Shown: in pieces, positions 1-28,337 of the stretch
How the letters are laid out: every line of letters begins with the position of its first letter
How positions within the stretch are numbered: the stretch's first letter is position 1
Sequence record: NC_005872.1
Reading direction: 5' to 3' (one strand)
DNA length: 28,337 nucleotides
Translations under genes and position numbers: made by a program
Notes under the pieces: generated by a model
The model's input: only the letters and a program-made list of their open reading frames with translations
The model's database searches: none
Told to the model about the DNA's origin: nothing

Positions 1-190
1 CCTTGACCCACCGCCAAGCCACCCTCTACCAACGCCAAACCACCTCCCCACCAGACGCAAAAACACCCCCACAAAAACGCAAAAACGCCCTTTACAAACC
101 GCCAAAAGACGCCCAACCAATGCCAACGCGAAACGCATATATCACAAAGACACTAAAGACGCCAATGCCGCACGTCAACATAATAGACGC
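1..190 (+). repeat. Left inverted terminal repeat (190 bp) containing short direct repeats
   Basis: Matches the reverse complement of 28148-28337 at both ends, and identity breaks exactly at position 191 vs 28147. Internal repeats: AGACGC (53, 107, 157, 185), AAAAACGC tandem (73, 81), AAAGACGCC (105, 155), CAATGCC (118, 163). Confidence 0.97.
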
Positions 191-860
191 ACGCCCCGAC
201 GCTCCCATAACTCAATTCGCCCTGGAGAATCTCATAACCCAGCCGGACCCCCGGGAGGCTAGACTCTATGCGCTGGAGGTTAAGCTAGCCCAAATAGAGA
301 CTCAGCTGAAGGACCTCCAGAAAATCGCCACAGCTACCGAAAGAATCCACGACTTAGAGGCGCGCCTCAAAAGCCTCCAGAGCATGGTGGCGGAGCTCTA
401 CAGCATGGTGACTAAGCTCACGGAGGCGCTAAGAGAGCCGCCAAAAGAGGCGCCAAAGCCGGAGCCCCCACCTCCCCCACAAGAAAAGCCAGAGGAAAAT
501 CCAAGTCCAAAACCGGAGCCACCTCCGGCGGAAAATAAGGCGGACCAGCTAACTCTCTCCGACATTGAGCGCATGGTGTTGCGTGTGCTCTACAAGAAGC
601 TCAAATATTGGGCCAGCCGCTCAGACCTTAAGGTAGATGAAAATGGCTATGCCGTAATCGGGCGTGACGTAAACTTTGGTGTCAAATTCTCACAATTCGT
701 GGCGATTATGACCAAATTCGGCCTTTCTGACTGGGTTATCGCACGCGGTAATGATAAAGCGGGCTACTACGTGGAAATAAAGGCGTCGGACATGCCGACA
801 GCTTTAGAGCGCCTAAAAGAGCTTGACCGGTTGTCTAATAAGGCAATAACTGGAGTATAA
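120..860 (+). CDS. Coiled-coil / Pro-rich linker / possible DNA-binding C-terminal domain protein
   Basis: Open frame 3-860. The TTG at 3 is implausible. ATG 120 lies 29 nt after TTTACAAA (91) and ATG 165 is an alternative start. Contains a heptad run ARLYALEVKLAQIETQLKDLQ...LTEAL, a duplicated PKPEPPP linker and a globular C-terminus. Confidence 0.75.
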   Translation: MPTRNAYITKTLKTPMPHVNIIDARPDAPITQFALENLITQPDPREARLYALEVKLAQIETQLKDLQKIATATERIHDLEARLKSLQSMVAELYSMVTKLTEALREPPKEAPKPEPPPPPQEKPEENPSPKPEPPPAENKADQLTLSDIERMVLRVLYKKLKYWASRSDLKVDENGYAVIGRDVNFGVKFSQFVAIMTKFGLSDWVIARGNDKAGYYVEIKASDMPTALERLKELDRLSNKAITGV

Positions 861-886
861 TAGTACTCCCCCTACCTTCCTCCCCC

Positions 887-893
887 TTTTTTT
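887..893 (+). terminator. Oligo-T archaeal terminator
   Basis: T7 run after a pyrimidine tract, about 27 nt downstream of the stop at 860. Confidence 0.5.
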
Positions 894-903
894 GACGGCG
901 TGA

Positions 904-1051
904 TTAGTTTCAATCGAAAGAGTTGAAAGTCGGGTTAGATTCGGTTGGTTCACGATATTGGACGGAGTCACTTTCAGTCTACTTTATCTTTACACGGTTG
1001 TTAGTTTCAACTTACCTCAAAGCTTTCAACTCTTTCGGGGCGCTTTCAACT
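904..1051. repeat. (G/C)TTTCAA(C/T) repeat cluster with a 15-bp inverted repeat
   Basis: Copies at 907, 1004, 1023 and 1043. CGAAAGAGTTGAAAG (915-929) is the exact reverse complement of 1023-1037. TTAGTTTCAA occurs at 904 and 1001. Confidence 0.8.
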
Positions 1052-1149
1052 GTCTTGGGTTTTCGCCGAGTTTTCACGGCGGAAAATTTCCATCAGAAAA
1101 ATAGATACTATACATATACAAGATATAACGGCGCGCCGTTGACTCTTAC

Positions 1150-1230
1150 CCTTACACATCACAACACTATCCATACATTTCCATACAGCTAGTCTTATGT
1201 TTCCATACGCGTTCCCATACATTTCCTTAC
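1150..1230 (+). repeat. Helically phased CC(A/T)TAC repeats (iteron-like)
   Basis: CCATAC at 1171, 1181, 1203 and 1215; CCTTAC at 1150 and 1225; CCATACATTTCC duplicated at 1171 and 1215. Confidence 0.75.
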
Positions 1231-1267
1231 ACTACTTCTTTTGTAAAGCGTAGAACTCCCATCATTT

Positions 1268-1359
1268 CCCCTACCTCCCCGTGGCCGGGCTTACCCCAGC
1301 CGGAGGAGGTAGGGGCTAACCACGCCCTTGGGAGGCCGCGGCCTCCCTCCCGACAAGGG
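1268..1359. repeat. GC-rich inverted repeats and palindrome
   Basis: CCCCTACCTCC (1268-1278) pairs with GGAGGTAGGGG (1305-1315). Perfect 18-bp palindrome GGGAGGCCGCGGCCTCCC at 1330-1347, flanked by CCCTTG/CAAGGG. Confidence 0.8.
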
Positions 1360-1443
1360 AGACCACGACCAACCCAAGGACCATGGTTAGCATCTAAGTA
1401 TAGAGATATTGCTGGTTAATAAACCTTCTCACGGCGTGTAACC

Positions 1444-3189
1444 GTGGTAATGTTTAATAACCGCTCTTTTTATCTACAAGATATGAGAAGACAGGCCGGC
1501 GGAGACGACGTTTTCACTCACCAATCAGCTGACTGCCGTATCGATTTTCAGAACGGATTATTAATCTGTATCGGTATAGATGGCGATACCGTCACCAAGC
1601 GTATCACGTTGGCTAGGACCACCAAGAAGAAAGATGAAATTTCTATATTTGAGGCGCTTAGGTTGGCTGGTCTGGCGACCACGGGTGTGCACCCAGCTAC
1701 ATTGTCCTTCACGCCTTTCAAGGACCCAGAAAGCAATGAGGTAGGGATGGTATACGTGCCGGCGGTTATTCCTACCTCTCAGAAGATGGGTTTTCTCTAT
1801 GATGACGGTGGTAAGTTTGGCTTCTCTACCTTTGTGGCGGGTGGCACTAAGGTCTTTGCTGTGGATTACAATTCTAATGTAGTTATAGACGTATTGGGTC
1901 AAGAAATCCCCTCAAAGGAGGAGTTTGAGAAGGCTCTTAACAAGTTCAATAAGGAGCTTGACTTCTTGGGCACGTATAGGGAGTCCGTGCTCTTTGTCAC
2001 CCTCTACCCTTACCTATACGTCCACTTTCTGAGGCGGCCTATAATCACCATTACTGGCCCTTTCCGCTCTGGTAAGACTACCGTGCTGGAGCTTGTCCAA
2101 TCCATCATAGGCGTGCCGACTATGGTGCGTGGCAACTTCTCTCTGGCTGGCGCTAGGGGTTTGTTGGCATATAGGCATGTGATTCTTGATGACTTTGGTG
2201 AGGGTGCCGTGCTGGAGGACCCAAACATAAGCATGTTGTTACAGTATCATGACCGTGGGCTTGTGGCTAAGGTTGATGATAGGCTTAAGACCAAGGTATT
2301 CCCTCTTAGGGGCGTCCTCTACCTAACTGGCGGCTATGCGATTAACCTACTGAGGCTGTCAAGCTATGTGGATAGGCTGTTTCTACTTAAGATGGCTCTC
2401 TCTCGCAATATGCTTAACACCATGAACGCGGTTTTCAACTCTATCATCAAGGATGCGGATTACTACCGTTGGGCCTTCTCACGGCTATACCTCTATTTCC
2501 ATGAATATTACCTATCACTAGCCACAATGCTTCACATGCCGTGGAGGCGTGATAGCATTTTTGTAACGGATGCGATTAACTATCTCATTATGCGCACTCT
2601 AGACAGTAGTAAGGAGCCCACTCTAGTGGTAGAGAACAAGGCGGAAAATGCCAAGAAGCACGCGGCCGATGTCCATATGGCGCTTATACTTCAGATTCTT
2701 AAGGCCCTTCTCAGGAGGCGCGCTCTGGGGTTTGAAAAGGCTAAGAATAAGATGTTTAAGGTCAAGGGCCAAGATGTGGAATTTTACCATGTGCAATACG
2801 TCCAAAGGCTGGAGATTCCCTCTCAAATTGGACACGGCACGGAGAGCGTGAGCGAAACGGTATCTATAGGCGCCACAAAAACCATATCCAAAACCATTAG
2901 TATGAGTAAAGTCAAGCAATATGCCTCTCCCTCAATGGTCCAAGCGGTTATAGACATGTACACCTATCTGAGTGACTATTTGTTAGTGGCTAGCCACGAC
3001 GGAAAGAACTACAGTGTCTGGGTGAGGGCTGACGCGGTTGATGATGCCATTAAGTGGCTCATTTTCACACTCCAGGAGCATGCGCCACACTACTTGGACA
3101 ATTTCCCCACGATAGTTGATGATGTTGTGCGGAAAGCTTATGAGGAGGTTATGCGGAGGCTTGAGGGCGATAAATTTAAAAATAAGTGA
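1444..3189 (+). CDS. AAA+ P-loop ATPase, probable SF3/MCM-like replicative helicase (581 aa)
   Basis: Walker A GPFRSGKT, Walker B HVILDDF, sensor-1-like LYLTG, Arg-finger-like VDRLF. TTAATAAA lies 28 nt upstream of the GTG start. ATPase is secure; helicase versus packaging ATPase is inference. Confidence 0.8.
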   Translation: MVMFNNRSFYLQDMRRQAGGDDVFTHQSADCRIDFQNGLLICIGIDGDTVTKRITLARTTKKKDEISIFEALRLAGLATTGVHPATLSFTPFKDPESNEVGMVYVPAVIPTSQKMGFLYDDGGKFGFSTFVAGGTKVFAVDYNSNVVIDVLGQEIPSKEEFEKALNKFNKELDFLGTYRESVLFVTLYPYLYVHFLRRPIITITGPFRSGKTTVLELVQSIIGVPTMVRGNFSLAGARGLLAYRHVILDDFGEGAVLEDPNISMLLQYHDRGLVAKVDDRLKTKVFPLRGVLYLTGGYAINLLRLSSYVDRLFLLKMALSRNMLNTMNAVFNSIIKDADYYRWAFSRLYLYFHEYYLSLATMLHMPWRRDSIFVTDAINYLIMRTLDSSKEPTLVVENKAENAKKHAADVHMALILQILKALLRRRALGFEKAKNKMFKVKGQDVEFYHVQYVQRLEIPSQIGHGTESVSETVSIGATKTISKTISMSKVKQYASPSMVQAVIDMYTYLSDYLLVASHDGKNYSVWVRADAVDDAIKWLIFTLQEHAPHYLDNFPTIVDDVVRKAYEEVMRRLEGDKFKNK

Positions 3190-3205
3190 TTTTTTCTAAA
3201 TTGAT

Positions 3206-3309
3206 GCGCGGCCCCCTTAGGGGCCGCGCGTTTCCCCCCCGAGTTGGGAGTGAACCGCCTCACGAGTTGCCGGGCACGCCCCGGGTGCCGTGGGGGGCGG
3301 CACCCGGGG
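3206..3309. repeat. Two GC-rich stem-loops downstream of the ATPase gene
   Basis: GCGCGGCCCC-CTTA-GGGGCCGCGC (3206-3229, 10-bp stem) and CCCCGGGTGCCG-TGGGGGG-CGGCACCCGGGG (3279-3309, 12-bp stem). Confidence 0.8.
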
Positions 3310-3394
3310 TCTTAGTTTCACCCCTCCCAATTGTCTTAACCATATCCCTATAAAAGCATAACGAAACTTATAAGTCGGGTAGGTCTGGCTGTAT

Positions 3395-4336
3395 ATGGAC
3401 TTTGTCAGGCTAGTGACGGCTACCGTCTACGCCTACTTTATAGTGTCCTCAATTTTCGGAGTGACTAACATATGGGTGGACATAGCGCTCTATCTGATAT
3501 TGCTGGTATCGGTTGTTTATGCTACTGAAGTCAACATGGCTCTCAGCAACGCTAGGGTGTGGTATAACGTGATGGTGGTGTCCGTGGCTATGGCTCTGCC
3601 TCAAACGGTTTTCGCAGTTAATTTGGCGGTTAGTGGTAAGCCCTTGGCGGCTTGGATAGACACGTTGGGCAGTACTCTAGTGGACGCTATCTTCGTGACG
3701 GCGGTGGTCCGGCGGCACGTGGTTGGCTCTCCTTTGGTTAGGTCTCCCTTGGTCGTGTTTTTCCTCTTTGCGTGGTCCATTTTGGCGGTTGGGCTTAACA
3801 TAATGGCGTGGCACCCGGAGCTGTATACCTCTACACACTTTCCTTTGTTCTACGCAATTGCCGGTTTGCTTCTGCCGATTATATTGGTTAGGGGCAACGT
3901 GCATGGTTTGCCAAGTGGGCGTGATATGCTTATGTTGACTAACAACGCTTTTGCCACGTTGGTGGCTTCTTACATGTTGTCTGAGGCTGTGGCTCAGCTA
4001 CACATTGAGGAGGTCCAACTAGGCGTGGTGTCTACCGTCTTGGCCACTCTCCCAGATTTCATAGTTGGCATGTTGATAAGGAGTGTAGTCTCTGAGATTC
4101 TTAGCTCTCAGGCAGGTGACCAAGAGATGGTGTTTACCATGTTGGCCGCGGCTGTACACGACCAGTTGACTATTCCAGGTCTGATTATGTTATTGGCGCC
4201 TTATGCCATGGGGTATTATCCGCACTTGTTCAACATTGTGGTGGTCCTCCTTAAATTCACCTTGTTGGATAGGCGGCTTTTCTGGTTTGTAGGCGTGCCG
4301 GGTGGCTTGTTGGCTCTAGTGGCACCTCCAGTTTAG
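3395..4336 (+). CDS. Multi-pass membrane protein, Na+/Ca2+ exchanger (CaCA)-like
   Basis: About 9-10 hydrophobic segments. Alpha-repeat-like motifs AMALPQ...SG...LGSTLVD and LATLPD. TTATAAG lies 27 nt upstream. Confidence 0.65.
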   Translation: MDFVRLVTATVYAYFIVSSIFGVTNIWVDIALYLILLVSVVYATEVNMALSNARVWYNVMVVSVAMALPQTVFAVNLAVSGKPLAAWIDTLGSTLVDAIFVTAVVRRHVVGSPLVRSPLVVFFLFAWSILAVGLNIMAWHPELYTSTHFPLFYAIAGLLLPIILVRGNVHGLPSGRDMLMLTNNAFATLVASYMLSEAVAQLHIEEVQLGVVSTVLATLPDFIVGMLIRSVVSEILSSQAGDQEMVFTMLAAAVHDQLTIPGLIMLLAPYAMGYYPHLFNIVVVLLKFTLLDRRLFWFVGVPGGLLALVAPPV

Positions 4337-4420
4337 CTTTTCGAAACACGGTATTTTTCCTCTTTACAAACATGTAATGCAGCTATTTGACGTGTGTAAA
4401 GGGCTATGAAAAAAGGGGGG

Positions 4421-4918
4421 CTATTTGGCTGGAGGCTCTATGTGGACTTTCCGGTTGGCTGTCAGGTATACCGTTTCATCTGTCTTTACGTAGGGCTCTC
4501 CGTAAATCATCTTAAGTAGGTGGTTTAGAAAGCTTAGGATGATTGCCGTCCTATGCGCTATGGGGATTATACTAGAGAAGAATTTTCGGGCTTGGGGGTC
4601 TTTGATTATTAGGTCGTGGAGCCTAGGGGGCGATATAAACTTTAGTTTGTTTGTCGTGACTAACCGCTCCACCTCTCTTATCATGCCGTCTACCAATTGC
4701 CGATATTGGTCCATGCTTAGGCACACCAAAGCAACGTTGCCGAATGCCACCCTAGTCACACGACCCTCTTTTTCAAGCACGTAGATTAGTGCCTTTGCCC
4801 GACCATGCGATAACCCAAGTCTTTGCTGTATTAGGGAGGTGGTTTTACAACCGTCGGCTAATAGAGCCAATATATCTCTCAGGCGCACCAAAACTTCACG
4901 CGAGTGGCCTATTGGCAT
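4421..4918 (-). CDS. Winged-helix DNA-binding protein (ORF165a-type)
   Basis: HTH CKTTSLIQQRLGLSHGRAKALIYVLEKEGRV plus wing; paralog of 4983-5480 and 27405-28112. TTTATAAA lies 28 nt upstream. Confidence 0.85.
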   Translation of the reverse strand: MPIGHSREVLVRLRDILALLADGCKTTSLIQQRLGLSHGRAKALIYVLEKEGRVTRVAFGNVALVCLSMDQYRQLVDGMIREVERLVTTNKLKFISPPRLHDLIIKDPQARKFFSSIIPIAHRTAIILSFLNHLLKMIYGEPYVKTDETVYLTANRKVHIEPPAK

Positions 4919-4982
4919 ATCTATCTGATATAATCGGGTTTATAAATTTTGCCAATTCGAAAATGGGTGAGGTTGGTGTGTG

Positions 4983-5480
4983 TTAAACAGTAGTCTGTGG
5001 CTGGTTTATACCGCTTTTTGTAACAAAATACACAGTTTTTTCTCCTTTGGTGTAGGGCTCTCCGTATAGCATGCGTAGAGCCCCATTTAGGAATGATAGG
5101 ATGGCGGCGTTTCTATAGTCTACCGGCACTAGTTTGGCTATGAGTCTGAGGACTTTGTAGTCCTTTTGGATTAGTCTGTAGAGCCTCATAGGGTATACAA
5201 ACTTCAGGTTATAGCTTTCAACTATCCTCTGTATCTCCCGGAGGATTGTGTTGACTAGGTTGTTGTATTCATCATCATTTAGGCACCACACGGCTGATTT
5301 TCCGATTTTCCACTCTCTTATGCAACCCTCACGTGCCAACGTCTTCAGTACATAGTAAGCCTCTACGTGCGTCGTGCCTAGTGTACGCATTATATAAGAC
5401 GTGGATTTACAACCGTCGGCTAACAACTCTAGCACGGCCTTTTTGCGGTTTTTCACCCTTTCTGTAATACCGGTTGGCAT
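4983..5480 (-). CDS. Winged-helix DNA-binding protein (ORF165b-type), tandem paralog
   Basis: Shares LLADGCK(S/T)TS and the C-terminal ILSFLN..L.M.YGEPY.K.(D/E).TVY with the adjacent gene. Confidence 0.85.
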   Translation of the reverse strand: MPTGITERVKNRKKAVLELLADGCKSTSYIMRTLGTTHVEAYYVLKTLAREGCIREWKIGKSAVWCLNDDEYNNLVNTILREIQRIVESYNLKFVYPMRLYRLIQKDYKVLRLIAKLVPVDYRNAAILSFLNGALRMLYGEPYTKGEKTVYFVTKSGINQPQTTV

Positions 5481-5492
5481 ATCTGTCTGATA

Positions 5493-6008
5493 TTGTGGGG
5501 TTTTAATGGTTTTTGCTGGGGGCTAGGGTTATTAATGGGTGTGTCGGCTTTCTCAATGCTAGTGGCTATAATATACGTTAAGCGGGATTGTCCGATATGC
5601 CAGTCTTTTCTTAAGCACACCATAATCAAGGGCGCCACGGCACGTAAGTGTGTGCCGCTTATCTTTAAGGACGTGGATATGGTGCCTCTCAGTGAGAAGA
5701 GGTTGGTGTGGAGCTATGAGTTTGACCCTAACCTAGGGCTTGTGTTTCGGATTTACGTGCCTTTCCTTGTGATTGCCGACGTGGATGAAAAGTATTCTAT
5801 TAAACAGATTTTCTTTAAGACGCCTCTTATTCCTAAGATTCCCGTTGGGTTTAGTGAGCCGGAGGTGAGAGAGGTTATTTATACCACATATTCATGGTGT
5901 GGATATGGAAAAGCCTTGTCAAAAGATGTTGAACCTTCTGGAGGTGTTGAACCAGTTGAAAAACCAAGGCGGAGAAGGCGCTCGCCACGCTCAGAGGATA
6001 ATGAGTGA
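5493..6008 (+). CDS. Hypothetical protein with basic C-terminal tail
   Basis: Long ORF. The track start (TTG 5493) is doubtful; ATG 5556 lies 27 nt after TTATTAAT. CPIC motif and tail KPRRRRRSPRS. Confidence 0.65.
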   Translation: MWGFNGFCWGLGLLMGVSAFSMLVAIIYVKRDCPICQSFLKHTIIKGATARKCVPLIFKDVDMVPLSEKRLVWSYEFDPNLGLVFRIYVPFLVIADVDEKYSIKQIFFKTPLIPKIPVGFSEPEVREVIYTTYSWCGYGKALSKDVEPSGGVEPVEKPRRRRRSPRSEDNE

Positions 6009-6081
6009 GGTGGCTGAGGGCCGCATGACTCCGGAGGAGGCCCTTAAGGAGGTTAAACGCATTAGGGTCTCTACTTTCTAG
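5905..6081 (+). CDS. Small helical protein (58 aa) overlapping the upstream gene
   Basis: TTTATA 27 nt upstream and GGAT-ATG initiator context; amphipathic, protein-like sequence. Confidence 0.6.
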   Translation: MEKPCQKMLNLLEVLNQLKNQGGEGARHAQRIMSEVAEGRMTPEEALKEVKRIRVSTF

Positions 6082-6117
6082 GCGTTCAAGGAAATATATT
6101 CGGGCTTTCTTTATACT

Positions 6118-6381
6118 ATGGCTGAGGACCCTCTCCGTGAGTGTGTATATCAATTATACTATAATATAATCAGAACCACGGTTGGCGTCTACGTGCCGTC
6201 AAGGCTGGCTCAATGCCTAGCTGTCCTAAAGCTTCAGTTGATTTTTATCGCTAAGTCTACGGGTGATGATATTGATTTTGCCATGTCTAACTGGGGCTAC
6301 ACATGTGGCCCCAATTTCTGTGCCGTGCCGGCTAATTTCGTGGAGATTCTAGTCTACGCTAAAACGCGGTTTGGTTACTAG
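6118..6381 (+). CDS. Hypothetical protein (87 aa)
   Basis: ATG start, AT-rich box about 26 nt upstream, fills the gap between neighbouring genes. Confidence 0.7.
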   Translation: MAEDPLRECVYQLYYNIIRTTVGVYVPSRLAQCLAVLKLQLIFIAKSTGDDIDFAMSNWGYTCGPNFCAVPANFVEILVYAKTRFGY

Positions 6382-6419
6382 AGGCGTAAAATTTAAAAAT
6401 CCGCATTTCATAAGGATAC
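6381..6419 (+). promoter_or_regulatory. Core early-type promoter cassette (partial copy)
   Basis: 6381-6423 is identical over 43 bp to 21105-21147 (GAGGCGTAAAATTTAAAAATCCGCATTTCATAAGGATACATGG). Confidence 0.85.
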
Positions 6420-6814
6420 ATGGGCGCACCCAACCAACAACAAACTCAGGACAGAAGCGTGGACTTTTTCACCAATAAGATAGGCTGTAACGTGTCCAGT
6501 CCGCTTAAGCATGTGGACATAGTTGGGGAAATCGTGGAGGAGGCGGTTTACAATTTCCTCATTGACGCTGGCGATAAGATGTGCGTCGGTAACAAGATTG
6601 GGGTCTGGAAAGTGAGTAAATGTGAGGGGTCCTCAGGCTCAGGTGGTGAGAGGCGTAAATCGCTCTATGCCAAGGTGCCTAAGGGCATAGGCGTCACAGT
6701 ATATCTGGCTAATGGTAGGGTCCAAGGGAGGCTTATTGACATAGGCGTCTATGAGGTCCTTGTGGAGGTGGGGGGTGACATAATCTATATCCACAAGGAC
6801 CTAGTCTATGCGTT

Positions 6815-6830
<16 letters not shown>
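6420..6830 (+). CDS. Two-domain protein with C-terminal Sm/Hfq-like domain (ORF137-type)
   Basis: [24 protein letters not shown]...IYIHKDLV aligns by eye with Hfq [25 protein letters not shown]...MVYKHAI; Gly/Ser linker between domains. Confidence 0.65.
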
Positions 6831-8222
<1,392 letters not shown>

Positions 8223-8250
8223 GCTTAAATATCACAAGGAAAAGTTTTTC

Positions 8251-8799
8251 ATGCCTAATTTTGCCACGGCGGACATAGTCAATGATTACAATGCGCAACA
8301 GGTGTTGCTTACCAATATCGAGTGGATGTTTCTGTTTGCTTTCGTGTTGGCTGTCTTGTTTACGCTAGTTGATAGGGAGAGTAGGGCGTCAATGAGGCAC
8401 TTTCTCTCCGACTTGATGGTTAGGTGGGGCTTAGCTGGCTTGGGTCTGTGGACTATCGTGNTTATCTTCTTTGGGCTTTATGAGCTGGGGCTTCAGAGGG
8501 GCTTATTCCACTTTATCCCCTTTGTCGGTATTGCCGAATATGGGGGCGTGTGGGGCGTTGCTATCAGTGGCGCTATGGCTCTCTTATTCTTTGTGTCTAG
8601 CTTATTCCTTCAGGCGTTGATTAGGACCCCCAACGTGACTAAGGTGGTGAGGACTCCGTATTACCCCTATCTGGAGGAATACGCGCACTACCTATACCAG
8701 TGGTGGCGCTATTACCAGCAATATCAAGACTACTATCAGGCGCATCAACAAGAGGAATACGCATATGCCACCAATAGACAACGTGACAGGTCCTTTTAA
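8251..8799 (+). CDS. Membrane protein (about 3 TM) with Tyr/Gln-rich C-tail
   Basis: The track start 8167 lies inside the upstream gene; ATG 8251 lies about 27 nt after CTTAAATA. One ambiguous base at 8461. Confidence 0.75.
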   Translation: MPNFATADIVNDYNAQQVLLTNIEWMFLFAFVLAVLFTLVDRESRASMRHFLSDLMVRWGLAGLGLWTIVXIFFGLYELGLQRGLFHFIPFVGIAEYGGVWGVAISGAMALLFFVSSLFLQALIRTPNVTKVVRTPYYPYLEEYAHYLYQWWRYYQQYQDYYQAHQQEEYAYATNRQRDRSF

Positions 8800-8814
8800 T
8801 TATCTATTATAGAC

Positions 8815-9135
8815 ATGAAAACTCAAACTAGACCCAAGAAGAGGAGGCCCAAAAACCTAGAGAGGCTCTATTTGGCACCTATACGCTCCGACGGCCTTCT
8901 GGTAGTCGTGGAGGGCGGTAGGTCCTATACTAAACAAGAGATCATGTTGCGGGCTACGGCGTTTCTTAACGTCTCCGACAGGATTGAGTGTGAGATTTGC
9001 GGCCGTGTCTATGACGGCACCAACTATTTCATGGTGGAGTATACCGGCCTCTTGGACAAGCTAAGGCATGCCTATTGCGGTGATTGTAAGCCTCAAATCA
9101 AGAAGATACTAGACATCATCTATAGGCGGATATGA
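8815..9135 (+). CDS. Zn-ribbon protein (C-x2-C-x25-C-x2-C)
   Basis: CEIC...CGDC; same spacing and internal residues as 26950-27327. Confidence 0.8.
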   Translation: MKTQTRPKKRRPKNLERLYLAPIRSDGLLVVVEGGRSYTKQEIMLRATAFLNVSDRIECEICGRVYDGTNYFMVEYTGLLDKLRHAYCGDCKPQIKKILDIIYRRI

Positions 9136-9491
9136 CGGCTAGGAATCCCTTCAGGAAATACCGCAACAAATACCTTGACAAGTTTCTCATTACTGTAGCT
9201 ATTGAGCTGGCCTTGTTTAGCTACATAATTGCTGTGTACGTGTACAAATTGCCGCTTATATTTTCTAGGTGGGCTCTGCCGTTGATTATATCAACTATAT
9301 TGGCTGGGTTTGTGTTGCTCTATTTGGTGTTTGCCTCTATGTTCTACATATTCCAGACTCTGTATTTCTGGAGGCTGGAGAGGCTCTATGAGAGGAATCC
9401 TAGGCTGGCGGTGAGGTATTTCGCTAAGGACTACCTTTCTGAGGAGGCTAAGCTAGCCAGAAAGGCCCTCAGTCTTGTGGGCCTTTCCTAA
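9132..9491 (+). CDS. Small 2-TM membrane protein
   Basis: ATGA overlap with the upstream stop; two hydrophobic stretches flanked by basic ends. Confidence 0.8.
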   Translation: MTARNPFRKYRNKYLDKFLITVAIELALFSYIIAVYVYKLPLIFSRWALPLIISTILAGFVLLYLVFASMFYIFQTLYFWRLERLYERNPRLAVRYFAKDYLSEEAKLARKALSLVGLS

Positions 9492-9516
9492 TCCCAACTT
9501 TTTTCTATTTACAAAC

Positions 9517-9580
9517 CTCTAAACTTGGTTAGACTTTTATCTCTCGGCGTGGTCCGGAGGACCTCTCGCTTTATCTCGGC
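9517..9580 (+). repeat. 64-nt dispersed intergenic repeat (copy 1)
   Basis: 60/64 identical to 23131-23194; a degenerate copy lies at 15366-15408. Confidence 0.9.
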
Positions 9581-9635
9581 TACAGCGGTCTAATATCTCG
9601 ATGATAGATTTATATGTGGGGCGGTTCTATAATCC

Positions 9636-10319
9636 GTGCCCAAAATAAAAATTATTGATAGAATGTCGGGGAAAACGTGGGATGCTGACGTGGATACCGA
9701 AAAGCTATGTCTGTCTAGCACGTGGAGCACTATGTTTGGCGTGGGGCAGAAATGCCTCCCAATGACACCCGATAGGTTTAGCCAAGTCATGAAATATGTT
9801 AAGCCAGGATTTGGCTCTGTCTACGTAGAGGCTTTGGTGTTGCCGGACACCTTAAGGGTCTTTGTGGCGGACCTAGTGGTGATTTCGCCTAGGGGCGTTG
9901 ACATCACGGAAATGTTTTATGACTTAAGGCTGGGTGAGGTCGGTATTATCTTTGGCAATGCCTTTATGCCGGTTAGGATTAACTGGGAAAATGCCAAGTG
10001 TGAGGGTCGGACTTGTGTCATTTTTGGGGCTTTGGTGCGTGATGATGGTGTTCTGAGGCACGTGCCGATAATCTATGAGAAGGAATACCTAGAGTGGCTT
10101 AGGGCTATGTTGTCTAAGAGGCCGGCTGAGTCTTGGGAGGTGATTATGCAAAGGCTTCAGATTTATGAGTCCACGCTTAATAGGTTGCTGGAGGAGCTCT
10201 CTAAGTTGGCGGATAGGTCCGCTTATGAGTTGGCGGTGATGGTGATTCAACAAGCACGTAATATCATGTCACAAGTCCAAGCTTTGACCCAGCAACCTAG
10301 GGGTGGAGGACAGGCGTAA
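9636..10319 (+). CDS. Hypothetical protein with C-terminal coiled coil
   Basis: GTG lies 27 nt after TTTATA; 227-aa ORF. Confidence 0.8.
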   Translation: MPKIKIIDRMSGKTWDADVDTEKLCLSSTWSTMFGVGQKCLPMTPDRFSQVMKYVKPGFGSVYVEALVLPDTLRVFVADLVVISPRGVDITEMFYDLRLGEVGIIFGNAFMPVRINWENAKCEGRTCVIFGALVRDDGVLRHVPIIYEKEYLEWLRAMLSKRPAESWEVIMQRLQIYESTLNRLLEELSKLADRSAYELAVMVIQQARNIMSQVQALTQQPRGGGQA

Positions 10320-10343
10320 GAATTATAAATATGTGGATTAGCC

Positions 10344-11102
10344 ATGTTCATGTCTAGTACTAATATCCGCCACGGGCGTAGAATAGGCAAAGGCATGGTG
10401 GTGGCTGTATTAATATTGGCGCTATTGATAGGCTATGCCATTTATGCTAGCTTTAACCGTGGCACTAGCGGCGGCGGTGGTGGGAGCAACACCACGACAA
10501 CCATCACAGGCACTTCGGCACCATCTAACGTGCTTTATCCCAACGCGGCTCTAGCCAATGGTTTTGACTTAATCCTTGTGGAGGACCACGTAAACGTCAA
10601 CAGCGGACAATACTCTATAGTTGCCTCAGCGGTTGGGTCCTATAGGTCCATAGTGGCCTATGGCGGCTCTTCTGTGTCTGGCAACATAACCAACGGCATT
10701 GCGGTTATTAAGTACGGCGGCTATGAGATTCCGGTTGTCGGTTTTGCGTCTACCAACTCCAGCATTGTCCAAGACTTTCCTGGTATCCAGGTGAGGCTTA
10801 GCACTAGCGGCGGCTACGTGCTCTACACGCCTCTAAGCATGGCTATCTACTACAGGCACCTTCAGTATAACATCTCGAATACCGTGGTCCACGTGTGGGT
10901 GCCGTCTAAGACACAACCAGCCACCTTGGCTAGCGCCTCTCTACACGTGGTTATTGACCCAGAATACGGCACATATTACATCAACGGCGTGGCCTATGGG
11001 CTTGACATGGACACGCCTCCCAGACAGTATAGGGGCGTATTGAGGTCGTGGCTTGTCTACACTACAGCGGGCGGTAGCTACGTATTCACGATTAACCCAT
11101 AA
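10344..11102 (+). CDS. N-terminally anchored, probably glycosylated surface/virion protein
   Basis: Basic leader followed by a TM, GGGGGSNTTTT linker, NxS/T sequons and a beta-rich body. ATG 10350 fits the TATA spacing better. Confidence 0.75.
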   Translation: MFMSSTNIRHGRRIGKGMVVAVLILALLIGYAIYASFNRGTSGGGGGSNTTTTITGTSAPSNVLYPNAALANGFDLILVEDHVNVNSGQYSIVASAVGSYRSIVAYGGSSVSGNITNGIAVIKYGGYEIPVVGFASTNSSIVQDFPGIQVRLSTSGGYVLYTPLSMAIYYRHLQYNISNTVVHVWVPSKTQPATLASASLHVVIDPEYGTYYINGVAYGLDMDTPPRQYRGVLRSWLVYTTAGGSYVFTINP

Positions 11103-11131
11103 ACTTATTTAACGACTACCCAATTTTTTCT

Positions 11132-12013
11132 ATGTCTGCTATTGCCGAAACCATTGGTAAGTATGGTATATTAGGCTTACTGGCCGCTTTCGTGCCGGCT
11201 TTTGTGCATGGTGCCATGGCTGGAGCGGTTGGGCTGTCTGGTAATCCGGCTATAGCCACGATTCAGATTATCGCCTATATGGCTATCGTGGCTTATTGGG
11301 CTAGGCATAGCGTGGTTGACGGTTTGCTGGCTGGCATTGGTCTTGGGGCTGGGGTGGTTGCCGTTAGTCAAGCTCACGACTTGGCGATTCAAGGTATACT
11401 CTTTGGCATAGGCACGTTGATTAATACCATTGTCGACTATATCATTTCTGGCTTTCTTATGGGGCTAGGTTACGGATTTCTAATGGGGATATCTCCCACG
11501 GCTATATTGGCTGGTTTGGCTGGCTTTTTGTTTGGTGTGGTGGTTATGCTTCTGGTTAGGGTCGGGAATTTGCTTACTGAGGCTCTAGAGCTTGGCATAA
11601 CGGCCTTGTTTAAGAATTTGAGCGTAGGCTATGCCGCTCTTATTGCGCCTTTTGTGGGCGGCATCTTTGTCGGTGTGCCTCTTGGCGTTATGTTGCTGGT
11701 TTTCGGCTTTGCTTTGGCTATGGGGCTTGGGTTTGTTGTAGGCTTGGCTATAGCGTCTTTGCTCTTTATGTTTGGTCTTGTGTGGGCCTTTATCGGGTTT
11801 ATCCTTAACATAGGTCTCCTTGTGGCGGCTCTTGTCATATTCAAGACCTTCACGAAAAGCACGGACGTTATCCAGATTTTGCTGGATTTAGCCGTGATAT
11901 TCATTTTCAAGTTCATTGGGCCGGCTCTATATGCGGCTGGCTATGCTGGCTTGGTGACTAGGCATAGGGTTAGGGCTCTATACTTTATAGCTCTGGGTGC
12001 TTTGGGCTCATAA
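11132..12013 (+). CDS. Very hydrophobic Gly/Ala-rich polytopic membrane protein
   Basis: 293 aa, almost continuous hydrophobic helices with many GxxxG motifs. Confidence 0.85.
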   Translation: MSAIAETIGKYGILGLLAAFVPAFVHGAMAGAVGLSGNPAIATIQIIAYMAIVAYWARHSVVDGLLAGIGLGAGVVAVSQAHDLAIQGILFGIGTLINTIVDYIISGFLMGLGYGFLMGISPTAILAGLAGFLFGVVVMLLVRVGNLLTEALELGITALFKNLSVGYAALIAPFVGGIFVGVPLGVMLLVFGFALAMGLGFVVGLAIASLLFMFGLVWAFIGFILNIGLLVAALVIFKTFTKSTDVIQILLDLAVIFIFKFIGPALYAAGYAGLVTRHRVRALYFIALGALGS

Positions 12014-12363
12014 TGAAATGGTTTACCCACATAATTTGGGGCGCCTTTTTTCCGATATTGTTAGGCGTGGACGTACGTGAGGCGGTTTCATTGGCTGTGT
12101 TTCACACGGTATTGACGGACACCCTGGGGCATGTCGGACATGGACCTTACGTTAGGCGTGCTTCTTATCACGACGTCTTATCACTTTTCTTTGGTATTAT
12201 GATTGCGGCTATGATGCACAATTTGGCATATCTATGGCTAGGCGCTATCCACGTGGTGCTTGACAAGCTATCTCCCGGGCGGTTAGGTGTCAGCTATCTG
12301 TATTCTCTTGTGTGGGCCATTATACCCGCGATAATTTTATATATATTGGGTGTCCATCTTTAG
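12013..12363 (+). CDS. Membrane metal-dependent hydrolase, YdjM/DUF457 (DUF1286-like)
   Basis: FTH, TD.LGH, RRASYH and GAIHVVLDKLSPG follow the His/Asp pattern of YdjM-like proteins; TAATG coupling to the upstream gene. Confidence 0.6.
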   Translation: MKWFTHIIWGAFFPILLGVDVREAVSLAVFHTVLTDTLGHVGHGPYVRRASYHDVLSLFFGIMIAAMMHNLAYLWLGAIHVVLDKLSPGRLGVSYLYSLVWAIIPAIILYILGVHL

Positions 12364-12364
12364 C

Positions 12365-13111
12365 ATGCGGTTAAGTAAAATTCCAATGCCGTTGCTCATT
12401 GCCGCACTAGTGGCTACCACGGCGGTGGTGGTATATCTCCAGCTATCTGTGGTGTCTGTGCCAATAGTGGCGGACCCCAACTTTACAACTACGCTTGTGG
12501 CCGGCACTCCCTATCTGTGGCGTGGCGCGGCTAGTGAGTTCAACATAGCCTCTAACGCAACAATAAAGCTTACGTACATGCCTGTGGCGCACGTGATTTA
12601 CCTCAATGGACCTCTTGGCAACATAACGCTTGGTGGCGGTAAGTGGGTGGTCTACCTTAAGGGTGGGCGGCCTCTCTTAGTAGAGAAGGTTACCTATTCA
12701 ACCGGCTTTAGCGTGTATTACATCTTTAAGCTTGTCAACATGACTAAGGTTAGCGGGCTGAGCGTATTGGTGCCTAACGTGTTTACTGTCGGAGACGTCT
12801 TGTCTAGCGATGAGTTTAGCGCAATTCTATCCCTTGGCGCAACTACTCCGTTATACCGCGTTACCCAAATCACTACTAACGGCACACATATAATGGTCCA
12901 ACTAGGTGACGCGAGTCTATCACAGGTTGACCAGACAGACTATTTCCAGCTACCTCCAGTAGTAGAAACCACGGCTACTAAAATCACGTCTAGCGGCTTT
13001 GGCGTGAGCTATGTAGCTAACACGACTACCGTGTCGGCTTATGTCATGCCGTATCAACACATTGTTATTGTGCCTAAGGCTAACGCTAGGGTGGTTATAA
13101 CGGCGAAATAA
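12365..13111 (+). CDS. N-anchored beta-rich putative virion protein ('IPIP' leader family)
   Basis: KIPMPLLIAAL...YLQLSV leader resembles those of 17717 and 18554. ATG 12365 is preferred to GTG 12350. Confidence 0.75.
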   Translation: MRLSKIPMPLLIAALVATTAVVVYLQLSVVSVPIVADPNFTTTLVAGTPYLWRGAASEFNIASNATIKLTYMPVAHVIYLNGPLGNITLGGGKWVVYLKGGRPLLVEKVTYSTGFSVYYIFKLVNMTKVSGLSVLVPNVFTVGDVLSSDEFSAILSLGATTPLYRVTQITTNGTHIMVQLGDASLSQVDQTDYFQLPPVVETTATKITSSGFGVSYVANTTTVSAYVMPYQHIVIVPKANARVVITAK

Positions 13112-13171
13112 CTCCCCTTTTTTCTCTAGGATAGACAAATAATTTTTTAATAAGAGTCTAAATTATTCACC

Positions 13172-13912
13172 ATGTTATTGCCTGAAGGCGCTGGATTACT
13201 AGGACTACTGGCGATAGCGCTACTCAATAGAAAGGCTATACCCATTGCTCTGATTACGCTCTTTGTGTCCGCGGCTGTGGCTGTGGCAGGTGGGGCCGTA
13301 TACGCGGCTTTCACTCCCCTAATGGCTGGGGCCATTGCTTTGTATGCGCTTAGGCAGGAGGAGAGAGTCATTGAGAAGGTGGTGGGCCTCTTTCTGGGGC
13401 TGTCTATTATATGGGCCTCCGACAACACGGCTATAGCACAAGTGTTTGCCACGATTTCCTATGAAATCGTGAAGCCCTTCTTTGACGCGCTTGTCAATGT
13501 GATGGGTGTCATAGGCTTTGGTGGCGTCTTGGGTGCCTTGTTGGCGTGGTCTCTACTATCGCCTAGGCTTATTTCTATTGCTGAGAAGGAGCCTCTAGTG
13601 TCTATGGGTTATGTCCTCTTGGGTGCCGTCGTGTTGGCGGGTGCCGTTGCGGCTGTGCCTCCGTACGTGGCTCTAGCCATGGCTATAGCCTTACTTAACC
13701 AATTCAGTAGAGCCCTTAGGGGCAATATGGAGGCTCTTGGTGAGATTGCTCCGGCCTTGTTCATATTGGCTACCTTGATTCCTCCCACTACATTGGCGCC
13801 TTTGGGTGCCGTGTTGGCTGTCATTGAGCTAGCCTTTGGTGTCCTTAGTCGGAGGCACTTGGCTGGCGCGGCTATGTGGGCCACGGCGGCTATGTTGGTG
13901 GCCGGGCTATGA
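13172..13912 (+). CDS. Polytopic membrane protein
   Basis: 246 aa, Ala/Leu-rich; TTTAATAA about 26 nt upstream; preceded by a T6 terminator (13118-13123). Confidence 0.85.
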   Translation: MLLPEGAGLLGLLAIALLNRKAIPIALITLFVSAAVAVAGGAVYAAFTPLMAGAIALYALRQEERVIEKVVGLFLGLSIIWASDNTAIAQVFATISYEIVKPFFDALVNVMGVIGFGGVLGALLAWSLLSPRLISIAEKEPLVSMGYVLLGAVVLAGAVAAVPPYVALAMAIALLNQFSRALRGNMEALGEIAPALFILATLIPPTTLAPLGAVLAVIELAFGVLSRRHLAGAAMWATAAMLVAGL

Positions 13913-14859
13913 GCGTGCTTAGGATACTCTCTAAGGTATCGGTTGAGGCGGTTTCGCTATCTATAGCAATAGTGATATTTGCCATATTGGGCTTCAGCCT
14001 ATTCTCTATAGTGGGTGCTGGGTTGGCTTACCTAGGCATTAGGGCCTTAATGAGGTCGTGGGTGCTTGACCACCCACTCCCCTCCCCAATGCAAGTGTTT
14101 GTCTACTTGTTGGCGTTGTTTGGGCTTATTGGTGGCACTCAGTTCATAGTGTTTGCGGCTGTATTGATTGCGGCTTTCCTCCTTAAGGAGGTTAAGCTTA
14201 AGGCGCCCTCTGTAGATGGGCTTATAGAGTCTATGAAAATGGGTCTTGTTGGCGCGTTTGTGCCGCTATTGGGCTTGATATTGCCGATTATCCCGTTCTA
14301 TGAGACGGCTAAGAAATTCCGATATGATGTATNTGGCGCCTTGGCTCTGTTAGCTCTTGTCCTTGTCGGTATCATTGGCATGTATACTGCCGCGCTTACG
14401 GCGTCTACCGATAAGGTGAGCCTCTTATCTATCGGTGGCGTGTTCAATGACGCATTTGCTGGGTTACTAGGGCCTCTGTCTGAGTCTAACCCATTGTATT
14501 GGGTTGGCGTTATTTCTTATGAGGAGTTCATTGGGAGGGTTACTCCCTTTGCTAATGCCATGTTCACGCTCCTTCACTTACCCTCTAGGCTGTGGGCTGG
14601 CTATAAGATGACTGGCTCCGACTTGTTTGCCATAGGCATTGCGTTTATTCTCTTAATGAGCATCAACTTTAGCGCTAGGTGGCTCTGGGGCATCTACCAG
14701 AAGCATGGTATCGTGGCATCTATATTAGGGCATGCCTTTTACAATGCGGGTGTGTCCGCGTTTGTTGATTTGCTTAAGGGTAATCCGCTATATGCCATGG
14801 TGTTGCTGTTTCTAGGCTTGGTTGGATTTTTATATTCGCTAGGTAAGAGGGTAACATGA
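13909..14859 (+). CDS. CPBP/Abi (type II CAAX protease-like) intramembrane metalloprotease
   Basis: Motifs YEEFIGR (EExxxR), FTLLH (FxxxH) and GHAFYN (HxxxN) in the correct order. Start by ATGA overlap at 13909. Confidence 0.8.
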   Translation: MSVLRILSKVSVEAVSLSIAIVIFAILGFSLFSIVGAGLAYLGIRALMRSWVLDHPLPSPMQVFVYLLALFGLIGGTQFIVFAAVLIAAFLLKEVKLKAPSVDGLIESMKMGLVGAFVPLLGLILPIIPFYETAKKFRYDVXGALALLALVLVGIIGMYTAALTASTDKVSLLSIGGVFNDAFAGLLGPLSESNPLYWVGVISYEEFIGRVTPFANAMFTLLHLPSRLWAGYKMTGSDLFAIGIAFILLMSINFSARWLWGIYQKHGIVASILGHAFYNAGVSAFVDLLKGNPLYAMVLLFLGLVGFLYSLGKRVT

Positions 14860-15257
14860 TGCGGTATATATTGGCCGCAATAGCGATATTGGCCGCGCTG
14901 GCTGGCGTAGGATACATAACGCAAACTCGCGGCACCGTGGTCTACGGCGTATTTGACGGTGTCGGCGTTGCATATGAGGGTCATTACTACCTTATTGAGG
15001 GGAATGCTGTCAAGACTCCAGCTAATTCCACGATTCTTAAGGGCAAATTCATCTTATGGGGCGGCTACCTCATAAACGGCACGGAGGTTAAGCCTAAGCA
15101 CGTAATGGCGGCTTTTGTGACCAACAACGTGATTGTCGTGACTGGCACTATTGAGGTGGTGGCTGGTGAGGTCCATAAGATAGGCAACTATACCGTGGTT
15201 ACTGGTAATCCGGCTAGGGTGCTGGTTGTAGACGGCTACCTCTACCACCCTAAGTAA
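14856..15257 (+). CDS. Small N-anchored beta-rich protein
   Basis: ATGA overlap, N-terminal hydrophobic helix, followed by a T6 tract (15266-15271). Confidence 0.8.
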   Translation: MMRYILAAIAILAALAGVGYITQTRGTVVYGVFDGVGVAYEGHYYLIEGNAVKTPANSTILKGKFILWGGYLINGTEVKPKHVMAAFVTNNVIVVTGTIEVVAGEVHKIGNYTVVTGNPARVLVVDGYLYHPK

Positions 15258-15447
15258 AACCCGACTTTTTTCTTCTTTACAAACATATAACGCAGCTATT
15301 TTACTTTTTTCTAGGGTGTGGGGGAGCAACGGCACTCTTACCACATGTCAAGAAGGGCTTTGATATTTATCTCTCGCTTTGGCTAAGGGGGCCTCCCGCT
15401 TTATCTCGAAACTAAGGGGGAGGATAAGAGTTTTATATCTATGAGAT

Positions 15448-15861
15448 ATGTCTGCCATGAATAGATTAGGGTTCATAATATTGGTGACGTTGGCACTGAC
15501 GGCTCTATACTACCTATCGGTAACCATGTTTAAGCCTAGTCAGCCTCAGGTAGTCGTGGTTAAGTCTTCTGGGGCACAAAACACCAACCAATCTAGCACT
15601 CAAACTCCCACTCCGGTTATGCCTGGCGGACTCTATGCGTGTACTAAGGCCGTGTATCTAAAGGTGGGTAATGTGTACTTATGTGCCGACGTGGTCTATA
15701 ACGTGTTAAAAACGGATGACTCCCTTCAGGTGGACTTTCAAGGGGGCGTGGTTCAAGGATACTTTACGTTTATATCGGCACCCACTTGTCCGGTGACCAC
15801 AACGCCTCAGGGGATTCTTATTCCGTGTAGGACCCAGATTCTGATACCTACTAAGCAATGA
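15448..15861 (+). CDS. N-anchored protein with Ser/Thr/Gln linker and Cys-containing domain
   Basis: N-terminal TM followed by a QNTNQSSTQTPTP linker. ATG 15457 fits the TATA spacing better. Confidence 0.8.
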   Translation: MSAMNRLGFIILVTLALTALYYLSVTMFKPSQPQVVVVKSSGAQNTNQSSTQTPTPVMPGGLYACTKAVYLKVGNVYLCADVVYNVLKTDDSLQVDFQGGVVQGYFTFISAPTCPVTTTPQGILIPCRTQILIPTKQ

Positions 15862-15892
15862 AAGGTTTTTTAACGGTTGATTATGTAGTGCT

Positions 15893-16120
15893 ATGGTCTG
15901 GGAATTTCTAAGAGGTTCTACGTCACCGCCTAGAAACGTGTGTGTAGTGACGCCTACGGGCCCCTTTGACTTCACTATACAATGTAACGTTACACAAGAG
16001 ACCATTAGGCAAATCGTGGATAAGGAGAAGGTTTGTATCATAGAGCGTGATGAAAAGTCAGGCATGTTGATGTCCTACTGTGGACAGGGTAAGGATGTGG
16101 CGGCTAGGCTGTTTAGATGA
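15893..16120 (+). CDS. Hypothetical protein (75 aa)
   Basis: TTTTAAC about 26 nt upstream; coupled to the next gene by ATGA. Confidence 0.7.
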   Translation: MVWEFLRGSTSPPRNVCVVTPTGPFDFTIQCNVTQETIRQIVDKEKVCIIERDEKSGMLMSYCGQGKDVAARLFR

Positions 16121-16605
16121 CAGCCTTACGTAAGGCGATTGTATTAATCTACCTAGCCTTTTTGGGATTTTCGTGGCTTCAGCTAGTCTGGTTTTTTGGG
16201 TATCCTAGCGTGGGGGGTTTTATCTTGACCCCTAGCGCACACCCGTATATACCTCCCCTCTCTCTTTTGATTGTAAAGCCCTCTAATGAGTGCAACGGGT
16301 GGGCTGTCAAGTTGTTTGAGATTAACTGGATGGGTCTTAAGCTCTATCTGCCGGTTGTGCATTATTTCGCTAAGGTGGGTCCGGTTACCTATGAGTATTT
16401 CAACTACTACGTGATTACCAACAACGTGTGGGATAACGTGGTTAACTATTTCCATAGGATTATTGACCCTAAGTGGGTGGGCNTGCAATATAATGGGCCA
16501 TGTGTGGCTGAGGTCGTGGCTGTGATTCCGGCGCCTCTTGTCATCTTAATCATGGCTATAGCTCTCACTACAGCAATTTACTATGGTGCTAAAAGAGTGT
16601 GGTAA
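16117..16605 (+). CDS. Membrane protein with N- and C-terminal TMs
   Basis: Two terminal hydrophobic helices with an aromatic loop; T-tract after the stop. Confidence 0.8.
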   Translation: MTALRKAIVLIYLAFLGFSWLQLVWFFGYPSVGGFILTPSAHPYIPPLSLLIVKPSNECNGWAVKLFEINWMGLKLYLPVVHYFAKVGPVTYEYFNYYVITNNVWDNVVNYFHRIIDPKWVGXQYNGPCVAEVVAVIPAPLVILIMAIALTTAIYYGAKRVW

Positions 16606-16667
16606 TTCTTGACATTTCTTTTTGATATTTTTGGAAAAATTTAAATACGCGGGCGAATCCTAGAGTC

Positions 16668-16958
16668 ATGTCATATAACATAAGTGGAGGCATGGCAATA
16701 GGTAGCTACCCAGACGCTGTACAAGGCACTCCCTTTGTGGAGGCGGCTGAGGAGAAGTATAAGATGCGCTACGCGCTTGGCGTGTGCACGGCTCTGAGAG
16801 AGGCCGACCCCAAGGGCTTTGAGGAAACATTTGGCGCGGGCGAGGCTGGGCTGAGGAATTGTGCTCTGAAGGCTGGGGCCTACGCGGACAGAAACTTTGA
16901 CATCTGGAAAGTCAAGTGGCCCACGGCGCTTAGGGCTCAGATTGCAACCTTCGGGTAA
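16668..16958 (+). CDS. Probable major nucleocapsid protein (about 10 kDa, alpha-helical)
   Basis: Monocistronic: GGAAAAA-TTTAAATA 28 nt upstream and a T6 terminator at 16970. A trimer of about 10.5 kDa would fit the multimeric 33-kDa PSV major protein as I recall it. The assignment is inferred. Confidence 0.55.
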   Translation: MSYNISGGMAIGSYPDAVQGTPFVEAAEEKYKMRYALGVCTALREADPKGFEETFGAGEAGLRNCALKAGAYADRNFDIWKVKWPTALRAQIATFG

Positions 16959-17031
16959 GCCCAACCCGATTTTTTCCTAATTTTTACGGTTTTCAAATAA
17001 AGCATTTATATAGTGGGGATATTATATCCCC

Positions 17032-17346
17032 ATGCATATACAAACAGTACTTAAGACGGTATTAGAGGCTAAGAGGCGTGATTACTATGGCGTTGTTTTA
17101 AAGGCGGCTCAGATTCTAGAGGAGGAGGACCTCTGTAAGATGGCGGCTTTGGTCGTGGCTATTGTGACGTATAGGAAAGGCACCATTGACCCAGTTATCG
17201 TGGACTTTGCCGCAAAGTGTTTAAATAAGTATCCTAATTTGATACATGCTTTCACCAGAATTGGCGTCAATCCTCCAGGCTCTGTGGCAGGTGCTGACTC
17301 AGCTATTCAAGATACTAGAGGTGGTGGTAAAGAGCCCATTAACTAG
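17032..17346 (+). CDS. Helical hypothetical protein (104 aa)
   Basis: TTTATATA 27 nt upstream; a palindrome lies over the initiator. Confidence 0.75.
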   Translation: MHIQTVLKTVLEAKRRDYYGVVLKAAQILEEEDLCKMAALVVAIVTYRKGTIDPVIVDFAAKCLNKYPNLIHAFTRIGVNPPGSVAGADSAIQDTRGGGKEPIN

Positions 17347-17473
17347 CATATTTGTGGGGGCTATCCTAGCCTTTGGGGGGCGCCACGTAATCTATGGCAT
17401 AGGGCTGGCTCTCATATTATATGGCGTCTTAGCTCTCCTTAGCGCATGGCTTGGCTTTAAATTGGTGCCGTGA
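17246..17473 (+). CDS. Small 2-TM membrane protein (75 aa)
   Basis: Internal TTTAAATA 26 nt upstream with GATAC-ATG; amphipathic helix followed by hydrophobic segments. Confidence 0.7.
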   Translation: MLSPELASILQALWQVLTQLFKILEVVVKSPLTSIFVGAILAFGGRHVIYGIGLALILYGVLALLSAWLGFKLVP

Positions 17474-17694
17474 ATTTTGTGACGGCTAGCGAATTGCCTC
17501 AGGCTTTGATGAATAAGGACTTTAAGCGGTTTATGCGTGAGCTACGTGATAGGCTTTCGGAGGCCGGTATATACATTGATAGAATTAAGGCGATTACAAC
17601 GTCGGGGGATATTGTAGTTGTATATAGTGATGCTATCGTGGTAGAGCTGTCGTGGACAAATAAGTCGGTGATTAGGGTCAGGGAAAGGCTTTAA
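17470..17694 (+). CDS. Hypothetical protein (74 aa)
   Basis: GTGA overlap with the upstream stop; protein-like composition. Confidence 0.7.
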   Translation: MNFVTASELPQALMNKDFKRFMRELRDRLSEAGIYIDRIKAITTSGDIVVVYSDAIVVELSWTNKSVIRVRERL

Positions 17695-17716
17695 ATCCCA
17701 GTCTATATTTTTTGTC

Positions 17717-18526
17717 ATGCGTATACCAATTCCTTTAATAATGGCGGCGGCTGTGGCTGTAGGCGCAATAGTGACTATCATTATCCAAGTCAACCTACAA
17801 GTGCTGGGGTCGTGGGATGATAGATATGCGGCTTTCAACGGCACACACGTCTACCAGACAGGTCCTATGATTTCCACGTCTTATAAGACCCTATACTTGG
17901 GCTTTGGCACGGCTACTTTCCAGAATCCGGTTTCTGTCTACTATCTAGATAAAGTAAGGAGTGGGGCGGGTGGTGGCAACGGTGACCTTGGGAAATATCT
18001 ACCGGTTAGGCTTATGGTTACCTCCGGCTCTCTGCCGACTAACACCTATCTTAAGTGGACTAATCCGTTGGTGTCTACCGACACTAGGGCAATATACCTA
18101 GTAAGCGGCACCTCTAGGGGCTATGTGTTGGGTCGGTATTATGCCTCAGGTGCTGGAGTTTGGGTGGACGTGGCTGTGCCGATATACTACAAGGTGTCTG
18201 AGTCCTCTGTGCTTATCTATCCCATGGAAAAGGCCGCCGTAAACCCAAGTGAGGGATGTACGGTGTTGAAAAACGCCGGCTCACCATTTACTAGCATCTA
18301 TAAGTACGTCTATGCCGTGCTTGATGGACAAGCTTATGATTGCTCTTACAGTAGCTGGTCCTCTACCACGGTTGGTTGGACGTCGGTGGCTTCTTCTGTG
18401 ACTAGTGCCGCCTTGTATCCCTCTCCCACCTACTACAAGGTTACGGTGAACAACGTGGATATCTATCTATCCTATTGGTATGTGGTAAACGCGGACCCAG
18501 GTTATTTTGCTGTTAAACCGGGATGA
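17717..18526 (+). CDS. N-anchored beta-rich putative virion envelope protein ('RIPIP' family)
   Basis: MRIPIPLIMAAAVAVGAIVTIIIQV leader; Tyr/Ser/Thr-rich body; TTTAAAT 27 nt upstream. Confidence 0.8.
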   Translation: MRIPIPLIMAAAVAVGAIVTIIIQVNLQVLGSWDDRYAAFNGTHVYQTGPMISTSYKTLYLGFGTATFQNPVSVYYLDKVRSGAGGGNGDLGKYLPVRLMVTSGSLPTNTYLKWTNPLVSTDTRAIYLVSGTSRGYVLGRYYASGAGVWVDVAVPIYYKVSESSVLIYPMEKAAVNPSEGCTVLKNAGSPFTSIYKYVYAVLDGQAYDCSYSSWSSTTVGWTSVASSVTSAALYPSPTYYKVTVNNVDIYLSYWYVVNADPGYFAVKPG

Positions 18527-18553
18527 CTTTAAATATTGCACCCATTTTTTAAT

Positions 18554-19381
18554 ATGCCGCGTAACTTAAATAGGATTCCGATTCCTATGATGTTGGCATT
18601 AGCTGTGGCCGTGGGCTTAGCTGTCACTATTATTATCCAGATTACTGTGTTGGCGCCTCTACCGGCTGTCGTGGCGCCTATTGAGACCTCTGCCTCTAGC
18701 CTTGACACGGGTTCTAGCTCATATACCACGTCTTTGACTGTGGCGTCGGGCTATTATGTCAACTATCCCACATTAGCTGGTCTTGGAAAGATTCAGCTTA
18801 AGGTGAACACGACGGGGTGGTATTACCTCCAGAATGACTTAGTTCTCACGGTGGCGAGGAGGAGCACGGGTGACGTAACGTTTACCCTAGGCAGTGGCTA
18901 TAAGGTATATGTGAAGGAGATTAACACCACACACGCCTTTGTGTTCTATGATGAATATTCCACAGGCGTCGTGGCTAAAAAGGTCCAAGTGGGCTCTACC
19001 GGGTGGTATATCTATCACCCAGTTACCACAAACTATGACACCACCACGGTAAACACCATTAAGAGTCTGTTAACCTCATTGGGATATACCTATGCCTATG
19101 TATTCCAGCCTAGGGCTGACTACTTGAAATTTGACCCTAGCACCAAGAGCTTCTCTATATATTTTGACTATGTGGGCAGTGACGGCACGGTTAACTTGAA
19201 ATACCACTACTTCACCAACTCCACTAGTTTCACACCTTTGCCAATTAACGCGGCGGTTACTGTCAACGGAATTGAACAAATTGACATGTACAACTACGTG
19301 CTCTATCCGACGTGGGCGCTTTTCTACTATCAAGCAACCTCTAGCGTCGAAACCGCCTTTACAATTACTCCGGTCCAGTAA
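18554..19381 (+). CDS. N-anchored beta-rich putative virion envelope protein ('RIPIP' family)
   Basis: RIPIPMMLALAVAVGLAVTIIIQIT leader. ATG 18554 lies 26 nt after TTTAAATA (the track start is TTG 18536). T6 terminator at 19382. Confidence 0.8.
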   Translation: MPRNLNRIPIPMMLALAVAVGLAVTIIIQITVLAPLPAVVAPIETSASSLDTGSSSYTTSLTVASGYYVNYPTLAGLGKIQLKVNTTGWYYLQNDLVLTVARRSTGDVTFTLGSGYKVYVKEINTTHAFVFYDEYSTGVVAKKVQVGSTGWYIYHPVTTNYDTTTVNTIKSLLTSLGYTYAYVFQPRADYLKFDPSTKSFSIYFDYVGSDGTVNLKYHYFTNSTSFTPLPINAAVTVNGIEQIDMYNYVLYPTWALFYYQATSSVETAFTITPVQ

Positions 19382-19390
19382 TTTTTTCTA

Positions 19391-19429
19391 GAGGCGTAAA
19401 ATTTTTTAACCAGCATGTTTCTTTAGGAT
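19391..19429 (+). promoter_or_regulatory. Degenerate early-type promoter core
   Basis: CTAGAGGCGTAAAATTT is shared with 6378-6394; followed by ...GTTTC...GGAT-ATG. Confidence 0.7.
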
Positions 19430-19822
19430 ATGGGCGAAACTCCGGAGGGTCCAATGCCAAACAAAAAGGGTAAGTCGGAGGGCGGACAGATTAGGACAAT
19501 TCCCCTAAAGTACTACAAACAGGAATATGATATGGCGGCTGATTTGGTGCGGATGTTGCGTGGTTTGGGCGTTTTCATGCATGCTAAATGTCCGCGGTGT
19601 GGGGCTGAGGGCTCTGTTAGTATCGTGGAAACTAAAAACGGGTATAAGTACTTGGTGATAAGGCACCCGGACGGAGGCACGCACACGGTGCCTAAAACGG
19701 ACATTTCGGCTATACTTAAGGAGCTCTGTGAGGTTAAGAAGGACCTAGAGTATGTCCTTAAGCGCTATAAGGAATATGAGGAGGAGGGTGGGGTTAAGTT
19801 CTGTGCTGAGGGAAGGAAATGA
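19430..19822 (+). CDS. Zn-finger protein with C-terminal coiled coil (ORF131-type)
   Basis: CPRC...YLVIRH...TH metal-binding pattern and a heptad C-terminus. Confidence 0.8.
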   Translation: MGETPEGPMPNKKGKSEGGQIRTIPLKYYKQEYDMAADLVRMLRGLGVFMHAKCPRCGAEGSVSIVETKNGYKYLVIRHPDGGTHTVPKTDISAILKELCEVKKDLEYVLKRYKEYEEEGGVKFCAEGRK

Positions 19823-20268
19823 GGTTGGTTGTTGCTGGCGTGGCTCTTGAATTGCTTGACGCCTTGACAACTTTACTCATTATTTCTTTTGGGCTTGGTC
19901 GTGAGGCTAATCCGCGCCTCTTTTTTGTCAATGAGGAGCCTCTGTGGCTATTTCCGATATTTCTGGCTCAGGCGGCTTTTGTGGGCGGCGTGGGGTATTT
20001 GGCTTGGCTGGAGAAGAGGCGTGGCTACATGCGTGCCTACTATGTCACGGCTAGTCCGGTTGTTGCCTACCTAATCCATAAGTCCGTGGTGGTTGTCAAC
20101 AACGTTGCTGTGGGGCTTTTCGGCTTTGAGGGTCTTGACTATTACCTATCTGAGTTCATTAAGACCTCTATGGTGGTAGGGGGCCTTACTTACGGTATAG
20201 TTAGGGCCGTTACTCTTAAAATCCACTATAAAGCATTACATGATGTCCAATTTAAGGGAGAAGCTTAA
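19819..20268 (+). CDS. Membrane protein, DUF5658-like
   Basis: LDALTT...G.G.EANP motif followed by about 4 TMs; ATGA coupling. Confidence 0.65.
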   Translation: MRLVVAGVALELLDALTTLLIISFGLGREANPRLFFVNEEPLWLFPIFLAQAAFVGGVGYLAWLEKRRGYMRAYYVTASPVVAYLIHKSVVVVNNVAVGLFGFEGLDYYLSEFIKTSMVVGGLTYGIVRAVTLKIHYKALHDVQFKGEA

Positions 20269-20386
20269 GGAGAGGTTAAGGCGGATTCCATTGGCGCTAT
20301 TGCTCGCTTTGACAGTTGTCGTGGGGGCGTCGGTGATTATGGTGGTTCAAATTACCGTGTTGCCACCCCCAGCGGCACTTTTTTGA
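20240..20386 (+). CDS. 48-aa ORF homologous to the 'RIPIP' N-terminal anchor (below the track length cut-off)
   Basis: Manual translation MMSNLREKLKERLRRIPLALLLALTVVVGASVIMVVQITVLPPPAALF*; aligns with the N-terminus of 18554. Confidence 0.6.
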   Translation: MMSNLREKLKERLRRIPLALLLALTVVVGASVIMVVQITVLPPPAALF

Positions 20387-20400
20387 ATCGCTCTGATTCG

Positions 20401-20437
20401 GCAGTAACACTTAAAAACCCATGTTTCACTAGGATAT
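20401..20437 (+). promoter_or_regulatory. Degenerate early-type promoter core
   Basis: GCAGTAACACTTAAAAACCCATGTTTCACTAGGATAT-ATG resembles the cassette core. Confidence 0.65.
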
Positions 20438-21031
20438 ATGGCAGAAACTAAGTCTGTGGTGGCGTGGAATAGCCTATACGTGCGGGTAAAGTCTCACTCA
20501 GGGTGGTCCAACTATAGGGCGTGGGGTGACGGCACTCAATACGGCATTGAATTTAAGGGCACTACGCTTGGGTATTGGAAAGATGTCCTAAATCTCCTAG
20601 GGCGCATGGTGAGGGCTAAGGCTGAGCCTCCTAGGGAGGTGGTTAAGACGGCTAAGCTCTTATTTGAGCACGTAGAGGCTTATCTACGGCATAGCCACAT
20701 CTTTGGTGATGACTTTGTCGGCACGGCTGTGGATGTTGAAGACCCGGAGTCTCCTTACATAGACTTTACGCTATACATGGAGGTGACCACGAAACATATT
20801 GACGTGGTGGACCATATAGTGTCCGACGGTGGGGAGGACCTTGGGGAGGCTGTGCCTGGTTGGTTTGTCACTATTGCGGCTACATATGAGGGATATGACG
20901 GAGGCAATGGGGAGGGTAAGCACACGGTTAAGCGTAAGCTAGTGTTTAAGGGGCAGATTGACCGTGACGTATTGTGGCGGGAGTTCTATACAACTATTAA
21001 GCGTGCGGTTAACGCTCTGCCTTTGGAATAG
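20438..21031 (+). CDS. Paralog family member 1 (AKAEP / GYDG / AYNA family)
   Basis: Shares YRAW, RM..AKAEP, GYDG...HTV and RAVNALP with 23326, 23977 and 26068. Confidence 0.85.
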   Translation: MAETKSVVAWNSLYVRVKSHSGWSNYRAWGDGTQYGIEFKGTTLGYWKDVLNLLGRMVRAKAEPPREVVKTAKLLFEHVEAYLRHSHIFGDDFVGTAVDVEDPESPYIDFTLYMEVTTKHIDVVDHIVSDGGEDLGEAVPGWFVTIAATYEGYDGGNGEGKHTVKRKLVFKGQIDRDVLWREFYTTIKRAVNALPLE

Positions 21032-21052
21032 GGGCTTTTTTGGCCTTTATTT

Positions 21053-21143
21053 GCTTTTAAATCGGCGCGCCTTTTTTGTTTCAACTCTCCCCCTTTCTTT
21101 ACGTGAGGCGTAAAATTTAAAAATCCGCATTTCATAAGGATAC
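21053..21143 (+). promoter_or_regulatory. Full promoter cassette: box A (-91), box B (-66), TTTACG-N5-CGTAAA (-46), TATA (-28)
   Basis: GCTTTTAAAT at 21053, GTTTCAAC at 21078, palindrome 21098-21114, TTTAAAAA, GGATAC-ATG. Confidence 0.9.
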
Positions 21144-21644
21144 ATGGCTAAGAAGAAAAAGACCCAAATCCAGGAGGGGCTGGAGGCCCCTCAAAAGGAT
21201 ACTGTTTTTCCTGAGACGGGTGCGGCCCAAGGGGCCGCGGCGGCTACTCAAGTGACTATACCGGATGACGTGGCTGAGCTGATTAGAGCCACGCTTAAGG
21301 TGGCGATAGCACAACGTAAGATATATGGCCTTAGCACTACGTTGACATCATTGACTAAGACGGTGGCTAGGGCTCTGGAGAAATACATTGACGGTATACC
21401 GACGGCAACGCTTAGGGATTTCATCAAGCGTGAGGTGACGGCTATGGGGTATCCGGTTATTGAGGCTAGGGTTGACTACACGGGTGTGCCGTTTATTGCT
21501 GAGACGGTGATACTGTATAGGAACTATGAGGAGATTGTGGACATGATTAGGACAGGGCGCGCGGAGACTCTTAAGCCAGTTATTACGGGTGACGGCATTG
21601 ACCCCATATACGACAAAATGGTTAAGACGGGGTCCAATGCCTAA
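21144..21644 (+). CDS. Hypothetical protein with Lys-rich N-terminus
   Basis: Leaderless ATG directly at the end of the cassette; 166 aa. Confidence 0.85.
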   Translation: MAKKKKTQIQEGLEAPQKDTVFPETGAAQGAAAATQVTIPDDVAELIRATLKVAIAQRKIYGLSTTLTSLTKTVARALEKYIDGIPTATLRDFIKREVTAMGYPVIEARVDYTGVPFIAETVILYRNYEEIVDMIRTGRAETLKPVITGDGIDPIYDKMVKTGSNA

Positions 21645-21909
21645 GAGTATCTGGGAGCTGGAGGAGGAGGTAAGGAGGTTGTTGCTGAGCGGCGTAGAGT
21701 TCCAAGGGCGTAAGGTGGGGGCTACGGTTGGCGCGGATTGGTTCAAGTGGGTTAAGCTAGAGGAGACTAACCCCAGGCGGCTACTGGCGATATACGTAAA
21801 GGAGGCTACTATGGTTACCGTATACGCTATCGTGTCCGACGACGACAAGGTGGACATTATAAGCGTGTCACTAGACAGAATGTGTAGGGGTGGGGGAGCG
21901 CATGCTTAA
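21637..21909 (+). CDS. Hypothetical protein (about 90 aa)
   Basis: In the track frame 21589-21909; ATG 21637 overlaps the upstream stop. Confidence 0.7.
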   Translation: MPKSIWELEEEVRRLLLSGVEFQGRKVGATVGADWFKWVKLEETNPRRLLAIYVKEATMVTVYAIVSDDDKVDIISVSLDRMCRGGGAHA

Positions 21910-22288
21910 TGAGACCCCATTGGCTCAGGTGTATAGGTCGTGTATGGAGGCTGTCAATGATGCTGAGTATTGCGCTAAGGTGATTGACGTGGTTATTGAC
22001 TCCGCGAAGCGGGTGTATAGCTACGTGCCTGAGGGTCGGACTAAGCCTAAAATCTACGTGTTGTTAGCCCCAGACGTTGATTATGTGGCCGGCGTGTTGG
22101 TGGACAAGGACAAGAAGTCGGTGATTATACTACTGAGGGCGCCACGGCATGCTGTGTCATTGCTATATGAGCGTAATAAGGACGGGTGGTTCACTCTGAA
22201 GAGTGCCACGGTGTCTAACAATGAGTTGGCGGCTTTGATGAATGGGCCCTTTAAACTATCAGACAACTCTGAGGGGGATGGGCTATGA
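21902..22288 (+). CDS. Hypothetical protein (about 128 aa)
   Basis: In the track frame 21890-22288; G-rich RBS before ATG 21902; YRSC...EYC motif. Confidence 0.75.
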   Translation: MLNETPLAQVYRSCMEAVNDAEYCAKVIDVVIDSAKRVYSYVPEGRTKPKIYVLLAPDVDYVAGVLVDKDKKSVIILLRAPRHAVSLLYERNKDGWFTLKSATVSNNELAALMNGPFKLSDNSEGDGL

Positions 22289-22587
22289 GGGGGGCTGGTA
22301 ATGTCAAGATACGCATATCGGTGACTGAGCAATTGATTAGGTTCATATTGTGCCGGAGGCTTAAGGGGGCGCGTGGCAACGTCTACACGATTAAGGCCGC
22401 GCAGATATGCGCGGAAATATTCCGTGGGGAGAGTAAAGTGCCTGTGTCGTGTAAAGTGACGGTGAGGAGGTATTTGTTGGGCGCTCTATATGACGCTATC
22501 GTGCATGATTTGACGGACAAATACCGTATCGTGGTGAACGTTGGTAAGGCGTGGGAGTTGTTGGGGTGTGAGGAATATGAGGATTAG
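22285..22587 (+). CDS. Basic protein, possibly winged-helix-like
   Basis: ATGA coupling; a helix-strand-helix-helix-hairpin pattern is suggested by eye only. Confidence 0.65.
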   Translation: MRGAGNVKIRISVTEQLIRFILCRRLKGARGNVYTIKAAQICAEIFRGESKVPVSCKVTVRRYLLGALYDAIVHDLTDKYRIVVNVGKAWELLGCEEYED

Positions 22588-23068
22588 GGGCTACCTCCCT
22601 AGGGGTATTGCCTTGACGTGGTTGTTAGGTATTCCGCTGGAGGAGTGTGACGCGCCTATGACTAAGGATAAGCTTAGGGATATCATAAATCGGTTTATCA
22701 ACACCTCCTTAGGCAATGTGCCGGTGAAATATGATGTCCGTGAGCTGAGCCGCTCTTTCATGATTAAGTTCACGGCTACGGTGTCTGAGCCGGCGGCTAT
22801 GTGCCGTAAACACTCAGACTATGAGTTTAAGGATTGCGTATACACATGCGTCTCTACCAATATACCTCTACAGGAGTGTGAGGAGGTGTGTCGTCAAGAG
22901 GTGACTGAGGAGTGTAACAAGTACGGTGAGACGGCTGTGACTATGAACATAACTAGCTTGGCGCATGACATGGCGTCACTATTTGAGGCTTGTAACGTGA
23001 GGTATTATGCGCACATTGGGGCCTCTACGGATGTCTATAGCATATTATTCGTGGCCTTTTTCGCATAG
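22577..23068 (+). CDS. Cys-rich hypothetical protein
   Basis: In the track frame 22541-23068; GAGG before ATG 22577; CxxxC repeats. Confidence 0.75.
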   Translation: MRIRGYLPRGIALTWLLGIPLEECDAPMTKDKLRDIINRFINTSLGNVPVKYDVRELSRSFMIKFTATVSEPAAMCRKHSDYEFKDCVYTCVSTNIPLQECEEVCRQEVTEECNKYGETAVTMNITSLAHDMASLFEACNVRYYAHIGASTDVYSILFVAFFA

Positions 23069-23130
23069 TCCGCTTTTCGAAATCGGCTTTTTTCTTCTTT
23101 ACAAATAGCTAATGCAGCTATTTGACATTT

Positions 23131-23194
23131 CTCTAAACTTGGTTAGACATTAATCTCTCGGCGTGGTCCGGAGGACCTCCCGCTTTACCTCGGC
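23131..23194 (+). repeat. 64-nt dispersed intergenic repeat (copy 2)
   Basis: 60/64 identical to 9517-9580. Confidence 0.9.
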
Positions 23195-23234
23195 ACTCGG
23201 CGCGCTTTGGCCCCTATTTCCTATCGCTATATTT

Positions 23235-23325
23235 GCTTTTAAATAAGCGTGCTTTTTATGTTTCAATTGTCCTCCTTACTTTACGGAGGCCGTAAACTTT
23301 AAAAATCCGTGTTTCATAGGGATAC
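23235..23325 (+). promoter_or_regulatory. Full promoter cassette
   Basis: Box A 23235, box B GTTTCAAT 23260, perfect palindrome 23280-23296, ATG 23326. Confidence 0.9.
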
Positions 23326-23862
23326 ATGGTCAGGTCCAAAATAACTCCGGAGGAGGGTCCGACTAAAAAGAAGGTTTTTTTAAAGGTGAGGGCAGGTGGG
23401 GCAGAAACTGAATATACCGCGGTCTACGAGGACCTTGAAATCGGGGGGCTGACTAGGGGCGGCAGGAGTGACGTCAAGAAGGTCCTAAGGCGGATTATTA
23501 GGGCGTATAATGACCTCCCAGAGGACGTGGTTAGGGCGGCTATCACGGTGATTAACCACATATTGTCGGCTGTCAACTTGGGCGTCAAGGAGGCATGGGG
23601 TGGCGTGAGCGTAGAGGTGGGGGATAATGACAAATTGACCCTACGCATCTCCCTCTACCACTACATTGACAATGAGAGGGATGAAAGTGGTTGGGCTGGG
23701 GAGATAAAGGCTAGCTTTATCGGCTATGATGGCTTGTTTGCGGATAGCTCACACACGGTGATTAAAAGAGTCAACTACGGTGAGGATATAGACGCTATGA
23801 GCCTCTACCGTGAGTTGATTAGGGTGGCTAGACACGCTTACAACGCAATACCGTCTTATTAG
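23326..23862 (+). CDS. Paralog family member 2
   Basis: GEIKASFIGYDG...HTV and ARHAYNAIP. Confidence 0.85.
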   Translation: MVRSKITPEEGPTKKKVFLKVRAGGAETEYTAVYEDLEIGGLTRGGRSDVKKVLRRIIRAYNDLPEDVVRAAITVINHILSAVNLGVKEAWGGVSVEVGDNDKLTLRISLYHYIDNERDESGWAGEIKASFIGYDGLFADSSHTVIKRVNYGEDIDAMSLYRELIRVARHAYNAIPSY

Positions 23863-23885
23863 GCCGGAGGCTAGACGCTTAATTT

Positions 23886-23976
23886 GCTTTTAAATCGGCG
23901 CGCCTTTTTTGTTTCAACTCTCCCCCCGTCTTTACGTGGGGCGTAAAATTTAAAAATCTAGGTTTCATAGGGATAC
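23886..23976 (+). promoter_or_regulatory. Full promoter cassette
   Basis: Box A 23886, box B 23911, perfect palindrome 23931-23947. 23882-23926 is identical to 21049-21093 (45 bp). Confidence 0.9.
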
Positions 23977-24489
23977 ATGGCCCACACACAAAATACTGGG
24001 GCTGTCAAAAAAAGGAGGATTTTTTTGAACGTCTGGGGGCATGATGAATTTGAGGAGAATGACGGCAGGACCTACTACCACGCTAGAATCGGTAAGCTAG
24101 AGGTAGAGGGGTGGGCTTACTATGCGGACCGTGCCGATATCAAAAAGTTGCTGGAAAAGGCTCTAAAGGCTCAGGAGCCCCTACCGGAGAAGGTAGAGAA
24201 GGCTATTGACTCTATAGTTAACCACTTGATTGCGGTGGTCCAATTGGGCTCTACCACGGCGGCGGCACATGCTGGCTTTGACTATAATGAGAGGGAGGGG
24301 ATTAGCTTTACGGCGGAGATGTTCTATGATGATAACGGTGGGTGGGGCATGGAGGTTAGGGTGGTTAACAATAGGTATAACGGCATGATTAGGCTGGTTA
24401 AGAGGGTCCGCTTAAAGGAGGTGTCTACGGAGGCTATTCGTAAGGTGGTGGCTAAGGTGGTGCGGCAGGCTTATAACGCCTACCTTTAA
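23977..24489 (+). CDS. Paralog family member 3
   Basis: DIKKLL..ALKAQEPLP, NHL.AVVQLG and RQAYNAYL. Confidence 0.85.
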   Translation: MAHTQNTGAVKKRRIFLNVWGHDEFEENDGRTYYHARIGKLEVEGWAYYADRADIKKLLEKALKAQEPLPEKVEKAIDSIVNHLIAVVQLGSTTAAAHAGFDYNEREGISFTAEMFYDDNGGWGMEVRVVNNRYNGMIRLVKRVRLKEVSTEAIRKVVAKVVRQAYNAYL

Positions 24490-24503
24490 CAACGCCTTAA
24501 GGT

Positions 24504-24595
24504 CTTTTTAAATAAGCACGCTTTTTTCCTTTCTATTCTCCCCCCGTCTTTACGTGGGCAGTAAAATTTAAAAATCCCGATTTCACAATGATACC
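24504..24595 (+). promoter_or_regulatory. Full promoter cassette (variant)
   Basis: Box A variant 24504, box B variant CTTTCTAT 24529, TTTACG-N5-AGTAAA 24549-24565. Confidence 0.85.
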
Positions 24596-24901
24596 ATGGT
24601 GACTAAACCCCTCACGTATAACCCCAAGGAAATGAAAAGGATTTTTTCCAAAATCACGGACCCCACGGCTAGGGTAAGGGCCATAGTGGCCCACGTGTTG
24701 GCGGATATACCGGAGGCTTATGACGTGTGGGTGGGGGAGGGTGTCATAACTATTAGGCCGGTCGGCAGTGGCAGATTTATTGGTGACGTGGTGAGGCAGG
24801 TGGTTTGGTGGCTTAAGGAGTTCGGGTGGGTGGCATTGGTTAGGCCCATTGAAAACGGCTATAGGATTGAATACCTCCCAGTGGTTGGCTATGGCTGGTG
24901 A
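24596..24901 (+). CDS. Hypothetical protein (101 aa)
   Basis: Leaderless start at the end of the cassette. Confidence 0.8.
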   Translation: MVTKPLTYNPKEMKRIFSKITDPTARVRAIVAHVLADIPEAYDVWVGEGVITIRPVGSGRFIGDVVRQVVWWLKEFGWVALVRPIENGYRIEYLPVVGYGW

Positions 24902-25361
24902 CTTCGATATTAGGGAGGCTTGTCCTAATCGGGTGCGCTACCTTAATGGTGCTGTCAACGCGCTGATTTTCAAATACCCCGACGTTGACGTGGTTGACAA
25001 CGGCGTGGAACTTGGTCCATGCGTCTACCGCACGATATTTAGGATGGCTGTCTCTAATCCGGAGGACAACAAGGCCGTGGCTTTGGCTATAGCTAGGATT
25101 AATGAGTATATCCGTGACGTAAAGGCTAGGCTTGATGGCTACGGTTGGGAGATTTTCGAAAAGGAGACCTACATAGAGGAGGGCTATGTCTACGCAGAGG
25201 TTAAGTGGATGAGGCGGGTGAGGATACCGGGTAAGAAGTACGTTTCGCTTATGGAAATCTATGAGTTGGCGTTACCGCATATCGAAAAGAACCTAAGGGA
25301 GAGTGCGGAGTTTTTCGAGTTGTTGCGTGGTGGGTCTGAGGCCGTTGCGGAGGCTCAGTAA
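24891..25361 (+). CDS. Hypothetical protein (about 156 aa)
   Basis: In the track frame 24849-25361; ATG 24891 overlaps the upstream gene end with a GTGG RBS-like site. Confidence 0.75.
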   Translation: MAGDFDIREACPNRVRYLNGAVNALIFKYPDVDVVDNGVELGPCVYRTIFRMAVSNPEDNKAVALAIARINEYIRDVKARLDGYGWEIFEKETYIEEGYVYAEVKWMRRVRIPGKKYVSLMEIYELALPHIEKNLRESAEFFELLRGGSEAVAEAQ

Positions 25362-25393
25362 TTGGCGATAGGTTTTTATACGGCTATTTCTTT

Positions 25394-25708
25394 TTGATAG
25401 TGCCACGTGATGTAAAAGAAGTGACTAGGATGCTGATTAGGCTTAACATGCTTATGCGGAGGTTTAAGGAGAGGGGCGGTTATCCCATAATGTACGTGGC
25501 GGACCGCATGGGCGATAGACACGACGCGGTTGTACTTATTGTGGATATCCTCTATGAGGAGAGGGAGCGTGCTGAGGCCGTGGTAAAAGAGGTCTTGGAC
25601 CTCTTGGGGGCCCACAACATTAAGGTGNTTGACCATAAGCTTGACTCTTTCATGGTGCCTTTTAGGGAGGTGTGGCGGTTTGTGGCTATGGTGGCGGTTA
25701 ACCATTAG
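25394..25708 (+). CDS. Hypothetical protein (about 102-104 aa)
   Basis: TTTTTATA at 25373; GTG 25400 fits the TATA spacing; one N at 25628. Confidence 0.7.
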   Translation: MIVPRDVKEVTRMLIRLNMLMRRFKERGGYPIMYVADRMGDRHDAVVLIVDILYEERERAEAVVKEVLDLLGAHNIKVXDHKLDSFMVPFREVWRFVAMVAVNH

Positions 25709-25710
25709 CT

Positions 25711-25974
25711 ATGGCTATGTCGTGGCGTAAGGCTGTCCTTAATGTCGTGTTGTGTATGGCGCTTATATCGGCTGGCTTTGTGTGGTATTTCTATGCTGTA
25801 TTCTACGGAGCGGATAGCTATAGGGTCTTGGTCCTTAAGGCCGTGATGTTCTTTAGCGCTATTATCTTGGCTTTAGAGGCTGTGAGGTTTGCTATTGAGG
25901 AGGAGTATTGCATTGCGGCTTTGCTTGACGTGTGGGCTTTGCTTATGGTATTGGGGGCTGTCTTTGGGCTTTAG
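25711..25974 (+). CDS. Small 3-TM membrane protein
   Basis: Three hydrophobic segments; starts 3 nt after the upstream stop. Confidence 0.75.
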   Translation: MAMSWRKAVLNVVLCMALISAGFVWYFYAVFYGADSYRVLVLKAVMFFSAIILALEAVRFAIEEEYCIAALLDVWALLMVLGAVFGL

Positions 25975-25976
25975 TT

Positions 25977-26067
25977 GCTTTTAAATAAGCACGCTTTTTG
26001 TCTTTCAACTATCCCTCCGATTTTACGGAGGCCGTAATCTTTAAAAGTCCGTGTTTCGTAAGGATAC
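25977..26067 (+). promoter_or_regulatory. Full promoter cassette
   Basis: Box A 25977, box B CTTTCAAC 26002, TTTACG-N5-CGTAAT 26022-26038. Confidence 0.9.
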
Positions 26068-26616
26068 ATGGCCTCCCAACTAAAACCCCAAGTATTCCCG
26101 GAAAAAGAAGCCACTTTTTATGAACTAAAGGTCGGCAAGGTCTACACCAAGTATAGGGCGTGGATAGGGCCCTATATCGCTAAGGGCATAACCATGGGTC
26201 CGGAGGATAAGGTTAAGGAGGTGGTGAGGCGCATGGCACAAGCTAAGGCTGAGCCTCTTGACGTGATTAAGTCGTTGGTGGAGTCCGTGGCGGAATACGT
26301 GTCCACGGCTAGTGAGTCCGGACTAATGGACATTGGCGTGGTGTTGGGCACGTTTTTCCACTTGGGTGAGTACATGGCTATAATGGTAAAGCTACAACGT
26401 CTAAGTGGTCCGTATAGTCACAACAGGGTGTGGGGCGAAATTAAGGTTATGTTTAAGGGTTATGATGGCTTAAAGGCGTTGTCTAAGCACGTGGTGATGC
26501 GCTACGTGGAATTCTACGCGCCTAATAAGGTGGATAAGGCGCAACTATACAACGTGCTATATGAGGCGGCACGCATTGCCTATAACGCTTACGGTTGGGC
26601 CCACAAAAACCTCTAG
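26068..26616 (+). CDS. Paralog family member 4
   Basis: KYRAW, RRMAQAKAEP, GEIKVMFKGYDG...KHV and ARIAYNAY. Confidence 0.85.
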   Translation: MASQLKPQVFPEKEATFYELKVGKVYTKYRAWIGPYIAKGITMGPEDKVKEVVRRMAQAKAEPLDVIKSLVESVAEYVSTASESGLMDIGVVLGTFFHLGEYMAIMVKLQRLSGPYSHNRVWGEIKVMFKGYDGLKALSKHVVMRYVEFYAPNKVDKAQLYNVLYEAARIAYNAYGWAHKNL

Positions 26617-26858
26617 CTTAGGGCCCCAACGTCTATAGGGTCTTTTTTGGGTCCTCTTTTTCCTTTACTTTTGTCAATATGCTGCATAGTATATTTGTAA
26701 AGGGCGGGCACGTGGCTTTTTCCTAAGGGGCGCATGTCCTTTATTTGCTTTTAAATCGGCACGGTTTAGGGCCCTTTTTCTTTTTTCTTTTTAATATATA
26801 GAAATTAAAAAAGGGCCTTAATGTGCTTTTAAATCGGCGGATTTTGGGGCCTTTATTT

Positions 26859-26949
26859 GCTTTTAAATAAGCGCGCTTAGGACCTTTCAATTGTCCGCNT
26901 GTCTTTACGGGGGGCGTAAACTTTAAAAATCCGTGTTTCGTAAGGATAC
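26859..26949 (+). promoter_or_regulatory. Full promoter cassette
   Basis: Box A 26859, box B CTTTCAAT 26884, perfect palindrome 26904-26920. Confidence 0.9.
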
Positions 26950-27327
26950 ATGGCCCGGGTGGGCCCCAAAATCGAAATAACCCACGGAGGCAAAAAATAC
27001 ACGGTTTTTTCCAAAGTCACGCACTTGGTGCCGCGCACGGAAAATGGGGAGGAGGCCGAATACGTGGTATTTGGTCCGGAAAAAGAGGGCGTGATAAGTG
27101 TCGTGGTGTTGGCGCCTAAGGACCTAAATGAGGAGGCGTTGGCTTTACGTGTCAAGTGGTTCAACGACACTAAGCCACGGTGTGTCAAGTGTGGCGCGGC
27201 ATATAATGGCAAAAACCACTTTAGGGTCGTGGCTATACGCAACGGCACCTATTATCTAGACGCGGTGTGTGACAAGTGCGAGCCACGCATTACGTGGCTG
27301 TCCGCAATAGTCATTGGCAGGTCCTAA
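26950..27327 (+). CDS. Zn-ribbon protein (ORF126-type)
   Basis: CVKC-x25-CDKC; paralogous domain to 8815-9135. Confidence 0.85.
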   Translation: MARVGPKIEITHGGKKYTVFSKVTHLVPRTENGEEAEYVVFGPEKEGVISVVVLAPKDLNEEALALRVKWFNDTKPRCVKCGAAYNGKNHFRVVAIRNGTYYLDAVCDKCEPRITWLSAIVIGRS

Positions 27328-27404
27328 GGGGCCTAAATAGTCGGCTTTTTTCCGTCTATAATATCGCTTTTTTGTGGGAAAATCGGACTTTAGTGTTGGG
27401 CCTC

Positions 27405-28112
27405 TTAATTTGCTTTTAAATCAGCGCCTCCCTTACCATCTAATACGTGGCGATACTGACTTAATAGTCGGTCTATTGCCATGGTGACTAATTCGCTTGT
27501 CGTGAGTCCTAATGTCCGCGCGGCCTCTAGCATGTCATTATGCATGGCTGTCGGCACCTTAAATGTCACAAGTCTATAGGCTGACGTATAGTGGCTTAGG
27601 TTTATGTCGGCTAGCGTTGGTGCCTTTTTGCAAAATCTAGGTGTCACGTGGAATAATAACCTCCGTTGTCTCTTATCCATGGGCTTACCTAATAGGTCCT
27701 CTAATGCGGAGGCGATAAAGTGTAATGTGTGTCCGTGCGTGCTATTGACGTCTACGTATTTGGCAAATATATTGTGCGCCTCCGTGTCCGCGGCTATTAA
27801 TCTAAGCATGTCTGAGGGCGTGATATACCTCCGGCGTGAATTGCATATAAGGCGCCATAATGTACGCTTTATTTCAAATATCGCATTGGTGGCGGCATTT
27901 TCATCTACGCACCATATTGTGGCGCGGCTTATTTCGACCTTAAGCACCATTTTGTTTTTGGCTAGCTGATATAATGCATTGCGCGCCATGGACCATGACA
28001 CGTCTAGCTTATTGGCTACTCTAGCTATTGTCGTGCATGGTGCCTCCGTAATCATGTATCTTAGCGTCTTTATCATGCGCGTGTGCATTGTGTCGGACAT
28101 TTTGCGTGGCAT
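27405..28112 (-). CDS. Winged-helix protein (ORF165 family) fused to a C-terminal ribbon-helix-helix domain
   Basis: N-terminal HTH CTTIARVANKLDVSWSMARNALYQL and second domain YITPSDM...LGKP. C-terminal VTFKVP...EAARTLGLTTSELVTMAIDRLL is CopG/RHH-like. Confidence 0.8.
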   Translation of the reverse strand: MPRKMSDTMHTRMIKTLRYMITEAPCTTIARVANKLDVSWSMARNALYQLAKNKMVLKVEISRATIWCVDENAATNAIFEIKRTLWRLICNSRRRYITPSDMLRLIAADTEAHNIFAKYVDVNSTHGHTLHFIASALEDLLGKPMDKRQRRLLFHVTPRFCKKAPTLADINLSHYTSAYRLVTFKVPTAMHNDMLEAARTLGLTTSELVTMAIDRLLSQYRHVLDGKGGADLKAN

Positions 28113-28147
28113 ATCTTATTGATACGCGCGGTTTATTAAATTATTCG

Positions 28148-28337
28148 GCGTCTATTATGTTGACGTGCGGCATTGGCGTCTTTAGTGTCTTTGTGATATA
28201 TGCGTTTCGCGTTGGCATTGGTTGGGCGTCTTTTGGCGGTTTGTAAAGGGCGTTTTTGCGTTTTTGTGGGGGTGTTTTTGCGTCTGGTGGGGAGGTGGTT
28301 TGGCGTTGGTAGAGGGTGGCTTGGCGGTGGGTCAAGG
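28148..28337 (-). repeat. Right inverted terminal repeat (190 bp)
   Basis: Reverse complement of 1-190. Confidence 0.97.

Follow-up and report, generated by a model that had tools for sequence, protein, structure and literature searches.

A conserved intergenic region beside the ATPase gene of Pyrobaculum spherical virus: a candidate replication and transcription control region

Iteron-based origins, such as those of R6K, pSC101 and P1 and the common region of the geminiviruses, carry several helix-phased short direct repeats with an AT-rich segment alongside; a conserved hairpin and divergent promoters share the intergenic region with them. A non-coding region near the left genome end of Pyrobaculum spherical virus (PSV) has a similar layout as judged from its predicted elements. 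Furthermore, geminivirus iterons switch as a set with their Rep, and the PSV-type iterons also switch as a set among close relatives. The PSV region differs from these origins in that its repeat units are only 8–10 nt and its AT-rich patch is set off from the iterons by a palindrome; neither a Rep-type initiator nor, within the left 7 kb of the genome, a protein co-varying with the iteron class was identified. The genome is, moreover, linear and hairpin-ended and belongs to a virus of a hyperthermophilic archaeon.

A second comparison is with transcription-primed origins, namely ColE1 RNA II, the T4 oriF/oriG R-loops, the T7 primary origin and the mitochondrial LSP/CSB. In these, a promoter is aimed at the origin elements, the highly structured transcript is G-rich, its template being C-rich, with an AT-rich element farther downstream, and no dedicated initiator is needed; the same arrangement is predicted or proposed here for PSV. 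Iterons, however, are atypical of such origins.

The control regions of polyomaviruses and papillomaviruses similarly pack repeats, palindromes, an AT tract and bidirectional promoters into a compact block beside an ATPase gene. Their ATPases, however, are proven repeat-binding SF3 helicases, whereas PSV ORF582 fits no helicase family, and there is no sequence relationship between the regions. Archaeal ORB origins beside orc1/cdc6 also combine repeats and an AT-rich element, as PSV does beside its AAA+-like ATPase gene. ORB cores contain GGAAA, which is also found in the minus-strand iteron of PSV. Unlike in ORB origins, no ORB-like dyad or G-string was seen in the region, and every (T)CCnnAC(A) repeat is direct and lies to the same side of the AT patch. 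Finally, type II parC-ParR and pNOB8 AspA resemble PSV in having direct repeats phased at ~11 bp near a promoter and a small DNA-binding-type neighbour, but PSV has no actin-like or ParA-type motor ATPase, which argues against membership of type II parC.

The intergenic region and its neighbouring genes

The window analysed, 28,337 nt in length, is the complete PSV genome (AJ635161; 100% identity). No gene is annotated across 861–1443, and the initial annotation, made from the letters alone, had read this stretch as gene-free and origin-like, beside a helicase gene. The gap is indeed free of genes, but its right edge moves. Thus, ATG 1483 is the sole ORF582 start codon common to all relatives and replaces the annotated GTG 1444, and the true gap is therefore 861–1482 (~620 bases). 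Gene callers give the ORF582 relatives 565–570 aa.

A coding gene in the gap was rejected, since indels relative to the relatives are mostly of 1 nt, not multiples of 3, and no open frame is common to the relatives. A micro-ORF from the minus-strand ATG was likewise discarded: by-eye translation of the hairpin B sequences gave 5–25 codons, which are not conserved. The tRNA search of the gap found none, and Rfam 15 gave nothing at a family gathering score (best E-value 0.026); the top match, mir-3122 on the minus strand, scored 26 bits (gathering score 92) and reflects the long hairpin shape only.

The homologous gap was found in ~20 metagenomic PSV-like viruses. It is kept in 19/19 PSV-like relatives whose sequence includes the stretch and also in a more distant lineage, L032, with 38% ATPase identity to PSV. 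Across relatives it measures 581–840 nt, and the other intergenic gaps of PSV are mostly <120 nt. Its conservation exceeds that of 4-fold degenerate sites in ORF582 (0.82 vs 0.68, ~0.72 vs 0.55 and 0.64 vs 0.49). These data support the view that 861–1482 is a selected cis-acting non-coding module and not junk. Scans of IMG/VR by protein and by DNA pattern returned no relatives (seven pattern matches were spurious), PSV itself was the sole match in a DNA similarity search of phage and virus records, and a literature search that left the original PSV paper aside found no description of 861–1482.

Every feature that the initial annotation listed is present in PSV, and the whole set is far beyond chance; several of the readings given to these features changed. 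The elements are collected in Table 1.

Table 1. Sequence elements of the PSV intergenic region and its right border (positions are those of the PSV genome; promoters and hairpins are predictions)
Element	Position	Strand	Details
C-rich tract CTCCCCCTACCTTCCTCCCCC then T7	866–893	+	conserved in all relatives
GATTAGTTTCAATCGAAAGAGTTGAAAG, TTTCAA/TTGAAA inverted pair	902–929	+	includes left arm of 15-nt inverted repeat
Conserved block CTTTATCTTnACAC..TTGTTAGTTTC	984–1010	+	from alignments with relatives
Three TTTCAAC(T)nT(C/T) boxes	1005–1054	+	starts 1005, 1024, 1044; spacing 19–20 nt; box at 1023–1037 is right arm of 15-nt inverted repeat
AT-rich stretch, conserved core ACTATACATATACAAGAT	1085–1128	n.a.	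79.5% A+T; composition and alignment
Palindrome AACGGCGCGCCGTT	1127–1140	n.a.	kept as hairpin, not as sequence
Iteron array, six (T)CC(A/T)TAC(A) copies	1146–1235	+	starts 1150, 1171, 1181, 1203, 1215, 1225
Near-invariant box TTTTGTAAAGCG	1239–1250	+	best-conserved motif of region
Hairpin A	1269–1314	-	holds 11-nt inverted repeat; GC-rich hairpin here in every relative
Hairpin B	1315–1391	-	77 nt, ~34 bp; 18-bp palindrome is 3' arm; folding and covariation
Promoter P1	1391–1430	-	purine-rich GAGAAGG (1430–1424), TATA TTTATTAA (1423–1416), 22 nt, ATG (1393–1391)
ORF582 core promoter	1453–1485	+	TATA TTTAATAA (1453–1460), T5 (1467–1471), leaderless ATG 1483

The helicase or initiator role assigned to the neighbour found no support, and no other gene nearby was identified as an initiator or helicase. 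ORF582 gave P-loop matches only, or none, in Pfam, PDB profiles, NCBIfam and PHROGs; its AlphaFold model (pLDDT 52.8) had no Foldseek match at E <= 0.001; and an HMM search of 1.84 billion proteins recovered just 20 relatives. The matches of ORF582 and its relatives, those of the relatives being to AAA_16, AAA_22 and ORC-CDC6-like profiles, are all sub-threshold and to P-loops, which does not make it an orc1/cdc6. It is an orphan P-loop ATPase, and its Walker A (GPFRSGKT) is of the standard form; the deviant ParA-type motif is absent, and it is not actin- or tubulin-like. On the other side of the gap, the C-terminal domain of ORF247 is confidently modelled and resembles a winged helix. Its weak fold matches, all above E = 0.1, include the pNOB8 centromere-binding protein AspA. 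Just downstream, ORF165a/b carry the Pfam domain ‘PSV_trans_reg_dom’.

The cumulative GC skew, which had been suggested as an origin marker, reaches its minimum at ~1.0–1.5 kb. It turned out to be uninformative: C-rich repeats and the one-strand gene layout account for the minimum, and because nearly all PSV genes lie on one strand the skew does not decide on an origin.

Repeats, palindromes and the AT-rich patch

The six CC(A/T)TAC copies, which span 81 nt, compare with a maximum of three in 300 whole-genome shuffles. Their reading as iterons is borne out by the 6–7 slots, orthologous across all relatives, that lie in helical phase: the best period is 10.8 nt, at which the vector strength averages 0.89 (null maximum 0.66). 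Within each genome the central dinucleotide of the repeat is uniform (0.68 vs 0.31 when shuffled), and the core (AT, CA or TA) changes in concert, even between sister genomes. In the L032 lineage the same slots carry CCTATAA, and in PSV2 the ATPase gene is immediately preceded by four 22-nt repeats. The adjoining TTTTGTAAAGCG box occurs in 13/14 non-redundant relatives; L032 has it unchanged, and PSV2 carries two copies in inverted orientation. Within the left 7 kb, none of ORF247, ORF582, ORF314, ORF165a/b, ORF172, ORF88a and ORF137 has residues that track the iteron class.

On the left, the iteron array is adjoined by the conserved AT-rich core and a compensated palindrome, the latter separating the array from the AT-rich stretch. 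The 14-bp palindrome is perfect in PSV, takes the forms ACGGCG-T-CGCCGT and CGGCG-A-CGCCG in relatives, and is fully compensated in one of them, L011 (GTGACCC..GGGTCAC). From its composition and position, the AT-rich stretch is a candidate unwinding element; it may also, or instead, belong to the U-rich end of a leftward RNA. In the left half of the region, ~1044–1250, a sequence-specific DNA-binding protein most likely assembles.

The TTTCAAC boxes fared differently. The repeats are real, one position to the right of where they had been placed, and with an inverted copy at 922–928 the two strands together hold four, where region shuffles average 0.14. However, all clades share only the copy at 1044. 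The 11-mer TTTCAAC(T)nT(C/T) recurs in promoter cassettes at 21079, 23912 and 26003, in each case 65 nt ahead of the ATG, and variants occur in three more, making six paralogous cassettes. Since six other PSV promoters carry it, TTTCAAC(T)nTC is not origin-specific, and we read it as a promoter-associated box instead of an origin iteron. A sequence similar to the palindrome, CGGCGCGCC, then T6, closes the genes upstream of the PSV promoter cassettes. Because ordinary promoter cassettes contain both the box and this palindrome, part of the ‘origin look’ of the region is general PSV transcription grammar.

Close to ORF247, the C-rich tract and its T-run are probably the terminator of that gene; the pattern also stands behind other PSV genes. 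The 902–929 element is kept in the clade from PSV to L009/L029 and is replaced by CTGTAAAGAATGC in the other clade, and the TTGTTAGTTTC core (998–1008) is nearly invariant. The perfect 15-nt inverted repeat (915–929/1023–1037) is the genome's longest with a loop <=150 nt, the maximum in shuffles being 13. As a structure it was rejected, given that the arms show no compensatory changes and that half of the relatives lack the right one; two copies of a TTTCAACTCTT box in inverted orientation are the better reading. We also considered mimicry of a CRISPR repeat by 902–929. CAATCGAAAGAGTTGAAAG of PSV has AATC, AAAGAG and TTGAAAG in common with GAATCTCAAAAAGAGGATTGAAAG, the published Pyrobaculum family I CRISPR repeat (PMC3396285). 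It is, however, 5 nt shorter, TTGAAAG is lost in half of the relatives, and the Rfam CRISPR-DR matches are not significant (E > 6); this reading was rejected.

Predicted promoters and minus-strand hairpins

The right half of the region holds two sequence elements that the initial annotation took for independent cruciforms, an 11-nt inverted repeat (1268–1278/1305–1315) and an 18-bp palindrome (1330–1347). Both are perfect. The palindrome is the longest in the genome (P(>=18) = 0.001 in 1000 region dinucleotide shuffles), and no shuffle of the 1000 held two palindromes >=12 bp. It is, however, specific to PSV, and the two elements turn out to be pieces of two long hairpins that favour the minus strand. 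The arms of hairpin A are low-complexity C and G runs. The folding energy of 1249–1400 is -102.9 kcal/mol for the minus strand vs -74.2 for the plus strand (z = -8.6), and the 90-nt windows of the hairpin region are the most stable in the PSV genome. The outer stem of hairpin B has seven pairs with double compensatory changes, and 0/500 shuffles match its covariation score. Its G·U cells number 26 on the minus strand and six on the plus strand. L032 independently repeats this strand bias (G·U 7 vs 1; -65.1 vs -46.7 kcal/mol), and TSPV1 does so more weakly. A strand-biased mutation pattern may have inflated the wobble asymmetry.

The ATG of P1 lies ~2 nt before hairpin B, and the geometry of P1 (8 + 22 nt) is that of the virus's own leaderless promoters. 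All PSV-like relatives conserve P1, which stands back-to-back with the ORF582 promoter. When the layout was compared with TTSV1 and TSPV1, as had been suggested, the arrangement of minus-strand promoter and hairpins proved common to both, and to L032, with the weaker strand bias in TSPV1 already mentioned. We infer the minus-strand orientation of P1. A position-weight-matrix scan puts this strand slightly ahead (4.3 vs 3.0), the matrix being dominated by paralogous cassettes and separating the two orientations weakly. Most likely, P1 starts an antisense RNA at ~A1393 on the minus strand.

Taken together, minus-strand folding, covariation, strand-specific G·U pairs and the placement of the promoter indicate a structured leftward RNA. 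The hairpin evidence by itself points to RNA or to single-stranded minus DNA. That an abundant transcript explains the repeats of the right half, which the initial annotation had named as grounds against an origin, is a live possibility.

What the region may do

Globuloviruses have no identifiable replication proteins and their replication mode is undescribed (PMC12662056). The intergenic region is, in our reading, the best candidate so far for the place where DNA copying in globuloviruses starts or is controlled. What remains of the proposed origin-like layout is the set of phased iterons beside an AT-rich patch; the helicase or initiator neighbour, the TTTCAAC iterons and the independent cruciforms do not. 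The explanation we tentatively put first, while giving it somewhat less than an even chance, is that 861–1482 serves PSV-like globuloviruses as their main cis-acting control region, for replication or maintenance as well as for transcription, and possibly as a transcription-activated origin. P1 would fire leftward, away from the ATPase gene, and the RNA from ~A1393 would fold at once into hairpin B and then A. A protein array would assemble on the iterons, which are flanked by the TTTTGTAAAGCG box on one side and by the hairpin-forming palindrome and the easily melted AT patch on the other. The plus strand is C-rich here (skew -0.186), and the leftward transcript, G-rich over its C-rich template, might on meeting the array help to open or prime the DNA. 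In this way, a virus without recognisable replication genes could use host enzymes. The same protein array may throttle both divergent promoters.

A purely transcriptional switch is a rival that we consider possible if rather unlikely. Here, the iterons, the TTTCAAC boxes and the GTAAAGCG box would serve viral regulators, for instance ORF247 or the winged-helix proteins ORF165a/b, as operator or activator sites that balance the ATPase promoter against the divergent P1; the hairpin RNA would be regulatory or antisense, and replication would proceed from the hairpin termini. The genome ends are reportedly covalently closed (PMC12662056), and terminal initiation as in rudiviruses and poxviruses is therefore a real alternative. 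Such a switch would agree with the two back-to-back promoters of canonical geometry, with a ‘PSV_trans_reg_dom’ just downstream, and with the TTTCAACTnTC box and CGGCGCGCC palindrome shared by six ordinary cassettes; immunity regions, too, typically switch their binding sites in concert. It fits less well with a gap so large among the short gaps of this genome, or with iterons that lie 170–250 nt away from either promoter, and 6–7 one-face phased repeats beside an AT patch are more typical of an origin or a centromere than of operators. A centromere is what a partition site would amount to: ORF247 (coiled coil and winged helix), for example, would bind the iterons and segregate the genome, with ORF582 perhaps as the motor. 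Iteron specificity switching is known for par sites. The ~11-bp phased repeats, with a DNA-binding-type gene on one side and an NTPase gene on the other, are reminiscent of parC/ParR, one of the weak matches of ORF247 is AspA, and the infection is chronic, non-lytic and non-integrating (PMC12662056). We nevertheless regard partition as unlikely, in view of the standard Walker A of ORF582, the fold matches of ORF247 that all exceed E = 0.1, and a winged helix that is almost identical between genomes of different iteron class.

Similarly improbable, in our judgement, is a packaging or nucleation signal, the other function that the initial annotation had offered, whereby the repeats would start the coating of the genome by core protein into the helical nucleoprotein or mark it for ORF582. 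Phased repeats could seed a helical protein array, the element is unique, conserved and near one genome end, and a role as packaging ATPase has been postulated for ORF582 (PMC4124505). That label is a postulate, however, an enveloped helical nucleoprotein needs no translocating motor, and the family-wide promoter-hairpin RNA unit would be left unexplained. We give very little credence to a single-strand initiation signal, with hairpins that form in displaced minus-strand DNA and recruit priming, as in the single-strand origins of rolling-circle plasmids. The linear archaeal viruses AFV1 and SIRV2 replicate by strand displacement, and the strand-specific tolerance of G·T/G·U fits a structure required on one DNA strand. 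In DNA, however, hairpin B of PSV would hold 6–8 G·T mismatches, which is poor at 85–100 °C and fine in RNA. Furthermore, in four lineages a canonical promoter precedes the start of the hairpin by exactly 30 nt, and transcription is therefore favoured.

Returning to the combined replication and transcription control region, we would raise a bolder version of it, which is doubtful at present. Globuloviruses might share a previously unseen device, in which a leaderless-type promoter beside the ATPase gene sends a non-coding RNA towards the left genome end; this RNA, with long G·U-rich hairpins at its start, would prime or license host-driven replication of the hairpin-ended linear genome at the phased iterons and the AT-rich patch. 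With the same doubt, the switching of the iteron core (AT, CA, TA or TATA) might define incompatibility or exclusion groups among co-circulating viruses.

The region gives the first concrete candidates for the replication of the Globuloviridae, namely the iteron array, the predicted start at A1393, the structured RNA and the winged-helix-type neighbour. The set-wise flip of the iteron core between sister genomes is a natural experiment through which specificity, incompatibility or superinfection exclusion could be studied in archaeal viruses. If it is true that RNA running into the iterons drives replication, this would be a new route by which a hairpin-ended linear archaeal virus borrows host enzymes. 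If it does not, the predicted structured RNA of at least 125 nt would still be the first conserved non-coding RNA candidate in the family.

A conserved non-coding gap and its flanking genes

Pyrobaculum spherical virus (PSV; AJ635161, 28,337 bp, complete genome) is the type member of the Globuloviridae. Nothing is known about its genome replication and no replication proteins are identifiable; it has 190-bp inverted terminal repeats, and its ends are probably covalently closed (ICTV profile, PMC12662056). The deposited sequence carries five N bases (8461, 14333, 16483, 25628 and 26899). The literature searched, to which the 2004 genome paper did not belong, yielded no description of the gap between ORF247 and ORF582. 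The initial annotation saw here an origin-like region without a convincing gene, and all seven features it listed were confirmed in place, save for a one-base shift of the TTTCAAC repeats. They are not chance occurrences: the 18-bp palindrome is the longest in the genome and the 15-nt inverted repeat the longest of its kind; no shuffle of the region gave two palindromes of at least 12 bp; six CCWTAC copies lie within 81 nt, against at most three in whole-genome shuffles; and TTTCAAC occurs four times, with 0.14 expected.

Relatives were sought by a metagenome scan and protein-cluster look-ups (IMG/VR yielded none), giving about 20 PSV-like loci with 67–91% identity in ORF582 and one deeper lineage, L032, with 38%. 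Every locus covering the stretch has a gap of 581–840 nt between the ORF247 and ORF582 homologues, alignable between relatives at the DNA level. Conservation in the gap exceeds that at four-fold degenerate sites in ORF582 (0.82 vs 0.68, ~0.72 vs 0.55 and 0.64 vs 0.49), and most of its indels involve one base; the stretch is thus under selection and does not code for protein, which bears out the absence of a gene. That the region is a selected cis-acting element is a near-certainty.

Features in and around the gap in PSV
Feature	Coordinates	Remark
ORF247	120-860	left flank
ORF582	1444-3189	right flank, as annotated
TTTCAAC repeats	1005, 1024, 1044	
CC(A/T)TAC iterons	1146-1235	
Hairpin A	1269-1314 (-)	
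Hairpin B	1315-1391 (-)	
Predicted promoter P1	1391-1430 (-)	leftward
Promoter cassettes	21032-21146, 23200-23328, 23863-23979, 24490-24598, 25975-26070, 26840-26952	~95-115 nt; precede ORF167, ORF179, ORF171, ORF102, ORF183 and ORF126

The left edge of the gap stands at 861, and the right edge moves from 1443 to 1482. ATG 1483 is the only ORF582 start codon common to all relatives, whose proteins are 565–570 aa by gene callers, and a TATA box (1453-1460) begins 30 nt before it, a spacing as expected for a leaderless mRNA; the annotated start, GTG 1444, is probably wrong. Likewise, ORF247 probably starts at ATG 165 (MPHVNIIDARP) and not at 120, since all its relatives begin M-x(1-3)-NIIDARP. 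In the structure model of ORF247, a disordered, proline-rich linker joins a coiled coil to a C-terminal domain modelled with confidence; this domain has weak fold matches, nearly all to winged-helix DNA binders.

The product of ORF582 is an orphan-family P-loop ATPase, for which a search of 1.84 billion proteins found only 20 relatives. Its earlier designation as a helicase is unsupported: matches in Pfam, PDB, NCBIfam and PHROGs are confined to the Walker motifs, and the structure model, which is poor, gave no fold match. Distant relatives reach AAA_16, AAA_22 and ORC-CDC6-like families below threshold. The protein has been postulated to be a packaging ATPase (PMC4124505), and its homologue in the related virus PSV2 has been termed ClpB-like.

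Phased iterons and shared promoter boxes

The repeats, CC(A/T)TAC in PSV, fall into the same 6–7 slots in all relatives, ~93, 82, 72, 62, 40, 28 and 18 nt before an invariant GTAAAGCG box, and every spacing is close to a multiple of 10.8 nt (10-12, 19-23, 34, 44 and 54). The mean vector strength reaches 0.89, whereas the null goes no higher than 0.66; the genomes being related, the counts are not independent. Phasing of this kind points to recognition at the level of DNA. The central dinucleotide is uniform inside each genome yet changes from one close sister genome to another (AT in PSV and L006; CA in L005, L007, L009, L019, L024, L028 and L029; TA in L010, L021 and L023; mixed in L008 and L011), its within-genome identity being 0.68 vs 0.31 when shuffled (shuffle maximum 0.47). 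Such switching as a set points either to a specific binder or to rapid homogenisation of the copies; no protein residue tracking the iteron class was found in the left 7 kb. At the corresponding place L032 has five CCTATA(A/T) copies at 10–11 nt, and PSV2 has four 22-nt repeats directly upstream of its ATPase gene. In PSV2 (268-440), annotated gp01 (276-491) overlaps three elements of non-coding type, namely GTAAAGCG paired with its inverted partner CGCTTTAC, one TTTCAACTATC box, and four 22-nt direct repeats, each with T5; gp01 may not be a real gene.

The TTTCAAC repeats are real and not origin-specific, as the box recurs in a set of six promoter cassettes, paralogous to one another and located in the genome's right third, where TTTCAACTnTC sits 65 nt 5' of the ATG. 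The cassettes run TTTTAAAT, a GC palindrome (CGGCGCGCC), a T-run (T6), TTTCAAyTnTC, a CTTTACG..CGTAAA pair, TTTAAAAA and ATG; in front of ORF131 and ORF198 the pattern is weaker. Within the gap, only the copy at 1044 is found in all clades. A single clade has the 15-nt inverted repeat, and its arms show no compensatory change; the 1127-1140 palindrome is kept as a hairpin, fully compensated in L011. We also considered 902-929 (GATTAGTTTCAATCGAAAGAGTTGAAAG) as a CRISPR repeat, given its loose similarity to the Pyrobaculum family I repeat, which ends in ATTGAAAG (PMC3396285); the likeness is not significant and not kept in all relatives. Two copies of a C-rich motif, CCCCTACCT(T/C)CC, bracket the module: one (866-880) follows the stop codon of ORF247, and the other (1268-1279) forms the 5' arm of hairpin A.

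Long hairpins behind a predicted leftward promoter

The 18-bp palindrome and the 11-nt inverted repeat, listed initially as separate elements, are present as parts of two long hairpins, both of which recur in relatives. It is the long hairpin that is conserved; the perfect palindrome is PSV-specific and already broken in L005. The 1249-1400 stretch folds at -102.9 kcal/mol on the minus strand (z = -8.6) vs -74.2 on the plus, and the most stable 90-nt windows genome-wide lie on the minus strand at 1231-1321 (z = -6.6). In most relatives the minus-strand helix is uninterrupted where the plus strand shows A·C mismatches. The non-Watson-Crick cells are G·U, 26 for the minus strand vs 6 for the plus. 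The outer stem of hairpin B has two-sided changes in 7 of 16 pairs; its covariation score was reached by none of 500 shuffles, and slid controls collapse. L032 shows the bias independently (G·U 7 vs 1; -65.1 vs -46.7 kcal/mol), and in TSPV1 it is weak. Mutation biased by strand could make the asymmetry look larger than it is. Elsewhere, in the second-largest left-side gap (3190-3394), T6 precedes hairpins rich in G+C, such as a perfect stem GCGCGGCCCC/GGGGCCGCGC at ~3207-3230, and the minus strand of this gap is the next most structured stretch of the genome after 1231-1391.

On the minus strand, GGTTAATAAACC (1414-1425) reads as a row of four elements: a purine-rich stretch, TTTATTAA, 22 nt and ATG (A1393). 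This 8 + 22 nt geometry of P1 is that of the ORF582 promoter and other leaderless PSV promoters, and is kept across all PSV-like relatives; in TTSV1 and TSPV1, whose layout had been proposed as a check, the order TATA, ~21–22 nt, ATG, hairpin was found in both. We infer a leftward orientation, which a crude weight matrix favours only slightly. Hairpin B begins ~2 nt past the predicted start point. The predicted P1 transcript is taken as non-coding because the micro-ORF after the ATG is short (5–25 codons) and unconserved. In many relatives (L006, L009-L011, L019-L021, L023-L025 and L028-L031) an extra 130–225 nt separates P1 from the start of the ATPase gene and includes the TSS-and-TATA module (TTTCACTCAyAyATCAGC ... 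GGGTTTATAAAC) a second time; this addition is absent from PSV, L005, L007, L008 and L027.

A control module of the family

The hairpin pattern is consistent with a minus-strand RNA, and P1 probably makes such a leftward structured RNA. A hairpin in single-stranded minus DNA fits it less well, and a single-strand initiation signal is very improbable. More tentatively, perhaps at slightly under even chances, the iteron array and AT-rich patch would act as a replication or maintenance assembly site, into which the RNA would run. A purely transcriptional switch, for which the back-to-back promoters and recurring boxes might speak, sits less well with the helically phased iterons and seems rather unlikely. 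A centromere, which could likewise use a phased array, is improbable, and a packaging signal, proposed initially as the alternative to an origin and lying beside the postulated packaging ATPase, slightly more so.

Something origin-like and functional survives of the original proposal, while the helicase gene falls away and some features are otherwise explained. The region is a family-wide control module, in which a leftward structured RNA may read into a site of replication or maintenance assembly.

Follow-up and report, generated by a model that had tools for sequence, protein, structure and literature searches.

The globuloviruses are, to our knowledge, among the least understood viruses; we know of almost no globulovirus protein with a known function, and of no replication protein that has been recognised in them. 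Pyrobaculum spherical virus (PSV), of the family Globuloviridae, is represented by the 28,337-nt sequence AJ635161 / NC_005872, which is its complete genome and constitutes the window analyzed here. One gene of this genome, ORF137, encodes a small protein whose C-terminal part resembles the Sm/Hfq fold, which cells use to handle RNA. The locus raises the question of whether this resemblance is real and, if it is, whether the viral protein handles nucleic acid as well. The gene and its parts are listed below.

6420..6830, + strand: ORF137 (PSV gp09; PDB 2X4J), 136 aa plus stop, annotated in AJ635161/NC_005872
6465..6659, + strand: N-terminal domain (residues 16-80, DUF5607), Pfam 162 bits
6627..6647, + strand: GSSGSGG inter-domain linker (residues 70-76), variable in relatives, of low pLDDT
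6660..6827, + strand: C-terminal Sm/Hfq-like domain (residues 81-136, DUF5608), with a short helix at 82-85 and strands at 91-96, 99-108, 112-117, 120-125 and 131-133

A preliminary description of the locus had pointed to a structural-genomics crystal structure of this protein, and the structure exists. A search of the PDB sequences with ORF137 returns 2X4J, "hypothetical protein ORF137", at E 1.6e-88. The structure dates to 2010, its entry holds one chain, and it was solved via Se-SAD by the Scottish Structural Proteomics Facility, which listed it as "Uncharacterized" (PMC2883930). Two domains of the protein are recognized in Pfam, DUF5607 (residues 16-80, 162.3 bits) and DUF5608 (residues 81-136, 141.5 bits), each above its cut-off of 25; both families were built on ORF137. 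Krupovic et al. 2013 described PSV ORF137 as a variant Hfq-like protein, citing the 2012 review "Postcards from the edge" for it (PMC3543421), and the fold was reportedly first described in the Krupovic et al. 2012 review in Adv Virus Res. The Sm/Hfq fold of ORF137 is therefore already published, having been in print as Hfq-like by 2013, while a literature search found no paper testing the function of the protein. The deposited sequence of 2X4J reads E-E-V-G where the genome reads E-V-G-G, at residues 116-119 (6765-6776) in the loop between strands 3 and 4. The E-E-V-G reading occurs in none of the 23 relatives of ORF137 and is probably a clone or deposition variant.

The C-terminal domain almost certainly has the Sm/Hfq fold, in a compact Hfq-like form. 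An AlphaFold model of residues 74-136, made from a 24-sequence alignment, has a pLDDT of 86.7 and shows a short helix ahead of five strands, the last two of which are joined by a 3-10 turn. The model is validated by its superposition on the crystal structure 2X4J, with an rmsd of 0.8 Å and a TM of 0.88 (Foldseek). The Foldseek matches listed beyond 2X4J are all Hfq proteins, from Listeria, Aquifex, Thermotoga, Caulobacter, M. jannaschii, Pseudomonas, E. coli, B. subtilis and Neisseria. Sequence identity over all rows is 18-31%, and the Hfq rows with shorter alignments superpose with an rmsd of 1.3-1.5 Å over 48-49 residues; for those that come directly after 2X4J (Listeria, Aquifex, Thermotoga and M. 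jannaschii) the rmsd is 1.3-1.4 Å. A second structural aligner matched SmAPs besides Hfq, and the ESM Atlas clusters nearest to the model are Hfq families (TM 0.81-0.82). The elements of the Sm fold, namely an N-terminal helix and a strongly bent, five-stranded antiparallel sheet that forms a small barrel, are all present, the helix being much shorter in the model than in Hfq. The Sm/Hfq fold that had been proposed for this part of the protein is borne out by both the model and 2X4J, and the fold match rules out that the likeness to Sm arose by chance. In Sm rings, strand 4 pairs with strand 5 of the neighboring subunit, and the rings are hexamers or heptamers; the single-stranded RNA bound by members of the superfamily is U-rich or A-rich. 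A complex prediction with four copies of the C-terminal domain scored 0.08 against a mark of 0.42, which carries no weight in either direction as to rings; it is rather doubtful that ORF137 closes into a hexameric ring of the Hfq type.

At the sequence level, the resemblance to Hfq is weak but consistent and is more than chance, because Hfq is the secondary family match in three independent libraries (PDB, Pfam and NCBIfam). When a profile of the C-terminal domain is compared with PDB sequences, the five matches that follow 2X4J are all Hfq or Hfq-like, including MJ1435 at E 0.0017 and the Listeria and Aquifex Hfq proteins at E 0.013-0.042; weaker rows hold a Sulfolobus SmAP (E 1.1), B. subtilis Hfq (E 1.6) and a spermidine synthase (E 2.5). 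In Pfam, Hfq (PF17209) is the best match after DUF5608, at E 0.063 and 13.3 bits against a cut-off of 27, with DsbC_N next at E 0.43. In NCBIfam, TIGR02383 (Hfq) is the sole match, at E 0.002 and 17.9 bits against a cut-off of 61.7. By score, ORF137 thus lies outside the Hfq family as defined by the PF17209 and TIGR02383 cut-offs, and its Hfq scores are too low to survive a large-database search. A profile of the family alignment found no Sm/Hfq relative at E <= 0.001 among 1.84 billion proteins, the matches being one family member and long repeat proteins with multiple hits over short stretches. JGI pipelines label several relatives of ORF137 as 'sRNA-binding regulator protein Hfq', and an ESM Atlas feature search gave scores of 0.82-0.84, which serve as leads only. 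The archaeal SmAPs are more remote: the C-terminal domain has no match to Pfam LSM (PF01423) at E <= 10, the best SmAP in the PDB is the one at E 1.1, and ORF137 is not a member of the SmAP/LSM group by sequence. Recent capture of a host SmAP is an unlikely origin for the gene, since sequence affinity to SmAPs is absent.

The Hfq-like motif spacing that the preliminary description saw in the last ~55 residues is real, and the HMMER alignment that displays it is nearly gap-free. It places residues ~83-131 of ORF137 on the Hfq proteins of Aquifex, Listeria and M. jannaschii with a single one-residue gap, after N98-G99. In this alignment, Y95-L96-A97-N98-G99 falls on the Hfq motif Y/F-L-x-N-G (YLANG on YLVNG), Q102-G103 on Q/R-G, and Y111 on Listeria F43, the aromatic residue of the U-pocket in strand 3. 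The Sm2 motif of Hfq, [YF]-K-H-A-I, contributes its Lys and His to the proximal uridine pocket. In ORF137, H125-K126-D127-L128-V129 lies on F57-K58-H59-A60-I61 (HKDLV on FKHAI), so that the Sm2 Lys is kept as K126, opposite K58, but the Sm2 His is replaced by Asp (D127); HKDLV is invariant in the 24 sequences. ORF137 accordingly agrees with Hfq in the strings of the Sm1 region and in the strand-3 pocket aromatic, and departs from it in the Sm2 motif, where Asp stands for His. The GSSGSGG linker, likewise described earlier, is present at residues 70-76, a position that is taken in the relatives by a variable Ser/Gly/Asn-rich stretch. Because the fold matches but the family score and the Sm2 His do not, the most fitting description of ORF137 is that of a two-domain, Hfq-like variant specific to the virus and outside the curated Hfq family, not that of Hfq proper.

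Several cellular and plasmid proteins can be compared with this variant. MJ1435 of M. jannaschii (2QTX, 4X9C, 5DY9) is a single-domain protein of 71 aa with an FKHAI Sm2 motif and 18-25% identity to ORF137, whereas ORF137 has an extra 65-aa N-terminal domain, HKDLV, and a shorter N-terminal helix. Bacterial Hfq proteins (Listeria 4NL2/4NOY, Aquifex 5SZD, Thermotoga 4Y91) match the fold of ORF137 with an rmsd of 1.3-1.4 Å at 26-31% identity and have YLxNG, QG, the pocket aromatic and the Sm2 Lys in common with it; unlike them, ORF137 scores below the family cut-offs, lacks the Sm2 His and comes from a virus of Thermoproteales (Pyrobaculum, Thermoproteus). A parallel in architecture is offered by plasmid proteins of Thermococcales and Methanococcales that combine a zinc finger with an Hfq-like domain (pCIR10 gp2, pP12-1 gp2, ECE1 and ECE2) and that have been grouped with the PSV protein (PMC3543421). 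Like ORF137, these are two-domain proteins of hyperthermophile mobile elements with the Hfq-like domain at the C-terminus, and their genes lie in an operon with presumed replication genes (PMC3543421). However, their N-terminal domain is a C2H2 zinc finger whereas that of ORF137 is DUF5607, with no detectable sequence similarity, and their genes are located downstream of a helicase whereas ORF137 is a first cistron. Archaeal SmAPs (H. salinarum 6TFL; P. aerophilum SmAP3 1M5Q) are heptamers and lack an N-terminal domain of the ORF137 type.

A word-index search identified 23 relatives of ORF137, all metagenomic and 58-90% identical to it, and all of them carry both DUF5607 and DUF5608 except one 76-aa fragment. 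In comparisons of ORF137 with three relatives, pS is 0.5-0.9, which is near saturation, and pN is 0.05-0.28; dN/dS is 0.03-0.06 where computable, in both domains, indicating strong purifying selection. Sequence searches of virus and plasmid collections returned little: a scan of viral_contigs contained no relative of ORF137, the nearest virus record (G001, a 5.5-kb fragment) does not include the gene, and tblastn of ORF137 against phage and archaeal-virus records recovered only PSV itself. The C-terminal domain likewise had no tblastn match in the plasmid collection, which may not hold archaeal plasmids.

According to a 2020 preprint, only ORF239 is conserved in PSV2 among the five PSV proteins with solved structures. 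A very divergent counterpart of ORF137 in PSV2, previously unreported, was located by a fold search and synteny.

NC_074653 13731-14138: PSV2 ORF25, 135 aa, counterpart of ORF137

In the BFVD, the model of the C-terminal domain matches this 135-aa PSV2 protein with TM 0.72 and an rmsd of 1.3 Å. The PSV2 gene order ORF25-ORF26-ORF27 equals ORF137-ORF235-ORF239 of PSV, ORF27 being the homolog of ORF239, and PSV2 ORF25 has its own TATA-like box, TTTTAAAA, 27 nt before its ATG as well as a 4-nt overlap with ORF26. When 16 PSV2-type sequences are combined into a profile, hhalign places it collinearly on the profile of ORF137 over 120 columns (E 6e-5, probability 65%), and PSV2 ORF25 alone aligns with the ORF137 profile at E 5.5e-4. 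PSV2 ORF25 is likely to be orthologous to ORF137 because the two have the same length, position and promoter placement, match in structure, and align as profiles over their full length, although Pfam annotates neither DUF5607 nor DUF5608 on PSV2 ORF25 and its identity to ORF137 is about 21%. The PSV2 protein keeps VYNFL in the N-terminal domain, S-x-Y before strand 1, G-x-L in strand 2 and an A-x-C-x-P tail. It has no equivalents of Y95, N98, Q102, Y111, H125 or K126, that is, no YLxNG, QG or HK, and its C-terminal domain carries no net positive charge. The Hfq-type contact residues are therefore a property of the PSV-type subfamily and are not conserved family-wide. In the two Thermoproteus globuloviruses, no ORF137-type gene lies beside the ORF239 homologs.

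The N-terminal domain had been described as unrelated to the C-terminal one. This stands insofar as it forms a separate Pfam family, but the two domains share a weak, non-significant collinear resemblance. The profiles of both the PSV-type and the PSV2-type subfamilies align the N-terminal domain (6456-6572) with strands 1-3/4 of the C-terminal domain (6684-6800) in a common register, placing VYNFL on VYEVL, at E-values of 0.02-0.06, which are not significant. The likeness may reflect a degenerate tandem duplication. An AlphaFold model of full-length ORF137 is unreliable, with a pLDDT of 43 and an rmsd of 13.8 Å to 2X4J, and the tandem-Tudor rows that a fold search with it returned carry no weight, the model being poor. 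Residues 13-40 (6456-6539) also resemble a ~39-aa repeat found in long, tail-fibre-like proteins with a Peptidase_S74 chaperone domain at their end; single repeats match with only 7-10 bits, while summing them gives E-values of 9e-15 and 3e-12. It is because of this resemblance that the DUF5607 model scores tail-fibre-like proteins at 72-75 bits, above its own cut-off.

Cys55 (6582-6584) and Cys133 (6816-6818) are the only cysteines conserved in both subfamilies, and PSV2 ORF25 contains exactly two Cys, which align to them. This pairing in the alignments suggests a covalent (disulfide) or metal link between the domains, from the N-terminal domain to strand 5, which is plausible because intracellular disulfides are a known trait of the host. 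The edge through which the subunits of Sm rings make contact could then be taken up by this link.

The gene is preceded by a promoter cassette with the following elements.

6381..6423, + strand: 43-bp perfect repeat with an exact copy at 21105-21147, core of a nine-copy promoter cassette
6392..6399, + strand: TATA-like box TTTAAAAA, starting 28 nt before the ORF137 ATG

The preliminary description was right that the gene carries a 43-bp perfect copy of the cassette core, since 6381-6423 and 21105-21147 are identical. The repeat contains a BRE-like GCGTAAA, followed by the TATA box and then by a conserved spacer that leads into ATGG. Each of the nine cassette copies ends on an ATG, namely that of ORF137, ORF131, ORF198, ORF167, ORF179, ORF171, ORF102, ORF183 or ORF126, and the sequences upstream of the ORF137 relatives show no variation in the GTAAAA / TTxAAAA core or in the ATGG. 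The distance of 28 nt between the TATA box and the ATG, taken with the usual archaeal spacing from TATA to the transcription start, implies an ORF137 mRNA that would be leaderless or nearly so. Eight of the nine copies are found in the right-hand third of the genome (19380-26953), before the small ORFs 131, 198, 167, 179, 171, 102, 183 and 126. Within the cassette, the 20 nt that separate the TATA box from the ATG are conserved as well, which exceeds what a basal promoter needs and so indicates either recent duplication or a site for a shared regulator.

Downstream, ORF137 heads a compact six-gene run (6420-9491) in which the genes overlap or are separated by short gaps. Its second and third cistrons, together with the first overlap, are given here.

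6815..6830, + strand: ORF137/ORF235 overlap of 16 nt, with the ORF235 ATG at 6815 and the ORF137 stop at 6828-6830
6815..7519, + strand: ORF235, second cistron, conserved as PSV2 ORF26 (32% identity, E 3e-13; BLASTP)
7506..8222, + strand: ORF239, third cistron (PDB 2X3M, Pfam ORF239-like), a globulovirus core gene and synteny anchor

An overlap with the next gene, which had been put forward as translational coupling, is thus present, and it is conserved, the 16 nt being kept in relatives down to 58% identity (including L002, L004 and L006). The overlap is likely to be the site of translational coupling. The invariant tail of ORF137, A131-L132-C133-W134, is partly dual-coding because the ATG of ORF235 sits inside the L132-C133 codons. 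Metagenomic synteny extends further, and contigs of 6-31 kb keep the order ORF88a-like, ORF137, ORF235-like, ORF239-like and onward. Two labels given to this run lack support: 'early' for the operon, and 'AEP-like' for ORF235, which finds none in Pfam, PHROGs or PDB sequence searches, which returned no match to ORF235 at all. By eye, ORF235 and PSV2 ORF26 (L008:2738-3343) share Y-P-x-x-D-x-D and [WY]-H-[IV]-V-L, strings resembling motifs I and II of primase-polymerases, and a P-Y-T-D string is common to TSPV1 GP15 and ORF235. A 73-nt element is present in three copies (9508-9580, 15338-15410 and 23122-23194), the first of them in the gap just after the last gene of the ORF137-headed run; it could be a terminator or a regulatory element.

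What, then, might ORF137 do? The explanation that we tentatively favor, with somewhat less than even confidence in it as a whole, makes ORF137 an accessory protein, built from two domains, of globuloviruses that infect Pyrobaculum. Its C-terminal 55-60 residues fold into an Sm barrel of Hfq size, which a flexible Ser/Gly linker connects to the 65-residue N-terminal domain, and the gene is the first cistron of a conserved ORF137-ORF235-ORF239 module with a BRE/TATA promoter ~28 nt upstream. The Sm-like domain would bind single-stranded nucleic acid, most likely RNA. By alignment with Hfq, the candidate residues are Y95, N98-G99, K/R100 and Q102 on the distal face, Y111 and K126 in the proximal pocket, and R78, R79, K80, K85 and K88 on the basic rim. 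The targets of the protein would be viral transcripts or replication intermediates, on which it would work jointly with the ORF235 and ORF239 products translated alongside it. Nucleic-acid binding of any kind is slightly favored over its absence. A role as an Hfq-like RNA chaperone, which had been suggested earlier for viral small or antisense RNAs and which would engage single-stranded RNA through the Hfq-aligned residues, is possible by analogy but falls short of an even chance; the substitution of D127 for the RNA-contacting Sm2 His and the absence of the contact residues from the PSV2 ortholog argue against it. Rfam contains no family that matches anywhere in the PSV genome.

The absence of these residues in PSV2 also bears on the proposal that the Sm-like barrel is a protein-protein or assembly module that binds no nucleic acid and serves as an adaptor or scaffold for ORF235/ORF239 or for virion morphogenesis. 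The PSV2 ortholog keeps the fold-level pattern and the two Cys while retaining none of the Hfq RNA-contact residues, and the Sm-like barrels matched include proteins that do not bind RNA (the spore-coat proteins GerQ and CgeA, Gemin6/7 and MscS domains). The resemblance of residues 13-40 to a tail-fibre-like repeat points the same way, and the tight, conserved stop-start overlap with ORF235 would suit a fixed protein proportion. On the other hand, the PSV-type subfamily maintains its Hfq-like residues and basic patch under strong selection, the low scores of the individual repeat matches weaken the tail-fibre argument, and ORF137 is not among the annotated major virion proteins, so that an assembly role is, on balance, unlikely. 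ORF137 is itself unlikely to be a major virion protein, VP2 and VP3 being annotated elsewhere (12350-13912). If the barrel does bind nucleic acid, its partner could be DNA, and ORF137 could assist genome replication, or the coupling of transcription to replication, as an accessory factor in the manner of the plasmid zinc-finger and Hfq-like proteins. Krupovic et al. 2013 propose such a role for the Hfq-like proteins of archaeal mobile elements, citing the PSV protein (PMC3543421). The architecture of an extra N-terminal domain and a C-terminal Hfq-like domain is the same, Hfq itself has been crystallized on dsDNA (5UK7, among the structural matches), and the D-x-D and H strings of ORF235 and PSV2 ORF26 look primase-polymerase-like by eye. 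Yet profile searches do not support ORF235 as a primase-polymerase, globuloviruses have no identifiable replication proteins according to their ICTV profile, and tblastn shows no similarity to the plasmid proteins in a collection that may lack archaeal plasmids; a DNA-binding role is accordingly judged improbable.

Interference with host rings, in which ORF137 would poison SmAP assemblies by co-assembly, is barely credible. ORF137 has no sequence affinity to archaeal SmAPs (the Sulfolobus protein at E 1.1 remains the best, and LSM is unmatched), which makes mixed rings unlikely; its Sm1 and Sm2 strings are of the Hfq type, while rings of the Sm and Hfq types have different numbers of subunits and different interfaces; and the N-terminal domain, along with the C55/C133 pair, may take up the edge of the ring. 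A more elaborate proposal, which we regard as quite improbable, would treat ORF137 and PSV2 ORF25 as tandem Sm-like proteins, the N-terminal domain being a degenerate duplicate of the C-terminal one that is pinned to it by a C55-C133 disulfide. Such proteins would assemble in a non-canonical way, for instance as trimers that behave like pseudo-hexamers, and would serve as the dedicated nucleic-acid chaperone of a cryptic globulovirus module for replication or expression, co-translated with ORF235. If this tandem reading were true, ORF137 would represent the first functional Hfq-type system of an archaeal virus.

Beyond the published fold, the present analysis adds the conserved promoter, the overlap, the purifying selection in 23 relatives and the divergent PSV2 ortholog, and it cautions that conservation of the Hfq-type contact residues does not extend to the wider ORF137 family. 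The Hfq-like domain is one of very few functional handles on the globuloviruses. Should ORF137, as in the explanation favored here, bind RNA or ssDNA, this would mark ORF137-ORF235-ORF239 as a nucleic-acid-processing unit.

Follow-up and report, generated by a model that had tools for sequence, protein, structure and literature searches.

A common N-terminal leader on unrelated surface proteins of Pyrobaculum spherical virus and a probable CPBP-like membrane protease in the same genome

Introduction

Unrelated surface proteins of Gram-positive bacteria share a conserved motif, YSIRK-G/S, in their N-terminal signal, which is thought to set the site of delivery. In the myxosortase system, the shared element is a protease substrate: MrtX, a CPBP enzyme, cleaves the MYXO-CTERM sorting tag, which is composed of a shared motif, a transmembrane (TM) helix and basic residues (PMC11980579). 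Noncatalytic proteins of the CPBP fold are also mentioned in the literature (PMC13692083).

The window analysed here, a stretch of 28,337 nucleotides, is 100% identical to AJ635161/NC_005872, the complete genome (28337 bp) of Pyrobaculum spherical virus (PSV), Globuloviridae. An initial annotation had pointed to a CPBP-type protease gene and to several ORFs with a common leader, and had read them as a private viral sorting or maturation system. Overall, its observation is partly confirmed and its interpretation is partly supported. Its statement that such proteases pair with conserved substrate signals is now known to hold for a CPBP protease, the myxosortase (PMC11980579).

Results

Three full-length leader genes, all on the + strand, are found in PSV. 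VP3 (gp19), a known virion structural protein, is annotated at 12350..13111, but its true start is likely the ATG at 12365 (MRLSKIPMP...); its relatives start with MR(L/F)(S/T)KIP(I/M)P. Its leader, KIPMPLLIAALVATTAVVVYLQLSVV, consists of the motif and a TM helix (12377..12454, +), and in VP3-type proteins a plausible signal-peptidase site, V-x-A↓D-P-N-F, is located about 32 residues past the motif. With 6 N-glycosylation sequons (2.4 per 100 aa versus a genome mean of 0.47), VP3 has the highest sequon density in the genome. The leader of gp30 (ORF270; 17717..18526, +) is MRIPIPLIMAAAV... at 17720-17797, and that of gp31 (ORF282; 18536..19381, +, with an ATG at 18554) is RIPIPMMLALAVAVG... at 18572-18649, followed by the proline-rich segment APLPAVVAPIETS. 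The gp30 model shows a helix at residues 5-30, a low-confidence linker of ~28 residues and then a confident beta-rich ectodomain, which has no match in PDB.

The initial annotation had counted four leader ORFs (12365, 17717, 18554 and 20240). All four do contain [RK]-I-P-(I/M/L)-(P/A)-hydrophobic, but the one at 20240 is not an intact gene. It is a remnant of 48 codons from a gp31-type paralogue (20240..20386, +; leader RIPLALLLALTVVVG... at 20282-20359), and neither GenBank nor RefSeq annotates it. A 285-aa ORF is present at this site in the metagenomic strain L021, which is 99.6% identical, and 733 bp of this type of gene are missing from PSV by deletion: PSV 19800-20377 aligns with L021 16786-17363, and PSV 20379-21100 aligns with L021 18097-18818. 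L005, L009 and L010 also have full-length genes at this position. The fourth leader ORF of PSV is a stub left by deletion in a 285-aa gene, and the 20240-type gene and gp31 are clearly paralogues.

The leader is a sequence-specific signal of much wider distribution. At its core are the motif [RK]-Φ-P-Φ-P-Φ-Φ-Φ-A and a membrane helix. The initiator Met is followed by 0-14 residues, variable and for the most part basic; then come the junction motif, ~20 hydrophobic residues and, in many cases, a segment rich in proline. At about 20-23 residues, the hydrophobic stretch is as long as a TM anchor, and in most leaders the motif is only 1-2 residues from the initiator Met (MRIPIP, MRKIPIP, MMRLPLP). 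As the initial annotation had recognized in PSV, the signal is conserved on unrelated ectodomains: it heads 56 ORFs in 13-14 ectodomain families that are unrelated in sequence (BLAST clusters). These ORFs come from each of the four globulovirus isolates and from two distant lineages of metagenomic origin. P5 is present in 54/56 leaders and A9 in 53/56; P3 was fixed by the search pattern, and A9 lay outside it. This Ala at +9 is the conserved extra position, whereas the Q that had been proposed as part of the leader is present in only 15/28 and has to be dropped.

The common leader is far beyond chance. Among full-length PSV proteins there are 3 matches versus 0.02 expected from residue shuffles, and in the intermediate lineage 23 versus 0.85; all matches are on the coding strand and begin at Met. 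Since the leader DNA differs at synonymous sites, recent gene conversion is not the source. Neither BLASTP nor hhalign detects similarity among the ectodomains of VP3, gp30 and gp31, which bears out the earlier view that they are unrelated, and of the hhalign comparisons between ectodomain families only that of gp30 with its TTSV1/TSPV1 orthologues (TTSV1 gp26 and TSPV1 GP23; hhalign probability 94%) is positive. The gp30 family is the only leader family recognisable across all four isolates. When residues 1-40 of gp30 were used as the query of a word search in 5.8 billion proteins, only gp30 orthologues and no cellular proteins were returned. Other N-terminally anchored PSV proteins (gp16, gp22 and gp23) do not have the leader motif and share 12-22% identity with the leaders, and one TTSV1 ectodomain exists in two forms, one anchored by a leader-like segment and the other by a generic one. 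Leader genes range from 3 to 5 copies per genome, and the number is unequal even between strains that are 99.6% identical.

The putative protease gene, gp21 (ORF317; 13909..14859, +), was studied by alignments, an AF2 model, Pfam and hhalign. It encodes a polytopic membrane protein (pLDDT 84, about 12 helices in the model) and is a core gene that heads the conserved gp21-gp26 (VP1) block. The three CPBP motifs named in the initial annotation are present: EEFIGR (EExxxR, motif 1; aa 205-210, 14521..14538, +), FTLLH (FxxxH, motif 2; aa 219-223, 14563..14577, +) and HAFYN (HxxxN, motif 3; aa 275-279, 14731..14745, +). A conserved P225-S-R227 is located downstream of FTLLH. Across 26 homologues of 21-72% identity, no substitution occurs at E205, E206, R210, H223, P225, H275, Y278 or N279, and all three motifs are kept in 27/29 further homologues. 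The only family-wide invariant polar residues are those of EExxxR, H and HxxxN, which is the catalytic set of CPBP/Rce1. The description of these motifs as intact therefore stands for their presence and invariance, but their spacing is non-canonical and single sequences lack database matches. In the gp21 family, EE and H are 17-22 residues apart, as compared with 31 in ten annotated CPBPs and 41 in MrtX (PMC11980579), a shortfall of 9-24 residues from bona fide CPBPs; the distance from His to His is 42-52 versus 35.

The similarity of gp21 to CPBP/Rce1 is real but weak, with every statistical link below conventional thresholds. Single gp21 sequences have no match in Pfam, NCBIfam or PDB. In Pfam, the family consensus matches PF02517 best (E 0.0072), over motifs 2-3, but at 17 bits this match is below the cut-off of 22.4. 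When the family was compared with 10 annotated CPBPs by hhalign, all three motifs were aligned (P = 0.0019; P range about 0.002-0.008, hhalign probability 5-26%); 2 of 150 block shuffles reached this score, and the reversed control gave 13. A 'CAAX protease self-immunity' protein is among the best BFVD matches of gp21 outside its own family, and one outlying family member gave weak PrsW and Rce1-like matches. Of 1.84 billion proteins searched with a profile, only 20 were reached, all of them members of the gp21 family itself, and a Foldseek search of PDB with the gp21 model did not match the Rce1 fold; the top matches are transporters, all insignificant. Overall, gp21 is probably a divergent CPBP-like (Rce1-like) intramembrane protease.

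The gp21 homologue and leader ORFs are found together in all four isolates and in 14/14 contigs of the intermediate lineage for which 5.8 kb or more of upstream sequence is available. The most distant lineage (L027) has three leader ORFs directly upstream of the gp21 homologue. The two are kept together where gp21 identity drops to about 22% and GC content ranges from 0.47 to 0.69, and beyond the isolates the leader and the protease-like gene travel jointly in a far broader set of uncultured viruses. Among the isolates and the contigs with enough flank, we found no genome with the leader and without a gp21 homologue, or the reverse. Because neither occurs alone, phylogenetic co-occurrence does not discriminate between the explanations; it can be explained by common descent, both being core genes.

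Discussion

The reading that we favor, at about even confidence, is that the leader is a family-specific N-terminal signal-anchor for variable surface glycoproteins, and that the probable CPBP-like protease encoded beside them is a candidate for a role in virion morphogenesis. The leader would insert ectodomains from many unrelated families, beta-rich and bearing sequons, so that the N-terminus lies inside and the C-terminus outside, and would probably stay on the mature protein as a membrane anchor, while its sequence-specific part may direct recruitment to, or retention in, the budding envelope. The gp21 protein would most likely be a very divergent active member or an offshoot of the CPBP/Rce1 superfamily, and we propose that it acts in virion morphogenesis, with the leader proteins as candidate substrates. 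From strain to strain, the set of leader genes grows, shrinks and decays, which is the behavior expected of host-interaction proteins. Cleavage of the leader by gp21 is plausible by analogy with the CPBP enzyme myxosortase, and the plausible signal-peptidase site in VP3-type proteins means that a host enzyme could also cleave it.

A stronger version, in which gp21 recognizes the leader as its cleavage signal in a private sorting or maturation system, a 'viral sortase' like myxosortase/MYXO-CTERM with an N-terminal tag, is in our view rather unlikely. Processing and sorting tags, unlike generic signal peptides, typically conserve a short sequence-specific motif at the edge of the membrane, the leader and gp21 are co-conserved in very distant lineages and adjoin in L027, and a CPBP enzyme that cleaves a tripartite tag on dozens of unrelated proteins provides a precedent (PMC11980579). 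However, universal co-occurrence of core genes is uninformative, the CPBP activity of gp21 is itself putative, and of the four 'substrates' cited, the one at 20240 is what remains of a gene. The motif is also on the predicted cytoplasmic side, and the layout is no true mirror of sortase-type tags, whose motif sits outside the membrane. Because the motif is so close to the Met in most members, trimming ahead of it would remove almost nothing and gain little, and a cut past the TM helix would free the proteins from the envelope, yet VP3 is a major virion component. That the leader is instead an ordinary Sec-type signal peptide cut by host signal peptidase I, with its conservation reflecting only the shared ancestry of paralogues whose ectodomains are no longer recognisably similar, is improbable. 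It would fit the n-h-c layout (basic N-terminus, hydrophobic core, prolines and small residues, as in VPIVA↓DPNF of VP3 and VLG↓SWD of gp30) and the paralogy of the 20240-type gene with gp31. A signal peptide that is cleaved off is normally less conserved than any other part of the protein, whereas the leader is the sole part conserved over 13-14 families, with P3, P5 and A9 near-invariant across very distant lineages; its anchor length, the anchoring of gp16, gp22 and gp23 without the motif, and the pairing of a TTSV1 ectodomain with two different anchors also argue against it.

We give very little credence to a type IV pilin-like (class III) signal, with the proteins as pilin-like subunits of surface filaments or protrusions of globuloviruses. 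A filament of 3 nm is thin for a helix-core pilus. Filaments are present on TSPV1 virions, with a reported width of 3 nm (PMC10970483), and the architecture is alike in its short basic N-terminus, conserved junction motif, hydrophobic helix of ~20 residues and beta-rich domain. But the leader has no [KR]-[GA] cleavage motif, the linker in the gp30 model separates helix from domain, and gp30 has no pilin match in PDB. It is also conceivable, if doubtful, that gp21 is no protease and that its conserved residues (E, E, R, H, H and N) bind ions or a metal, take part in transport or have a structural role in an envelope protein, the CPBP resemblance being convergent or due to chance. The absence of any CPBP from the significant matches in sequence or fold, the atypical motif spacing, the transporters among the (insignificant) top Foldseek matches and the mention of noncatalytic CPBP-fold proteins (PMC13692083) are in line with this. 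Against it, the invariant positions match the CPBP catalytic residues one for one and in the right order, three independent weak signals single out one and the same clan although about 25,000 Pfam families were on offer, and shuffled and reversed controls score lower.

Comparison with known systems places the signal-anchor reading as follows. Like CPBP or type II CAAX prenyl endopeptidases (PF02517, in a clan that includes PrsW), gp21 is polytopic and has EExxxR, FxxxH and HxxxN in the same order in its C-terminal helices; unlike them, it has five to six additional N-terminal helices, is a viral protein whose gene is core to a family of archaeal viruses, scores below all family thresholds, has a shorter EE-to-His spacing (17-22 versus 31-41) and leaves Rce1 unmatched in Foldseek. 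As in MrtX/MYXO-CTERM and the sortase, exosortase, archaeosortase and rhombosortase systems (PMC11980579), PSV has one membrane protease-like gene per genome and several to many unrelated surface proteins with a common short motif beside a TM helix and basic residue(s). The PSV tag differs in being N-terminal rather than C-terminal, doubling as the only export or insertion signal, having its motif on the basic (cytoplasmic) rather than the outer side of the helix, and containing no Cys or lipidation site, and its cleavage is putative. Archaeal class III signal peptides, processed by prepilin peptidase (PibD/FlaK), similarly have a variable short basic N-terminus and a conserved junction motif, and their hydrophobic helix is kept in the mature protein, as we propose for the leader. 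The leader junction has no Gly/Ala, PSV has no aspartic prepilin peptidase and the ectodomain model is not pilin-like. YSIRK-G/S signals also carry a conserved motif inside an N-terminal signal common to unrelated surface proteins, but the leader differs in motif, organism and position, its hydrophobic segment is of anchor length, and YSIRK peptides are cut by signal peptidase. Finally, the N-terminal attachment modules of phage tail fibres and viral spikes resemble the leader in that the particle-binding end is conserved while the distal domain is exchangeable and evolves fast, and their genes likewise vary in copy number and decay between close strains; those modules are folded protein-protein adaptor domains, whereas the leader is a membrane anchor of 25-30 residues in a lipid envelope.

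A shared leader on proteins with unrelated ectodomains

The region 12350-20386 matches AJ635161/NC_005872 at 100% identity; that 28,337-bp record is the entire linear genome of Pyrobaculum spherical virus (PSV), the type globulovirus. Four ORFs of PSV begin with the same segment, in which a basic residue and a proline-containing motif precede a membrane helix: the virion protein VP3 (12350-13111), ORF270 or gp30 (17717-18526) and ORF282 or gp31 (18536-19381), all annotated in the PSV record, and an ORF at 20240-20386 that has no annotation there. The initial annotation had listed these as four leader-bearing ORFs; the segment is indeed present in all four, but the ORF at 20240-20386 is a gene remnant. 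Full-length matches to the leader occur three times in PSV, compared with 0.02 expected from residue shuffling. Counted from the basic residue, the consensus reads [RK]1-Φ2-P3-Φ4-P5-Φ6-Φ7-Φ8-A9-[AL]10 and is followed by about 15 hydrophobic residues, often including prolines. A9 is found in 53 of 56 leaders even though it lay outside the search pattern, and the Q that had originally been included in the motif does not belong to it, being carried by just 15 of 28 leaders. The four PSV leaders differ at synonymous positions in their DNA, which indicates that selection acts on the peptide and rules out gene conversion between them. The R-Φ-P-Φ-P motif is missing from other N-terminally anchored PSV proteins, namely gp16 (10344-11102), gp22 (14856-15257) and gp23 (15448-15861), which are sequon- or Thr/Pro-rich. 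When 5.8 billion proteins were searched by a word-based method with residues 1-40 of gp30, gp30 orthologs alone were recovered. Leader ORFs number three in PSV2, three in TSPV1, four plus a degenerate fifth in TTSV1, and four to five in PSV-like metagenomic contigs.

It is also evident that the ectodomains behind the leader are unrelated, as had been proposed. BLASTP of VP3, gp30 and gp31 against each other aligns the leader alone, and the 56 leader-bearing proteins fall into 14 BLAST clusters once their leaders are removed. When the ectodomain families from the four isolates and from PSV-like contigs were compared by hhalign, no similarity was found except for gp30, which matches TTSV1 gp26 and TSPV1 GP23 with 94% probability and thereby merges two clusters, reducing the 14 to 13. 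TTSV1 has two paralogous ectodomains (L003, the TTSV1 genome, 16363-17073 and 15291-16010) that share 31% identity (E = 7e-12) but not their N-terminal anchor, which is leader-like in one (MFRWFPALILAFV) and generic in the other (MTPRNKRLLAAALAIIA). This pair suggests that anchors may be swapped without a change of ectodomain. N-glycosylation sequons reach their highest density in the genome in VP3. In the AlphaFold model of gp30, a helix at the N-terminus (residues 5-30) is joined by a linker of low confidence (31-58) to a beta-rich domain modeled with confidence (59-269, pLDDT about 90). No match to the gp30 model was found in PDB by Foldseek (best E = 0.25), and gp30 was accordingly rejected as a pilin-like protein or known adhesin; its beta-rich domain may represent a new fold.

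Leader genes vary between near-identical strains

One metagenomic contig (L021, from JGI sample 3300045880) shares 99.6% identity with PSV, and the gp21 that it encodes is identical. Where PSV has 20240-20386, this contig carries a 285-amino-acid gp31-type gene. Relative to positions 17364-18096 of the contig, 733 bp are missing from PSV at 20377-20379, so that PSV retains 46 codons of the gp31-type gene and then a stop. An additional gp30-type paralog in the contig (approximately 14700-15512) is absent from PSV. Thus, the leader repertoire varies between near-identical strains, and the loss of leader genes in the sequenced PSV isolate possibly took place through laboratory passage.

The end of gp33 (ORF150, 19819-20268) overlaps the gene remnant where it begins at 20240. 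gp33 is the sole ORF of the block with a significant Pfam match (DUF5658, E = 1.8e-6), and the same domain recurs on a distant contig (L024). The deposited PSV genome contains five N bases (8461, 14333, 16483, 25628 and 26899); X142 in gp21 results from that at 14333, and one of the others leaves an X in ORF163.

gp18 (ORF117, 12013-12363) is a small His-rich membrane protein with conserved WxTHI, HTxLTDxxGH, HD and HxxLDxxSPGR motifs. It has counterparts in PSV2 (ORF11) and TSPV1 (GP31), and in PSV-like genomes its gene lies immediately upstream of VP3 and overlaps the VP3 start. Pfam scans of gp18 returned no match, and its PSV2 homolog has been assigned to DUF1286 (bioRxiv 10.1101/2020.01.16.907410). 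gp18 could be a second membrane hydrolase adjoining a leader protein.

gp21 carries the residues of a CPBP-type protease

gp21 (ORF317, 13909-14859), listed after VP2 (13172-13912) in the annotation, stands at the head of a block from gp21 to gp26 (VP1), which all isolates have conserved. This polytopic membrane protein had been described as having intact CPBP (Rce1-like, PF02517) motifs, and all three were found where they had been reported: EExxxR as EEFIGR (amino acids 205-210), FxxxH as FTLLH (219-223) and HxxxN/D as HAFYN (275-279). In an alignment of 26 family members, nine columns are invariant, comprising the polar or charged E205, E206, R210, H223, H275 and N279 together with P225, I252 and Y278; the F position of the second motif is occupied by W or F in TTSV1 and TSPV1. 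These invariant polar or charged positions, the putative active-site residues of gp21, coincide fully with the catalytic residues of CPBP enzymes and follow one another in the correct order. Homologs are present in PSV2, TTSV1 and TSPV1, and we identified 65 metagenomic relatives, none of which has a Pfam domain. Searching 1.84 billion representatives with a HMMER profile gave 20 matches, all within gp21's own family and some with just 21-25% identity, and did not reach CPBP proteins. A later metagenome scan added 39 gp21-like loci, and 27 of the 29 homologs examined keep all three motifs. TTSV1 was the sole match when IMG/VR was scanned with the A4 profile of the family.

The claim of intact motifs holds for the residues and their order, but not for the canonical spacing. 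Seventeen residues separate EE from the first H in PSV and 22 in an intermediate lineage, compared with 31 in ten annotated CPBP proteins and 41 in the myxosortase MrtX (PMC11980579), whereas the two H residues are 52 (PSV) or 42 (intermediate lineage) apart in the gp21 family and 35 in the annotated proteins. gp21 therefore departs from the motif spacing of the four-helix CPBP core (TM4-TM7), although the total motif span is similar (64-69 in the gp21 family and 66 in the annotated CPBPs). The ten reference proteins were drawn from 1055 plasmid records matched by a synthetic probe of our own design, with records of listed pathogens left aside.

Pfam and NCBIfam scans with single gp21-family sequences gave nothing significant, and nothing relevant emerged when the A1 and A4 family profiles were run against PDB sequences. 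One outlying member of the family (P0082) shows weak matches to PrsW (E = 0.033) and to Rce1-like proteins (E = 0.3); tblastn of this sequence against plasmids yielded nothing useful. Among 24,736 Pfam families, the best match to the consensus of the C-terminal domain is PF02517, which spans motifs 2 and 3 with E = 0.0072 and 17 bits, against a cut-off of 22.4 bits. When the gp21 family was compared with the ten CPBPs by hhalign, all three motifs were matched up in one alignment (score 30.6, P = 0.0019); 2 of 150 block shuffles reached this score and the reversed control scored 13. Enlarging the gp21 alignment by 29 homologs did not improve the score (P = 0.006-0.008); across these comparisons the hhalign probability was 5-26%. 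The AlphaFold (AF2) model of gp21 has a pLDDT of 84 and a pTM of 0.84. In a Foldseek search of PDB with this model, the matches were transporter-like and insignificant (best E = 0.14), and no Rce1 was among the 50 matches listed. Against the BFVD viral models, a “CAAX protease self-immunity” protein ranked third, after the TTSV1 homolog (E = 0.2, probability 0.51). Taken together, gp21 is probably a very divergent CPBP-type protease, an assignment that the family criteria themselves do not establish.

The leader and gp21 occur together

The leader and a gp21 homolog are both present in all four isolates. In the most distant lineage (contig L027), the gp21 homolog is about 22% identical to gp21, and one gene upstream of it lie three consecutive ORFs beginning MRRLPLALAVAAV, MRRLPLAVALAAA and MLRRLPLAAALAAV, the ectodomains of which are unrelated and sequon-rich; the same leader is found on contig L028. 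In an intermediate branch of 39 loci (GC 0.47-0.69), 23 ORFs begin with M-(x)-R-Φ-P-Φ-P and a transmembrane helix, compared with 0.85 expected. Of the contigs in this branch, all 14 whose sequence upstream of the gp21 homolog measures at least 5.8 kb contain one leader ORF or more, and the three with 5 kb or less contain none. The leader and the gp21-like gene are co-conserved over the whole detectable range. Co-occurrence had been put forward as a check on their coupling, and both features are indeed present in all isolates and in all sufficiently covered contigs, but the check is not discriminating: no genome was found with one feature alone, so functional coupling is not separable from both being core genes. 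The metagenomic contigs (L024-L030 and L032-L070) also carry VP1-, VP2- and DUF5658-like genes together with gp21-like genes and leader ORFs, at GC contents of 0.47 to 0.69. Their gene content points to a putative, unclassified globulovirus-like assemblage much larger than the four isolates.

Discussion

Two known N-terminal signals were rejected for the leader on the basis of its motif. As a class III (type IV pilin-like) signal it would have a [KR]-[GA] junction, which is absent; [RK]-Φ-P-Φ-P is found instead, and none of 56 leaders carries G or A at +1. A Tat signal was also rejected: an RR pair, as in the S/T-R-R-x-F-L-K-like motif, is confined to some leaders (e.g., the 20240 type and those of L027), whereas R or K occurs singly in most (MRIPIP, MRKIPIP, SKIPMP). 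For a Sec class I signal peptide removed by signal peptidase I, there are candidate sites, for example V-x-A|D in VP3-type proteins. That a tag is conserved in its sequence on ectodomains unrelated to each other weighs against a generic signal peptide and favors recognition by a partner, and both the length of the hydrophobic stretch (20-23 residues) and the status of VP3 as a major virion component fit a retained N-in/C-out anchor. On these grounds we favor a signal-anchor, in which the junction motif would mediate envelope delivery or retention and which would carry a varying repertoire of host-interaction proteins.

gp21 is predicted to act as a morphogenetic membrane protease. The initial annotation had gone further and coupled the two, with the shared leader targeting proteins to the budding envelope, being cleaved by the viral protease, or both; from the present comparisons we consider this coupling unlikely, at perhaps a fifth to a quarter of our belief. 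In its fullest form, globuloviruses and their uncultured relatives would possess a private sortase-like maturation system. In it gp21, as a virus-specific and highly divergent CPBP intramembrane protease, would recognize the [RK]-Φ-P-Φ-P...A tag at the N-terminus, and the envelope or filament proteins with this tag, a set open to change, would be processed or passed on; we hold this scheme to be doubtful. Should the tag serve in sorting or processing, it would show how an enveloped archaeal virus with non-lytic exit selects its envelope membrane proteins, and would add to the protein-sorting role recently discovered for CPBP proteases.

PSV infects hyperthermophilic Thermoproteales; it is spherical, has an envelope and exits its host non-lytically (PMC12662056). 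About 98% of globulovirus proteins are reported to be without any similarity or function (bioRxiv 10.1101/2020.01.16.907410). The gp21 homolog is not among the four proteins annotated by HHpred in the PSV2 study (bioRxiv 10.1101/2020.01.16.907410). Our literature searches found nothing that ties globuloviruses to CPBP/CAAX proteases or describes the shared leader, and a search on archaeal viruses and CAAX likewise gave nothing on globuloviruses. These results provide a candidate enzyme with defined residues for mutation, and a simple tag, found in 56 ORFs, that flags likely envelope and host-interaction proteins on any globulovirus-like contig. They also indicate that gp21 and the leader together define an uncultured assemblage much wider than the four isolates, with a GC content of 0.47 to 0.69.

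Each part appears to be a variant of something known, gp21 a divergent one among CPBP-like enzymes and the leader one among conserved tags for sorting or anchoring; what seems new is that the combination sits in an archaeal virus and that the tag is at the N-terminus. The sortase-like reading, if true, would provide the first N-terminal counterpart of CPBP-dependent (myxosortase-type) tags, and no virus would have been known to have such a system before. The coupling does have a precedent: myxosortase, itself a CPBP enzyme, cleaves a tag of motif, transmembrane helix and basic residues common to dozens of proteins (PMC11980579), and the likeness lies in the CPBP-type residue set of gp21 and in a tag of the same three elements on many proteins. 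The globulovirus tag differs in being N-terminal and in having its motif on the helix's basic side; most members have it one to two residues after the Met. Sortase-type signals in general (LPXTG, PEP-CTERM, PGF-CTERM, MYXO-CTERM) are C-terminal and have the motif outside, then the transmembrane segment and a basic cluster inside, whereas the leader runs from the N-terminal basic residue through the motif to the helix. Sortase-type signals stand on several unrelated proteins in genomes with one dedicated processing enzyme; the leader heads 13-14 ectodomain families and, where coverage allows, is always accompanied by a gp21 homolog, a candidate for such an enzyme.

Follow-up and report, generated by a model that had tools for sequence, protein, structure and literature searches.

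Anti-defense genes have been predicted in archaeal viruses from two features of sequence, namely a single or first gene behind a predicted strong promoter (a purine-rich BRE with a TATA box) and a regulatory sequence common to such genes within one genome (Bhoobalan-Chitty et al., 2024; PMC11065993). Known Acrs are among the single genes near genome termini with a common strong BRE/TATA regulatory sequence, and experiments have validated the criterion; genes whose predicted transcription start adjoins the start codon were ranked as lower-probability candidates (PMC11065993). AcrID1 is a multi-paralog family (PMC11065993). The study covered Rudiviridae, Lipothrixviridae, Bicaudaviridae, Fuselloviridae, and a few MAGs; its text and supplements make no mention of Pyrobaculum spherical virus (PSV) or of Globuloviridae (PMC11065993).

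PSV has hosts in both Pyrobaculum and Thermoproteus, and its virion is enveloped and bears protrusions (PMC12662056). Database homologues are missing for ~98% of globulovirus proteins (bioRxiv 10.1101/2020.01.16.907410), and no anti-defense protein or early regulon in Pyrobaculum or Thermoproteus viruses is reported in the literature that we searched. The stretch of NC_005872.1 analyzed here (28,337 bp; hereafter the window) is the whole PSV genome (AJ635161). Here we describe four paralogs of its right arm, the promoter cassette that precedes them, and their possible role in anti-defense.

Four Paralogs in PSV

An earlier note on this DNA had marked four ORFs as a diversified paralog family. 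All four are found on the plus strand and are annotated in PSV as hypothetical genes:

ORF198, 20438..21031, plus strand; subtype A, 197 aa, with an extra beta-hairpin insertion
ORF179, 23326..23862, plus strand; subtype B, 178 aa, the hub of the pairwise similarities
ORF171 (the first of two so named), 23977..24489, plus strand; subtype C, 170 aa
ORF183, 26068..26616, plus strand; subtype D, 182 aa

These genes are true paralogs, as BLASTP within the window connected ORF179 with ORF183 (E 6e-17), ORF171 (E 4e-14), and ORF198 (E 1e-13), and ORF198 with ORF183 (E 5e-6), and as all four match phrog_20639, an orphan family of ORF179-like proteins, over their full length (E 4.5e-63 to 6.9e-80). 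The alignment likewise contains every motif quoted in the earlier note, namely Y.A within the N-terminal strands, RM..AKAEP with its variants, GEI...GYDG...H.V, and R.AYNA; the 35 family sequences in the full alignment were too diverse to yield a pattern for searching. The grouping in PHROGs predates our analysis, gene duplications in PSV were previously reported in the ICTV profile (PMC12662056), and the paralogy of the four genes was probably already known. An HMM scan of all PSV ORFs matched only these four. ORF171b, ORF167, and ORF176 were considered as diverged paralogs and rejected (hhalign against the family profile, probability <1%).

The Promoter Cassette of the Right Arm

Each paralog stands alone behind its own copy of a cassette, a sole-gene arrangement already recognized in the earlier note. 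The cassette is real, being a block of ~105 nt that ends at the ATG, but it is not specific to the family, as it heads other units too. PSV contains seven full copies and one promoter-only half copy (nhmmer E 6e-11 to 2e-30), listed here with the regulator-like gene that adjoins the array:

6375..6422, plus strand; promoter half before ORF137, far from the array
20332..20440, plus strand; before ORF198 (E 5e-20), the most diverged copy, with BRE/TATA and start region retained
21041..21146, plus strand; before ORF167, heading the non-family five-gene unit ORF167-91-129-101-176 (21144-23068)
23225..23328, plus strand; before ORF179 (E 4e-29)
23875..23979, plus strand; before ORF171 (E 9e-30)
24493..24598, plus strand; before ORF102, heading the non-family unit ORF102-171b-105b-88b (24596-25974)
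25965..26070, plus strand; before ORF183 (E 2e-28)
26847..26952, plus strand; before ORF126 (26950-27327)
27405..28112, minus strand; ORF236, winged-helix protein matching PF22376 (FaeA-like), a paralog of ORF165a and ORF165b

The BRE GTAAAA and the TATA box TTTAAAAA, 20 nt upstream of the ATG, are found in all copies, and the half copy at ORF137 is identical to the ORF167 copy at 43/43 positions (6381-6423 vs 21105-21147). The distal box, CTTTTAAATcGGCGCGC with a T-run after it, is also conserved, with two additional copies upstream of the ORF126 cassette (26738-26769 and 26814-26839); it would probably mark the end of the preceding unit and/or bind a regulator, for which ORF236 is a candidate. 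Because of the placement of BRE/TATA relative to the ATG, each gene is predicted to be transcribed singly as a leaderless mRNA from its own copy of the block. A hairpin between the C-rich block and the G-rich block immediately upstream of the BRE was rejected: 69% of cells were paired vs 67.5% after shuffling, 50 of 500 shuffles were equally high, and slid registers scored alike. No Rfam family was found within the window.

Across six genomes there are 38 full copies in which BRE/TATA and the start region are conserved. Of the 24 family genes, 22 have at least the promoter half upstream, and the family makes up 22 of the 48 cassette-headed genes. Because the operons of ORF167 and ORF102, which are conserved in all PSV-like genomes, share the cassette, it marks a right-arm regulon and not the family alone. 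The family would thus be a co-regulated part of an accessory regulon in the right arm; the cassette may simply be the promoter of that arm, which counts against an anti-defense reading. The ORF126/ORF107 family (PF22425; PDB 2X5R) is a second multi-copy family under the same cassette and, like the paralogs, consists of single genes whose copy number varies among PSV-like genomes, but it is unrelated in sequence and has a solved crystal structure (Zn-SAD phasing).

Accessory Status within Globuloviridae

A search with VP2 recovers PSV2, TTSV1, and TSPV1, which belong to the same family of enveloped viruses as PSV (PMC12662056). The paralog family is absent from all three (best E 0.83 with the family HMM; nothing with tblastn), as is the cassette, and therefore neither is a component of the virion core. 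The four proteins are also not among the annotated VP1-3, that is, not among the core or major virion proteins, which rules out conserved virion proteins; the earlier note had named detection as virion structural proteins as fatal to its reading. The terminal right arm with the array is an accessory part of the PSV genome.

The paralogs could instead be minor components of the virion or determinants of host range, for instance parts of the surface protrusions, with a variant for each host. This would suit a virus with two host genera and a virion with protrusions (PMC12662056), and the variable repertoire described below is typical of host-range determinants. We nevertheless hold this to be improbable, as the proteins carry no signal peptide or transmembrane segment for envelope anchoring, lie outside VP1-3, are missing from the other globuloviruses, and have relatives in non-globulovirus elements.

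Subtypes, Selection, and Distant Relatives

An exhaustive profile search for the family returned only 44 clusters, and those traced are all hot-spring metagenome contigs or Pyrobaculum MAGs; a scan of IMG/VR viral contigs gave no relatives. PSV-like genomes have 2-7 copies each, drawn from six subtypes with patchy presence. Subtype A orthologues are 51-67% identical to ORF198 in the genomes L002, L014, L010, L012, and L029, and L004 retains a decayed remnant of 50 codons (L004:5155-5304). Subtype B occurs in every PSV-like genome examined, the L002 orthologue of subtype C is 88% identical, orthologues of subtype D were found only in L004, L014, and L029, and subtype F lies immediately after subtype B in every case and lacks a cassette of its own (L004, L010, and L029). 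The repertoires ABCD, ABCE, ABED, and BFCED are found among close relatives.

Between PSV and L002, dN/dS of the family genes is 0.16-0.26, no faster than that of neighboring genes; they are therefore under purifying selection, and gene-wide positive selection is rejected. The amplification and divergence proposed in the earlier note holds insofar as the paralog set is diversified, but there is no recent amplification or visible arms race, the six subtypes being old and under purifying selection. This counts against the anti-defense reading.

Distant members belong to other mobile elements, in which they are usually paired, as in the adjacent pairs of L008 (with overlapping stop and start), L015, and L007, and some carry fused ankyrin repeats. 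Unrelated Pyrobaculum-MAG elements with relatives also encode a helicase and an AAA_21 ATPase. Every sufficiently long contig examined has at least two members, and elements in general nearly always do, sometimes with stop-to-start overlap. In the PADLOC library, the only match was to the ankyrin portion of a single fusion protein. A 379-aa call in L016 (1483-2622) appears to consist of a family domain and, after it, ~190 low-complexity residues without a Pfam domain, and is possibly a miscalled ORF.

The co-occurrence of members is also consistent with subunits of a single hetero-oligomeric complex particular to this viral lineage, such as a scaffold, a chaperone, or a genome-handling assembly, to which the universal subtype B, the strict B-F order, and the purifying selection on each subtype would be natural; the conserved shared surface (RRM..A, EPP, GYDG, and AYNA) could form the interface. 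However, repertoires that differ between close relatives and the decay of subtype A in L004 are unexpected for obligate partners, each PSV gene has a promoter of its own, three other globuloviruses with the same virion type do without the family, and the ankyrin fusions point to outside partners. We regard one complex as an unlikely explanation, though one to be taken seriously.

Predicted Fold of the Family Proteins

The AlphaFold models of the family are confident (pLDDT 88-91) and have the same topology; the AF2 models of ORF179 and ORF198 have pLDDT 91 (pTM 0.85) and 88, respectively. With the domain order β3-α2-β4-α, the predicted fold comprises a beta meander of three strands, two helices, a second beta meander of four strands with a subtype-specific hairpin, and a C-terminal helix with the AYNA end. 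The four proteins appear to be soluble, single-domain proteins of ~20 kDa without a recognizable enzymatic site, and the family has no cysteines. Pfam, PADLOC, and PDB-sequence searches with the family gave no match, and Foldseek searches of the PDB with two models gave nothing below E 1e-3 (TM at most 0.34). An enzymatic fold, which the earlier note had also set against its reading, was thus not found by Pfam or Foldseek. BFVD entry D9CG76 (174 aa) is a structural match (TM 0.49, E 2e-3); the phage and archaeal-virus collection contains no sequence-level relative.

START, StARkin, PYL, and Bet v 1 entries head both Foldseek PDB lists, and the element order β3-α-α-β4-α is that of helix-grip domains. 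The family could accordingly be read as START/Bet v 1-like carriers of a ligand, either lipid in envelope acquisition, in keeping with the enveloped virion (PMC12662056), or a small signaling molecule captured by a sponge. This seems a poor prospect to us: E for these matches is only 4e-3 to 0.1, Pfam gives no START/SRPBCC match, and the enveloped relatives PSV2, TTSV1, and TSPV1 (PMC12662056) have no such protein.

Possible Function

Our reading, held tentatively and short of probable, is that the family consists of non-enzymatic accessory host-interaction proteins, possibly for anti-defense. The proteins may act as binding modules with a common scaffold and variable surfaces, each subtype meeting a different host component. 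Counter-defense would be the most likely purpose, by analogy with promoter-linked anti-defense genes that lie at the ends of linear genomes in other archaeal viruses. Here we infer an anti-defense role, a host target, and protein binding. Both published sequence features are found in PSV: each paralog is a single gene behind a promoter whose predicted strength is judged from consensus only, and the genes have a regulatory sequence in common. The leaderless type of placement counts against anti-defense because the published method ranks such genes lower (PMC11065993), and PSV may lack a sharply defined "early" class because infection is chronic and non-lytic (PMC12662056). The interpretation of the earlier note therefore survives in part: the paralogs do have their own consensus BRE/TATA blocks in a terminal accessory arm, but the cassette is not specific to the family and the divergence is ancient.

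A bolder proposal, which we consider doubtful, is a new-fold anti-defense family of Thermoproteales mobile elements whose six subtypes act on different immune components (type I-A/III CRISPR-Cas and others), with a promoter-operator cassette that also permits units to be shuffled between genomes by recombination. What results is a list of candidates, namely a six-subtype family that is confidently modeled and lacks a structural relative, the ORF126-like family, and a promoter block that defines a regulon. If the anti-defense role is true, the regulatory-sequence rule gains a new family of viruses and a new order of hosts, and the inhibitor fold is new as well; if the proteins form one complex instead, they would mark a step peculiar to this lineage in the life cycle of a virus that is otherwise opaque.

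Comparison with Known Systems

With START/Bet v 1 helix-grip (SRPBCC) domains, the PSV family has only the order of secondary-structure elements in common: the models fail to superpose, because TM is 0.12-0.34 and rmsd 12-20 Å, and no profile matches, and we do not count the family in that superfamily. No similarity to characterized Acrs (AcrID1, AcrIIIB1, AcrIII-1/DUF1874, and other solved ones) was found by Pfam, PDB-sequence, or Foldseek PDB searches at E < 1e-3. The PSV proteins (170-200 aa) exceed most Acrs in size, which counts against anti-defense. AcrID1 of rudiviruses, to which the family (170-197 aa) bears no sequence or structural similarity, is nonetheless comparable in being diversified, multi-copy, clustered near termini, and mostly placed behind a shared early regulatory sequence.

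The clusters of Bhoobalan-Chitty et al. (2024; PMC11065993) differ from the PSV array in that early expression was demonstrated for SIRV2. In PSV, moreover, the block is longer, at ~105 nt including a distal box, and it is both conserved in several genomes and found at the head of conserved operons. Like the PSV array, those clusters consist of single genes for orphan proteins close to one end of a linear genome, with the same virus-specific conserved sequence and a strong BRE and TATA box upstream, and with a gene for a winged-helix regulator nearby.

Four paralogs of Pyrobaculum spherical virus

The earlier note had proposed that four small ORFs form a paralog family. BLASTP comparison of all ORFs in the window, the genome of Pyrobaculum spherical virus (PSV), agrees: ORF179 is the hub of the links, whose E values run from 6e-17 to 5e-6. 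The four are:

20438-21031, ORF198, annotated hypothetical gene of PSV
23326-23862, ORF179, annotated hypothetical gene of PSV
23977-24489, ORF171, annotated hypothetical gene of PSV
26068-26616, ORF183, annotated hypothetical gene of PSV

All four match phrog_20639 ("unknown function") full-length (E 1e-63 to 1e-80), the motifs quoted in the note all occur in the family alignment, and HMM and hhalign comparisons found no member among the PSV ORFs beyond these four. Each is, as the note had claimed, the sole gene of a unit driven by its own cassette, and this cassette is real: a block of ~105 nt whose 3' end is at the ATG and which is present in full seven times between 20.3 and 27.0 kb. In P0001, a variant of ORF198 from a metagenome with 98% identity to window 20438-21031, the loop joining strands 2 and 3 is shorter by the four residues TQYG.

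The window equals the PSV genome (AJ635161 / NC_005872; Globuloviridae) in length and is 100% identical to it over the 7-kb stretch compared (positions 20000-27000). This genome is complete and linear, and the 190-bp perfect terminal inverted repeats published for it (PMC12662056) were found in the window. The deposited sequence holds five ambiguous bases (N; at 8461, 14333, 16483, 25628, and 26899), of which one falls in the cassette copy that precedes ORF126 and another in ORF105b.

Protein properties and predicted fold

The PSV paralogs are proteins of 19-22 kDa with pI 5.7-9.4 and zero cysteines. No clear transmembrane segment was found in them by 19-residue hydropathy (maximum 1.6, in ORF183), and the hydropathy maxima coincide with stretches modelled as beta strands. 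The AlphaFold2 models built with family alignments for ORF179 (pLDDT 91, pTM 0.85) and ORF198 (pLDDT 88, pTM 0.84) are confident and have a common topology. Both start with a disordered tail of ~12 residues; three beta strands and a pair of helices follow, then four long strands and a helix at the C-terminus, with an additional hairpin inserted within the second sheet half of ORF198. Common to all subtypes (see below) are a Tyr and an Ala of strand 2, RRM..A where helix 1 ends, the EPP and GYDG loops, one Trp and one His, and AYNA at the C-terminus, while strands 1, 4, and 5 and the beta5-beta6 hairpin vary most between subtypes.

Neither a Pfam domain nor a PADLOC or PDB sequence match was found for the paralogs, Foldseek of both models against the PDB gave nothing at E < 1e-3, and the sole real matches in BFVD were PSV's own four proteins (TM 0.76-0.97); we therefore treat the modelled fold as unmatched. 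A clear enzymatic fold, which would speak against the host-interaction role suggested in the note, did not appear; no sign of an enzyme was seen in the sequence or model searches. Entries for START, StARkin, PYL, and Bet v 1 stand at the top of both Foldseek PDB lists, and a START-like ligand-carrier role for the family was considered on this account; their superposition was rejected for both models (TM 0.12-0.34, rmsd 12-20 Å), and such a role is improbable.

Distribution and subtypes

A word-indexed search found 47 relatives; when 1.84 billion cluster representatives were searched exhaustively with an HMM, only 44 clusters matched. The note had proposed an HMM search of viruses, proviruses, and hot-spring metagenomes; all traced relatives lie in hot-spring metagenome assemblies or Pyrobaculum MAGs. 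In the globuloviruses PSV2, TTSV1, and TSPV1, neither the family profile nor the cassette profile had a match. Because these three viruses have VP2 in common with PSV, the family does not belong to the core of globulovirus virion or replication proteins. We hold a function in host range or as a minor virion component to be as improbable as that of a ligand carrier.

PSV-like contigs (e.g., L002/L020, L004, L010, L012, L013/L014/L022, and L029) carry two to seven members each, which a maximum-likelihood tree divides into six well-supported subtypes, their stems long and their tips short.

Subtype repertoires (A, 198-type; B, 179-type; C, 171-type; D, 183-type; E and F, further subtypes)
PSV: ABCD
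L002: ABCE
L014: ABED
L004: BFCED
L029: all six, plus a second B

Contig L004 retains subtype A as a 50-codon C-terminal remnant (L004:5155-5304, 62% identical) behind an inserted 281-aa ORF, direct evidence of subtype loss in this lineage. Between PSV and its close relative L002, dN/dS is 0.16-0.26 for the family genes, 0.18-0.46 for other right-arm genes, and 0.05-0.27 for genes ORF317 through ORF150, which lie upstream of the array. The tree shape, the differing repertoires, the subtype A remnant, and these ratios indicate that the subtypes are old, that each can be dispensed with individually, and that purifying selection acts on each.

Distant members occupy other elements, again in adjacent pairs. 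They were found in L015, which is binned as Pyrobaculum and encodes a ResIII helicase and an AAA_21-type ATPase, in L008, a contig of 62% GC, and in L007 and L016, contigs with many ankyrin-repeat proteins. Two family representatives are N-terminal ankyrin-repeat fusions, and some distant members have acidic C-terminal tails, some of them long:

L007:99-1502 and L016:36-1007 (proteins P0064 and P0061), and protein P0068, distant members with an ankyrin fusion or acidic tail

The fusions point to protein partners. A stand-alone ankyrin protein also adjoins distant family members in L007.

The main rival to a host-interaction role is a single complex of which the paralogs would be subunits. Elements have at least two members as a rule, the B-F pair is fixed, and translationally coupled pairs occur in distant elements, all of which would suit such subunits; repertoires nevertheless vary between genomes and subtype A has decayed in L004, and on balance we consider a single complex rather unlikely.

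Anatomy of the cassette and its predicted regulon

The 38 full cassette copies of six genomes align nearly without gaps. From 5' to 3' the conserved blocks are the distal box CTTTTAAATcGGCGCGC, a T-run, TTTCAAyT, TTTACG, GTAAAA abutting TTTAAAAA, then TTTCAtaaGGATAC, ATG, and GC. GTAAAA conforms to the BRE consensus of archaeal promoters (RNWAAW). The archaeal TATA box is usually centred ~26 nt upstream of the transcription start, and leaderless mRNA is common in Pyrobaculum. With the TATA box at positions -28 to -21 relative to the ATG, transcription should start at or beside the start codon and yield a leaderless mRNA. The G+C-rich box and T-run at the 5' end probably terminate the preceding unit and/or bind a regulator. 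A putative mid-cassette hairpin found no support in covariation.

Three copies of the distal cassette box (TTTGCTTTTAAATCGGC...) stand in a row upstream of ORF126 (26738-26769, 26814-26839, and 26847-26880), and one further copy lies just beyond it at the 3' end of ORF236 (27403-27428). Unusually long intergenic stretches upstream of cassette copies (23069-23224 and 26617-26846) gave no Rfam match and share the short repeat CTTTTTTCTTyTTTAmAaATAG (at 23087 and 26780).

The cassette is not family-specific, as it also precedes ORF167-ORF176 (five genes), ORF102-ORF88b (four genes), and ORF126, and a promoter-only copy precedes ORF137 (6375-6422). Full or promoter-half copies head 48 genes in six genomes, among them 22 family members, eight ORF126-like genes (three of them in L002), six ORF167 operon heads, six ORF102 operon heads, and three genes of a ~100-aa family. 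At least the promoter half stands before 22 of 24 family genes, the other two lying directly behind another member.

Unit order varies among genomes at cassette boundaries. The core promoters of ORF137 (6381-6423) and ORF167 (21105-21147) are identical at 43/43 positions, with 15 kb between ORF137 and the array, suggestive of gene conversion or a recent copying event; before ORF137 the cassette lacks its upstream half. Together, the order changes and this identity suggest that cassette copies recombine with each other.

Other duplicated families were seen in PSV. The ORF126-like proteins (PF22425; PDB 2X5R) are a second multi-copy family with the same cassette, of which ORF107 is a PSV paralog lacking it. 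Three winged-helix proteins, ORF165a, ORF165b, and ORF236, are paralogs of each other (BLASTP E 2e-44 and 1e-13) and are encoded by some of the few minus-strand genes of PSV; one adjoins the cassette array, and they are candidate regulators. ORF270 and ORF282, 65% identical over their N-terminal 26 residues (E 2e-6), may be a further duplicated pair.

26950-27327, ORF126
8815-9135, ORF107
L002:12099-12479, 12591-13001, and 14419-14799, ORF126-like
4421-4918, minus, ORF165a (PF22376)
4983-5480, minus, ORF165b (PF22376)
27405-28112, minus, ORF236 (PF22376)
17717-18526, ORF270
18536-19381, ORF282

Possible function and comparison with known systems

The paralogy itself is probably not new, because the genome dates from 2004, the ICTV profile gives gene duplications, and PHROGs groups the four proteins. 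What the analysis adds is a fold model without a match, the division into six subtypes and their patchy occurrence, the accessory status, the spread into further Pyrobaculum elements along with the ankyrin fusions, and a cassette regulon defined over several genomes. The family is a good testable candidate set from a poorly understood virus family, its proposed function being argued by analogy.

We tentatively place a host-interaction or anti-defence role first, as a plausible reading that is still short of probable. The paralogs would be accessory, non-structural, non-enzymatic proteins that act by binding some partner, each made individually from a common, predicted strong promoter. The narrower idea that each subtype neutralises a different immune component is unlikely. 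Several points weigh against host interaction or anti-defence: most Acrs are smaller than these proteins, the subtypes are conserved and of old origin, conserved operons are under the cassette as well, PSV infection is chronic and non-lytic, and the leaderless layout predicted here is down-weighted in the regulatory-sequence study of other archaeal viruses (PMC11065993).

That study, whose coverage does not include PSV, describes in rudiviruses, lipothrixviruses, and others small single terminus-proximal genes under a virus-specific regulatory sequence with strong BRE/TATA; such genes are expressed immediately after infection and include known Acrs, among them the multi-copy, diversified AcrID1 family, and novel inhibitors were validated from such predictions (PMC11065993). 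Both sequence features are found in PSV, making this the closest documented situation, and it is this precedent, together with the fit to accessory binding proteins, that ranks host interaction or anti-defence first. By analogy, we rate the PSV family as one that would belong with the promoter-linked gene clusters, accessory or anti-defence, that lie at the ends of linear genomes in archaeal viruses.

Follow-up and report, generated by a model that had tools for sequence, protein, structure and literature searches.

The window analysed here spans the whole 28,337-bp genome of Pyrobaculum spherical virus (PSV), and a cassette of ~100 bp precedes each of six genes at one end of it. In a repeat search the six copies form a single gapless family of 119 nt with 69-87% identity. 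Counted from the ATG, box A (GCTTTTAAAT) lies at -91 (positions 21053, 23235, 23886, 25977 and 26859), box B, (G/C)TTTCAAY, at -66 and TTTAAAA at -28, with GGATAC directly 5' of the start codon. The palindrome TTTACG-N5-CGTAAA begins at 21098, 23280, 23931 and 26904 as an exact match and at 24549 and 26022 with one mismatch each, 6 matches where shuffles lead us to expect 0.07. All six cassettes are on the + strand. The copy at 21045-21146 (nhmmer 103 bits, repeat search) precedes gp35, first gene of the gp35-gp39 unit, and has box A at 21053-21062, box B at 21078-21085, palindrome at 21098-21114, TATA at 21116-21123 and ATG at 21144. Those found by both repeat search and nhmmer at 23227-23328, 23878-23979, 25969-26070 and 26851-26952 precede gp40 (box A 23235, box B 23260, palindrome 23280-23296, ATG 23326), gp41 (box A 23886, box B 23911, palindrome 23931-23947, ATG 23977), gp46 (box A 25977, box B 26002, palindrome with one mismatch 26022-26038, ATG 26068) and gp47, which is ORF126, PDB 2X5R (box A 26859, box B 26884, palindrome 26904-26920, ATG 26950). 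The remaining copy, at 24496-24598 (nhmmer), precedes gp42 and the gp42-gp45 unit, with its palindrome, again one mismatch from perfect, at 24549-24565. The original prediction had placed six cassettes of ~95 bp at precisely these positions with the same internal spacing, and had seen that the gp42 copy is shifted by 1 nt. The shift is real and is explained by one extra base just 5' of the ATG at 24596 (GATACCATG), the boxes keeping their distances from one another; the same +1 spacing is present in 13/13 gp42-family promoters of relatives.

Three further sites had been proposed as copies of the core only. At 6420 this is well supported: a proximal-half copy before gp09 (6370-6422, + strand; repeat search, nhmmer E 2.7e-10) keeps BRE/TATA and TTTCATAAGGATAC intact, with the left half-site weakened to GTTACT (TTAC-N7-GTAA is retained), a form that recurs in the relative L080. 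At 20438 the match is weak (20388-20440, + strand; repeat search, nhmmer E 3e-5) and represents a degenerate cassette before gp34 that is fuller in some relatives. There is also a promoter at 19430, before gp32 (19380-19432, + strand; repeat search, 61% identity only), but it is of a distinct though related type, conserved in 12 relatives, that has GGCGTAAAA (BRE) and TTTC..GGATATG in common with the cassette, uses TTTTTTAA as TATA and is without the left half-site. Box A occurs alone at three more places in PSV, 26747, 26825 and 27412, each within a + strand repeat-search match. The first two (26739-26762 and 26817-26840) begin a series of three tandem box A elements before gp47, an arrangement conserved in relatives. 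The third (27404-27427) lies past the last + strand gene, where gp47 and gp48 converge, with no promoter after it, and is placed identically in L020, L021, L023, L052 and L054. Box A is thus separable from the rest, and the cassette is composite rather than the single four-box unit originally envisaged.

PSV-like contigs recovered in a metagenome scan carry the same cassette in 110 distinct full-length copies, from 155 nhmmer matches in PSV and the fetched loci. Each virus has 6-10 cassettes in a cluster of ~9 kb, all on one strand within each locus. More than 100 genes in hot-spring relatives carry the same control region; the cassette offers a direct handle on gene regulation in a family whose gene functions are almost all unknown. 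Across 119 distinct copies from PSV and metagenomes, the palindrome is 46 nt from the ATG in 86 and 47 nt in 25; it is 18 nt from TATA in 111/118, and 19 nt separate it from box B in 102 of the 107 copies with a box B found. The distance from box A to the palindrome varies by 1 nt in either direction (42 nt in 74 copies, 43 in 16, 41 in 6). From box B to the ATG, then, spacing is nearly invariant.

Conservation is position-specific, with fixed boxes and drifting spacers, and the first genes downstream of cassettes belong to at least five unrelated families. For TTTACG, GTAA and TTTAAAA, conservation is partly ascertainment, because loci were fetched by that pattern and only the additional copies inside them are unbiased. 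Cassettes are 77% identical across different genes of one genome, where protein identity is ~4%, and 78% identical at orthologous positions, where it is 68%; that the two values are equal despite protein divergence indicates that cassette identity is set by constraint, not by recent duplication. A distant lineage retains the palindrome, TATA and GATACATG with the 46-nt spacing unchanged and lacks boxes A and B. Judged from these sequences, only the PSV clade has the distal half, made up of box A, T-tract and box B. The order and content of modules differ among relatives at cassette boundaries.

From -47 to +3, the proximal half of the cassette has the features of a strong archaeal promoter with BRE and TATA, whose mRNA would be leaderless. 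TATA (TTTAAAAA) begins at -28; counted from there, the BRE (GTAAAA) has its G at -6 and an A at -3, the criterion for a strong TFB site (PMC11065993), which bears out the suggestion that the right half-site occupies the BRE position. TATA also starts at -27/-28 in the non-cassette PSV promoters of gp04, gp20, gp26, gp27 and gp48, a fit that adds to the sequence and comparative support for cassettes as promoters of separate transcription units. Because Pyrobaculum transcripts are reportedly leaderless (PMC2151090), the cassette mRNA most likely starts at or adjoining the ATG.

Half-site centres of the 17-bp palindrome are 11 bp apart and its right arm is the BRE, so that a role as operator, bound by a dimeric regulator, is most likely. 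Its arms are nearly invariant around an asymmetric, G-rich spacer, and no compensatory changes occur in them among the compared copies; the palindrome is conserved as DNA, as expected of a protein site. Among the 48 PSV proteins, Pfam finds DNA-binding signatures only in gp04 (ORF165a, PDB 2VXZ; 4421-4918), gp05 (4983-5480) and gp48 (27405-28112), three paralogues on the - strand that each combine a wHTH with PSV_trans_reg_dom, which makes them candidate regulators and nothing beyond that. The gp48 gene is convergent with the cassette cluster; homologues occupy the corresponding position in L020, L054, L023 and L052, and a weak one (E 8.6e-4) in L021, whereas gp48 is apparently missing beside the cluster in L032, L019 and L063. 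The palindrome is absent from the promoters of the wHTH genes themselves, so there is no sign of autoregulation.

The distal half runs from box A through a G+C block and T-tract to box B, and its sense strand is rich in T and pyrimidines. In 59/81 copies a T run of at least 5 occurs between -110 and -60, while 22/81 have none in the distal half. Box B is conserved even without the T-tract, and reading the distal half as a terminator therefore leaves box B unexplained.

Taken as a whole, the cassette probably serves PSV-like globuloviruses as an intergenic control module of composite make-up. A dimeric sequence-specific protein on the palindrome would overlap the TFB site, so that all cassette-driven units would be switched jointly. 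Repression, with the bound protein occluding the promoter, is the most probable mode, and the best candidate for that protein is a viral wHTH protein: gp48, gp04 or gp05. The distal half may be a later, clade-specific addition that probably ends the upstream transcript, as the T runs and the solo box A past the last + strand gene suggest, and would bear at least one more protein contact at box B, which is rigidly phased at 20 bp from the palindrome. Repeated cassettes may double as recombination points, by which promoter-plus-gene modules would be gained, lost and reordered among relatives. A palindrome just 5' of or over the BRE can also serve an activator, for example TrmBL1/TGM. Occlusion of BRE, TATA or start site is the mode of repression of most characterised archaeal and archaeal-virus regulators (PMC5569661). 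Any reading of the genes as early hinges on this sign of regulation.

It is possible, though rather unlikely, that in the same promoter the palindrome is an activator site (UAS) where a viral or host dimer, sitting over the BRE and immediately upstream of it, recruits TFB/TBP, in which case the genes would be delayed or induced rather than early and then shut off. The palindrome centre (-38) is upstream of TATA, wHTH-dimer 6-N5-6 sites can activate when upstream of BRE/TATA (TrmBL1/TGM), and the candidate regulators are under their own, different promoters. A host activator of viral promoters, Sta1, has also been described (PMC1635249). However, with BRE and TATA already at strong-promoter criteria there seems to be no need for activation; a dimer occupying the right arm, which is itself the BRE, would be expected to compete with TFB; and known archaeal-virus regulators are mostly repressors (PMC5569661). 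We consider it improbable that the repeats serve chiefly as substrates of recombination or persist as relics, travelling with duplicated or exchanged gene modules and homogenised by gene conversion around an ordinary promoter without special regulation. Cassette-bounded modules do vary in order and presence among relatives, cassettes within a genome are 77.3% identical against 74.9% for non-orthologous cassettes of different genomes, and four of the downstream genes are paralogues. Yet conversion would give uniform conservation in place of the position-specific pattern, spacing is kept in more than 100 copies, unrelated genes follow the cassettes, the left half-site is nearly invariant though it has no role in a plain promoter, and no integrase or recombinase was detected among the PSV proteins.

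Two other explanations are, in our estimation, very improbable. One is that the sequence is conserved for a function at the RNA level, be it a structured 5' leader or a small RNA transcribed from box A, with the palindrome as hairpin, box A being a second TATA-like box ~27 nt upstream of a C-A step in box B. Box A (TTTTAAAT, then the G+C block) resembles other PSV TATA regions and its distance from box B would suit a start site there, but it has no BRE-like purines upstream and no consistent start signal follows the solo copies. RNA structure itself finds no support: the palindrome arms do not covary, C-rich/G-rich pairing (0.41-0.44) equals that of shuffled sequences (0.41-0.43), fold energies are ordinary (z -1.8 to +0.8) and Rfam has no match for the cassette. 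The other, to which we give no greater credence, is that box B mimics the end of a host CRISPR repeat and either recruits a repeat-binding factor or interferes with CRISPR. The box B consensus CTTTCAATTCTC and the start of repeat GTTTCAATTCTCTATTTGAGATGC, from a co-occurring array (L036), have an exact 11-nt run in common that only 25/20000 shuffled repeats reach, although this is a post hoc comparison with a single repeat, and no more than half of that repeat is in common. The common part is complementary to the 8-nt crRNA handle, but box B varies at handle positions (CAAC, CTAT), and an anti-tag role is unfitting because spacers selected by PAM would be flanked there by NGG, not by CTTTCAAT.

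The PSV cassette finds its closest analogue in Sulfolobales viruses, in the conserved regulatory sequence of early and anti-defence genes described for SIRV2 and other Rudiviridae, Lipothrixviridae, Bicaudaviridae and the T6 promoters of Fuselloviridae (Bhoobalan-Chitty et al. 2024, PMC11065993), a work in which Globuloviridae and Pyrobaculum are unmentioned. The analogy, drawn in the original prediction, is apt: in both cases a regulatory sequence particular to the virus, up to ~100 bp long, surrounds a near-identical strong BRE/TATA core and recurs in front of many small genes that are poorly conserved, in part paralogous, and clustered toward a linear-genome terminus. In SMV2, inverted repeats over the BRE were likewise read as a repressor site (PMC11065993). 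PSV differs in family (Globuloviridae), in host order (Thermoproteales), in its unrelated sequence, in having no known Aca8-type regulator and in its extra distal module of box A, T-tract and box B. Moreover, early expression and anti-defence activity have been shown for SIRV2 and SIFV genes, whereas for the PSV genes both would be predictions.

In SSV1, too, repeated sites overlap the BRE or start site at the T5, T6, Tind and Tlys promoters, and one viral DNA-binding protein, F55, represses by occlusion (PMC5569661). F55, however, is an RHH protein on tandem direct repeats, in contrast to the 6-N5-6 inverted repeat and candidate wHTH proteins of PSV, and SSV1 is temperate whereas PSV infection is non-lytic and chronic. 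The Thermococcales glycolytic motif, TATCAC-N5-GTGATA, is a 6-N5-6 palindrome by BRE/TATA that is bound by TrmB-family wHTH dimers and defines a many-promoter regulon; it differs from the PSV palindrome in belonging to a host regulon with a sugar-sensing regulator, in its unrelated sequence, and in that place relative to TATA decides between activation and repression. Integron gene cassettes, bounded by attC, resemble PSV cassettes as short conserved non-coding elements flanking small, variable, reorderable modules. PSV, unlike integrons, has no integrase and no attC-like folded site, and gives each module its own promoter instead of a shared Pc; any exchange of modules would be general homologous recombination.

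The window spans the entire genome of Pyrobaculum spherical virus (PSV; AJ635161 / NC_005872), with 100% identity over the part that was queried. This genome is a linear molecule of 28,337 bp that ends in perfect 190-bp inverted terminal repeats, located by repeat search, and its record lists 48 annotated genes, nearly all on the + strand and nearly all 'hypothetical'. Six full copies of a control region, the cassette, precede gp35, gp40, gp41, gp42, gp46 and gp47 (ATGs at 21144, 23326, 23977, 24596, 26068 and 26950). Pattern checks on the window bear out every cassette coordinate of the original prediction: relative to the ATGs at 21144, 23326, 23977, 26068 and 26950, box A, GCTTTTAAAT, is at -91; box B, (G/C)TTTCAAY, at -66; the palindrome TTTACG-N5-CGTAAA at -46, with 6 matches at one mismatch or fewer against 0.07 expected; and TTTAAAA at -28, with GGATAC abutting the ATG. 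The 1-nt offset of the 24596 copy is also real and comes from a single additional base between GATAC and ATG, the internal spacing being as in the others. By repeat search the six copies constitute a single gapless 119-nt repeat family of 69-87% identity. Two ambiguous bases (N) occur in the deposited sequence, at 25639 and 26899, and the latter falls within the sixth cassette, between box B and palindrome.

The proximal half of the cassette (-47 to +3) has the layout of an archaeal core promoter, in which a TATA box rich in A/T is expected some 24-28 bp ahead of the start site, directly preceded by a purine-rich BRE. The TATA, TTTAAAAA, starts at -28 from the ATG in five of the six PSV cassettes; in that of gp42 it starts at -29. 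It is best read as the TATA of a leaderless mRNA, since the A/T boxes of PSV promoters outside the cassette family (gp04, gp20, gp26, gp27, gp48) likewise start at -27/-28 from the start codon, and since Pyrobaculum transcripts reportedly have no 5' leaders (PMC2151090). From this geometry and the leaderless transcripts of Pyrobaculum we infer that transcription starts at or adjoining the ATG. The BRE, GTAAAA at -34 to -29, has G and A at positions -6 and -3, respectively, counted from the TATA start, the two bases that define a BRE for strong TFB binding (PMC11065993).

The right arm of the palindrome (-35 to -30) coincides with this BRE, as originally claimed, so that the site overlaps a promoter element, as expected of an operator that acts by occlusion; its half-sites are likewise spaced as in a dyad operator, about one helical turn apart, with centres at a distance of 11 bp. 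Across copies, complementarity between the arms holds in 121-135 of 138 for the inner five pairs and in 94 of 137 for the outermost one, whose right-hand base can be A, C or T with no compensating change on the left-hand side; the 5-nt spacer is G-rich and lacks symmetry. This pattern fits recognition of double-stranded DNA by a dimer contacting half-sites 11 bp apart, not a hairpin. An RNA hairpin or structured leader is also opposed by unremarkable folds of the PSV copies with z-scores of -1.8 to +0.8, by the lack of compensatory changes in the palindrome and by the lack of an Rfam match. A stem between the C-rich tract at -56 to -49 and the G-rich spacer looks convincing in single copies, yet its pairing equals the shuffled expectation and is compositional only.

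Scanning metagenome contigs with the pattern TTTACG-N5-CGTAAA-N-TTTAAAA returned 63 loci, about fifty of which are PSV-like hot-spring contigs, many of them with multiple matches. Searching PSV and the fetched loci with a profile of the six PSV copies then yielded 155 cassette hits, 110 of them distinct and full-length. The relatives are syntenic with PSV gp23-gp48 and their proteins are 45-90% identical to those of PSV. In every locus the cassettes are confined to one strand, at 6-10 per cluster of about 9 kb; an ORF of about 100-230 aa comes after each one, and these first downstream genes represent at least five unrelated families.

Spacing was compared over 119 distinct copies. Box B lies 19 nt from the palindrome in 102 of the 107 copies where it was found, the palindrome lies 18 nt from the TATA in 111 of 118, and the distance from palindrome to ATG is 46 nt in 86 copies and 47 nt in 25. 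Box A is placed more loosely, at 42 nt from the palindrome in 74 copies, 43 in 16 and 41 in 6. For the stretch from box B to the ATG, then, the 'indel-free' description of the spacing is strongly borne out; from box A to box B it applies less strictly. All 13 gp42-family promoters have the 47-nt form, which elsewhere occurs only sporadically.

Cassette identity is nearly the same whatever the identity of the attached proteins: 77.3% between different genes of the same genome (protein identity about 4%), 77.6% between orthologous positions in different genomes (68%), and 74.9% between non-orthologous positions in different genomes (about 4%). These values point to a plateau set by constrained positions, and the small excess within genomes could, at most, reflect gene conversion. 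Loci were fetched by the palindrome/TATA pattern, and the conservation of exactly those bases is therefore partly ascertainment; the other copies in the fetched loci, TTTC at -14 to -11, box B and box A are free of this effect. A distant lineage (loci L040, L049, L053 and L055), whose gp35 homologue is about 47% identical, retains the palindrome, the TATA and GATACATG at the 46-nt spacing, without box A or box B, which argues that the proximal module is the older, core unit. In this lineage the palindrome/TATA promoter occurs on both strands, and L053 and L055 derive from one contig, Ga0079996_114663, whose 28,338 bp nearly equal the 28,337 bp of PSV.

Several other origins for the repeated cassette can be considered. 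A host promoter or a provirus finds no support in a scan of genome contigs, whose hits were isolated single ones, nearly all from bacterial MAGs (Campylobacter, Bacteroidales and others, with four of the Campylobacter hits being the same recurring sequence), apart from one hit in an uncultured-archaeon MAG (L067) without cassette features; Thermoproteales gave zero hits. Among viruses, no cassette was found in IMG/VR viral contigs or in other GenBank phage or archaeal-virus records, and TTSV1 has no comparable promoter repeat. Nor is the cassette family a duplication relic: its six members are 74-91% identical to one another across the central 85 bases, whereas the downstream genes are largely unrelated. 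Only gp40, gp41 and gp46 are paralogues among the six cassette-driven genes, in a family that also includes gp34 (25-29% amino acid identity); gp35, gp42 and gp47 are unrelated to it.

The cassette-bounded modules vary in order and presence, as seen when the relatives L020, L054, L032, L010, L050, L003 and L022 are compared with window 20400-27400. The gp40 gene precedes gp42 in PSV and follows the gp42 unit in L050, gp41 stands on either side of the gp42 unit depending on the relative, and extra modules of 124, 136, about 100 and about 228 aa come and go. To judge from these gene orders, the variation fits an exchange of accessory genes by recombination at the cassette repeats, and by analogy it would match the profile of anti-defence clusters in Sulfolobales viruses. 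An integron-like system calls for an integrase or site-specific recombinase and a folded site; there is no recombinase domain in the 48 PSV proteins and no conserved fold at the cassette. The comparison points to promoter-bearing gene modules reshuffled at the repeats.

The first cassette genes encode proteins of 96-230 aa within the right 8 kb or so of the genome, and searches of Pfam and PHROGs gave them no functional annotation, returning self-named or unknown families only. The product of gp47 is ORF126 (PDB 2X5R). Outside the cassette cluster, gp13 (8815-9135) is a distant paralogue of gp47/ORF126 (26950-27327), with 25% identity and a Pfam ORF126-like match at E 4e-4. For the gp34/40/41/46 family (PHROG 20639; gp40 at 23326-23862) AlphaFold gives a confident alpha+beta model (pLDDT 90.8) with no PDB match above TM 0.34, and this predicted structure is possibly a new fold. 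The predicted structure of the gp42 family found only generic alpha/beta (design) matches in the PDB.

The distal half of the cassette comprises box A, a T-tract and box B. T makes up 45-58% of its sense strand, and a run of at least 5 T falls within -110 to -60 in 59 of 81 distinct copies. Its T-tract and box B (CTTTTTTCTTTCAA) are similar to sequences at the ends of other PSV operons (CTTTTTTCTTCTTTACAAA). Oligo-T tracts are known termination sites of archaeal RNA polymerase, and this property, taken with the T-richness and the resemblance to operon ends, makes a role as terminator or insulator for the upstream unit plausible. Termination leaves the conservation of box B unexplained, however: box B remains conserved where the T-tract is absent, and its distance from the palindrome stays fixed at two helical turns (20 bp). 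An auxiliary protein contact is the likelier role for box B. A further conserved intergenic element, CTTTACAAAC..TAATGCAGCTATTTGAC followed by ATCTCTCG..GGTCCGGAGGACCTCCCGCTTTA, marks operon ends at 4344-4403, 9508-9580, 15257-15410 and 23079-23194, and occurs inverted at 26672-26702. TTSV1 (locus L081) carries three copies of a similar CTTTACA...GCTGCA element (L081:5610-5704, 12067-12161 and 18533-18627), so the operon-end element may be older than the promoter cassette.

With respect to what might bind the palindrome, Pfam finds DNA-binding signatures among the 48 PSV proteins only in the paralogues gp04, gp05 and gp48, each of which combines an N-terminal wHTH-like region with PF22376 ('PSV transcriptional regulator domain'); the structure of gp04 is PDB 2VXZ. 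On the strength of these domains we regard the three proteins as candidate regulators of the cassette palindrome. The gp48 gene is convergent to the last cassette gene and has homologues at the equivalent place in L020, L054, L023 and L052, while the match in L021 is weak and partial; in some relatives gp48 seems to be missing from that place. The palindrome stays the same where gp48 identity is down to 46%, and regulator homologues were too few for an analysis of co-variation. The promoters of gp04, gp05 and gp48 form a separate conserved family without the palindrome. Their promoter and 5' region, of the TTTATAAACCCGATTATATCAGATAGATATGCCA type and unlike the cassette, lie on the minus strand at 4913-4948, 5475-5510 and 28107-28142. 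An RHH domain suggested at the gp48 C-terminus by a single weak PHROG hit found no backing in Pfam or PDB searches. The more widely spaced TTTACG-N10-CGTAAA (TTTACGTAGGGCTCTCCGTAAA) inside the 3' part of gp04, at 4485-4506, has no conserved counterpart in gp05 or the L080 homologue, and these half-sites are probably there by chance.

A dimer bound to the palindrome could occlude the BRE and thereby repress the cassette promoters. Such repression by occlusion appears likelier than activation, given that the BRE which the site overlaps belongs to a promoter that is strong already, and it is also how archaeal and archaeal-virus regulators most often act (PMC5569661). The label 'early' for the cassette genes hinges on this choice between repression and activation.

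The closest precedent for the PSV cassette is the virus-specific consensus regulatory sequence of Sulfolobales viruses (PMC11065993). In SIRV2, such a sequence around a strong BRE/TATA core marks early genes; consensus sequences of this kind were the basis on which anti-defence genes were predicted in Rudiviridae, Lipothrixviridae, Bicaudaviridae and Fuselloviridae, and the regulatory sequence of SMV2 places inverted repeats over the BRE and was read as a repressor site (PMC11065993). The cassette shows the features on which Bhoobalan-Chitty et al. 2024 relied: a predicted strong promoter, a sequence shared by several genes per genome (6-10 per relative), and downstream genes that are small, poorly conserved, single or first in their unit and near a terminus. 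Neither Globuloviridae nor Pyrobaculum is mentioned in the text of PMC11065993, and we found no description of globulovirus transcription in the searchable literature, the 2004 Virology paper on PSV lying outside that search. Globuloviruses are among the least understood archaeal viruses, and a database match is lacking for about 98% of their proteins (bioRxiv 10.1101/2020.01.16.907410). For these viruses the cassette delimits a putatively co-regulated set of 6-10 transcription units each, and it offers a ready motif with which hot-spring metagenomes can be searched for such genes. Should the Sulfolobales precedent apply, the cassette genes, including the gp34/40/41/46 family, would be the first anti-defence candidates in Thermoproteales viruses. 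What our analysis mainly adds is the composite structure of the cassette, its comparative depth and a concrete regulator-operator hypothesis; with a defined 17-bp site, three candidate regulators and a crystal structure for one of them, the regulator-operator question is open to direct test.

One of the fetched loci is a CRISPR array that touches on the cassette at two points. The array occupies L036:1-600 (WYEB01000054.1), has the repeat GTTTCAATTCTCTATTTGAGATGC, and comes from the same assembly as the PSV-like contig L022 (WYEB01000131.1). Its presumed leader-proximal spacer, GGCCACCACTCCCGTGTTTACGTGGGGCGTAAAATTTAAAAATC, matches the palindrome/TATA part of the cassette, the most conserved part, and aligns over 36 of 44 bases with 1 mismatch to cassette copies in L050 and L005; on the opposite strand, CCG stands at the PAM position. 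Separately, the box B consensus CTTTCAATTCTC (window 21078-21089 and other copies) has an exact run of 11 nt in common with the first bases of the L036 repeat (about 11-12 bases), a run that is the complement of the end of the crRNA 5' handle and that only 25 of 20000 shuffled repeats reached. The cassette does not qualify as a virus-borne CRISPR repeat, as a solitary unit, since only 11 nt of the 24-nt repeat are shared, at box B; a type III 'anti-tag' fails on logic, in that a spacer selected through a CCN PAM is flanked there by NGG. It seems very improbable that box B, instead of being a promoter accessory, deliberately copies the last 11-12 bases of the host repeat, at its crRNA-handle end, and so recruits a host repeat-binding or Cas protein in every cassette. 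Were it true, accessory-gene expression would be tied to the host CRISPR machinery, or box B would be a decoy for that machinery, and host spacers would meanwhile target the adjoining invariant palindrome/TATA.

PSV carries, in total, six full cassettes and up to three partial copies. The original prediction of core-only copies needs qualification: the copy before gp09 (ATG 6420) retains a weakened palindrome, TTAC-N7-GTAA, a form also found in one relative, and the copy before gp32 (ATG 19430) is a related yet distinct promoter type that lacks the left half-site and is conserved in twelve relatives. Box A, too, is separable from the cassette, with 43 solo copies in PSV and its relatives, all on the coding strand; those of PSV, additional to the cassettes, are at 26747, 26825 and 27412. 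Solo copies form tandem pairs or triplets upstream of gp47-type cassettes, and in some relatives they lie within the terminal repeats. The copy at 27412 sits where gp47 and gp48 converge, beyond the last + strand gene, with no promoter downstream, and five relatives have one at the same position. Between the first two solo copies upstream of gp47 there is a T/A-rich element with inverted ends, GGGCCC TTTTTCTTTTTTCTTTTTAATATATAGAAATTAAAAAA GGGCC (26769-26817), and in relatives the same arrangement, or a perfect A/T palindrome, TATTTCTATTTAATAAATAGAAATA, recurs.
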